From Hyphomicrobiaceae bacterium (GTDB taxonomy: Bacteria; Pseudomonadota; Alphaproteobacteria; Rhizobiales; Hyphomicrobiaceae), in NCBI GenBank assembly GCA_044867545.1, contig JBIOVC010000214.1:1-30307 (forward strand): 30,307 nucleotides of DNA, written 5' to 3'. Positions within the stretch are counted from its first letter, which is position 1; the number at the start of each line of letters is the position of its first letter. The notes below the pieces were generated by a model. It ran no database searches and was not told where the DNA came from. It saw nothing but the letters and a program-made list of their open reading frames with translations. The position numbers and the translations under genes are program-made. Of the stretch, positions 1 through 30,307 are shown one piece after another.

Positions 1-251
1 CCCTGCGGCACCAGCGCGATGCCCCGCCGCGCGCGCTCGTAGGGCGCGAGTGAAGCGATATCGGCGCCCTCCCAAACGATCCGGCCCGAGCTGATCGGCT
101 GGTGGCCGATGATCGCGCGCAACAGGCTCGTCTTGCCGACGCCGTTGCGGCCGAGCACGCAGGTGATCTGTCCGACATTCGCCTCGAGCGAGACGCCGCG
201 GAGCGCCTGCGCGCGCCCGTAGTGGAGATCGATGCCGTCGACGGTGAGCAT
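1..251 (-). CDS. urtE: Urea ABC transporter ATP-binding subunit UrtE, 5' part (runs off the left edge)
   Basis: Hand translation from ATG at 251: MLTVDGIDLHYGRAQALRGVSLEANVGQITCVLGRNGVGKTSLLRAIIG... Walker A GRNGVGKT; last gene of the urt operon. Confidence 0.9.
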   Translation of the reverse strand, partial: MLTVDGIDLHYGRAQALRGVSLEANVGQITCVLGRNGVGKTSLLRAIIGHQPISSGRIVWEGADIASLAPYERARRGIALVPQ

Positions 252-257
252 GTAGCC

Positions 258-464
258 TTAGCCCTGCTGTGCGCCCGGGGACTCGGCCTGCGCCAGCACC
301 TTGAGCACCGGCCTCACGCGCTGCGCCGTGCGCTTTCCGAGCACGCGCAACGCCTCGACTTCGCTTTCCGGCGCCTCAGGCTTTGCAGCATGTGCTGCAG
401 TCGCGCGCCGTACGGTCCGGCGCCTCACCACTTTCTCGACGAACGGCCGATGCGGGGGCAGCAT
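258..464 (-). CDS. Small (68 aa) basic hypothetical protein between urtD and urtE
   Basis: ATG at 464 preceded by a very strong SD (AGGGAGGAGGAG); ORF MLPPHRPFVEKVVRRRTVRR...GAQQG fills the urtD-urtE gap, with its stop 6 nt before the urtE ATG. Confidence 0.55.
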   Translation of the reverse strand: MLPPHRPFVEKVVRRRTVRRATAAHAAKPEAPESEVEALRVLGKRTAQRVRPVLKVLAQAESPGAQQG

Positions 465-483
465 GTGTCTCCTCCTCCCTCCT

Positions 484-1248
484 CTAGCGCCCGAGGTAGA
501 CCTCGATGACACGCTCATTAGCAGAGACCGCGTCGATCGTCCCTTCCGCCAGCACCGATCCCTCGTGCAGGCAGGTGACCTTGACGCCGAGTGCGCGCAC
601 GAACGCCATGTCGTGCTCGACGACCACGACCGAGTGGGTCTGCGATATGTCCCGGAGCAGCTTCGCCGTCTCCTCGGTCTCGGCATCGGTCATGCCAGCG
701 ACCGGCTCGTCGACGAGCAGCAGCTTCGGGTCCTGCGCCAGCAGCATGCCGATCTCAAGCCACTGCTTCTGGCCGTGGCTGAGATCGCCGGCCAAGCGGC
801 CGGCATGCTCGGCGAGCTTCACCCGGTTCAGAACCTTGTCGATGCGCTCGCGCGACATGTGATTGCGCTCGCCGAACGCGGCAGACGTCGGGCCGCGCGG
901 CCCCTCGAGCGCCAGCAGGATGTTGTCGGCGACCGTGTGGCTCTCGAACACCGTCGGCTTCTGGAACTTGCGTCCGATGCCGAGATTGGCGATGTCGGCC
1001 TCATCGAGCGTGGTGAGATCGTGCTTGCCGTCGAAGTAGCACGTTCCTTCATCAGGCCGCGTCTTGCCGGTGATGACGTCCATCATCGTCGTCTTGCCGG
1101 CGCCGTTGGGACCGATAATCGCCCGCATCTCGCCCGGCGCGATCTCGAGCGACAACTCGTTGAGCGCCTTGAAGCCGTCGAAGCTGACGGTGACGGCGTT
1201 GAGGTAGAGCAGCGAGTTCGTGAGCCGATCCTGGTTCATGGATATCAC
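484..1248 (-). CDS. urtD: Urea ABC transporter ATP-binding subunit UrtD
   Basis: GPNGAGKT Walker A, RKFQKPTVFE, LSHGQKQWLEIGMLL, LLVDEPVAGM, VVEHDM. Start is GTG 1248 (overlaps urtC stop) or ATG 1239. Confidence 0.93.
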   Translation of the reverse strand: MISMNQDRLTNSLLYLNAVTVSFDGFKALNELSLEIAPGEMRAIIGPNGAGKTTMMDVITGKTRPDEGTCYFDGKHDLTTLDEADIANLGIGRKFQKPTVFESHTVADNILLALEGPRGPTSAAFGERNHMSRERIDKVLNRVKLAEHAGRLAGDLSHGQKQWLEIGMLLAQDPKLLLVDEPVAGMTDAETEETAKLLRDISQTHSVVVVEHDMAFVRALGVKVTCLHEGSVLAEGTIDAVSANERVIEVYLGR

Positions 1249-2393
1249 TCGGCCGCCTGCGGAACCGCCTCTGCCGCGACCTTGCTCTGTGCCGGTTTGG
1301 CCCTGCGCTCCATCAGCGCCGAGATCGTACCGACGATGCCCTTGGGCAGAGCGACAGTGACGAGCACGAACAGTGCGCCGAGCACGAACAGCCAGTAGGG
1401 AGCGAGCAGGCCGGTCGTGAACGTCGTCTTCAGGAAGTTGACGACGACCGCGCCGACGGCGGCGCCGACGAGCGTCCCGCGCCCGCCGACCGCCACCCAG
1501 ATCACCGCCTCGATCGACGCCGCCGGCGAGAACTCCGACGGATTGATGATCCCGACCTGCGGCACGTAGAGCGCGCCGGCAATGCCGGCAAGGCACGCCG
1601 ACAGCGTGAACACCGTGAGCTTGTAGTGCTCGACCCGGTAGCCGAGAAACCGCGTCCGGTTCTCCGCGTCGCGAATCGCGACCAGCACCTTGCCGTAGGT
1701 CGAGGCAACGAGCACGCGGGCGATGATGAGCGTCAGCGCCAGCGTTGTGACGGTGGCCACGTAGAGGCCGACGCGCGTCGTCTGCGCCTGCACGTTGAAC
1801 CCGAGGATATCCTTGAAGTCGGTGAGGCCGTTGTTGCCGCCGAAGCCCATGTCGTTGCGGAAGAAGGCAAGCAGCAACGCGTAGGTCATCGCCTGCGTGA
1901 TGATCGAGAGGTAGACGCCGGTCACCCGCGAGCGGAAGGCGAACCAGCCGAACACGAAGGCGAGCAGGCCGGGCACCAGCAGCACCATCGCAAACGCGAA
2001 CGGGAACCAGTCGAAGCCGTACCAGTACCAGGGCAGCTCCTTCCAGTTGAGGAACACCATGAAGTCCGGGAGGACCGGATGCGCGTAGACCCCGCGGTTG
2101 CCGATCTGGCGCATCAGGTACATGCCCATGGCATAGCCGCCGAGCGCGAAGAACGCGCCGTGGCCGAGCGAAAGGATGCCGCAGTAGCCCCACACCAGAT
2201 CGACGGCGACCGCGAGGATCGCATAGCAGAGGTACTTGCCGAGCAGCGCGACCACATGGTTCGACACGTGGAAGGCCGAGTCCTGGTCGACTGCGAGATT
2301 GAGCACCGGCACCAGCACGCCCGCTGCCGCAAGGATGCCGAGGAACACGAGGCTGCGCCGGTCGAGGCTCTCAAAGAGCGTCCGCGTGATCAT
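1245..2393 (-). CDS. urtC: Urea ABC transporter permease UrtC
   Basis: WGYCGILSLGHGAFFALGGYAMGMYLMRQIG, LPDFMVFLNWKELPWYW, NDMGFGGNNGLTDFK; ATG 2393 overlaps the urtB stop. Confidence 0.93.
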   Translation of the reverse strand: MITRTLFESLDRRSLVFLGILAAAGVLVPVLNLAVDQDSAFHVSNHVVALLGKYLCYAILAVAVDLVWGYCGILSLGHGAFFALGGYAMGMYLMRQIGNRGVYAHPVLPDFMVFLNWKELPWYWYGFDWFPFAFAMVLLVPGLLAFVFGWFAFRSRVTGVYLSIITQAMTYALLLAFFRNDMGFGGNNGLTDFKDILGFNVQAQTTRVGLYVATVTTLALTLIIARVLVASTYGKVLVAIRDAENRTRFLGYRVEHYKLTVFTLSACLAGIAGALYVPQVGIINPSEFSPAASIEAVIWVAVGGRGTLVGAAVGAVVVNFLKTTFTTGLLAPYWLFVLGALFVLVTVALPKGIVGTISALMERRAKPAQSKVAAEAVPQAAE

Positions 2394-4042
2394 GCCTCGA
2401 CTGCCCTTCCCTTCAGCGCGAACAGGCCGCGCGGGCGCTTCTGGATGAACAGGATCAGCAGCACGAGGATCAGGATCTTGGCGAGCACGGCGCCGGCGAT
2501 CGGCTCGAGGAACTTGTTGGCGATACCGAGCGCGAACGCCGACACGAACGTCCCCCACAGGTTGCCGACGCCGCCGAACACCACGACCATGAAGCTGTCG
2601 ATGATGTAGCCCTGGCCGAGGTTGGGCGAGACGTTGTCGATCTGCGACAGCGCCACACCCGCGATGCCGGCGATGCCCGATCCGAGGCCGAACGTCATCG
2701 CATCGACGAATCCGGTGCGGATGCCCATCGCACTCGCCATCCGCCGGTTCTGCGTCACCGCCCGCATCTGCAGCCCGAGCGGCGTCGCCTTCAGCACGAC
2801 GATCAGGCTCGCGAACACCACCAGCGTGAACACCACGATGCAGAGCCGGCCGTAGGTGATCGACAGCCCGAAGAAATCGAAGGCGCCCGACATGTAGCTC
2901 GGCGATCCGACCTGCCGGTTGCTCGACCCGAAGGTGGTGCGCACCGCCTGCTGCAGGATGAGGCTGACGCCCCAGGTCGCGAGCAGCGTCTCGAGCGGGC
3001 GGCTGTAGAGCAGGCGGATGATACCGCGCTCGATCGCGATACCGACCAGCGCCGCGACCAGGAACGCGAGCGGCAGGGCGAGCGGCAGCGACCAGTCGAA
3101 CAGCTCGGGCGCGTAGGCCCGGAACAGCTCCTGCACGACGAAAGTGGTATAGGCGCCGAGCATCACCATCTCGCCGTGCGCCATGTTGATGACGCCCATC
3201 ACGCCGAAGGTGATGGCCAGGCCGATGGCGGCGAGCAGCAGCACCGATCCGAGCGAGATGCCGTACCAGACGTTCTGCGCCATCTCGAGCATCTGCAGGC
3301 GGGCTTCGACGCTGCCGATCGCGGATTGAGCCGCAGCCTTGATTTCCGCGGGAAGGTCGCCGGCTGCCGCCGCACGCAACTGGCCGAGTGCGACCGCATC
3401 GCCGCGCTCGCCGAGCGTGGCAATGGCGTCGAGGCGATCCTGCGCGGACGCGTCGGTCTTGGCGAGCACGGCCGCCGCACGGGCTTCCGTCATCGCCCGC
3501 TTGACTGCCGGGTCCGCTTCCTTCGCGAGCGCCTTCTCGAGCACGGTGAGCGAGGCCGCATCCTGCGAGCGGAAGATCGAGTCCGCCGCTTGAATGCGCT
3601 TGGCCGGATCGGGCGCAAACAGCGCCAGCGAGCTCAGCACGCCTTCGATGGCGTTGCGCAGCCGGTTGTTGACGCGCGCGGGCGAAAGATCATCGGGAGT
3701 CTTGGTGGCCGGCTGGCCGGTCCTCGCATCGAACAGCTTGCCCGACTGATCGGCGTAGAACACCGTCTTCTCGCCGGCGCTCGTCATCAGGCGACGGTTG
3801 GCGAGAGCTTCGAGGATGGCCTGGGCGTGCGGTTCGCCGGAAGCGGCCAGCTCCTCGATTGCCTTCTCTGTTTCCGGGAAGCTGTCGGCGGCAAACCGCG
3901 CCAGCGCATCATCGACCGGAGCGGCGCTAGCGCCTGCCGGCGCGAGCAGCGCAATCGCAAGCGCGAGAATGCCGGCCGCGGCACGTCGCCGGACGGCGGC
4001 TGCCGTCCACTCTGGGAGCCACCGGCGCTTCCATCCATTCAA
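2390..4042 (-). CDS. urtB: Urea ABC transporter permease UrtB with N-terminal periplasmic domain
   Basis: SLGSVLLLAAIGLAITFGVMGVINMAHGEMVMLGAY, RPLETLLATWGVSLILQQ; signal-like segment then helical domain. Start uncertain (TTG 4042 after GGAGGGG; ORF open to 4102). Confidence 0.9.
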   Translation of the reverse strand: MNGWKRRWLPEWTAAAVRRRAAAGILALAIALLAPAGASAAPVDDALARFAADSFPETEKAIEELAASGEPHAQAILEALANRRLMTSAGEKTVFYADQSGKLFDARTGQPATKTPDDLSPARVNNRLRNAIEGVLSSLALFAPDPAKRIQAADSIFRSQDAASLTVLEKALAKEADPAVKRAMTEARAAAVLAKTDASAQDRLDAIATLGERGDAVALGQLRAAAAGDLPAEIKAAAQSAIGSVEARLQMLEMAQNVWYGISLGSVLLLAAIGLAITFGVMGVINMAHGEMVMLGAYTTFVVQELFRAYAPELFDWSLPLALPLAFLVAALVGIAIERGIIRLLYSRPLETLLATWGVSLILQQAVRTTFGSSNRQVGSPSYMSGAFDFFGLSITYGRLCIVVFTLVVFASLIVVLKATPLGLQMRAVTQNRRMASAMGIRTGFVDAMTFGLGSGIAGIAGVALSQIDNVSPNLGQGYIIDSFMVVVFGGVGNLWGTFVSAFALGIANKFLEPIAGAVLAKILILVLLILFIQKRPRGLFALKGRAVEA

Positions 4043-4162
4043 GCCAAGATTGAGCGCCCCTCCACGCGGACGAGTGCATCGCTCCTGCATGCCGCCCACC
4101 ACAAGCCCCGCTGACGTGACGGACCCGGGGGTCGATCCCCAGGCCCTTGCCGAAAGTTGGTG

Positions 4163-4190
4163 CGGAGCGGCGTGGAGGACCGCCGCTCCG
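4163..4190 (-). terminator. Perfect 10-bp hairpin between urtA and urtB (mRNA stabiliser or partial terminator)
   Basis: CGGAGCGGCG-tggaggac-CGCCGCTCCG, in the typical position after a substrate-binding-protein gene. Confidence 0.5.
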
Positions 4191-4221
4191 CTCTGGTCTC
4201 AAGTGCGGTTGAATCGCCCGG

Positions 4222-5511
4222 TCAAGCGCCGCACTTGCCAGTTTTCGTGTTGAAGTTCCCGCATTTCTTGCCGACCCAGTCGGCAATCAGGTCCTTCGAG
4301 CCTTCCAGGTACGGCGACCATGCCGCGCCGGGTACCAGGCCCTTGGTCTGCCAGACCACATCGAACTGGCCGTCGGCGCGGATCTCACCGATGAACACCG
4401 GCTTGGTGATGTGGTGGTTGGAGAGCATCTTGGACGTGCCGCCGGTCAGGTTCGGCACCTCGATGCCGGGCAGCGCATCGATCACCGCGTCGGGGCTGGT
4501 GGTCTTCGCCTTCTCGACCGCCTTGACCCACATATTGAAGCCGATCACGTGGGCTTCCATCGGGTCGTTGGTGACGCGCTTCGGGTCCTTGGTGAAGGAC
4601 TTCCACTTGGCGATGAACTCGTCGTTCGACTTGTTCTTGATCGACTGGAAGTAGTTCCAGGCGGCAAGGTGTCCGACGAGGTTCTTGGTGTCGACGCCGG
4701 CGAGTTCCTCCTCGCCGACCGAGAACGCGACGACGGGAATGTCGGTCGCCTTCACGCCCTGGTTGGCAAGCTCCTTGTAGAACGGCACGTTGGCGTCGCC
4801 GTTGATCGTCGAGACCACGGCGGTCTTCTTGCCCGTCGCGCCGAACTTCTTGATGTCGGCGACGATCGTCTGCCAGTCGGAGTGCCCGAACGGCGTGTAG
4901 TTGATCATGATGTCTTCCGCCTTCACGCCCTTGGCCAGGAGATAGGCCTCGAGGATCTTGTTGGTCGTGCGCGGATAGACGTAGTCGGTTCCTGCGAGCA
5001 CCCAGCGCTTGATGGCGCCGCCTTCCTTGCTCATCAGGTAGTCGACGGCGGGGATCGCCTGCTGGTTGGGAGCAGCACCCGTGTAGAAGACGTTGCGCTC
5101 GCTCTCCTCACCCTCGTACTGCACCGGGTAGAAGAGGACCGAGTTCAGCTCCTTGAAAACCGGGAGCACTGACTTGCGCGACACCGACGTCCAGCAGCCG
5201 AATACGGCCGCAACCTTCTGCTGGCTGATCAGCTCCCGCGCCTTCTCGGCAAACAGCGGCCAGTTCGATGCCGGATCGACGACCACGGCCTCGAGCTTCT
5301 TGCCGAGCAGACCGCCCTTCTTGTTCTGCTCCTCGATCAGCATCAGCATGACGTCTTTGAGCGTCGTCTCGCTGATCGCCATGGTGCCCGAAAGCGAGTG
5401 CAGGATGCCGACCTTGATCGTCTCCTGCGCTACCGCCCCACTGCTCAGCGCCAGACCGGCGCCGAGGGCGAGCGCAGCCACGCTTCGCCTTACCCCACCC
5501 TTCAACAGCAT
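4222..5511 (-). CDS. urtA: Urea ABC transporter substrate-binding protein UrtA
   Basis: Signal peptide then IKVGILHSLSGTMAISE, VVVDPASNWPLFAEKARELI, FGCWTSVSRKSVLPVF, FYPVQYEGEE; SD GGAG before ATG 5511. Confidence 0.95.
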   Translation of the reverse strand: MLLKGGVRRSVAALALGAGLALSSGAVAQETIKVGILHSLSGTMAISETTLKDVMLMLIEEQNKKGGLLGKKLEAVVVDPASNWPLFAEKARELISQQKVAAVFGCWTSVSRKSVLPVFKELNSVLFYPVQYEGEESERNVFYTGAAPNQQAIPAVDYLMSKEGGAIKRWVLAGTDYVYPRTTNKILEAYLLAKGVKAEDIMINYTPFGHSDWQTIVADIKKFGATGKKTAVVSTINGDANVPFYKELANQGVKATDIPVVAFSVGEEELAGVDTKNLVGHLAAWNYFQSIKNKSNDEFIAKWKSFTKDPKRVTNDPMEAHVIGFNMWVKAVEKAKTTSPDAVIDALPGIEVPNLTGGTSKMLSNHHITKPVFIGEIRADGQFDVVWQTKGLVPGAAWSPYLEGSKDLIADWVGKKCGNFNTKTGKCGA

Positions 5512-5550
5512 TTTTGGTCTCCAAAAGGTTTGTTTACGAAGGCTAAGAAG

Positions 5551-5567
5551 GGCAAGCTCTGTGCCAG
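5551..5567 (-). promoter_or_regulatory. sigma54 (-24/-12) promoter of urtA
   Basis: Minus strand CTGGCACAGAGCTTGCC matches TGGCAC-N5-TTGC with exact spacing, ~40 nt upstream of the urtA ATG. Confidence 0.8.
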
Positions 5568-5676
5568 CGCCGGAAAGAGTCGCGCTGCAACGCAATAAGC
5601 AATTGTAATTAAGAGAAAAAAAGAGATTGTAGAGTTTGGGCATCCGTCTCCGGCGAGTTCCTGGAAGGAGAACAAC

Positions 5677-5744
5677 TGCCGAGATTTCGTGCAGGGATTT
5701 GGACAAGGAGCGGGCAATTTTTGTCGCCGCCCAATCTTTTGGCA
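5677..5744. promoter_or_regulatory. Two NtrC-like enhancer sites
   Basis: TGCCGAGATTTCGTGCA (5677-5693, TGC-N11-GCA) and CGCCCAATCTTTTGGCA (5728-5744, GC-N11-GC), 110-180 bp upstream of the sigma54 promoter with an AT-rich tract between. Confidence 0.6.
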
Positions 5745-5813
5745 GCGTTGGGACATGCCAACGATCTCGCGAGGGGGCGCGAGCCGGCCCGACTTGGCGG
5801 CGAGAACGATTGG

Positions 5814-6599
5814 CTACAGCCCGGCGAACCAGTTGTAGCCGTAGTTCTCCCAGTAGCCGGCCGGATACTCGTTGGTGACCCGTATCTCGGTGACGAACTT
5901 CGGCTGCTTGAAGCCGAGCTTGGTCGGGATCTTCACCCGCATCGGAGCGCCGTACGGCGGCTCGATCGGCTTGTCCGCATACGTGAGGCACAGGATGGTC
6001 TGCGGATGCAGCGCGGACGCCATGTCGATGCTGGTCGAGTAGCTGATCGGGTCGTCGCAATGGAAGGAAACGTAGCGCGCGTTCAGGTCGGCGCCCACGC
6101 GCTCGAGGAACGTGCGCAGCGTCGGGCCGCCCCACTTGCCGATCATGCTCCAGCCCTCGACACACACATGCCGCGTGACGTCGGCGCGCTGCGGCAGCGC
6201 CTGGAGCTGCTCCAGCGTCCAGGTGCGCTTGTCGGCGACGAGGCCCGAGGGCTGCAGGCGCCAGGTGACGGGGTTGAGCACCGGCACCCGGTCGTAGCCG
6301 AACTGCGCATTGAAGCGGAATTGCGCCGGCACCAGGCTCGCGGAGTAGGTCGGCGCCAGGCGGTGCGGATTGAAGAGAGCGCCTTGCACGCCGTCGTTGA
6401 AACGCGAGATGGCGCGCAGGAAGCGGTCGACGGGTCCGGTGTTGGTGACGACGTCGCAGCCCGACAGCAGCGTCAGCGCACCGAGACTGAGGCCGCTGCG
6501 CAGGAATAGCCGACGCTCCAGGTTTGCGATGTCGCCCTTTCCGAGCCCGGCATCGCGCAGCCGTCGCTCGATGCTCGTGCTGTCGAAGCGCCTGGTCAT
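5814..6599 (-). CDS. Tat-exported molybdopterin-dependent oxidoreductase (sulfite oxidase/MsrP superfamily)
   Basis: ERRLFLR twin-arginine motif, lipobox-like LSGC, Mo-ligand motif HVCVEGWS, YGAPMRVKIPTKLGFKQPK, GYWENYGYNW; ATG 6599 overlaps the upstream stop. Confidence 0.85.
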   Translation of the reverse strand: MTRRFDSTSIERRLRDAGLGKGDIANLERRLFLRSGLSLGALTLLSGCDVVTNTGPVDRFLRAISRFNDGVQGALFNPHRLAPTYSASLVPAQFRFNAQFGYDRVPVLNPVTWRLQPSGLVADKRTWTLEQLQALPQRADVTRHVCVEGWSMIGKWGGPTLRTFLERVGADLNARYVSFHCDDPISYSTSIDMASALHPQTILCLTYADKPIEPPYGAPMRVKIPTKLGFKQPKFVTEIRVTNEYPAGYWENYGYNWFAGL

Positions 6600-7273
6600 G
6601 ACGCGTCTCCCGTCGAATGATTGGTTTCGGCCTGGCGCGGTGCCCTGCCGGTGATCATCGGCGGCAGCACCTTGGGCACCAGCAGGGTCAGCGCCACGTG
6701 CACAATGATGAACCCGACGACCCCGGCCATACCGAAGAAGTGCACGTAGCGGGCGCCTTCGTACTGGCCCATGATCAGCCCGAGCGTGTGGAATTGCACC
6801 GGCTTCCACAGCACCACGCCCGACAGCAGCATCACCAGCATCGCGACCAGCGCGAACGCGTAGAGCAGCTTCTGCACGGCGTTGCGGACGCCGAGCTCGT
6901 GCGAGAGGCGGCCCTTGAGGAAGTCGGTAACGTTGCCGGCAACCTCGCCCACTGTGACGGGCAGGTAGCGCATGCGGAAGTGACCGGACACAAAGCCCCA
7001 TACCAGGAACACCGGCAGGCTGATGAACAGCAGCCACATGGCGGCGAAATGCCAAAGCAAGGCGCCGGCAAGACCGAAGTCGTTGTGCAGCTTGTTGGCA
7101 TCCTCGTAGCTGCCGCCGAGCGTCATCCATACGGGGAAGGAGAAGCCGAACAGCGGGTCCGACTCGTAGATGCGCAGCCCGCTGCCGATCAGCAGCAGCA
7201 CACCCAGCGCCCAGGTCCAGTGCGTGACGCGCACCACGAATGGATGCAGCACCTTGTGAGGATCGTTCTGCAC
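6596..7273 (-). CDS. Cytochrome b/b6-domain membrane protein (redox partner)
   Basis: HPFVVRVTHW, LLWHFAAMW, YNAVQK-like RNAVQKLLY, ARYVHF, IIVHV: four heme-ligand His positions on TM helices. GTG start at 7273 inferred. Confidence 0.85.
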   Translation of the reverse strand: MQNDPHKVLHPFVVRVTHWTWALGVLLLIGSGLRIYESDPLFGFSFPVWMTLGGSYEDANKLHNDFGLAGALLWHFAAMWLLFISLPVFLVWGFVSGHFRMRYLPVTVGEVAGNVTDFLKGRLSHELGVRNAVQKLLYAFALVAMLVMLLSGVVLWKPVQFHTLGLIMGQYEGARYVHFFGMAGVVGFIIVHVALTLLVPKVLPPMITGRAPRQAETNHSTGDAS

Positions 7274-7287
7274 CGCAATGCACGCCT

Positions 7288-8040
7288 CTAGCGAATTGCG
7301 CGCTCGACGATCGCACCGCGGCGTGGAGCGCGGCGGAGCGCCAAAGTCAGCCGTAGAAATGTCGTGGCGATTTTCCACGCCGCTGCGAGTCCGGCGAGGA
7401 AGTTGCCGGAGACCTTGGAGATGCCGCCGCGCCGGCAGCGGTGATCGACAGGAACCTCGCGGACGCGCAGGCCGGCAGCCGCGACGCGCATCTGCATCTC
7501 CAGGTTCCACCCGTAAGTGGTCTCGCGCATGCCGAGCCGGCGCAGCCGGTCGATCCTGATGGCGCGGAACGGCGACATATCGGTGAAGCGCACGCTGTAC
7601 ACGAGGCGCATCAGAACGCCGGCAAGATGACCGGCCACCACCTGCTGCGGTGTCATGCTGCCCGCCTCGCGCCGTCCGATGAGGCGCGAGCCCATCACGA
7701 AGTCCGCTTCCCCGCGCGCCACGGGCCCGACGACCTCGGCGAGGAAACTCGGCACGTCGCTGCCGTCACCGTCGAGAAAGCAGACGATCTCGGTGTCGGA
7801 ACGCACCGCGGCGACGCCGGCGGCGCAGGCGCGGCCGTAACCGCGCACGGGCTCGGATACGACCCGCGCTCCGGCCTCGCTGGCACGTGCCGCGGTCGCA
7901 TCCCCCGAGCCGTTGTCGACGACGACGACCTCGTCGACACCCTGCTCCAGCACCTCGTGCACAACGGATGCAATCGCTGCTTCCTCGTCGAGGCACGGGA
8001 TCACGACGGACACGATCGCGTTGACGCCCGGGAGCTGCAT
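7288..8040 (-). CDS. Glycosyltransferase family 2 (DPM1-like)
   Basis: VVIPCLDEE, VVVVDNGSGD, RGYGRAC, FLDGDGSD (DxD), FVMGSR, FTDMSPFRAI, YGWNLEMQMR. Confidence 0.9.
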   Translation of the reverse strand: MQLPGVNAIVSVVIPCLDEEAAIASVVHEVLEQGVDEVVVVDNGSGDATAARASEAGARVVSEPVRGYGRACAAGVAAVRSDTEIVCFLDGDGSDVPSFLAEVVGPVARGEADFVMGSRLIGRREAGSMTPQQVVAGHLAGVLMRLVYSVRFTDMSPFRAIRIDRLRRLGMRETTYGWNLEMQMRVAAAGLRVREVPVDHRCRRGGISKVSGNFLAGLAAAWKIATTFLRLTLALRRAPRRGAIVERAIR

Positions 8041-8043
8041 GGG

Positions 8044-9123
8044 TCAAAGGCTCCAGCGCAAGCCGCAGTTGGCGCAGGCCTGCGGCGGCTGGTCCGACAG
8101 CAGCGCCTCGCGAAAGGCCCTGTAACGCGGCCCGTTCCAGATCTCGCGCAGGTCATCCTGAGTGGCATCGCCCAGCGTGTAATTCTCGTAGCCGTGCTGG
8201 GAGAACGGCGCGATGCAGCACGGAAGCGCGCGGCCGTTGGCGGTGAAATACATGACCGTCCAGGGCCGGCGACACATGGACCATGGGTTGTCATCGCGTT
8301 TGCGAGAGAGACTCAAGCCGGGCTCTGACGCTGCACCCGAGGCGCTGAATGTGAGGCCAAGCGACTTCGCCAGCGCCGCCGCCGCGTCGAGATGGCGGGC
8401 TTCCTCGGCGGTCGTGCGTTCAAACAGCGCCTGATCCGGGCGCGCCAGCCCGATCGCGTCGCGGTCGAAGAACACCAGACGCTGCAGGTAGACCTCCTTG
8501 ACGCCGATCTCGGCGGCAAGGCGCACGAAGCCAGGCAGCTCCTCGACCGTCTCCTTGAGACCGGTCAGCCAGGCCGACACGCGCGGGCGGGCGTGCCCCT
8601 CGCGCTCCTGCAGGTCGCGGAACGCCCTGACGTTCTTCAGGATGCGGCGGAAGTAGTCCTTGCCGCGCACCTTGATGAAGGATTCCGGCGTCGACGCATC
8701 GAGCGATACGCGCAGCTCGTCGAGGTCGGCGGCAATGAGCGCGCGTCCGTTCTTCTCGTTGAGCACCGTGCCGTTGGTGTTGAACAGCACGTAGACGCCG
8801 CGGTCCTTGAGGTAGCGCACCATCTTGGGCAGCGCCTTCACCAGCATCGGCTCGCCGACGCCGTGCAGAACGGCGCGCGCGACGCCCGGCACCTGATCGA
8901 CGATACGCGTGAACAGCGCCCACGGCATGTCGGCCGGCGGCTCGAGCTCTGCGTAGGTGCGCGGGCAGGTGGTGCACAGCAGATTGCAGCGGTTGGTCAC
9001 CTCCAGGTAAAGGCAGACTGGCGGCTTCTCGGCCATGCCGTCCTTGGCGGCCGCGCCGGCTTCGAAATAGCGCTCTACGTCCACGGGCTCGCGGGCTCGG
9101 GTGTCGCCCCTCAGCTCATCCAT
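8044..9123 (-). CDS. Radical SAM protein with C-terminal SPASM/twitch domain
   Basis: CNLLCTTC (CxxxCxxC), LHGVGEPML, FNTNG, VSLDA; C-terminal CRRPW...GRALPCC...LREIWNG...CANC. Confidence 0.92.
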   Translation of the reverse strand: MDELRGDTRAREPVDVERYFEAGAAAKDGMAEKPPVCLYLEVTNRCNLLCTTCPRTYAELEPPADMPWALFTRIVDQVPGVARAVLHGVGEPMLVKALPKMVRYLKDRGVYVLFNTNGTVLNEKNGRALIAADLDELRVSLDASTPESFIKVRGKDYFRRILKNVRAFRDLQEREGHARPRVSAWLTGLKETVEELPGFVRLAAEIGVKEVYLQRLVFFDRDAIGLARPDQALFERTTAEEARHLDAAAALAKSLGLTFSASGAASEPGLSLSRKRDDNPWSMCRRPWTVMYFTANGRALPCCIAPFSQHGYENYTLGDATQDDLREIWNGPRYRAFREALLSDQPPQACANCGLRWSL

Positions 9124-9232
9124 TGCGAGGCTCCTGCAATTGGCGTGAGGAGTAAGTGGAGATTAGCCGCATTGGCTCGGGCCTGCACGCGGTCGTGCCA
9201 GAGGTGGCGGCTGGCATGGTAGCGGCCATGCG

Positions 9233-10018
9233 CTACCATGAGAGTTCCGTTTGCTGCCGCGCGTGCCGCTGCTCCAGAAACAGGCGCGTTGCCGGTGCCG
9301 GCGCGCCCGTGAGCCCCGGCTCGGCGAAAGCCGCTCGCTCGCCGGCCAGCTCTGCCTCGAGCATTCTCAACGTCTCGCCGTCATCGATATCGTACCAGCC
9401 GGGCACCGCGACGACAGGCACGCCGACCTCGGCGGCGCGCTCGACGGTCAGGCGGTGCACCTGCGACGTGCTCCAAGGAATGTCGGCGAAGAGGCGGGCA
9501 TGTGCCCGTGACAAACCGATGAGCGTGTAGCCGCCATCAAAAGCGGGACTCAGGACGACGACGTCCTCGCCCTCACGCAGAGCACCGACGGCGGCGCGCA
9601 GGATAGTGGGCGGCAGCGTCGGGCTGTCGCCATTGACAAGTACAACGCCGGCATGGCCAGCGCCGAGAAGCTCGGCCGTGGCGCGGTACAGCCGATCCCC
9701 AAGATTTCCCTCCCCCTGGGGCAGCAGGCGGAAGCCCGAGGGCAGCAGGGGGCGAAGGGTGCTCTCGGTTCCACGCGGGGTATAGACTGCGTAGGGCGCC
9801 ACGCCGCCCTCCAGCGACACACCGTGGATGGTGGCCGCCAGATCACGGATGAAGCACGCGGCCAGGCGAGCGCAGTCCTCCAGGCTGAGCGGCGGTGAGA
9901 GCCGGGTCTTGGCGAAGCCCGCCGACGGCGTCTTGCAGACAATGCCTACGGCCACGGTCGGCACGGTTTCGGTCCCGTTGCCGGCGCGCCCGCCAGCCCT
10001 TTTCGCTATGGCGATCAT
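9233..10018 (-). CDS. DUF2064 / TIGR04282-type CofC-like GT-A-fold transferase
   Basis: IVCKTPSAGFAKTRL, LPQGEGNLGDRL, LVNGDSPTLP, VVLSPAFDGGYTLIGL, DIPWSTSQV, WYDIDD. Confidence 0.85.
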   Translation of the reverse strand: MIAIAKRAGGRAGNGTETVPTVAVGIVCKTPSAGFAKTRLSPPLSLEDCARLAACFIRDLAATIHGVSLEGGVAPYAVYTPRGTESTLRPLLPSGFRLLPQGEGNLGDRLYRATAELLGAGHAGVVLVNGDSPTLPPTILRAAVGALREGEDVVVLSPAFDGGYTLIGLSRAHARLFADIPWSTSQVHRLTVERAAEVGVPVVAVPGWYDIDDGETLRMLEAELAGERAAFAEPGLTGAPAPATRLFLEQRHARQQTELSW

Positions 10019-10102
10019 TGCGCTCGTGTCATCACCCTCATGAACGACATGACGGCCTGTGGGGTTTCAGGCCCTCGACATCCAACGCACTCACCGGAAG
10101 AG

Positions 10103-10128
10103 TTCGGCGTGGCGGGAGGGCCTGTTAC
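10103..10128 (-). promoter_or_regulatory. SigF/EcfF-type ECF promoter driving the DUF2064-rSAM-GT2-cytb-Mo operon
   Basis: Minus strand GTAACA-N16-CGAA (N16 = GGCCCTCCCGCCACGC); matches the GTAACC-N16-CGAA consensus I recall for Caulobacter sigmaF. Confidence 0.75.
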
Positions 10129-10192
10129 AGTGATAACGGCATCGTGTTTGCTGATCCGGGAGGCCACACTGCGACCATCAGCAGGCGATTGA

Positions 10193-10218
10193 GTAACGAC
10201 GGGGACTTTACCAGCGTA
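10193..10218 (+). promoter_or_regulatory. SigF/EcfF-type promoter upstream of the sigma gene (autoregulation)
   Basis: GTAACG-N16-CGTA (N16 = ACGGGGACTTTACCAG), ending 2 nt before GTG 10221. Confidence 0.65.
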
Positions 10219-10220
10219 TC

Positions 10221-10778
10221 GTGGACAGGTTTGTAGTGCGGGATCGTCACGTCCAATGGGCCGAGCAGATGCGGGCGGCCAATCGAGGCGACGGCGAGGC
10301 CTACAGACGCGTTCTGGAGGGCCTGACGCCGCTGCTACGGGCTTGGGTCAGGCGCGGGCTGGCCGGGTACGGCTCGGCGCAGGAGGAGGTGGAGGACGTC
10401 GTGCAGGAGGCTCTGTTGGCGCTGCATCTGAAGCGCCACACGTGGGACGAAGCGCGACCACTGCTGCCATGGGTGCGGGCAATCACACACAACAAGCTGG
10501 TCGATGCCATGCGCCGCCGTGGCCGGCATGTGCATGTGCCGATCGACGAGGTAAGCGACGCGCTGGCCGTCAATGAGGAGCCGGGGGCCCTCCATGGTCT
10601 CGAAAGCGAGCGGGCGCTTGCCCTGCTACAGGGCCGTGCGCGCGACATCGTGACGGCCATCTCGGTCGAAGGCGCAAGTGCACGCGAGGTGGCCGAGCGC
10701 CTCGGCATGACGGAAGTGGCGGTGCGCGTTGCCCTGCATCGGGCGTTGAAGTCGCTGGCTGACGCCTTGCGGGATTGA
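10221..10778 (+). CDS. sigF: ECF sigma factor, SigF/EcfF type
   Basis: EDVVQEALLALHLKRHTWD, LLPWVRAITHNKLVDAMRR, C-terminal HTH SAREVAERLGMTEVAVRVALHRALKSL; adjacent to NrsF. True start may be GTG 10236. Confidence 0.88.
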   Translation: MDRFVVRDRHVQWAEQMRAANRGDGEAYRRVLEGLTPLLRAWVRRGLAGYGSAQEEVEDVVQEALLALHLKRHTWDEARPLLPWVRAITHNKLVDAMRRRGRHVHVPIDEVSDALAVNEEPGALHGLESERALALLQGRARDIVTAISVEGASAREVAERLGMTEVAVRVALHRALKSLADALRD

Positions 10779-10805
10779 AGGAGAGCGTGAAGCTTCGACA
10801 AGACC

Positions 10806-11444
10806 ATGAGGACGGACGATCTCATCAAGGTGATCGCCGGCGATGTCGCGGCGCCCCGGCCAGCGCTCGGCATCCGCATCGCCGTAGCGCTGGCCGCCGG
10901 CGGGACTATCGCTGCCGTATGGTTCGCGATGGGGCTCGGCATACGGCCGGACATCCTCACCGCGCTGCAGAGCTGGCGTTTTCTGCTGAAGCTCGCAGTC
11001 GTGCTTGTGGCGTTCGGCTGCGCGCTGTGGGCCTCGATACGGCTGGCGGACCCAGAGACGACACTGCGCGAGGTCGCGCCCGCGCTTTCGGCCGCTCCCC
11101 TGCTTCTCGCGGCGGGCTCCCTGCTCGAGCTGGCGATGGTGCCGCCGGCGGAGTGGGGCGCACGCGCCGCCGGGCGCTACTGGCTCACGTGCCTGGTCTC
11201 GATACCGGTGTTGTCGATCGCTCCGCTCGTTGCCTTGCTGATCGCCCTGCGGGCCGGAGCGCCGGGATCGCCGTCGGCAGCAGGGGCGGTGGCCGGAGGA
11301 CTGGCGGCGGCACTCGCAGCGGTCCTGTACGCAACCCACTGCCCCGACGACTCACCTTTGTTCGTGGCGGTGTGGTACGTGCTTGCCATGATGCCCACTC
11401 CGATCGCAGGGTGGCTCGTCGGCAGGAGCGCATTGCGCTGGTAG
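10806..11444 (+). CDS. nrsF: NrsF/DUF1109-family membrane anti-sigma factor
   Basis: MRTDDLI N-terminus, about six TM segments, two Cys in WLTCLVSI and YATHCPDDSPLFVAVWY. Confidence 0.88.
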   Translation: MRTDDLIKVIAGDVAAPRPALGIRIAVALAAGGTIAAVWFAMGLGIRPDILTALQSWRFLLKLAVVLVAFGCALWASIRLADPETTLREVAPALSAAPLLLAAGSLLELAMVPPAEWGARAAGRYWLTCLVSIPVLSIAPLVALLIALRAGAPGSPSAAGAVAGGLAAALAAVLYATHCPDDSPLFVAVWYVLAMMPTPIAGWLVGRSALRW

Positions 11445-11718
11445 CGTTCGCGGTCCCTTGTTCCCGCACGGCACCATCTGCAGCCGACGACCAACACGCT
11501 GCTGATCGCGCTGACGGTCGTCCACCTGCCCGCGATGATCGAGGAGCAGCCTGAGCTGTCGGAGTGACGGTGCTCCGAGCACGCTGGGAACTTTCCTCGG
11601 CGTTCCAGTGTTCCTTAGATAAAACAGCCTCCTATAAGGGGCCGCTAGTGGTCCTTAGTAAGGGAAGAGGCGAATGGAATGCAGCCAAGCGCTTGCGGCC
11701 AATGGACTTGAGACGCTC

Positions 11719-11946
11719 ATGTCACCGATAGCACCCAAGAAACTCGCGGCCGAGTTCTGGACGGACACTTATCGCGGGACTCGAATTGCCATCTTCAGGC
11801 GGCATGGCGCGTGGCATGTGTATCTCGACGACGTGCTTCAGCACGATGTCTTGTTCGACTCGGCCGGCTCCGCCGTGTTCTGGCTCCTCAACCGGATCGA
11901 TCCTCGAAACATCCCGCCCCTCCCGCATCAGGCACGGACCTCATGA
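11719..11946 (+). CDS. Small hypothetical protein
   Basis: MSPIAPKKLAAEFWTDTYRGTRIAIFRRHGAWHVYLDDVLQHDVLFDSAGSAVFWLLNRID...; globular-looking composition. Alternative start 11674. Confidence 0.55.
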   Translation: MSPIAPKKLAAEFWTDTYRGTRIAIFRRHGAWHVYLDDVLQHDVLFDSAGSAVFWLLNRIDPRNIPPLPHQARTS

Positions 11947-12014
11947 GCGGCGACCACCCATGCGATTTGCATCGCACGGGAATGACCACCGTTACCCTGA
12001 CGTAGGCAGTCCGA

Positions 12015-12464
12015 GTGACGGTATGGACACGACCCGTGCGCAAGCGTGCACCCAATCAACTGCGTCCTGCATTCGGCGTACCAGGTGATCTCGCCACGCC
12101 TACCGGAGGCTATGGATATGACCGGCGCATCATCCGGGAGCTTCGGCGTCTGGGTTGGCAGGTGGATGTAGTTGAGGTCGGCGACGGGTTTCCGTTTCCG
12201 AGCGTCGCACAGCGCGCGACGGCGCTGGCCAGACTATCGTCCGTGCCCGCCGGTTGTCCGGCTGTCCTGGATGGGCTTGCGTTCGCGGCACTTCCCGAGG
12301 CCGGCGCGCTCCGAACGCGCATACCGCTTGTCGCGCTGGTTCACCAACCACTCGCTTTGGACCATGGTCTCGACACCACCCAGGCAGACACGTTTCGGAA
12401 GACCGAGCGCGCGGCACTTGTTGCTGCCCCGCGCGTCGTAGTCACGGCAGGACCCAGAGCGTGA
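12015..12464 (+). pseudogene. Truncated GT4-type (GT-B) glycosyltransferase, N-terminal half only
   Basis: FGVPGDLATPTGGYGYDRRII...LDGLAF...LVALVHQPLA...ERAAL...VVVT then stop; the C-terminal nucleotide-sugar-binding half is absent. Confidence 0.7.
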
Positions 12465-12541
12465 CGGTTGCCACGGCGAACGGGTCGGCGTCCTTCAAAC
12501 TGCGCCGATGACGTGGGGCCAATTCCCCAGCGCCTCGCCTC

Positions 12542-13294
12542 CTATCTTGGGATACCTGTCTGAGTGGGCGGGGCAGCCGGCAGCGCGGGCATGGGCGCTT
12601 CAGCGCCTTGCGGCATTGGGTCCTGCGCGCGGCTGACTTCTTGGCGCTCCGGTAGAGAGGCCACCACGGTTACGCTGGTGCCGATCTCAGTGATAGACGC
12701 GAGATGCATGGCGGCGGAATTGAGCATTCGGAAACAGCCGGAGGACCCAGCGGAACCGATCGACTTGGCGTCGTTGGTGCCATGGATGCGGTAAAGCGTG
12801 TCGCCCAGGTAGAGAGCTATTGCACCGAGCGGATTCTTGATGCCGCCGGTCATCTTCTCGGGCAGACTCCGGTCTCTTTCGCGCATCTCCGCGGGCGGAT
12901 ACCAATCGGGCCAGGCCTGCTTACGGCTGATCGTTTCCACCCCTGTCCAATTGAAGCCTTCCCGGCCGACCGCGATGGGGTATTCGTAGGCGCTGCCGTC
13001 CCCGAGCGCGTAGTAGAGCTTTCGTCCGCCGGCATCGATAACGATTGACTTGGCGGGAAAATCGTACGGGAACGCGACTATCGGAGGTACCGTCGGATGA
13101 ATCTGCGGGCGCGGACCGCCATCGCGAACATCGCCGCCCCGGTCTTTGGGACGGCCTGGCGGGTACGGTGGCATTTGCCGCGGTTCGCCGAACAGTTCAT
13201 CGGCCCACCACGGCCATCCATATGCCGGGCCCGGCGCATAGCAGGTGACGAGCCATGCACCGCTCAGCACAATGAGGTAGGCGCCCTTTCGCAT
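12542..13294 (-). CDS. L,D-transpeptidase (ErfK/YkuD family) with signal peptide
   Basis: YPIAVGREG, RKQAWPDWYPPAEM, NPLGAIALYL, YRIHGTN...SSGCFRM catalytic motif. Confidence 0.92.
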   Translation of the reverse strand: MRKGAYLIVLSGAWLVTCYAPGPAYGWPWWADELFGEPRQMPPYPPGRPKDRGGDVRDGGPRPQIHPTVPPIVAFPYDFPAKSIVIDAGGRKLYYALGDGSAYEYPIAVGREGFNWTGVETISRKQAWPDWYPPAEMRERDRSLPEKMTGGIKNPLGAIALYLGDTLYRIHGTNDAKSIGSAGSSGCFRMLNSAAMHLASITEIGTSVTVVASLPERQEVSRAQDPMPQGAEAPMPALPAAPPTQTGIPR

Positions 13295-13321
13295 TTATGC
13301 GCTCCGTTCGGCCACCAGCCA

Positions 13322-13346
13322 AACGCGCAGATGCACTTCATGTTCC
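13322..13346 (-). promoter_or_regulatory. sigma-EcfG promoter of the L,D-transpeptidase
   Basis: Minus strand GGAAC-ATGAAGTGCATCTGCG-CGTT (N16), 28 nt upstream of ATG 13294 with a GGAG SD between. Confidence 0.75.
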
Positions 13347-13433
13347 GGACAATCCGGGCAGGCGCCACAAGCACCACGACGTCGGCCCGTGAGCAACGCC
13401 CGAGTGGACATGAAGTGACGCGACAGCGCGGGG

Positions 13434-13458
13434 GGAACTGGACGATGCGAGGCGCGTT
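13434..13458 (+). promoter_or_regulatory. sigma-EcfG promoter, divergent from the LDT promoter
   Basis: GGAAC-TGGACGATGCGAGGCG-CGTT (N16). Confidence 0.75.
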
Positions 13459-13466
13459 CCTGCGGC

Positions 13467-13565
13467 ATGGCGGAAACGGGAATGCTGCTGATTGCCATTG
13501 GCGTTGCGCTGGCGACGATGCCGTTGTGGTGGCCCGAGTTCTTCGATCCTCCGGAGCAGCGCTGA
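13467..13565 (+). CDS. 32-aa single-TM small protein, probably leaderless
   Basis: MAETGMLLIAIGVALATMPLWWPEFFDPPEQR; ATG 8 nt after the -10 element; below the ORF-track cutoff. Confidence 0.55.
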   Translation: MAETGMLLIAIGVALATMPLWWPEFFDPPEQR

Positions 13566-13755
13566 GGCTCCGATCGTCTCTCTTGCACCCGCGAAGACAG
13601 GGAATCTCTAACGCAACAAGGAACTGGCTGGCGCACAGACTGCCTCAGTGCGCCTCGCCCGATCTGCTTGCTGCATATGGCAGTGCCGCATGCCGGCGAC
13701 GAATTCGCGGTTTCGTTGACCGCCCCGCAAGATTTGCTACCCAGAGGCAGCGAGC

Positions 13756-15525
13756 ATGCGAACCCTCGGCCTCGTCTGCGAAACCCACGACACCGGTGCC
13801 GCGCTAGTCGAGGACGGCAATATCCTCAGCGTTCTGGAGGAAGAGCGCCATCTCCGCGAGAAGCATACGCAGAGCTTCCCCAGTCACTCGCTCCGCATCC
13901 TCCTCGGCGACGATGGTCGCGGCCTTGCCGAGATCGATCACATCACCACGCCCTGGGACGTCTCGCGGCTGCGGCGCACGTTTGCCACCATCCTGCTTCG
14001 CCGCTTTCCGGCAACCCTGAGCTTCGCGCATCCGCGGTCCAACACAATGCAGGACCCCGGCATCGCTCTCTTGAATTTCTGGTTGCAGCGAGGGCTCAAG
14101 CGCACCTTTCCGGGACGCCGCCTGCCGCCGATCATCAACGTCGGCCATCACGAGTCTCATGCGGCGATGTTCTTCGTATCGCCGTTCGAGGAAGCGACCG
14201 TGATTGTGATGGACGGCTATGGCGACGATGCCGCGGCGAGCGTCTTCACCGGCCAAGACAACCGGTTGCATCGGGAGTGGCACGGGCGCTTTCTGGACAG
14301 CCTCGGTATTGTTTACACGCTTGTTACAATCCACCTCGGCTTCGCCCCGTTCGAGGAAGGCACCGTCATGGCGCTGGCTGCGTTGGGACGGGATGGGCTG
14401 GTCGAGAAGATGCGGGACATCGTCCGGCTGGAGCCCGAGGGTCGGTTCTCGATCAACATGGCCTATTTCGGCTACGACAGCTTTGGCATGTTGCGTCCGT
14501 TCAAGCGCAAGTTCATCGATGCGTTCGGGCCGGCGCGCAGAAAGGACGAGCCGCTCAATGCGCATCACAAGGATCTCGCCTACGCACTGCAGACCGTGAC
14601 CGAGGAGATCGTGCTCCACGTCGCCAAGGCCGCAAGCCGGCGTTATCCCTCAGCCAATCTCTGCATGGTTGGCGGGGTCGCGCTCAATTGTGTAGCGAAT
14701 GCTCGCGTGCTGCGCGAGTCGGGCTTCGAGCGGATCTGGGTTCCGCCGTGTGCGTCGGATACCGGTGGGCCGCTCGGCAGTGCACTCTGGCATCAGCACC
14801 AGACGTTGCGACAGCCGCGTCGCACGACGATGACGCATGCCTACTACGGCCTCGGCTATGACGATCGACTAATCGAGTCGGCATTGCAGAGCGCGGGCCT
14901 CGCCTTTCAAAGACTGGAAGACGCCGAGCTGATCTCCAAGGTCGCCTCCGACCTCGCCGGCGGACGCATCGTTGGCTGGTTCCAGGATCGTTACGAGATC
15001 GGCCCGCGCGCACTCGGCAACCGCTCCATTCTCGCTTCTCCGATTTCTCCCGCGGTTCGCGACCTGATCAACAAGCATGTCAAGTTTCGCGAGCCATTCC
15101 GTCCGTTCGCCCCGTCCGTTCTGGCGGAGAATGCAAGAGAGTGGTTCGAGATAGGTCAGCCTGATCCGTTCATGGCCATTGCGCCGCGGGTCCGACCGGG
15201 CATGGCAGCGCGAATTCCCGCCGCCGTTCATGTCGATGGAACCGCCCGTATCCAGACGGTCGATCGCGCGAGCAATCCCCGCTATCACGCCTTGATCGAT
15301 GCCTTTGGTGCTCTCACGGGCGTGCCGATCCTGCTCAATACCAGCTTCAACAAGCAGGAGCCGATCGTGGCGCAACCGGCGGAGGCAATATCCTGCTTCC
15401 TGCGTACCGACATGGAGGTGCTCGTGTTGGGCAACTACTATACGACCGATCGGCCGAAGGCTGCTGTGCAGCGCTCGCGCTCATCATTCACGGTAACGGA
15501 AGGGAATATGCGCGGTGGGGAATGA
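13756..15525 (+). CDS. Carbamoyltransferase (NodU/CmcH/TobZ family)
   Basis: HDTGAAL...EEER, HHESHAA, MDGYGD, GGVALNCVAN, GWFQDRYEIGPRALGNRSILA, KFREPFRPFAP, HVDGTARIQTV, LLNTSFN; appears full length. Confidence 0.93.
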   Translation: MRTLGLVCETHDTGAALVEDGNILSVLEEERHLREKHTQSFPSHSLRILLGDDGRGLAEIDHITTPWDVSRLRRTFATILLRRFPATLSFAHPRSNTMQDPGIALLNFWLQRGLKRTFPGRRLPPIINVGHHESHAAMFFVSPFEEATVIVMDGYGDDAAASVFTGQDNRLHREWHGRFLDSLGIVYTLVTIHLGFAPFEEGTVMALAALGRDGLVEKMRDIVRLEPEGRFSINMAYFGYDSFGMLRPFKRKFIDAFGPARRKDEPLNAHHKDLAYALQTVTEEIVLHVAKAASRRYPSANLCMVGGVALNCVANARVLRESGFERIWVPPCASDTGGPLGSALWHQHQTLRQPRRTTMTHAYYGLGYDDRLIESALQSAGLAFQRLEDAELISKVASDLAGGRIVGWFQDRYEIGPRALGNRSILASPISPAVRDLINKHVKFREPFRPFAPSVLAENAREWFEIGQPDPFMAIAPRVRPGMAARIPAAVHVDGTARIQTVDRASNPRYHALIDAFGALTGVPILLNTSFNKQEPIVAQPAEAISCFLRTDMEVLVLGNYYTTDRPKAAVQRSRSSFTVTEGNMRGGE

Positions 15526-15628
15526 GGCCCGCGCCCATCATCCATTGAGACCACAGTCCCTTTGCGGGTCGTAGAGCCAGCACCACATCGATGGAAATTC
15601 ACGCGCAAGCCAAACGAAAGGACACGCA

Positions 15629-16108
15629 ATGGCAATGGCCAAAAACACGATTTGCGTATGGTACGACAAGGACGCCGAGGCTGCGGCCCGATTCTACGCC
15701 GAGACCTTTCCTGACAGCTCCGTCGGTGCCGTCTACCACGCACCCAGTGACTACCCTTCAGGCAAGGCGGGCGACGTTCTGACGGTCGAGTTCACGGTCG
15801 CCGGCATCCCCTGTCTCGGGCTCAACGGCGGCCCCGCGTTCAAGCATAACGAAGCCTTCTCGTTCCAGATCGCCACCGACGATCAGCAGGAGACCGACCG
15901 TTACTGGAACGCCATCGTCGGCAATGGCGGCCAGGAGAGCGCGTGCGGCTGGTGCAAAGACAAGTGGGGCGTCTCCTGGCAAATCACGCCGCGCGTGCTG
16001 ATGGAGGCGATGGCGGCCGGCGGCGATGAAGCCAAGCGCGCGTTCGAAGCGATGATGGACATGAAGAAGATCGACGTCGCCGCGATCAAGGCGGCGCGGC
16101 GCGGCTGA
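15629..16108 (+). CDS. VOC family protein (PhnB / 3-demethylubiquinone-9 3-methyltransferase-like)
   Basis: KNTICVWYDKDAEAAARFYAETFPDS, LGLNGGPAF, EAFSFQI, CGWCKDKWGVSWQI, AMMDMKKID. Confidence 0.9.
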   Translation: MAMAKNTICVWYDKDAEAAARFYAETFPDSSVGAVYHAPSDYPSGKAGDVLTVEFTVAGIPCLGLNGGPAFKHNEAFSFQIATDDQQETDRYWNAIVGNGGQESACGWCKDKWGVSWQITPRVLMEAMAAGGDEAKRAFEAMMDMKKIDVAAIKAARRG

Positions 16109-16320
16109 CTCGCGCGGATCATCGCGCCTGCGCCCCTCAGAACGCAACGGACCGCGGGGCCTTGGTCGGGGCCAAAGCCCACGGCGACCTCTTCCCAGAT
16201 GCCGTCGAAAGCCCTCTCTGTAGACGGCGACAAGACATCATTGCCAAGGAGGAGCAGGCGGCCGCGCACGAGTAGCCCTCGCGGGGGCGTGCAGTGCGCG
16301 TCGCCCGCATGGTCGACGAT

Positions 16321-16551
16321 TCACCGCTCAGCTTCCCGCAAGGTACCGATCGCCGTGGCGATCACAAGCGGAGCGAACGTCGTAGCGCAACCAAGGAGGA
16401 AAACCACCGTCGTACCCACGACATCAGCCGACGCCGTCACCAGCGATCGCATGCCGAGCGCATCTGTTGTCAGGAGAGCAAGGCCGAAGATCGCGCCGAC
16501 AACCACGCCCATCGCGGCGTTGATCATGAGATAGCCCGGGACAGTTGCCAT
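16321..16551 (-). CDS. 76-aa two-TM small membrane protein, probably leaderless
   Basis: MATVPGYLMINAAMGVVVGAIFGLALLTTDALGMRSLV...FLLGCATTFAPLVIATAIG; ATG 7 nt after an EcfG -10 element. Confidence 0.7.
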   Translation of the reverse strand: MATVPGYLMINAAMGVVVGAIFGLALLTTDALGMRSLVTASADVVGTTVVFLLGCATTFAPLVIATAIGTLREAER

Positions 16552-16558
16552 GTAAGAG

Positions 16559-16584
16559 AACGACGGCACGATCCCCCGAGTTCC
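16559..16584 (-). promoter_or_regulatory. sigma-EcfG promoter
   Basis: Minus strand GGAAC-TCGGGGGATCGTGCCGT-CGTT (N17). Confidence 0.75.
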
Positions 16585-16637
16585 TGAAACGCCGTCCGCA
16601 GGTAGGCGAGGTTCCGCCGTGCGGCGTTCCCGTCGAC

Positions 16638-16856
16638 TCAATATTCCGGCGGCGGCTCGGGTTTGCGTGGCGGCTCGATCTCGCGGCGTGCGTCCGCGTC
16701 CGCTTGCTCACGCTCCTTGTCATCGAGGTAATGGATCAGATCGACCCAGCGGCTGGGCAACTGCTCACGCGTGAGAGCGTCGTAGCGGTCGTGCAGCGCT
16801 TTGCCGATGCGCTCCAACATCGAATGCAACTCTGGGCCGGAAAGGGCATCTGGCAT
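16638..16856 (-). CDS. NepR-like anti-sigma-factor domain protein (orphan)
   Basis: LERIGKALHDRYDALTREQLPSRWVDLIHYLD fits the NepR pattern IG-x2-L-x3-YD-x4-E-x-(V/L)P-x-R-(F/W)-x-DL. Start 16856 or 16820. Confidence 0.6.
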   Translation of the reverse strand: MPDALSGPELHSMLERIGKALHDRYDALTREQLPSRWVDLIHYLDDKEREQADADARREIEPPRKPEPPPEY

Positions 16857-16928
16857 TAGCCTACCCGCATAACGAGCCAGCGCGCCCCAACGTCTCTGTG
16901 TGCGGTTTCCTACATTCCGCTGATAGCA

Positions 16929-16953
16929 AACGCGGACCCGTGGCCAGGGTTCC
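16929..16953 (-). promoter_or_regulatory. sigma-EcfG promoter of the NepR-like gene
   Basis: Minus strand GGAAC-CCTGGCCACGGGTCCG-CGTT (N16). Confidence 0.75.
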
Positions 16954-17116
16954 GCACCAAACGAAATGGGCACCTCCGCGATCCAACCGGGCACCTGTGG
17001 GAGGTAGTCTGGAATCCCGCGAACATTCCAGCTGATGGCTAGGCGCGGCAACTGCTGCATCGCGTCTCCGCAGGGAGACTTAACGTGGCGCGCCTCAGCA
17101 CCGGCAGATCATCACA

Positions 17117-17311
17117 CTAGGATGCGTTCGCGCTCTGGCCCCGGTGTTTGCTCGCAAGGATCGCCAGCCGTTCGTAGCCGTTGGCAATCTCGCACATGAT
17201 CCGCTTGGCTTTGGGATCGCTCATGATGACGGCGCCGACCCGCGCTTGTGCAGCTAGAGCGCACCAATAGACCGGGTTGTCTCTATCCGAGGACGTGTCT
17301 CTAGTTCCCAT
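17117..17311 (-). CDS. 64-aa small helical hypothetical protein
   Basis: SD AGGAGGG before ATG 17311; NPVYWCALAAQARVGAVIMSDPKAKRIMCEIANGYERLA resembles a recurrent rhizobial small-protein pattern (from memory, not searched). Confidence 0.7.
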   Translation of the reverse strand: MGTRDTSSDRDNPVYWCALAAQARVGAVIMSDPKAKRIMCEIANGYERLAILASKHRGQSANAS

Positions 17312-17410
17312 GGGACCCTCCTGGGCCATGTGGGAGGGGCGCCTCGCGGGGCGAGGTGCCCTTCGGCTGCGCCTTTTTGGGGAGGGGGCTGTAGCGCAGC
17401 TCTCCAAAAA

Positions 17411-17435
17411 AACGCGGGATGTGTCCGCCGGTTCC
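17411..17435 (-). promoter_or_regulatory. sigma-EcfG promoter
   Basis: Minus strand GGAAC-CGGCGGACACATCCCG-CGTT (N16). Confidence 0.75.
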
Positions 17436-17633
17436 TAGCCACCCGCTGTTGTCTTTGGATAGCCTCCGCTTCCCCTCTGGGACGGGGACTTCGGGGTGGC
17501 GGGAACCAGGGGCGTCTCGGGCGGCAACCGCAGACGCCCTTCCCTTTCCTCTTGCCCGACCATCGGTCGCGAGCCACGGCGCAAAGCCCATACCTACCGC
17601 CACGCCCACCAGGAGTCGTGACGCGGCCAGGCG

Positions 17634-17659
17634 GGAACCTGCGGCCGCACGCCCACGTT
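17634..17659 (+). promoter_or_regulatory. sigma-EcfG promoter
   Basis: GGAAC-CTGCGGCCGCACGCCCA-CGTT (N17). Confidence 0.75.
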
Positions 17660-17745
17660 TTTACAAGTCAACTAAGTGGGTGTTCTGCCGTGTGCGGCGC
17701 GCTTTCGCGAGCGATTGGATCCCACGGCCCGAAGTGGATTGTGCG

Positions 17746-18507
17746 ATGAACGACCAAGTATCCCGTACTAGTGGCGCTCAGGAGGTAGCAAGCCACGATT
17801 CAGACCCGGCAAGGCTGCCGGAGCTGCGCATCTATGGCCACTCGAGCCTATTCTACTGGTGGCCGGTGTGGGTCACCGGTTTTGCGGGGGCCTTGATCAC
17901 ATATGCCCGTGGCGGCGTCGTTCGTGTCGATGAAGCTCACCAGCAGTACATCGTCGATAGCTCTGCACTTGGACTTACGTTCGTTGCTGTGCTGCTGGCG
18001 ATCATCTTGTTCACCAACTACCGCCTGCGCGGCCTGATCTCCGTGTCTGTACTGCTCGCGCTCGCGTTCGTGACGGTGCTGTTCGCCTGGCTTGGCTGGT
18101 GGGACGACATCCTGGAGTTCTTGCCGCATCTTTCCGTGCACATGAACATGGGCTTCTATCTGGTATTCTCGACCGCACTCTTCATCATCTGGCTGTTGTC
18201 GTTCTTCGTATTCGATCGCCTCGTTTACTGGCGCGTCCGACCCGGTCAGCTCACAGAGGAGCACGTGATCGGTGGAGCAGAGCTCGCCTACGACACACGC
18301 GGCATGCTGTTCGAGCAGCACGGTGACGACTTCTTCCGGCATGTTGTCCTCGGGCTCGGAGCAGGCGATCTAAAGCTCATGACCACGGGCGCCAAGTCAG
18401 AACAGATCGACATCCCGAATGTGCTCTTCGCCAATCACAAGGTGAAGCAGATCCAGAGGCTCGTGGCGGTGAAGCCTGACGATGCGCTGTCTGCGAACGC
18501 CGCTTGA
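17746..18507 (+). CDS. Uncharacterised multi-pass membrane protein with soluble C-terminal domain
   Basis: IYGHSSLFYWWPVW, about four TM helices, then FDRLVYWRVRPGQL...DDFFRHVVLGLGAGDL...IPNVLF; ATG 17746. Confidence 0.8.
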   Translation: MNDQVSRTSGAQEVASHDSDPARLPELRIYGHSSLFYWWPVWVTGFAGALITYARGGVVRVDEAHQQYIVDSSALGLTFVAVLLAIILFTNYRLRGLISVSVLLALAFVTVLFAWLGWWDDILEFLPHLSVHMNMGFYLVFSTALFIIWLLSFFVFDRLVYWRVRPGQLTEEHVIGGAELAYDTRGMLFEQHGDDFFRHVVLGLGAGDLKLMTTGAKSEQIDIPNVLFANHKVKQIQRLVAVKPDDALSANAA

Positions 18508-18599
18508 CGAGCGCCAGGCATTCACGGATGCGCCATCGGCGCACATTCTGACAGCCGTGGGACCCGTCAGAGACCGCAGCCGACCGACCGTAGGCTTGT

Positions 18600-18691
18600 T
18601 GGCGGAGACGGGGGGATTCGAACCCCCGGTACCCGTTTCCGAGTACAACGGTTTAGCAAACCGCCGCCTTCAGCCACTCGGCCACGTCTCC
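18600..18691 (-). tRNA. tRNA-Ser (GCT)
   Basis: GGAGACGTGGCCGAGTGGCTGAAGGCGGCGGTTTGCTAAACCGTTGTACTCGGAAACGGGTACCGGGGGTTCGAATCCCCCCGTCTCCGCCA: long variable arm, TTCGAAT T-loop, encoded CCA. Confidence 0.97.
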
Positions 18692-18776
18692 CCGAAACGA
18701 GTGGCGGGTATATCAGGTGAGCCCCGAAAAGCAAACGCAAGGGCACTCCACGCGGGCAACTTGGGGCACTCGCCGC

Positions 18777-19292
18777 TCAGCCGCCGGCGCCGTCCTCCTT
18801 CCTGATCGGATCGGCGTACTTGAGCTCCAGGTCCCAGGGGAAATAGATCCAGGTATCCTGCGACACCTCGGTAACGAAGGTATCGATCACCGGCGAGCCG
18901 AGCGGCTTGGCATAGACGGTCGCGAAGTGCGCGTTGGGCAGCATCTGCCGCACGATGCCCGCAGTCCTGCCGGTATCGGTCAGGTCGTCGATCACCAGGA
19001 TGCCGCGACCGGTGCCGTCGCCGATGGCGCGCACCGACGGCGCGATATCCTTCAGCACCTCGAGCGCAGCCTGGTCGGTCTCGTTGCGGTAGCTTGCGAT
19101 GCACACGCACTCGATGAGCCGCAACCCGAGCTCGCGCGCGACGATCGCCGCCGGCACCAGCCCGCCGCGTGTGATGCACACGATCGCCTCGAACCGACCC
19201 TTGTCGGCGAGCCGCCACGCGAGCGCGCGCGCATCGCGGTGGAATTGGTCCCAGGAGACGGGAAAAGCCTTGGTGGGCTGAGGTCCAGCCAT
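18777..19292 (-). CDS. gpt: Xanthine-guanine phosphoribosyltransferase
   Basis: [52 protein letters not shown]-binding loop, TWIYFPWD. Confidence 0.93.
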
Positions 19293-19426
19293 TGAGCGCT
19301 CCTGCGTGCGAAGCCCCTGCCCCTATAGCGCAGCCGCCGCCCGTTCGCATCTGGTTGGCACCGGTTGGCGATACGCTCTATCCTGCGAGCAACGCGCTAC
19401 CGAGCAAGAGGGAGGAGGAAGCACGC

Positions 19427-20050
19427 ATGCTGAAAATCTATGGCCGCGCCAACTCGATCAATGTGCGCAAGGTGCTGTGGTTCGCCGACGAGATCGGCCT
19501 GGCCTACACGCGCGAGGACTGGGGCCGCGGCTTCCGCCCGACCTCCGAGCCGGAGTTCGTCCGCCTGAGCCCGTTCGGTGTGGTGCCGGTGATCGATGAC
19601 GAGGGCTTCATCCTGCGCGAGAGCAACACCATCGTCCGCTACCTGGCGACGAAACATGCGCGCACCGACCTCTATCCGGCCGATCTCCGGCAGCGCGCGC
19701 TCGCCGAATGCTGGATGGACTGGGCCAACACCGACGCCTCCCTGCCGATGCGGCCGGTGTTCCTCGGGCTCTTCGTCAAGGCGCCGGGCTTCACGGACCC
19801 GAAGTCGATCGAGCCCAACGCCGCCGCCTGGAGCACCCAGATGCGGCTGCTCGATGAGGATCTCGCCAAGGCCGGACCGTACGTGACCGGCGCGAGCTTC
19901 ACCATCGGCGACATCCCCGTCGGGCTCGTCGTCAACCGCTGGATGAACGTCGCCTTCGACAAGCCGAAGTTGTCCTCGCTCGAGGCCTACTACGCGCATC
20001 TCTCCGAGCGGCCTGCCTACCGCACACACACCGGCCCGACCAATCCATGA
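19427..20050 (+). CDS. Glutathione S-transferase family protein (GstB-like)
   Basis: MLKIYGRANSINVRKVLW, SPFGVVPVIDDEGFILRESNTIVRYL, ECWMDWA, FTIGDI; strong SD GGAGGAGG. Confidence 0.92.
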   Translation: MLKIYGRANSINVRKVLWFADEIGLAYTREDWGRGFRPTSEPEFVRLSPFGVVPVIDDEGFILRESNTIVRYLATKHARTDLYPADLRQRALAECWMDWANTDASLPMRPVFLGLFVKAPGFTDPKSIEPNAAAWSTQMRLLDEDLAKAGPYVTGASFTIGDIPVGLVVNRWMNVAFDKPKLSSLEAYYAHLSERPAYRTHTGPTNP

Positions 20051-20150
20051 TACCTTGAGCGGAATACTCAGCCGGCCACGAGCAATTCGCCCCACTGTTG
20101 CCGCTTTCGGCGACGATTGCGACGGCTGTGATCGCGATGATGGCATTCTG

Positions 20151-20723
20151 ATGAGCATCATGAGCCCGCGCACAGCCCTAATCGCCGTCCCGGCCATTGC
20201 CTTCTTGGCCCAGCCGGCGACCGCGCAGGAAACCTGCGTCGTGTGCACGACACCCGCCGCCACCTACCGCTGCGCGATCGAAGGGTCCGAGCGCGTGGCG
20301 CAGTATCGAGGCAGCACCCGCGTCATGCAGTACCTCTGCATCACCGAGCTTGCGAAGCTCGGCGGGCATGCGAGCTGCAGTGTCGGCCGTGGGTCCGGCG
20401 CGGCTTGCATGGGCGAGCTCAAGGTCCTGCGCGCGGACGACGCACTCGCCGCAGCCGAAGCCGTCGTGCGGGATGGGAACCCGCCTCCTGGACCACCACA
20501 GAGTGAGCCCGGCCCACAATCCGGTAGCGGACCGCCGCGCACACTCGAGGAGCTGGCGCGCCGGACCGTCGAGCAGTCGAACGACCAGTTTCAGACTGCC
20601 GGGAAGACGGTGAAGGATACGGCGAAGACAGCCGGCCAGCAGATCGAGAAGGCGGGCGGCGCTGTCGGCGGCGCCGTCAAGAAGACGTGGTCCTGCCTCA
20701 CGTCGCTGTTCACCAACTGCTGA
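20151..20723 (+). CDS. Secreted Cys-containing hypothetical protein
   Basis: Signal peptide ...PATA|QETCVVC; six Cys in the N-terminal domain, Pro-rich linker, amphipathic tail ending WSCLTSLFTNC. Confidence 0.75.
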   Translation: MSIMSPRTALIAVPAIAFLAQPATAQETCVVCTTPAATYRCAIEGSERVAQYRGSTRVMQYLCITELAKLGGHASCSVGRGSGAACMGELKVLRADDALAAAEAVVRDGNPPPGPPQSEPGPQSGSGPPRTLEELARRTVEQSNDQFQTAGKTVKDTAKTAGQQIEKAGGAVGGAVKKTWSCLTSLFTNC

Positions 20724-20816
20724 GCGTCACGCCGAAGCGACGCACGATACATCGCACGCGGCGCATGCCGGCGCACATACGCCGGAGGCCGCCGGTTGTA
20801 TGAACCTTGGTTCCGC

Positions 20817-21086
20817 TCAGTGCCGCGCGAGCCACTCGCGCGCGAGGCGCTGGGCCCTCGCGATCTCGACCCGCGACATCTCTTGCGAGATCTCGAGGCG
20901 GTAGCGCCGGGCTTCGTCGTTGCCGCGCAGCGCAGCGAGATTGAACCACTTGTGCGCCGAGACGAGATCCATCTCGACATCGCGGCCCGCGCAATACATC
21001 AGCCCGAGCTCGAACAGTGCGTCGGGCGCGCCGCTGTGCGCTGCGCACTCGACCATGTCTCTCGATGCAAACTCCAATCGTGCCAT
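20817..21086 (-). CDS. Small Sel1-repeat protein
   Basis: DALFELGLMYCAGRDVEMDLVSAHKWFNLAALRGNDEA...MSRVEIARAQRLAREW. Confidence 0.85.
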   Translation of the reverse strand: MARLEFASRDMVECAAHSGAPDALFELGLMYCAGRDVEMDLVSAHKWFNLAALRGNDEARRYRLEISQEMSRVEIARAQRLAREWLARH

Positions 21087-21625
21087 GGCGATAGACTCCG
21101 CATACATACCATCGCTCGGCCCTCCCGGCTGACTTCGCCGGAGTGGCCGCTACAAACCATGGCAAGCTTGTGATGAGAACTCGTAAATTGCCGACCAAAT
21201 TGTCCTTGAAATCAGGGGGTTCAAAGTGAATAGAGAGTTGCGGTCTCGCCCCGGAACGAGGCAGTTGGGCCATCCGGAAACGCACCGCAACCTCGCGGCA
21301 ACGGATGAGGTAACGCCGGCTCAACCATGCCGCACGATTTTGTTTGGCGGCACTCGCTGGGCGACTCGTCGGAGCTACTTTCGCCGTGCAACAGCGCACT
21401 CGACCCGCCTTCGTATCCAAGGTTGTAGACGCCGTCGCGGCAAACGCCGGCATTCGTCCCGAAAAGGCACGGATCGGCGCGCGATCCGCGCTCGATCGGC
21501 ATGGATATCGTCCTGGCATCGCGCTTGCACTTGCCGCCAGCAGCTACCGAGAGCCCGCCCCGCGTAACCTTTGGGATACGGATATCGGTTCACGATCGTT
21601 TCTCGCGCGAGACCAGGACCACTCC

Positions 21626-22213
21626 ATGAGCAAGACCGCACCGACACGCACGCCGGCCTCCGCCGGGCAGCCCCTCATCGATCGACGCCGGGTGATGCTG
21701 CGGCTCGGGATCTTTGCAGCAGCAGCCGCGACCGCCCACGCCGGTCCCGCCGCCGGCGATGCCGCCGCCGCCCAGTCGGTGGGATCGGGCGCCGAGTCAT
21801 GCTCGGGCGCAGGTACCGTCTGGTGGAGCGAGCTCGTCTGTCCGGATCCGGATCAAAGCCGGGACTTCTACGCCGCCGTGATCGGATGGCAGCACAACAC
21901 CGTGGCTCTCAGCGATCCGTCGAGGCCGCCCTATATCGGCGAGCCCGACTACACGGTGTTCACGACTGGCGGCCGGGAGAGCGCCGGTCTCGTACGCACC
22001 GACACGGCCGAGCCGTCGCAATCCCGCCCCGGGTGGCTCACCTACATCCAGGTGGCCGACGTCGATGCCTCCGTACGGATCGCCGCCGACAAGGGCGGCA
22101 AGATCGTGAAGCACCCGTTCGACATGTCCGGCGTCGGCCGGATCGCGCTGATCGAGGACCCCTCCGGCGTGATGATCGGCCTGGTCACTCCGGCCCAGAA
22201 CGGATCCTGCTAG
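21626..22213 (+). CDS. VOC/glyoxalase family protein with twin-arginine-like signal peptide
   Basis: IDRRRVMLRLGIFAAAAATAHA; GTVWWSELVCPDPDQSRDFYAAVIGW, WLTYIQVADVD, GRIALIEDPSGVMIGL; SD AGGA before ATG 21626. Confidence 0.85.
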   Translation: MSKTAPTRTPASAGQPLIDRRRVMLRLGIFAAAAATAHAGPAAGDAAAAQSVGSGAESCSGAGTVWWSELVCPDPDQSRDFYAAVIGWQHNTVALSDPSRPPYIGEPDYTVFTTGGRESAGLVRTDTAEPSQSRPGWLTYIQVADVDASVRIAADKGGKIVKHPFDMSGVGRIALIEDPSGVMIGLVTPAQNGSC

Positions 22214-22231
22214 GCACGAGTCGAGGTCGGC

Positions 22232-22480
22232 ATGTCCAAAGCGAAAGCTTACGTCTGCATCGACGCGTCCGGAGCGATTGCCGGGGGCTGCATCGTCATC
22301 GATCCGGCACACGCCCGTCATGCGATCCGCACCTGGCTGCGCTCGCATCCGGGATGCCGCGTCGAGCAGGTCACCGTGCAGCAGGCCTACCGGCTGCTGG
22401 AACCGAGACGCACCCGGCGCCGACGCCTGGCAGCAATGGAGAGGAACGCAGGCGTTCCGCTCGTCGCCGCGCACTCCTGA
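22232..22480 (+). CDS. Small hypothetical protein
   Basis: SD GAGG before ATG; 82 aa with 3 Cys and several His; fills the gap up to the convergent peptidase gene. Confidence 0.55.
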   Translation: MSKAKAYVCIDASGAIAGGCIVIDPAHARHAIRTWLRSHPGCRVEQVTVQQAYRLLEPRRTRRRRLAAMERNAGVPLVAAHS

Positions 22481-22495
22481 ATGCCACGAGAGCGG

Positions 22496-23401
22496 TTATC
22501 GCCGCGTGCACGGAAGAATGTAGGTGAAGCCGCGGAACGACCGGTAGTTCGTCCCCTCCAGGAACGGCCGGATCTGAACGCTGCGGCCGTCCTCGGGGCG
22601 AGCCTGGAGCGACATCAGGTACAGCGGATCGATTAGCCGGGCTTCGTCGTTGACCCAGTAGGCCGCACCGCGCCGGTTCTCTCCCCACTCGAGCGCATCG
22701 TCGTCGCCGACCTCGTAGACCTCGAGATGAACCTCGGGCAGGTAGAAGCTCTTGCCCCCGGGCCGGTACACATGGCCGATGGTCTCGCCGCGCGCGATCC
22801 TCTGGCCGGCTCGAAAGTCGCGGACCTCGTCGTACCTCAAGTGGTAGAATGCGGAGTAGTAATAGGGAGGACCGTCGGAAAGATTGAGATCCTGGCGCCT
22901 ATGCCGGATCAGCAGGGCGCCCTCCCGGCCCCAGCCCCAATCGGCTTCCCACACCGCACGGACCACACCGTCTGCCGGCGCCAGGACGTCGTCGCCGAGC
23001 CGGCCGCCGTCGATTCCTGAATGCGGCTCGTACCGCTTGGTTCCGTCTACGTCCTTCCAGCTGGCATAGAGCGAGGTGAGCGGTGAGCAGGAATAGCCAT
23101 CCGGATAGACGGGCGTCAGTCCCGTCTTGGTGATGTCGTAGCCCTTGAGGGCGTTGCTCGAGGCCCGGGACTTCATCGTGGAAACCAAAGTGCTGGCGAG
23201 CACAATTCCTGACGCGACGGCAAGCATCAACGCCGCCGATCGGAAGTAACTCGCGCTGGTCTGTCGCTCGCTCAAGGGAGAAGCGCCGTTGGATGATGCA
23301 GGAAGGCGTGGACTCGTGCCCGTGATTGTTGGTGCACGCCGGCAGACTATCAAGCACACGCGACGGCAGCGCATCTTGGTTAAGTAGATACTGCTGAACA
23401 C
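22496..23401 (-). CDS. Peptidase M23-family protein (start uncertain, probably downstream of 23401)
   Basis: HSGID (HxxxD), VLAPADGVV, YSAFYHL, GQRIARGETIG, PEVHLEV; hydrophobic N-terminal segment ALMLAVASGIVLASTLV. Confidence 0.75.
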   Translation of the reverse strand: MFSSIYLTKMRCRRVCLIVCRRAPTITGTSPRLPASSNGASPLSERQTSASYFRSAALMLAVASGIVLASTLVSTMKSRASSNALKGYDITKTGLTPVYPDGYSCSPLTSLYASWKDVDGTKRYEPHSGIDGGRLGDDVLAPADGVVRAVWEADWGWGREGALLIRHRRQDLNLSDGPPYYYSAFYHLRYDEVRDFRAGQRIARGETIGHVYRPGGKSFYLPEVHLEVYEVGDDDALEWGENRRGAAYWVNDEARLIDPLYLMSLQARPEDGRSVQIRPFLEGTNYRSFRGFTYILPCTRR

Positions 23402-23589
23402 TTAACATTACTCGGACAATTCGAGGGATCAGACCTGCGACCATGTTAACAGCCGTCCACGGCTGGCACGCCGATCGCATTGTGAGCCTCGATCGCACCC
23501 GGAGCGGGGTGGCTCACTGAACCTCACCAATCCCGCAATGCGCCGAGAGGCCGTGCTCCGCGAGCGAGCGATCGCATGGAGGCGGTTTC

Positions 23590-24405
23590 GTGTTGGCGTC
23601 AGTCCTCAATCTTTCGACCGCGGCAATCCGCTTCAGCCGCCGTGCCGCGGGGCCGCACCCCGAGACCGTCGAAGGACTGAAGGCCGAGCCTGGCCTTCCC
23701 GCCGGTCCGCTGACGGAGATCGAGGTCAATGGAGGGCGGGTCGAGCTGTGGGTCGTCGGCCGCCTCGACGATGCCGGCCTCGCCCTCGCCGCACGTTCCC
23801 TCACCGCAGCCGACCGGGCGGAGCGCGACCGGATCCGTCATCCCGCGGCACACGCGAGGTTCATCGCCGCGCGCGCCGCACTCCGCGCCGCACTCTCCCA
23901 CGCCGTCGGCGGCCAGGTACCGGCCGGCGCCTGGCGGTTCACCCGGAACGCGTCCGGCAAGCCCAGCGTCGGACCCGATCTGCCCACCGTGCATTTCAGC
24001 ATCTCGCATGGCGACAGCTTCTCCGTGATCGCGGTCTCGCGGGAGAACCGGATCGGCATCGACATCGAGTCCTTTGCAGCCTCGATGGACCGGGATTTCG
24101 TCGCGTCCTTTCTGTCCCGGCGCGAGCTGAAGGCCATGCAGCGATTGCCGCAGACCGAGCGCCAATACGGCACAATCCGTTCTTGGACGCTGAAGGAGGC
24201 CTACGCCAAATTGCTTGGCATCGGCCTTGCAGCTGACCTTCAGAGCTTCGAGTTCCATCTCGATCCGGCACGGCTGATGTCCCACTGCGAGGCAGCAGAG
24301 GCAGGCAGCGGCACGACCTTTCGGACCTGGCAGATGTCCGGGCCCGGCGGGTCGCACCACGTGGCGCTGGCCGTCAGCCAGCCCGAGGCAGCCCGGATCC
24401 ACTGA
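23590..24405 (+). CDS. Sfp-type 4'-phosphopantetheinyl transferase
   Basis: SGKP, FSISHG, IGIDIE, WTLKEAYAKLLGIGL; GGAGG SD 7 nt before GTG 23590. Confidence 0.9.
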   Translation: MLASVLNLSTAAIRFSRRAAGPHPETVEGLKAEPGLPAGPLTEIEVNGGRVELWVVGRLDDAGLALAARSLTAADRAERDRIRHPAAHARFIAARAALRAALSHAVGGQVPAGAWRFTRNASGKPSVGPDLPTVHFSISHGDSFSVIAVSRENRIGIDIESFAASMDRDFVASFLSRRELKAMQRLPQTERQYGTIRSWTLKEAYAKLLGIGLAADLQSFEFHLDPARLMSHCEAAEAGSGTTFRTWQMSGPGGSHHVALAVSQPEAARIH

Positions 24406-24505
24406 GAGCTTGCGGCAATCCCACGGCCCTGCCCCGCCGGCAGCGCGCGGGATAGTGGCGACCGCGCGGTGCGGCGGCCGAAGGTCTGAGCTGTGGGGTA
24501 GCGAG

Positions 24506-27500
24506 ATGATTCCGTCCGCCTTGGAGATAGTGCAGGACGACAGGGCGTACCCGACCGGCGCCCCCACCCTCCTCCACAAGCACTTCGAGGCGCGGCTTCT
24601 GCTTCGCCCGGATCATCCGGCGGTCCAGTGCGACGGCGAGGTGCTGACCTACGCCGAGCTCGATCGCTACGCGACCAGAATCGCCCATACGCTCCGCCGA
24701 CGCGGCATTCGGACCGGCGAGCTGGTCGGCGTCTATCTGACGAAGTCGACCCGTCTGTTCGCCGCTCTGCTCGGCGTGCTGAAAGCCGGCGCCGGCTACG
24801 TCCCGATCGATCCGAAATTCCCGCACGAGCGCATCGCCGACATCCTGAGCGACAGCAACGCCAGCGTTCTCATCACCGAGGGCGAGCTTGCCGACGCGCT
24901 TCCGGTGGCACTGCCGACGCCGCGCCTTCGCCTCGATGCGGATGCTGCCGAGATCGCAGCACAGTCCGACGAAAGGATCTCGACCAGCGAGATCGGCCTC
25001 ACGCCCGCGCACCTCTGCTACGTGATCTACACCTCCGGTTCGACCGGACGCCCGAAGGGCGTGATGATCGAGCACCGCAACGCGTCCGCCTTCCTCGAGG
25101 CATTCAGGACGGTCTATCGGCTGACCGATGCCGATCGCGTCTACCAGGGCTTCTCCACCGCATTCGATGCCTCCGTCGAGGAGATCTGGGGCGCCTTCTC
25201 GGTCGGCGCGACGCTGGTCGTGCCGCGGGAATGCGTCGCGCGCTCACCGCTCGATGTCGCCGACTTCCTGACGAGCAACCGCGTAACCTATTTCTCCACG
25301 GTCCCGACCTTCCTGTCGATGATCGATCGCGAGCTGCCGACCGTGCGCACGCTGGTGCTCGGCGGCGAGGTCTGCACGCCCGAGCTGGTCGCCCGCTGGA
25401 CCGGACCCGGACGCCGGATGCTCAACACCTACGGTCCGACCGAGGCGACGGTGGTTGCGACCTGGACCGAGTGCAGCCGCGATGGGCCGGTAACCATCGG
25501 CGTCGCCATGCCCGGATACGAGACCTATGTGCTCGACGAGAACCAGCGTCCGGTGGCGGCGGGTGAGCAAGGCGAGCTCTATATCGGCGGCCCGGCGGTC
25601 GCGCGGGGCTACCTCAATCAGCCCGAGCTGACGGCCGAGCGCTTCATTCCCAACCCGCTGAAGCCCTGCAGCCGAACGATCGAGCGCATCTATCGGACCC
25701 ACGACCTCGTGCGCCTGACCGAGAGCGGAGACCTGCAGTTTCTCGGCCGCTGCGACGGGCAGATCAAGATCAGGGGATTCCGCGTCGAGCTCTCGGAGAT
25801 CGAGGCGGTGCTGATGGAGCACCCGCGCATCCAGGCGGCAGCCGTCGCCCTGGTCGACACCGACGGCCTCAAGGAGCTTGCCGCCTATGTCGTCGCCGAC
25901 GGCAGCGAGGACCTCGATCGAACGGCGATCTCCGAGCTGCTGCGCGGCCGTCTCCCCGAGTATATGGTGCCGAAGTTCCTGGATCGGCTTCCCGCATTGC
26001 CGCTGATGACGAGCGGCAAGGTCGACCGCAAAGAGCTCCCGCTCCCGGTGCTGCCGCTGATCGGCCTCGACCGCGAGATCGTCTCCGCCGGCAGCGACCT
26101 CGAGCGGGCGATCACGTCCGCCTGGGAGCAGGCGCTTGGCGTCTCGCCGATCTCGGTCACCGACGACTTCTTCCTCGATTTGGGCGGCCACTCGCTGCTG
26201 GCAGCGAAGGCGGTCACGGCACTGAGGACGAAGCTCAACTCCCCACGTCCCTCCGTGCGCGACATCTACAAGCACCCAACCGTACGCGGACTAGCCGAGC
26301 ACTTCCGTACGATCGGCCTGACCGGAACGGCGGCCAAGCCGGCATCCGATGCCGAGCAGGAGACCCCCGCGCTCGCCGCGTTCAAGCGCGTCCACTGGCT
26401 AAAGCGCTGGACGGTCGTGGCGCTGCAAGCGCTCGCGCTCGCCGTCTACTACGGCATAGCTGCCGCGCCGATCGCCTACAGCATCCTGATCACCGTGGCC
26501 GTCGTCGACGGCCACGTTGATCTGGGCGACGCGATCTGGCTCTCGACTGCCGTCGGCTTCGCGGCCTGGCCGTCGATGCTGCTCCTGAGCATCGCCGTGA
26601 AATGGCTGGTGATCGGCCGCTACAAGCCCGGCCGCTACCCGCTCTGGGGCTTCTATTACTTCCGCTGGTGGCTGGTCACCCGCTTCCAGGCGCTGAGCTG
26701 GTCGCACATGTTCGTCGGCACGCCGCTGATGAGCCTGTACTTCCGCGCCATGGGAGCAAAGGTCGGCCACAACGTCACAATCGCCACGCCGCTCTGCGCA
26801 ACCTTCGACACCGTCTCGATCGGCGACCACGTCAGCATCGGCTCGGAGACCCAGATGCTGGGCTATCGCGTCGAGAACGGCTATCTTGTGATCGGCAGGA
26901 TCGACATCGGCAACGACTGCTTCGTCGGCATGCACTGCAACCTCGGCGTCGGCAGCCGCATGGGCTCCGGCGCCCGGCTCGACGACATGTCGCTGTTGCC
27001 CGACCGCGCGGTCATGCGGGCCGGAGAGGCGCGGCGCGGTACGCCCGCGGCGCCGGCCGTCGTCCTGACGCCGGGCTCGATGCGCACCCGGCTGAAGCGA
27101 CGCCGCCCGGTCCTCTTCGGCCTTACCCACCTCGCCCTGATCTACGTGATGGGCTACTTCCTGATCCTTACTATGCTCCCCGCGATAGCGATGGTTGCCG
27201 CCGGCCTGATCTACGGCGGACCACCGTGGGGCATCGCCGCGGCTTTCCTTTCCGTTCCGGTATCGCTCCTCTGGTACGCGGCGGCCGTCGTGCTGGCAAA
27301 GCGCCTCGGCACCGGACACATCGAGCAGGGAACCTTCCCGCTCGAGAGCGGCACCTACCTCCGCCACTGGTTCCTCGACTACCTGATGCGGAACACGCGG
27401 ACGATCCTGCTGCCGCTCTATGCGACCGTCTACCTGCCGTCCTTCCTGCGGATGCTGGGCGCACGGATCGGCCGCGGCGTCGAGATCTCGACCGTGTTGA

Positions 27501-28582
27501 ACATCTCCCCCGATCTGCTCTCGATCGGCAGCGGCAGCTTCCTTGCCGATGCCTGCCTCGTCGGCGGCGAGCGGATCCACAATGGCCTGGTCGAGGTCCG
27601 CCCCGTCGCGATCGGCGAGAAGACCTTCGTCGGCAACAGCGCGATGGTCCCCGGCGGCCACGTGCTCGGCAGCAACGTGCTGATCGGCGTGATGTCGACG
27701 CCCCCCGCCGAATGGACACTGGTGCCGGGCGGCACCCGCTGGCTCGGCTCGCCGGGCTTCGCTCTGCCGCGCACGCAATCTGACGCCTGCTTCGCTGACA
27801 CCGAGACATTCCGGCCGGGCTGGCGCGCGCGCTGTGCCAGGGCCATCATCGACGCCATGCGGGTCCTGATCCCCGGCACGGTGATGATGGCGAGCCTTGT
27901 CACCCTGGCCGTTGGCCTGGTCATCGGCTACCGCTCGCTGCCGCTCTGGGGAGTCATTGGCTCCATCCCGCTGCTCGCAACGGCGCTGGCGATCGCCTCT
28001 GTCGCCGCCGCCGCGCTGATCAAGAAGCTCTTCATCGGCCGGATCGCTCCGACCGTGAAACCGCTGTGGTCGCAGTTCGTGTGGTTCAACGAGCTTGTCA
28101 ACGGCGCCTACGAGACCATTGCCGCACCGATCCTGGCGCCTGTCCTCGGCACGCCCTTCATCGCACCCGCCCTGCGGGCCATGGGCTGCAGGATCGGAAA
28201 GTGGACCTTCATCGAGACCACTCTGTTCTCCGAGTTCGACCTGGTCGAGATCGGCGACCATGCAGCGTTGAACCTCGGCGCAACGATCCAGACCCACCTC
28301 TTCGAGGACCGGATCATGAAGGCCGACTACCTGCGCATCGGCGAAGGCTGCAACGTCGGCAACATGGCGGTCGTGCTCTACGAGACCGCAATGCACCGAG
28401 GCTCATCGCTTGCGCCGCTGTCGGTGCTGATGAAGGGCGAGACGCTGCCGGCCTTCACGAGCTGGACCGGCATCCCGTGCGAGCAGGTCACGCCGGAGCA
28501 ACAGGCCCCACGCCCGGAGCCTGTCAGGAATCAGCCGAAGCCCCTCACCCTTGGGCTCTCGCAACAGCTCCAGCAGGCGTAG
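24506..28582 (+). CDS. Pls/PosA-type single-module membrane NRPS (A-T-TM/C-like repeats)
   Basis: A domain (YVIYTSGSTGRPKG, FDASVEE, NTYGPTE, YRTHDL, QIKIRGFRVEL, SGKVDRK), T domain LGGHSLL (Ser ~26192), then three TM-flanked hexapeptide-like blocks (AMGAKVG, MLGARIG, AMGCRIG) and QTHLFEDRIMK. No C or TE domain. Confidence 0.92.
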   Translation: MIPSALEIVQDDRAYPTGAPTLLHKHFEARLLLRPDHPAVQCDGEVLTYAELDRYATRIAHTLRRRGIRTGELVGVYLTKSTRLFAALLGVLKAGAGYVPIDPKFPHERIADILSDSNASVLITEGELADALPVALPTPRLRLDADAAEIAAQSDERISTSEIGLTPAHLCYVIYTSGSTGRPKGVMIEHRNASAFLEAFRTVYRLTDADRVYQGFSTAFDASVEEIWGAFSVGATLVVPRECVARSPLDVADFLTSNRVTYFSTVPTFLSMIDRELPTVRTLVLGGEVCTPELVARWTGPGRRMLNTYGPTEATVVATWTECSRDGPVTIGVAMPGYETYVLDENQRPVAAGEQGELYIGGPAVARGYLNQPELTAERFIPNPLKPCSRTIERIYRTHDLVRLTESGDLQFLGRCDGQIKIRGFRVELSEIEAVLMEHPRIQAAAVALVDTDGLKELAAYVVADGSEDLDRTAISELLRGRLPEYMVPKFLDRLPALPLMTSGKVDRKELPLPVLPLIGLDREIVSAGSDLERAITSAWEQALGVSPISVTDDFFLDLGGHSLLAAKAVTALRTKLNSPRPSVRDIYKHPTVRGLAEHFRTIGLTGTAAKPASDAEQETPALAAFKRVHWLKRWTVVALQALALAVYYGIAAAPIAYSILITVAVVDGHVDLGDAIWLSTAVGFAAWPSMLLLSIAVKWLVIGRYKPGRYPLWGFYYFRWWLVTRFQALSWSHMFVGTPLMSLYFRAMGAKVGHNVTIATPLCATFDTVSIGDHVSIGSETQMLGYRVENGYLVIGRIDIGNDCFVGMHCNLGVGSRMGSGARLDDMSLLPDRAVMRAGEARRGTPAAPAVVLTPGSMRTRLKRRRPVLFGLTHLALIYVMGYFLILTMLPAIAMVAAGLIYGGPPWGIAAAFLSVPVSLLWYAAAVVLAKRLGTGHIEQGTFPLESGTYLRHWFLDYLMRNTRTILLPLYATVYLPSFLRMLGARIGRGVEISTVLNISPDLLSIGSGSFLADACLVGGERIHNGLVEVRPVAIGEKTFVGNSAMVPGGHVLGSNVLIGVMSTPPAEWTLVPGGTRWLGSPGFALPRTQSDACFADTETFRPGWRARCARAIIDAMRVLIPGTVMMASLVTLAVGLVIGYRSLPLWGVIGSIPLLATALAIASVAAAALIKKLFIGRIAPTVKPLWSQFVWFNELVNGAYETIAAPILAPVLGTPFIAPALRAMGCRIGKWTFIETTLFSEFDLVEIGDHAALNLGATIQTHLFEDRIMKADYLRIGEGCNVGNMAVVLYETAMHRGSSLAPLSVLMKGETLPAFTSWTGIPCEQVTPEQQAPRPEPVRNQPKPLTLGLSQQLQQA

Positions 28583-28592
28583 AAAGCAAGAG

Positions 28593-28621
28593 CCCGGATC
28601 GGGCCCCGCGCCCGATCCGGG
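28593..28621. terminator. 11-bp hairpin between the convergent NRPS and porin genes
   Basis: CCCGGATCGGG-ccccgcg-CCCGATCCGGG; on the minus strand it is followed by CTCTTGCTTTCT. Confidence 0.55.
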
Positions 28622-28689
28622 ATCATCAAACCCGGTGAAAATCGCGCCTTGCGCGTCCGGGTTCGCCCCGCCTTTCCTTATGGCCGGCC

Positions 28690-29505
28690 TCAGTACTCGA
28701 ACGTCAGCCGCGCGACGACGCGTCCGTCGCAGCGGCCCGAGCAGTCGCCAGCCAGATCCTCCGGCACGTCGATCGTATCGAAGTAGCGCAGGTCGAACTC
28801 GAGGTACTCCGCGAAGATGAAGGAGAAGCCGGCGTTCCAGTACCAGTAGTCGTAGCCGCCGTCGCTCTCGTCGCCTTCGCTGTAGCCGAGCGTGGCGCTG
28901 AGTGAAGGGTCGACGCCCGCGATCGCGCCGAGCTTCCGTGTCAGCGTACCTTCGAACACCCAGTTGTCGCCCACCTCGGCGAAGTAGTCCGGCGAGTAGT
29001 AGATCGTGAAGCTGCCGTTCAGCGTATCGTGGAAGTTGCCGCTGATGCTGCCATAGACTTCCATGTAGTCGAGGTCGCGCTGCGCGCCATCAACAACGAC
29101 GCCGTAGGCGCCGGGATAGAAGTACCCGATGATGCCGAGGTTCCACTCGATCGGCCCGAGCTGCCGCTTGATGCCGCCATAGACGTCGAGCTCGAAGTCC
29201 GCCTGCTCGTGGAAGCGGCCGGAGGTGTCCTGCGTCCTCCCGAAGTCCACGTTCGACGACCAGAAGCCGACATAGAACGAGCCAAACGTCAGATCGACGC
29301 CGCCCTGGACCGCCGGGTGTTCCTGTGTCTGCGTGAAGCCGCGGAACCTGTAGTCCGAGGCGATGCCGACGTTCGCAGAGAACTCGAAAGGCTTCTGCCC
29401 ATCCACCGGCTCATCGGCGGCTGCCGGGGGCGGCGCCGCGCAAGCCACGAGAGCCGCGAGCGTCAGCGCGAACATGTGCCGCTGCATGTAGGCCTTGCAC
29501 TGCAT
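28690..29505 (-). CDS. TorF-family putative porin (TIGR02001-like)
   Basis: Signal peptide, FSANVGIASDYRFRGFTQT, PAVQGGVD, FYVGFWSSNVDF, ELDVYGG, terminal aromatic LTFEY; SD GGGAG. Confidence 0.88.
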   Translation of the reverse strand: MQCKAYMQRHMFALTLAALVACAAPPPAAADEPVDGQKPFEFSANVGIASDYRFRGFTQTQEHPAVQGGVDLTFGSFYVGFWSSNVDFGRTQDTSGRFHEQADFELDVYGGIKRQLGPIEWNLGIIGYFYPGAYGVVVDGAQRDLDYMEVYGSISGNFHDTLNGSFTIYYSPDYFAEVGDNWVFEGTLTRKLGAIAGVDPSLSATLGYSEGDESDGGYDYWYWNAGFSFIFAEYLEFDLRYFDTIDVPEDLAGDCSGRCDGRVVARLTFEY

Positions 29506-29913
29506 TCAATTTCTCCCTGGCGGAGGACCGAAGCTTCGATCGATCTTGCAAGCCTGATCGCCACGCGGAACGGGCGCGCTGGCCGACGCTGATATGATTC
29601 GCTTGCGCACCACAACGGCGAAGACAGGCGCACGAATCCTTCCAGATGCAGCGTGGCGTTCGCGCAACCTGAAATGCTTGCCGCAACGCTGGATTGTTTA
29701 CGGCTTGCTAACCAATTGTCGCCGCCCGGCTACACCCCGAGCCATAGCTTGGCGGCCCACTCGACAGACCTGGCGAATCAGCTCCCTATCCGCCCCGACT
29801 GGCCAGATCTCGTGGCCGGAGGATCCTTGCGTCGGTTTGCGTTGGTTCGGGGCTCTGCGGCTCGTCTGCCCTGCTGCTTGCGATCAGCTTTACAGCCGAC
29901 GAAAGGACGACAC

Positions 29914-30307
29914 ATGAAGAAGCTGCTGCCCGCGATCGTGGCGATCGTTGCAGCCGCCCTGCTAGCCGGTGGCGCGCAGGCGAACGGCACGGGCTCGATC
30001 AAGGACGAGCCGATCCTGATGCCGACCGGGTGGTCGGGTTTCTACTTCGGTGCCGGCGTCGGCTACGGCGACTCCGTCATCGATAACCTCTATTCGGAAA
30101 CGGATGGCGACTTCGAGAACACCGAAGGCGAGGGTCTGCGCGGCGGTCTCGGCACCATCATTCTTGGCCTCGACCGGCAGATCGGTGAGCGCTGGGTGAT
30201 CGGCGCCTTCGTCGACTTCGACTGGTCCGACATCTCACTCACCTACACCGACGACGTCGTAGGAGAGCAAGAGCTTACCCTAGACTGGATGTGGGCGATC
30301 GGCGCTC
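29914..30307 (+). CDS. Outer-membrane beta-barrel protein (Omp25/RopB-like), 5' part
   Basis: Hand translation MKKLLPAIVAIVAAALLAGGAQANGTGSIKDEPILMPTGWSGFYFGAGVGYG...GLDRQIGERWVIGAFVDFDWS; SD AAGGA; runs off the right edge. Confidence 0.85.
   Translation, partial: MKKLLPAIVAIVAAALLAGGAQANGTGSIKDEPILMPTGWSGFYFGAGVGYGDSVIDNLYSETDGDFENTEGEGLRGGLGTIILGLDRQIGERWVIGAFVDFDWSDISLTYTDDVVGEQELTLDWMWAIGA

What the first reader, a model, noticed from the sequence alone, without database searches (positions are those of the whole stretch)
5814..11444. Self-contained SigF/NrsF stress module controlling an uncharacterised five-gene redox and glyco-biosynthesis operon
Seen: DUF2064, rSAM/SPASM, GT2, cytochrome b and a Tat Mo-oxidoreductase are co-oriented with short gaps or overlaps and lie divergent from sigF-nrsF. 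Known: SigF/EcfF with Cys-containing NrsF/OsrA responds to oxidative or heavy-metal stress in Caulobacter and Bradyrhizobium. Inferred: the operon joins periplasmic reductive repair with synthesis of an unknown protective glycoconjugate. I know of no characterised product for this gene combination.
Basis: partly seen in the sequence, partly recalled or inferred. Interest (0 to 1): 0.75.

Follow-up and report, generated by a model that had tools for sequence, protein, structure and literature searches.

The report
SigF/NrsF switch driving sugar-cassette/Mo-reductase operon
A known type of envelope-stress switch (SigF sigma factor with its NrsF membrane sensor) sits back to back with five genes carrying its promoter signature: three from a widespread radical-SAM sugar-tailoring cassette of unknown product and two for a periplasmic molybdenum reductase, which gives that orphan cassette its first regulatory context.

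Summary

The only GTAAC-N14-18-CGAA match in the 30 kb window lies in the 200-bp divergent gap and points at the operon. A twin with CGTA as its -10 element points at sigF. The same operon promoter recurs upstream of the DUF2064 gene in 6 of 30 GT-C-bearing relatives, against about 0.2% background. Five of those six have no sigF within about 9 kb (one is a short contig).

The seven-gene layout is lineage-specific: window, L006 and probably L007. Its parts are separate modules:
- **Sugar cassette.** DUF2064-rSAM/SPASM-GT2 occurs in at least 572 species genomes and as fused proteins. It usually travels with a GT-C membrane transferase, which this window lacks.
- **Reductase pair.** The cyt b561 plus YedY-like Mo enzyme is autonomous. 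Its closest orthologues occur in complete genomes that lack the cassette.
- **Switch.** This is an ordinary ECF16 module, one of three in this MAG.

The product is still unknown. It is not the ArsS arsenosugar set, not a peptide (RiPP) system and not a maturase for the Mo enzyme. The scan has noted this cassette before in at least 19 other genomes. The SigF link and the recurrent Mo-reductase linkage are what is new here.

The parts
10236..10778 (+). sigF, an ECF16-type sigma factor (180 aa from GTG 10236; the ORF opens at GTG 10221)
   Evidence: Sigma70_r2 and r4_2 domains. NF009165 scores 230 bits against a cut-off of 198, and the profile starts at residue 6 of the long ORF. L006 has the same geometry, with 17-18 nt between the -10 element and the GTG.
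10806..11444 (+). nrsF, a six-TM DUF1109 anti-sigma factor
   Evidence: PF06532 171.9 bits. Cys129 is invariant, and Cys179 lies in the HCPDDSP motif that 6 of 7 homologues keep.
10193..10218 (+). SigF-type promoter of sigF-nrsF: GTAACG-N16-CGTA
   Evidence: The same GTAACG-N16-CGTA stands before sigF in L006. The consensus GTAACC-N16-CGAA is from PMC3511200.
10103..10128 (-). SigF-type promoter of the five-gene operon: GTAACA-N16-CGAA, 84 nt upstream of ATG 10018
   Evidence: It is the only GTAAC-N14-18-CGAA match in the window (0.31 expected for the whole window). There are only 14 matches to GTAAC-N17-CG[AT]A in the 3.8-Mb MAG. The motif recurs at the same place in L005, L006, L009, L015, L016 and L084.
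9233..10018 (-). DUF2064 / TIGR04282 protein with a CofC/FbiD-like nucleotidyltransferase fold
   Evidence: PDB 3CGX at E 3e-14. Model pLDDT 91.8; the nearest Swiss-Prot folds are PEP, 2-phospholactate and 3-phosphoglycerate guanylyltransferases.
9213..9240 (-). Perfect 10-bp hairpin spanning the DUF2064 stop codon, with no U-tract, inside the 109-nt gap (9124-9232) where relatives carry a GT-C gene
   Evidence: The 56-nt stretch folds at -22.4 kcal/mol, z = -2.7. No remnant of GT87 was found in the gap.
8044..9123 (-). Radical SAM / SPASM enzyme (359 aa, CNLLCTTC cluster motif, AGGAG Shine-Dalgarno site before ATG 9123)
   Evidence: It is 74-83% identical across the 80 related genome loci kept. 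Model pLDDT 83; the top PDB folds are DesII and BlsE. No NCBIfam equivalog cut-off is reached.
7288..8040 (-). GT2 glycosyltransferase, DPM1/AglJ-like and GpgS-like, with a DGDGSD motif
   Evidence: PF00535 79 bits. AglJ 122 bits against 325; TIGR04283 46 bits against 182. The best PDB sequence matches are GpgS.
6596..7273 (-). Membrane cytochrome b561 (PF01292), presumed quinol-side electron donor
   Evidence: PF01292 73.6 bits. It always lies immediately upstream of the Mo gene in the 20 unrelated loci examined.
5814..6605 (-). Tat-exported, probably lipid-anchored YedY/MsrP-like molybdopterin oxidoreductase
   Evidence: PF00174 102.6 bits. MsrP model 81.8 bits against 207. Best PDB match is E. 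coli YedY 1XDQ, with the CVEGWS molybdenum-cysteine motif kept. Tat motif and lipobox seen.

Best explanation
This is an ECF16 envelope-stress switch with a private target operon.

**Regulation (inferred from homologues).** NrsF, with its two conserved cysteines, holds SigF at the membrane. In characterised homologues the release signals are oxidants or metals: HOCl, singlet oxygen, chromate, cadmium. Freed SigF then fires two divergent promoters only 116 bp apart. One drives sigF-nrsF (autoregulation). The other drives DUF2064-rSAM/SPASM-GT2-cyt b561-Mo oxidoreductase.

**Module 1: the three biosynthetic genes.** These enzymes work on one substrate, because they occur fused in other bacteria. 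They most likely activate a sugar or nucleoside-derived precursor (the CofC-like nucleotidyltransferase), tailor it radically (the DesII/BlsE-like rSAM) and hand it to a phosphorylated carrier or acceptor (the DPM1/GpgS-like GT2). In most relatives a co-translated GT-C enzyme would then deliver the product to the envelope. That last enzyme is missing here.

**Module 2: the reductase pair.** This is a self-sufficient periplasmic reductase fed from the quinol pool. It parallels MsrPQ, the classical repair arm of SigF regulons, but uses a different kind of cytochrome b.

**Shown:** gene content, promoter motifs and their conservation, modularity, and fusions. **Inferred:** the inducing signal, co-transcription, the chemistry and the product.
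For: - **Promoters.** One GTAAC-N14-18-CGAA match exists in 30 kb, in the right gap and orientation. Its twin stands before sigF and is conserved with the same spacing in L006. The consensus is taken from PMC3511200 and PMC8315932.
- **Promoter conservation.** A perfect motif lies upstream of DUF2064 in 6 of 30 GT-C-type relatives, against 0.24% of random 270-bp windows. Those six sit on several branches of the rSAM tree. Two of their genomes carry nrsF elsewhere.
- **Genome-wide count.** The MAG has 14 motif matches, and 6 of them lie on the three sigF contigs.
- **Sensor.** Both NrsF cysteines are kept.
- **Cassette conservation.** The triad is present in nearly all of 83 related loci. GT2::rSAM and DUF2064::rSAM fusions exist.
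- **Delivery enzyme.** A GT-C gene sits inside the cassette in 33 loci. In 32 loci without it, a different 630-660-aa membrane protein is linked in four different arrangements.
- **Fold evidence.** rSAM; DUF2064.
- **Reductase.** The Mo enzyme resembles YedY and keeps the Mo-binding cysteine. cyt b plus Mo lie near the triad in 50 of 84 loci, in five arrangements.
Against: - No transcript data exist for this DNA.
- The 109-nt gap with a strong hairpin after DUF2064 could attenuate read-through.
- Most relatives (24 of 30 with the GT-C, and nearly all without it) lack the strict SigF motif. Those without the GT-C carry a different conserved ECF-like motif.
- sigF-nrsF is adjacent in only 3 of 83 relatives.
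- The MAG has three SigF/NrsF pairs, so which sigma reads the promoter is not settled.
- Neither type of membrane transferase was found in this 75%-complete MAG, so the pathway may be truncated here.
- The GT2 reaches no equivalog cut-off, and its best PDB matches are soluble GpgS enzymes. A lipid carrier is therefore not established.
Confidence: 0.6

Rival explanations
1. Sacrificial redox sugar. The cassette makes an oxidisable envelope sugar, for example a 5-thio-substituted 5-deoxypentose like the methylthioxylose of mycobacterial LAM. The sugar soaks up HOCl or ROS, and the co-encoded Mo reductase re-reduces its sulfoxide. This would be a glycan counterpart of the MrpX/MsrPQ peptide system.
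For: - SigF regulons elsewhere pair a Met-rich sink with a Mo sulfoxide reductase (PMC8315932, PMC4436054). This operon has no Met-rich peptide.
- The GT2 plus GT-C logic matches MtxS/MtxT (PMC8780516, PMC12088412).
- A PNP_UDP_1 nucleoside phosphorylase-like gene flanks the cassette in 6 loci.
- A Cys/Met-metabolism PLP enzyme sits under a perfect SigF motif in the sister locus L007.
- cyt b plus Mo lie near the triad in 50 of 84 loci.
Against: - The closest Mo-enzyme orthologues occur in five genomes at least 99% complete that lack the rSAM, and none of 20 Mo loci examined had the triad nearby. The reductase therefore has another primary substrate.
- 13 of 20 well-flanked GT-C-type cassettes have no Mo gene nearby.
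- No direct evidence of sulfur chemistry.
- Swiss-Prot fold neighbours of DUF2064 did not include a protein of the Mtb MTX locus.
Confidence: 0.1
2. Cofactor or maturation role. The rSAM, DUF2064 and GT2 proteins modify the pterin cofactor or otherwise mature the neighbouring Mo enzyme.
For: - The best partial NCBIfam hits of the rSAM are the tungsten-cofactor oxidoreductase maturase (137 bits) and a putative metalloenzyme maturase.
- The best Swiss-Prot fold is the P. furiosus AOR cofactor-modifying protein, TM 0.69.
- DUF2064 has a MobA/CofC-type fold.
- 91% of cassettes without the GT-C have the Mo pair nearby.
Against: - Orthologous Mo/cyt b pairs (48-58% identity) exist in five genomes at least 99% complete that have no rSAM orthologue.
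- Both maturase models are far below their cut-offs (137 against 380, 129 against 400).
- GT-C and extra GT2 genes inside the cassettes fit glycan chemistry, not cofactor chemistry.
- Sulfite-oxidase-family enzymes use plain Mo-MPT (established knowledge).
Confidence: 0.05
3. Organoarsenical (arsenosugar-type) pathway, as the NCBIfam name of TIGR04282 suggests.
For: DUF2064 passes the TIGR04282 cut-off. Distant cassettes add a SAM methyltransferase and a second rSAM. An earlier scan note describes a SigF-linked arsenosugar-type cluster.
Against: - The rSAM is a SPASM enzyme, not ArsS.
- TIGR04283 is not reached (46 bits against 182).
- The second rSAMs score 31-33 bits against 300 for ArsS, and the methyltransferases about 50-55 bits against 263 for ArsM.
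- No ars genes lie in the operon.
Confidence: 0.05
4. The two motifs are chance matches, and the five genes are not SigF-dependent. Adjacency would then reflect only local gene order.
For: Short motif. 27 of 100 shuffles of the whole window give at least one match somewhere. Most relatives lack it.
Against: - Both motifs fall in the one 200-bp gap, each facing its gene, with identical spacing.
- The pair is conserved in L006.
- The enrichment is 6 of 30 against 0.24% background.
- There are only 14 matches in 3.8 Mb.
Confidence: 0.1
5. The rSAM/SPASM enzyme matures a ribosomal peptide (RiPP).
For: SPASM enzymes are often peptide maturases. SkfB, PqqE and SuiB are among the fold neighbours.
Against: - No RRE domain: the CxxxCxxC motif starts at residue 46, and the model has only one short helix before the barrel.
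- No small ORF lies in the 109-nt gap.
- The enzyme is fused to GT2 or DUF2064, not to peptide-binding domains.
- Its top folds are the nucleotide-sugar enzymes DesII and BlsE.
Confidence: 0.03

Closest known systems
Caulobacter crescentus SigF-NrsF regulon (ECF16; PMC3511200)
   Same: ECF sigma with a DUF1109 anti-sigma that carries two cysteines. GTAACC-N16-CGAA type promoters. Autoregulation. A small regulon that includes an Oxidored_molyb enzyme (CC2748).
   Different: The Caulobacter targets are bufferin operons, a DoxX protein and a YedY-type enzyme. No DUF2064/rSAM/GT2 cassette is reported there. The sigF promoter here has CGTA as its -10 element.
Brucella melitensis BcrS-AbcS with bcrXQP, and Azospira suillum SigF/NrsF with yedY1Z1-mrpX (PMC8315932, PMC4436054)
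   Same: A divergent sigma/anti-sigma pair beside an operon ending in a membrane cytochrome plus a periplasmic Mo reductase. The cysteines sit at the same positions (129 and 179).
   Different: Those operons encode a Met-rich sink peptide and an MsrQ-type (YedZ) haem protein. This one has no such peptide, uses a PF01292 cytochrome b561, has a Mo enzyme below the MsrP cut-off, and carries three biosynthetic genes in first position.
E. coli MsrPQ (YedYZ; structure 1XDQ)
   Same: Tat-exported sulfite-oxidase-fold Mo-MPT enzyme with the conserved Mo-binding cysteine, paired with a membrane b-type cytochrome.
   Different: 81.8 bits against a cut-off of 207 on the MsrP model. The partner belongs to a different family. 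A probable lipoprotein anchor is present. The substrate is unknown.
TIGR04282 / TIGR04283 / ArsS (TIGR04167) 'rSAM-associated transferase' set
   Same: A CofC-like DUF2064 transferase, a GT2 and a radical SAM enzyme encoded together. The DUF2064 protein passes TIGR04282.
   Different: The rSAM is a SPASM enzyme unrelated to ArsS. The GT2 fails TIGR04283. There is no ArsM.
Lipid-linked sugar delivery pairs: M. tuberculosis MtxS/MtxT (methylthioxylose on LAM; PMC8780516, PMC12088412) and ArnC/ArnT (the latter from my own knowledge)
   Same: In relatives, a DPM1-like GT2 is co-translated with a GT-C (GT87/MptA_B family) membrane transferase. This is the design that loads a tailored sugar on polyprenyl phosphate and transfers it outside the membrane.
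   Different: The rSAM and DUF2064 steps are extra. Orthology to MtxS/MtxT was not testable here. The GT-C is absent from this window.

Membership tests
ECF16 SigF/NrsF sigma/anti-sigma module | Group-4 sigma factor with only sigma-2 and sigma-4 domains | tested here: met
   PF04542 and PF08281 only. NF009165 scores 230.4 bits against a cut-off of 198.
ECF16 SigF/NrsF sigma/anti-sigma module | Co-transcribed DUF1109/NrsF anti-sigma factor | tested here: met
   PF06532 171.9 bits over the full length, 27 nt downstream of sigF. The stricter NCBIfam equivalog NF042994 is not reached (83.5 bits against 300).
ECF16 SigF/NrsF sigma/anti-sigma module | Two conserved cysteines (C129 and C179 in Brucella numbering) | tested here: met
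   C129 is invariant in 7 of 7 homologues. C179 lies in the HCPDDSP motif in 6 of 7. Positions are as given in PMC8315932.
ECF16 SigF/NrsF sigma/anti-sigma module | GTAACC-N16-CGAA promoters on targets and on sigF itself | tested here: met
   GTAACA-N16-CGAA for the operon and GTAACG-N16-CGTA for sigF. Both are conserved in L006.
ECF16 SigF/NrsF sigma/anti-sigma module | Stress-induced, SigF-dependent transcription | not testable with these tools
   No RNA run holds this DNA.
MsrPQ (YedYZ) periplasmic methionine sulfoxide reductase | Catalytic subunit reaches the MsrP equivalog model | tested here: not met
   NF003767 scores 81.8 bits against a cut-off of 207.
MsrPQ (YedYZ) periplasmic methionine sulfoxide reductase | Molybdenum-binding cysteine and Tat export | tested here: met
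   CVEGWS aligns with the YedY motif CVEAWS. RRLFLRSG Tat motif.
MsrPQ (YedYZ) periplasmic methionine sulfoxide reductase | MsrQ/YedZ-type haem partner | tested here: not met
   The partner is a PF01292 cytochrome b561.
TIGR04282/TIGR04283/ArsS arsenosugar-type set | TIGR04282 transferase | tested here: met
   150.3 bits against a cut-off of 134.
TIGR04282/TIGR04283/ArsS arsenosugar-type set | TIGR04283 GT2 | tested here: not met
   46.3 bits against a cut-off of 182.
TIGR04282/TIGR04283/ArsS arsenosugar-type set | ArsS (TIGR04167) radical SAM enzyme | tested here: not met
   The window rSAM carries a SPASM domain, and TIGR04167 is not among its best 25 families. The second rSAMs in distant cassettes score 31-33 bits against 300.
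Polyprenyl-phosphate sugar synthase + GT-C delivery pathway (MtxS/MtxT, ArnC/ArnT type) | DPM1-like GT2 that makes a lipid-linked sugar | tested here: inconclusive
   Best hits are AglJ (122 bits against 325) and Dol-P-hexose transferase, all below cut-off. The best PDB sequence matches are soluble GpgS enzymes.
Polyprenyl-phosphate sugar synthase + GT-C delivery pathway (MtxS/MtxT, ArnC/ArnT type) | GT-C membrane transferase encoded with it | tested here: not met
   Absent from the window, and not found in the 75%-complete MAG with the L006 GT87 protein or the 661-aa protein of the GT-C-less loci. Present in 33 related loci, including the two nearest relatives.
SPASM peptide (RiPP) maturases | N-terminal peptide-recognition (RRE) domain and a precursor peptide gene | tested here: not met
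   The cluster motif starts at residue 46, with one short helix before the barrel. No small ORF lies in the gap.

The most novel reading that the evidence does not exclude
The cassette builds an oxidisable envelope sugar of the 5-substituted 5-deoxypentose type, like methylthioxylose. The sugar would act as a non-protein sacrificial sink for HOCl or ROS. In lineages where the cassette sits beside the cyt b561/Mo pair, that reductase would regenerate the sugar. This would be a glycan version of the MrpX/MsrPQ system under the same SigF/NrsF switch.
Probability: 0.1. Interest if true: 0.85.

Novelty: new variant of a known kind. Interest (0 to 1): 0.55.

Why it matters
The DUF2064-rSAM/SPASM-GT2(-GT-C) cassette is highly conserved: the rSAM is 74-83% identical across the related genome loci kept. 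It is abundant in soil bacteria, with at least 572 species genomes in one scan, including cultured Bradyrhizobium and Methylobacterium. It has no known product and no literature.

A conserved SigF-type promoter, plus a recurrent neighbourhood of periplasmic reductase, DoxX-like, nucleoside-phosphorylase-like and ModA-like genes, places it in the envelope oxidative/metal-stress response. That tells experimenters which condition should switch it on.

It also adds a biosynthetic arm to ECF16 regulons, which so far are described as repair enzymes, sink peptides and bufferins.

Tried and rejected
- **Arsenosugar reading.** I checked the window rSAM and GT2, and the extra rSAM and methyltransferase genes of distant cassettes, against ArsS, ArsM and TIGR04283. 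All are far below cut-off.
- **Maturase for the Mo enzyme.** I sampled 151 genomes of the order. Twenty cyt b/Mo loci examined had no triad or nrsF within about 9 kb. Five genomes at least 99% complete that hold the closest Mo orthologues have no rSAM orthologue.
- **Met-rich sink peptide.** None in the operon or just downstream. The 84-aa ORF at 5502-5756 is not Met-rich.
- **Remnant of the lost GT-C gene.** None recognisable in the 109-nt gap. No GT87 homologue or 661-aa membrane protein homologue was found in the MAG; completeness is 75%, so absence is not proven.
- **Expression data.** 20 listed runs from 13 studies hold the DNA at least in part (8 runs from 3 studies hold half of it or more), but none is an RNA run that holds it.
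- **Link of DUF2064 to the M. tuberculosis MTX locus.** The Swiss-Prot fold neighbours were all CofC/FbiD enzymes. The primary MTX biosynthesis paper is not held.
- **Literature.** 'DUF2064' gave no paper, and 'TIGR04282' gave nothing relevant. The Bradyrhizobium EcfF paper text mentions no radical SAM, glycosyl, molybdopterin or cytochrome b gene.
- **Second DUF2064 gene.** The copy on contig C482 has an uninformative neighbourhood.

Full report
**1. What is there**

Domain searches confirm the seven genes. On the minus strand, in order of transcription:

| Gene | Coordinates | Key scores |
|---|---|---|
| DUF2064 | 9233-10018 | passes NCBIfam TIGR04282, 150 bits against 134 |
| radical SAM / SPASM | 8044-9123 | no equivalog model reached |
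| GT2 | 7288-8040 | AglJ/DPM1-like, below cut-offs |
| cytochrome b561 (PF01292) | 6596-7273 | PF01292 73.6 bits |
| Oxidored_molyb protein | 5814-6605 | PF00174 102.6 bits |

On the plus strand lie an ECF sigma (NF009165, 230 bits against 198) and NrsF at 10806-11444 (PF06532, 172 bits).

I corrected three start codons.
- Cyt b starts at GTG 7273, which gives 225 aa, like the 227-231 aa of relatives.
- The Mo enzyme starts at ATG 6605. This gives 263 aa with an RRLFLRSG Tat motif and an LSGC lipobox.
- sigF starts at GTG 10236. The NCBIfam profile begins there, and L006 has the same distance from promoter to GTG.

Gene spacing is 109, 3 and 14 nt, then a 10-nt overlap. No sigma-70-like promoter lies inside, and terminator-like sites are not above chance. 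The 109-nt gap holds a perfect 10-bp hairpin across the DUF2064 stop codon, with no U-tract.

**2. The regulatory link**

The experimentally derived SigF site is GTAACC-N16-CGAA in Caulobacter (PMC3511200). In Brucella, the BcrS sites upstream of bcrX and bcrS read TGTAACC-N15/16-GCGAA (PMC8315932).

In the window, GTAAC-N14-18-CGAA occurs once, at 10128-10103 on the minus strand, 84 nt upstream of the DUF2064 ATG. The expectation for the whole 30 kb is 0.31. With CG[AT]A as the -10 element there is one more match, at 10193-10218 on the plus strand, in front of sigF.

In the closest full relative, L006, both are kept. GTAACG-N16-CGAA faces DUF2064. GTAACG-N16-CGTA faces sigF, again 17-18 nt before the GTG.

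Across related loci, a perfect motif lies just upstream of DUF2064 in L005, L006, L009, L015, L016 and L084. That is 6 of 30 loci of the GT-C-bearing type, against 0.24% of random 270-bp windows. Five of the six have no sigF within about 9 kb; one of them, L009, is a short contig. The genomes of L015 and L016 carry nrsF on other contigs. On the rSAM tree the six fall on several branches of one 31-row half.

In the whole 3.8-Mb MAG there are only 14 matches, and 6 of them are on the three contigs that carry a sigF. NrsF keeps the invariant Cys129, and Cys179 in the HCPDDSP motif.

So SigF control of this operon is well supported by sequence, and the cassette itself is a SigF target in several lineages. 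It is not universal: most relatives lack the strict motif.

**3. Conservation and modularity**

The best 80, plus three metagenome loci, were analysed.

DUF2064-rSAM-GT2 is present in almost all of them. Two architectures exist.
- **With the GT-C: 33 loci.** These have a GT-C (GT87/MptA_B family) gene translationally coupled between DUF2064 and the rSAM. They include Bradyrhizobium, Methylobacterium and the window's nearest relatives.
- **Without the GT-C: 51 loci.** The window is of this kind.

On the tree the window is sister to L007, and next to L006, with support 100/91. Both of those carry the GT-C. The window therefore lost it recently. No remnant remains, and no homologue was found in the 75%-complete MAG.

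Loci without the GT-C are instead linked to a 630-660-aa membrane protein with no Pfam match. It occurs in 32 loci and four arrangements, and only in loci of this type. Its nearest named Atlas clusters are DUF2298 and DUF6541 membrane proteins. This is a lead for a substitute transferase. It too is not found in this MAG.

Rosetta-stone fusions GT2::rSAM and DUF2064::rSAM exist in other phyla. Their cassettes add a GT-C, a large GT2, a methyltransferase and a second rSAM.

sigF-nrsF is adjacent only in the window, L006, L007 (contig end) and L012.

**4. The Mo/cyt b pair**

The Mo protein is YedY-like. Its best PDB match is 1XDQ, and the CVEGWS Mo-cysteine motif is kept. It scores 82 bits against 207 on the MsrP model, and its partner is a PF01292 cytochrome rather than MsrQ.

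The pair lies within 9 kb of the triad in 50 of 84 loci, in five arrangements:
- immediately downstream and co-oriented;
- downstream after a ModA-like gene;
- divergent upstream;
- convergent;
- upstream and co-oriented.

Most of the divergent cases form one clade.

The reverse test is negative. In a sample of 151 genomes of the order, 28 besides this MAG carry a homologue. I examined 20 loci: 7 with 48-58% identity and 13 with 30-37%. All keep the cyt b-to-Mo pairing, and none has the triad or nrsF nearby. Five genomes at least 99% complete that hold the closest orthologues have no rSAM orthologue.

The reductase is therefore autonomous. It does not need the cassette, and this removes the cofactor-maturase idea. 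That idea had been raised by the rSAM's partial hits to tungsten-cofactor maturase models and by its best Swiss-Prot fold neighbour.

**5. What the cassette may do**

- The rSAM model (pLDDT 83) has no RRE domain. It is closest to DesII and BlsE, which act on nucleotide-linked sugars. Peptide maturases, BtrN and anSME follow.
- The DUF2064 model (pLDDT 92) matches CofC/FbiD guanylyltransferases and PDB 3CGX.
- The GT2 resembles Dol-P-hexose synthases by NCBIfam and GpgS by PDB sequence.
- Recurrent neighbours are a DoxX-like membrane protein (14 loci), a PNP_UDP_1 phosphorylase-like protein (6 loci) and a ModA-like protein (4 loci). In sister locus L007, a Cys/Met-metabolism PLP enzyme lies directly under a perfect SigF motif.

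Together with the GT-C in relatives, the most economical reading is this: activation and radical tailoring of a sugar or nucleoside-derived unit, then transfer to a phosphorylated carrier, then delivery to the envelope. That is the design of MtxS/MtxT (PMC8780516, PMC12088412), with two extra steps. The product remains unknown.

Earlier notes of this scan reached a similar reading for the same cassette in at least 19 other genomes. I confirmed their four-gene core, the fusions and the failure of the ArsS comparison. I add the SigF and Mo-reductase context.

**6. The other SigF modules of this MAG**

- Contig C8 carries sigF-nrsF with its own GTAACC-N16-CGAA motif. Further motifs stand before small secreted proteins, including Met-rich ones, next to a CopA-like ATPase.
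- Contig C25 carries a third, more divergent pair that lacks the second cysteine.

Cross-talk among the three cannot be excluded.

**7. Verdict**

- The switch and the reductase are known kinds.
- The coupling of an ECF16 switch to this orphan rSAM sugar cassette is a new variant and a useful experimental handle.
- Nothing here shows expression, co-transcription or chemistry.

Noticed in passing
L011 about 7973; likewise in 31 of 37 loci of the GT-C-less type with a divergent cyt b gene, 100-250 bp upstream of DUF2064: A highly conserved ECF-like motif, GATAACTTTTnGGTGTnTnnCGAnTTGTA, lies just before DUF2064 and after a PRC-barrel gene. Its AAC-to-CGA spacing is 3 nt shorter than in SigF sites. 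Which sigma factor or regulator reads it is unknown.
   Followed up: partly
L058:7533 (-) and 7567 (+): Two perfect back-to-back GTAAC-N17-CGAA motifs lie between the divergent cyt b-Mo pair and the DUF2064 operon in an early-branching locus without the GT-C. In that genome both modules look SigF-driven.
   Followed up: partly
L007:703-2077: In the window's sister locus, a cystathionine-gamma-synthase / methionine-gamma-lyase family PLP enzyme (435 aa) sits between sigF and DUF2064, under a perfect SigF motif. This hints at sulfur amino-acid chemistry.
   Followed up: partly
L017:5996-7981 and 31 other loci without the GT-C: A 630-660-aa multi-pass membrane protein with no Pfam match follows the GT-C-less cassettes through four different arrangements. 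It is a candidate for an unrecognised GT-C-like transferase (Atlas neighbours are DUF2298 and DUF6541).
   Followed up: partly
G000 contig C8 (L096:248-2889, and about 8063): A second SigF/NrsF pair has its own promoter. SigF motifs stand before small secreted proteins, two of them Met-rich, next to a DsbD-like protein and a CopA-like P-type ATPase. It looks like a copper/oxidant-type SigF regulon.
   Followed up: partly
G000 contig C25 (L097:6029-7356): A third, divergent SigF/NrsF pair. Its NrsF lacks the second conserved cysteine. One SigF motif faces a 126-aa secreted protein.
   Followed up: no
G000 contig C482 (L100:2200-2838): A second DUF2064 paralogue (TIGR04282 124 bits, just under the cut-off) lies next to an AidB-like metallo-beta-lactamase-fold lactonase homologue. 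The contig is too short to give context.
   Followed up: partly
L039, L060, L063, L070 (about +1.85 kb from the rSAM start): A ModA-type molybdate-binding protein gene is inserted between the GT2 and cyt b genes in one clade.
   Followed up: partly
window 4222 to about 5420 (-): The next gene downstream of the operon is a Peripla_BP_5/6 solute-binding protein. About 390 bp of lower-GC spacer separates it from the Mo gene, so the operon probably ends at 5814.
   Followed up: no

What the first reader, a model, noticed from the sequence alone, without database searches (positions are those of the whole stretch)
13294..18507. General-stress-response islet: six exact sigma-EcfG promoters in ~4.3 kb, each heading a mostly unknown gene
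GGAAC-N16/17-CGTT occurs at 13322-13346(-), 13434-13458(+), 16559-16584(-), 16929-16953(-), 17411-17435(-) and 17634-17659(+). All six are intergenic and correctly oriented toward a gene start. A rough hand estimate assuming ~63% GC gives under 0.1 such hits expected in this span. The motif is the established alphaproteobacterial EcfG/sigmaT/RpoE2 consensus. The targets are an LDT, four small proteins (one NepR-like) and a membrane protein, which together suggest an undescribed clustered GSR output and tuning module beside a tRNA. The scan was by eye and may have missed sites.
Basis: partly seen in the sequence, partly recalled or inferred. Interest (0 to 1): 0.82.

Follow-up and report, generated by a model that had tools for sequence, protein, structure and literature searches.

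The report
Cluster of six general-stress promoters
A soil alphaproteobacterium has packed six promoters of its well-known general-stress sigma factor (EcfG) into 4.3 kb next to a tRNA gene, driving a cell-wall enzyme, small membrane proteins, a spare NepR-like regulator and a tiny helical protein; the call is correct, but it is a new example of a known regulon rather than a new system.

Summary
Six exact GGAAC-N16/17-CGTT sites lie at the stated coordinates, against 0.40 expected per 30 kb. This is the densest such cluster in the 3.8-Mb, 75%-complete MAG.

The EcfG reading is well supported:
- The genome carries two complete phyR-nepR-ecfG modules bearing the same motif.
- Only spacers of 16 or 17 nt are enriched in non-coding DNA genome-wide (27 and 17 sites, against 2-11 for other spacers).
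- Other sites head hallmark stress genes (CsbD, PRC-barrel, DUF1328, DUF3309).
- Homologues of the NepR-like gene (15 of 21) and of the 64-aa protein (14 of 14) in other genomes keep the motif upstream.
- Soil metatranscriptome contigs cover the predicted units but not the promoter gaps.

The "module" reading is only partly supported. The cluster is not conserved, even in the same genus. There the synteny breaks at tRNA-Ser and the 253-aa membrane gene, with its promoter, sits at another locus. The motif is not kept upstream of the LDT, mem76, mem253 or carbamoyltransferase homologues, apart from isolated cases.

The orphan NepR-like protein has a published precedent in Methylobacterium extorquens, and a model supports its binding to PhyR. 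This scan has found similar EcfG promoter clusters in other genomes. Verdict: real, a new member of a known kind, modest interest.

The parts
13322..13346 (-). EcfG-type promoter P1 (GGAAC-N16-CGTT), 27 nt before the LDT start codon; a GGAG Shine-Dalgarno lies between
12542..13294 (-). L,D-transpeptidase (YkuD domain, 250 aa, signal peptide, HGT...SSGCFRM active-site motif present)
   Evidence: Pfam PF03734 E 1e-17. RNA contigs cover 12665-12974. The motif is not conserved upstream of the closest homologues (1 of 30).
13434..13458 (+). EcfG-type promoter P2 (N16), divergent from P1; 8 nt before the ATG of a 32-aa ORF and 297 nt before the carbamoyltransferase
13467..13565 (+). Candidate leaderless 32-aa membrane micro-ORF (unverified)
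   Evidence: Translation. No credible homologue in 150 family genomes.
13756..15525 (+). NodU/CmcH-type carbamoyltransferase, possibly transcribed from P2 through a long leader. It is one of three paralogues in the genome and the congener has no orthologue.
   Evidence: Pfam. An RNA contig at 13562-13764 bridges the leader. Orthologues elsewhere carry no motif (0 of 29).
15629..16108 (+). PhnB/3-dmu-9_3-mt (VOC-like) protein, no promoter of its own detected, GC3 typical of the genome
16559..16584 (-). EcfG-type promoter P3 (N17), 7 nt before the ATG of mem76 (predicted leaderless)
16321..16551 (-). mem76: 76-aa two-helix membrane protein of unknown family
   Evidence: Translation. No Pfam or NCBIfam match. 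Homologues at 25-42% identity in 26 of 150 family genomes, 1 of 15 with the motif.
16929..16953 (-). EcfG-type promoter P4 (N16), 72 nt before the NepR-like start codon
   Evidence: RNA contigs 16665-16910 and 16696-16891 end just inside the predicted TSS.
16638..16856 (-). Orphan NepR-like protein, 72 aa, 'W-type' core LPSRWVDLIHYLD
   Evidence: Pfam NepR E 0.025, below threshold. hhalign to canonical NepR: probability 96.4%, E 1.4e-9. Complex model with PhyR: 0.77 against 0.01 for the best control. Motif upstream of 15 of 21 homologues.
17411..17435 (-). EcfG-type promoter P5 (N16), 99 nt before the sp64 start codon (AGGAGG Shine-Dalgarno)
   Evidence: RNA contig 17069-17391 ends 12-14 nt inside the predicted TSS.
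17117..17311 (-). sp64: 64-aa helical-hairpin protein of a large unannotated family
   Evidence: AF2 pLDDT 86. 7850 cluster representatives at E<=1e-3. Motif upstream of 14 of 14 homologues. Deepest RNA cover in the islet outside the VOC gene and the tRNA, whose depth comes from many organisms.
17634..17659 (+). EcfG-type promoter P6 (N17), divergent from P5, 86 nt before the mem253 start codon
   Evidence: An RNA contig starts at 17684. No RNA cover over 17468-17674, although DNA runs cover it.
17746..18507 (+). mem253: 253-aa membrane protein (4-5 TM helices plus a beta-rich C-terminal domain), unknown family
   Evidence: In the congener it sits with its own motif at a different locus.
18600..18691 (-). 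tRNA-Ser(GCU). Its 3' end faces the islet, and synteny with the congener begins exactly here.

Best explanation
The six sites are functional promoters read by RNA polymerase carrying an EcfG-type (ECF15) sigma factor. This organism has two such sigma factors, each with its own NepR and PhyR.

Inferred mechanism. Under stress, PhyR is phosphorylated and captures NepR, which frees EcfG. The six units are then switched on together:
- a periplasmic L,D-transpeptidase, for 3-3 cross-linking of peptidoglycan;
- a predicted leaderless transcript that begins with a 32-aa ORF and probably reads on into a carbamoyltransferase;
- a predicted leaderless 76-aa membrane protein;
- an orphan NepR-like protein;
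- a 64-aa helical-hairpin protein;
- a 253-aa membrane protein.

The NepR-like protein most likely binds the sigma-like domain of PhyR. By titrating PhyR it would give negative feedback, as shown for the orphan paralogue META2p0735 of Methylobacterium extorquens.

The cluster is not a conserved operon-like module. It is a lineage-specific accumulation of self-contained promoter-plus-gene units in a low-GC3 variable region that abuts the 3' end of tRNA-Ser.

Shown: the motif statistics, the genomic setting, conservation of the motif upstream of two of the families, the presence of the regulators, and RNA cover in soil. Inferred: dependence on EcfG, the exact transcription starts, the function of each product, and the feedback role.
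For: - **Statistics.** Six exact sites against 0.40 expected per window. This is the top cluster of the genome.
- **Spacer control.** In non-coding-like DNA, N16 gives 27 sites and N17 gives 17, against 2-11 for each spacer from N10-15 and N18-24.
- **Regulators present.** phyR/nepR-ecfG on contig C46, and phyR2/nepR2-ecfG2 plus an HWE kinase on C474, carry the same motif at their own promoters.
- **Other targets.** Elsewhere in the genome the motif heads CsbD, PRC-barrel, DUF3309, DUF1328, DUF1236 and an outer-membrane beta-barrel protein.
- **Footprint.** The motif is kept, on the sense strand, upstream of 15 of 21 NepR-like and 14 of 14 sp64 homologues, with 0 on the antisense control.
- **No alternative promoter.** No sigma-70-like promoter was found in the islet.
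- **RNA.** Soil metatranscriptome contigs cover the LDT, the 13562-13764 leader, the NepR-like gene, sp64 and mem253. They stop 12-17 nt inside the predicted starts. The two divergent promoter gaps are uncovered by RNA although DNA runs cover them.
- **NepR-like.** hhalign probability 96.4%. NepR chains are the best true PDB hits. Complex score with PhyR is 0.77, best control 0.01; this mark was reached by 55 of 80 solved complexes and 3 of 110 mismatched pairs. Published precedent: PMC4814048.
- **Accretion.** GC3 is 0.70-0.76 for the units that carry a motif (the VOC gene inside the islet is 0.84), against 0.87-0.91 in the flanks. Synteny with the congener starts at the tRNA. mem253 and its promoter sit elsewhere in the congener.
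Against: - No strand-specific or 5'-end data exist. The RNA evidence is sparse assembled contigs from related strains (about 97% identity), and DNA carry-over cannot be fully excluded.
- The motif is not conserved upstream of the homologues of the LDT (1 of 30), mem76 (1 of 15), mem253 (1 of 6) or the carbamoyltransferase (0 of 29). For these four units the support is only local.
- The 32-aa ORF has no homologues.
- The NepR-like protein fails Pfam's gathering score (14.7 against 25.7 bits). The complex pass may also reflect the model's memory of solved PhyR-NepR structures.
- Which of the two EcfG paralogues acts at these sites is unknown.
Confidence: 0.78

Rival explanations
1. The whole 6-kb block is one horizontally acquired genomic island that integrated at tRNA-Ser and brought its EcfG promoters with it as a pre-assembled stress module.
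For: The block lies next to the 3' end of tRNA-Ser. Its GC and GC3 are lower than the flanks. Synteny with the congener breaks exactly at the tRNA, and the congener has a nitrilase-like gene there instead. A truncated glycosyltransferase fragment lies at the left edge.
Against: There is no integrase and no direct repeat of the tRNA 3' end. No genome among about 150 of the family has two or more of the parts adjacent. The parts have very different distributions: the LDT family in nearly all genomes, mem76 in 26 of 150, NepR-like in 7 of 150, sp64 in 4 of 150. mem253 sits alone elsewhere in the congener.
Confidence: 0.12
2. The sites are promoters, but they are read by another ECF sigma factor with a similar GGAAC/CGTT preference, or by only the second EcfG paralogue, so the cluster is not part of the main PhyR-controlled general stress response.
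For: GGAAC at -35 is common to many ECF groups. The genome has two EcfG-type sigma factors and a SigF-type ECF in the same window (first-reader notes). In M. extorquens and Sphingopyxis the EcfG paralogues divide the regulon between them (PMC4814048, PMC7083833).
Against: The same exact motif precedes phyR, phyR2 and nepR2-ecfG2, and also CsbD, PRC-barrel and DUF1328 genes, which are typical EcfG targets.
Confidence: 0.08
3. The motif cluster is a chance or compositional artefact without promoter function.
For: Genome-wide, the raw count of N16/17 matches (61) is only modestly above the counts for other spacers.
Against: None of 100 shuffles reaches 6. All six sites lie in non-coding DNA and are correctly oriented. 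The enrichment in non-coding DNA is specific to spacers of 16 and 17 nt. The motif is conserved upstream of homologues in other genomes.
Confidence: 0.01

Closest known systems
EcfG (ECF15; SigT, RpoE2) general-stress regulon promoters of Alphaproteobacteria, e.g. Sphingomonas melonis Fr1 (PMC6599016) and Methylobacterium extorquens AM1 (PMC4814048)
   Same: - The same -35 and -10 boxes and spacing.
- Targets dominated by small hypothetical and envelope proteins.
- Motifs lie 2-100 nt before the start codon, including distances that imply leaderless mRNAs.
- The regulators carry the motif at their own promoters.
- Neighbouring locus tags each with its own motif occur in the S. melonis table (#1442, #1444, #1446).
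   Different: Six units in 4.3 kb is denser than usual and is the densest cluster in this genome. Apart from the LDT, the target families are unnamed. No experimental regulon exists for this uncultured lineage.
MexAM1_META2p0735, orphan NepR paralogue of M. extorquens AM1 (PMC4814048)
   Same: A small NepR homologue that is not next to ecfG. It is transcribed from an EcfG-type promoter and binds PhyR (shown by co-immunoprecipitation there; supported only by a model here). This implies negative feedback on the GSR.
   Different: No detectable close sequence relation: tblastn of the window protein against the plasmid collection found nothing. The window protein belongs to a 'W-type' subfamily (LPxRW[VI]DL in place of [VI]PDRF) and scores below Pfam's NepR threshold. 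Its binding to EcfG was not tested.
RpoE2 promoter clusters driving tiny genes on the Sinorhizobium meliloti megaplasmids
   Same: Several general-stress promoters within 1-2 kb, each in front of a very small gene.
   Different: A different organism and different gene families. Those clusters are backed by published transcriptomes; this one is not.
tRNA-linked genomic islands
   Same: The islet abuts the 3' end of a tRNA gene, has atypical codon composition, and is absent from the congener at that site.
   Different: No integrase, no att direct repeat, and no sign that the block moved as one piece.

Membership tests
EcfG (ECF15)-dependent promoter | GGAAC at -35 and CGTT at -10, separated by 16-17 nt | tested here: met
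   Six exact matches.
EcfG (ECF15)-dependent promoter | Non-coding position, sense orientation, short distance to a start codon | tested here: met
   Codon-periodicity index 0.04-0.12. Distances from CGTT to the start codon are 7, 8, 27, 72, 86 and 99 nt.
EcfG (ECF15)-dependent promoter | The genome encodes EcfG with NepR and PhyR, and these carry the motif at their own promoters | tested here: met
   Two full modules on contigs C46 and C474.
EcfG (ECF15)-dependent promoter | The motif behaves as a regulon signal genome-wide (spacer-specific enrichment; hallmark GSR targets) | tested here: met
   27 (N16) and 17 (N17) non-coding-like sites against 2-11 for other spacers. Targets include CsbD, PRC-barrel, DUF1328 and DUF3309.
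EcfG (ECF15)-dependent promoter | Transcription start 6-9 nt after the -10 box, and loss of the transcript in ecfG or phyR mutants | tested here: inconclusive
   Metatranscriptome contigs end 12-17 nt inside the predicted starts and leave the promoter gaps uncovered. There are no 5'-end data and no mutants, because the organism is uncultured.
NepR anti-sigma factor (PF18557) | Match to the family model above the curated cut-off | tested here: not met
   14.7 bits against a cut-off of 25.7, E 0.025, although it covers profile positions 3-35 of 35.
NepR anti-sigma factor (PF18557) | Homology of the two-helix core to canonical NepR | tested here: met
   hhalign probability 96.4%, E 1.4e-9 over 42 columns. 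NepR chains 5uxx_B, 4qic_B and 2lfw_B are the best true PDB hits, at E 0.04-0.1.
NepR anti-sigma factor (PF18557) | Binds the sigma-like domain of PhyR | tested here: inconclusive
   The model supports binding: score 0.77, best control 0.01. This mark was reached by 55 of 80 solved complexes and 3 of 110 mismatched pairs. Solved PhyR-NepR complexes exist, so the pass shows likeness, not binding.
NepR anti-sigma factor (PF18557) | Binds and inhibits EcfG; gene lies next to ecfG | tested here: not met
   The gene is orphan and no sigma-factor gene lies in the islet. Binding to EcfG was not tested.
L,D-transpeptidase (YkuD) | YkuD catalytic domain with the His...Cys motif | tested here: met
   PF03734, E 1e-17, full-length domain. 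HGTN...SSGCFRM can be read in the translation.
tRNA-integrated genomic island | Integrase and a direct repeat of the tRNA 3' end at the far border | tested here: not met
   No repeat beyond chance. No integrase domain among the ORFs scanned.
tRNA-integrated genomic island | Atypical composition, and absence from a close relative at the same tRNA | tested here: met
   GC3 0.70-0.76 for the motif-bearing units against 0.87-0.91 in the flanks. In the congener, synteny starts at the tRNA and different DNA lies beyond it.

The most novel reading that the evidence does not exclude
EcfG-dependent genes in this lineage may behave as self-contained, relocatable 'promoter plus small gene' cassettes that accumulate at hot spots such as the tRNA-Ser border, so that the general-stress regulon is rebuilt quickly between species. 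Within the islet, the 64-aa helical-hairpin family is very large (at least 7850 clusters at 50% identity), is not annotated, and was found behind an EcfG promoter in every case examined. It could be an unrecognised regulator or chaperone-like effector of the general stress response rather than a passive output.
Probability: 0.15. Interest if true: 0.55.

Novelty: new member of a known kind. Interest (0 to 1): 0.3.

Why it matters
The finding adds a clean, statistically solid example of how the alphaproteobacterial general-stress regulon is organised in an uncultured soil lineage. It also yields three concrete leads:
- An orphan 'W-type' NepR paralogue that may feed back on PhyR.
- A very large, unannotated family of about 60-aa helical-hairpin proteins that is consistently wired to EcfG and is transcribed in soil.
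- Evidence that promoter-plus-gene units move between loci in congeners.

None of these changes the accepted picture of the PhyR-NepR-EcfG system. The value lies in annotation and in candidate genes for stress-survival studies.

Tried and rejected
- **Synteny of the islet.** tblastn of all islet proteins against the mem253 loci of five relatives found only mem253. The carbamoyltransferase loci of 29 relatives carry none of the other parts.
- **Relaxed motif.** Allowing one mismatch upstream of the LDT, mem76 and mem253 homologues gave nothing above the antisense control.
- **att-site search.** Only chance-level repeats of 14-17 nt were found.
- **sp32 homologues.** None credible; all had E above 0.007 and lay inside long ORFs.
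- **sp64.** Pfam gave nothing. The word-index search gave 4 near-identical hits. Foldseek against PDB gave only generic helical hairpins, E above 0.8. Source names are all 'hypothetical protein'. A class-wide sample found matches in only 2 of 200 further genomes at E<=1e-6, too few for a wider footprint.
- **mem253.** The AF2 model is of low confidence (pLDDT 57.5), so no fold search was made. The Atlas hint of a bPH_2-like C-terminus (score 0.83) is only a lead.
- **Plasmid collection.** No match for sp64 or the NepR-like protein, so no link to named model-organism genes.
- **A first crude gene caller** (GC3 at least 0.78) missed most islet genes. This is how the low GC3 of the islet came to light.
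Full report
**Observation.** A pattern search finds exactly six GGAAC-N16/17-CGTT matches in the 30,307-base window. Dinucleotide-preserving shuffles give 0.40 matches per window and never more than 2.

The window is a whole contig (C214) of a 3.8-Mb assembly in 654 contigs, estimated 75% complete. Across that assembly there are 61 exact matches. The six-site cluster is the densest by a factor of two. The runner-up, with three sites, is one of the organism's own phyR-nepR-ecfG loci.

**Genes served.** After trimming over-extended ORFs to the first sensible start downstream of each promoter, the units are as follows:

| Promoter | Coordinates (strand) | Unit served | Distance from CGTT to start codon |
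|---|---|---|---|
| P1 | 13322-13346 (-) | YkuD L,D-transpeptidase, 12542-13294; signal peptide, intact His/Cys motif | 27 nt, GGAG Shine-Dalgarno |
| P2 | 13434-13458 (+) | 32-aa hydrophobic ORF, 13467-13565; then a NodU/CmcH carbamoyltransferase (13756-15525) and a PhnB-like gene | 8 nt to the 32-aa ORF; 297 nt to the carbamoyltransferase |
| P3 | 16559-16584 (-) | mem76, a 76-aa two-helix membrane protein, 16321-16551 | 7 nt |
| P4 | 16929-16953 (-) | NepR-like protein, 72 aa, 16638-16856 | 72 nt |
| P5 | 17411-17435 (-) | sp64, 64 aa, 17117-17311 | 99 nt, AGGAGG Shine-Dalgarno |
| P6 | 17634-17659 (+) | mem253, a 253-aa membrane protein, 17746-18507 | 86 nt |

P1/P2 and P5/P6 are divergent pairs. 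tRNA-Ser(GCU) follows at 18600-18691 on the minus strand. No sigma-70-like promoter was found in the region.

**Are these EcfG promoters?** Five lines of evidence say yes.

1. The regulators are present. Contig C46 carries phyR divergent from nepR-ecfG. Contig C474 carries a second phyR, a second nepR-ecfG pair and an HWE histidine kinase. The exact motif precedes phyR, phyR2 and nepR2-ecfG2.
2. A spacer control supports the motif. I scored each match by the codon periodicity of its surroundings. Matches in non-coding-like DNA number 27 for N16 and 17 for N17, but only 2-11 for every other spacer from N10 to N24. About 22% of random positions score as non-coding-like. The motif is therefore a real signal in this genome, with roughly 30 or more sites in the assembled part. 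The islet holds six of them.
3. Elsewhere in the genome the motif heads classic general-stress genes: CsbD, a PRC-barrel protein, DUF3309, DUF1328, DUF1236 and an outer-membrane beta-barrel protein.
4. There is a phylogenetic footprint. Among homologues fetched from other genomes, the exact motif lies upstream on the sense strand of 15 of 21 NepR-like genes and 14 of 14 sp64-family genes. It never appears on the antisense strand of the same stretches.
5. Two soil metatranscriptomes hold contigs about 97% identical to the islet. They cover the LDT (12665-12974), the leader between the 32-aa ORF and the carbamoyltransferase (13562-13764), the NepR-like gene (16665-16910), sp64 (17069-17391, the deepest cover in the islet apart from the VOC gene and the tRNA, whose depth comes from many organisms) and mem253 (17684-18214). 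Their outer ends lie 12-17 nt inside the predicted transcription starts. The promoter gaps 13121-13534 and 17468-17674 have no RNA cover, although DNA runs cover them. This is suggestive only: contigs carry no strand, are sparse and come from related strains.

The published consensus and regulon make-up agree with all of this. In Sphingomonas melonis the motif is GGAAC-N17-20-GTT and the targets are mostly hypothetical proteins. Distances to the start codon range from 2 to about 100 nt, and neighbouring locus tags each have their own motif (PMC6599016).

**Is it a module?** The evidence says no, not as a conserved unit.
- In about 150 genomes of the same family the parts have unrelated distributions: LDT relatives in nearly all, mem76 in 26, the NepR-like protein in 7 and sp64 in 4. 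No locus examined holds two of them together.
- The motif is not kept upstream of the homologues of the LDT (1 of 30), mem76 (1 of 15), mem253 (1 of 6, the congener only) or the carbamoyltransferase (0 of 29).
- In the only other genome of the genus, the right flank (tRNA-Ser, a phosphoribosyltransferase, a GST and onward) is syntenic and the match starts exactly at the tRNA. On the other side of the tRNA that genome has a nitrilase-like gene, no islet gene and no motif.
- In that congener, mem253 with its own exact motif sits as a roughly 1.5-kb insert between genes that are adjacent on another contig (C489) of the present genome. There it lies next to an EcfG-driven DUF1328 gene.
- The islet genes that carry a motif have a GC3 of 0.70-0.76, against 0.87-0.91 in the flanking genes; the VOC gene inside the islet is typical of the genome at 0.84.
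- There is no integrase and no att-like repeat of the tRNA end.

The best reading is a variable region beside tRNA-Ser that has collected independent EcfG-driven units, rather than a transferred island or a co-evolved module. Independent metagenome contigs overlap across the whole islet and across the junction to the tRNA, so it is not an assembly chimera. Some of those runs may, however, be the MAG's own source.

**The NepR-like protein.** It scores below Pfam's NepR threshold: 14.7 bits against 25.7, although the match runs end to end on the model. With six homologues it forms a 'W-type' subfamily whose core is LPxRW[VI]DL-x3-LD[ED][QK]ER.

A profile-profile comparison with canonical NepRs, including this genome's two, gives probability 96.4% and E 1.4e-9 over the functional two-helix core. 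NepR chains are the best genuine PDB hits. A complex prediction with the sigma-like domain of this genome's PhyR gave 0.77 against a best control of 0.01. The tool's verdict is that the model supports binding. That mark was reached by 55 of 80 solved complexes and 3 of 110 mismatched pairs. Because PhyR-NepR complexes have been solved, the pass shows likeness rather than proof.

The published precedent is MexAM1_META2p0735 of Methylobacterium extorquens, an orphan NepR homologue with an EcfG-type promoter. It is induced by stress in a PhyR-dependent way and binds PhyR but no EcfG. Overexpressing it makes cells stress-sensitive, and the authors interpret it as negative feedback (PMC4814048). 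I infer the same role here. It works like that protein, but membership in the curated NepR family is not established.

**sp64 and the other products.** sp64 is predicted with confidence to be a helical hairpin (pLDDT 86). It has no Pfam family. A profile search of 1.84 billion cluster representatives returns 7850 hits at E<=1e-3 and 1185 at E<=1e-10, mostly proteins of 55-100 aa. Every named one that I looked up is 'hypothetical'.

In one genus of the family the genes occur as tandem paralogues, each with its own EcfG motif, often 10-11 nt before the ATG. One locus (L037) has four motifs in 1.3 kb. Dense arrays of EcfG promoters before tiny genes are therefore recurrent.

Fold comparison gave nothing specific. 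mem253 folds poorly (pLDDT 57.5) into 4-5 membrane helices and a beta-rich C-terminal domain. A language-model search points weakly to bPH_2-type proteins. mem76 and the 32-aa ORF remain uncharacterised, and the latter has no homologues.

**Comparison and novelty.** Everything fits the known PhyR-NepR-EcfG general stress response. Four things are new here:
- the particular set of targets in an uncultured soil lineage, whose relatives are labelled 'uncultured Alphaproteobacteria' or 'Hyphomicrobiaceae';
- the density of the cluster;
- the W-type NepR subfamily;
- the link between EcfG and the large sp64 family.

Earlier notes of this scan describe comparable EcfG promoter clusters in at least five other genomes, including published Sinorhizobium meliloti cases. 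I did not check those notes, and my scores rest only on my own tests. I class the finding as a new member of a known kind, of modest interest.

Noticed in passing
window 11587-11612 (+), with ORF 11674-11946 (+): A near-consensus site, GGAAC-N17-TGTT, overlaps its own inverted copy at 11589-11614 (-). It lies 61 nt before a 90-aa ORF that is 77% identical to one in the congener. This is a possible seventh, weaker EcfG-type promoter at the left edge of the islet. The ORF has no Pfam family.
   Followed up: partly
window 12015-12464 (+): A 149-aa ORF matches only the N-terminal half of GT4 glycosyltransferases (E 5e-4) and stops just before the LDT gene. It looks like a truncated gene remnant marking a rearrangement border.
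   Followed up: no
own genome contigs C46 (L018) and C474 (L017): The genome has two complete PhyR-NepR-EcfG modules. The C474 module has back-to-back exact EcfG motifs only 10 nt apart (2197-2221 minus, 2232-2256 plus), a third motif at 3312-3336 and an HWE/PAS histidine kinase next door.
   Followed up: partly
L037 (G164:C28) 445-1735; also L033-L035: Tandem sp64-family paralogues each have their own exact EcfG motif, and one locus carries four motifs in 1.3 kb. Several have the ATG 10-11 nt after CGTT, which suggests leaderless or near-leaderless mRNAs as a habit of this family.
   Followed up: partly
L013 (G001:C225) 7681-9162, compared with own contig C489 2110-2341: In the congener, mem253 with its promoter is a roughly 1.5-kb insert between genes that are adjacent in the present genome, next to an EcfG-driven DUF1328 gene. 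This suggests that promoter-plus-gene units relocate.
   Followed up: partly
window 13756-15525: The carbamoyltransferase is one of three paralogues in this genome (the others are on C139 and C316, 59% identical). Its closest relatives (64-72% identity) are in other genera, and the congener has none, which suggests lateral acquisition.
   Followed up: no
window 15812-16018 and 18503-18700: All four sequencing runs pile up here (word depth 145-390). The cause is contigs from many organisms that match a conserved part of the PhnB-like gene and the tRNA. It is not a sign of high expression of this locus.
   Followed up: no
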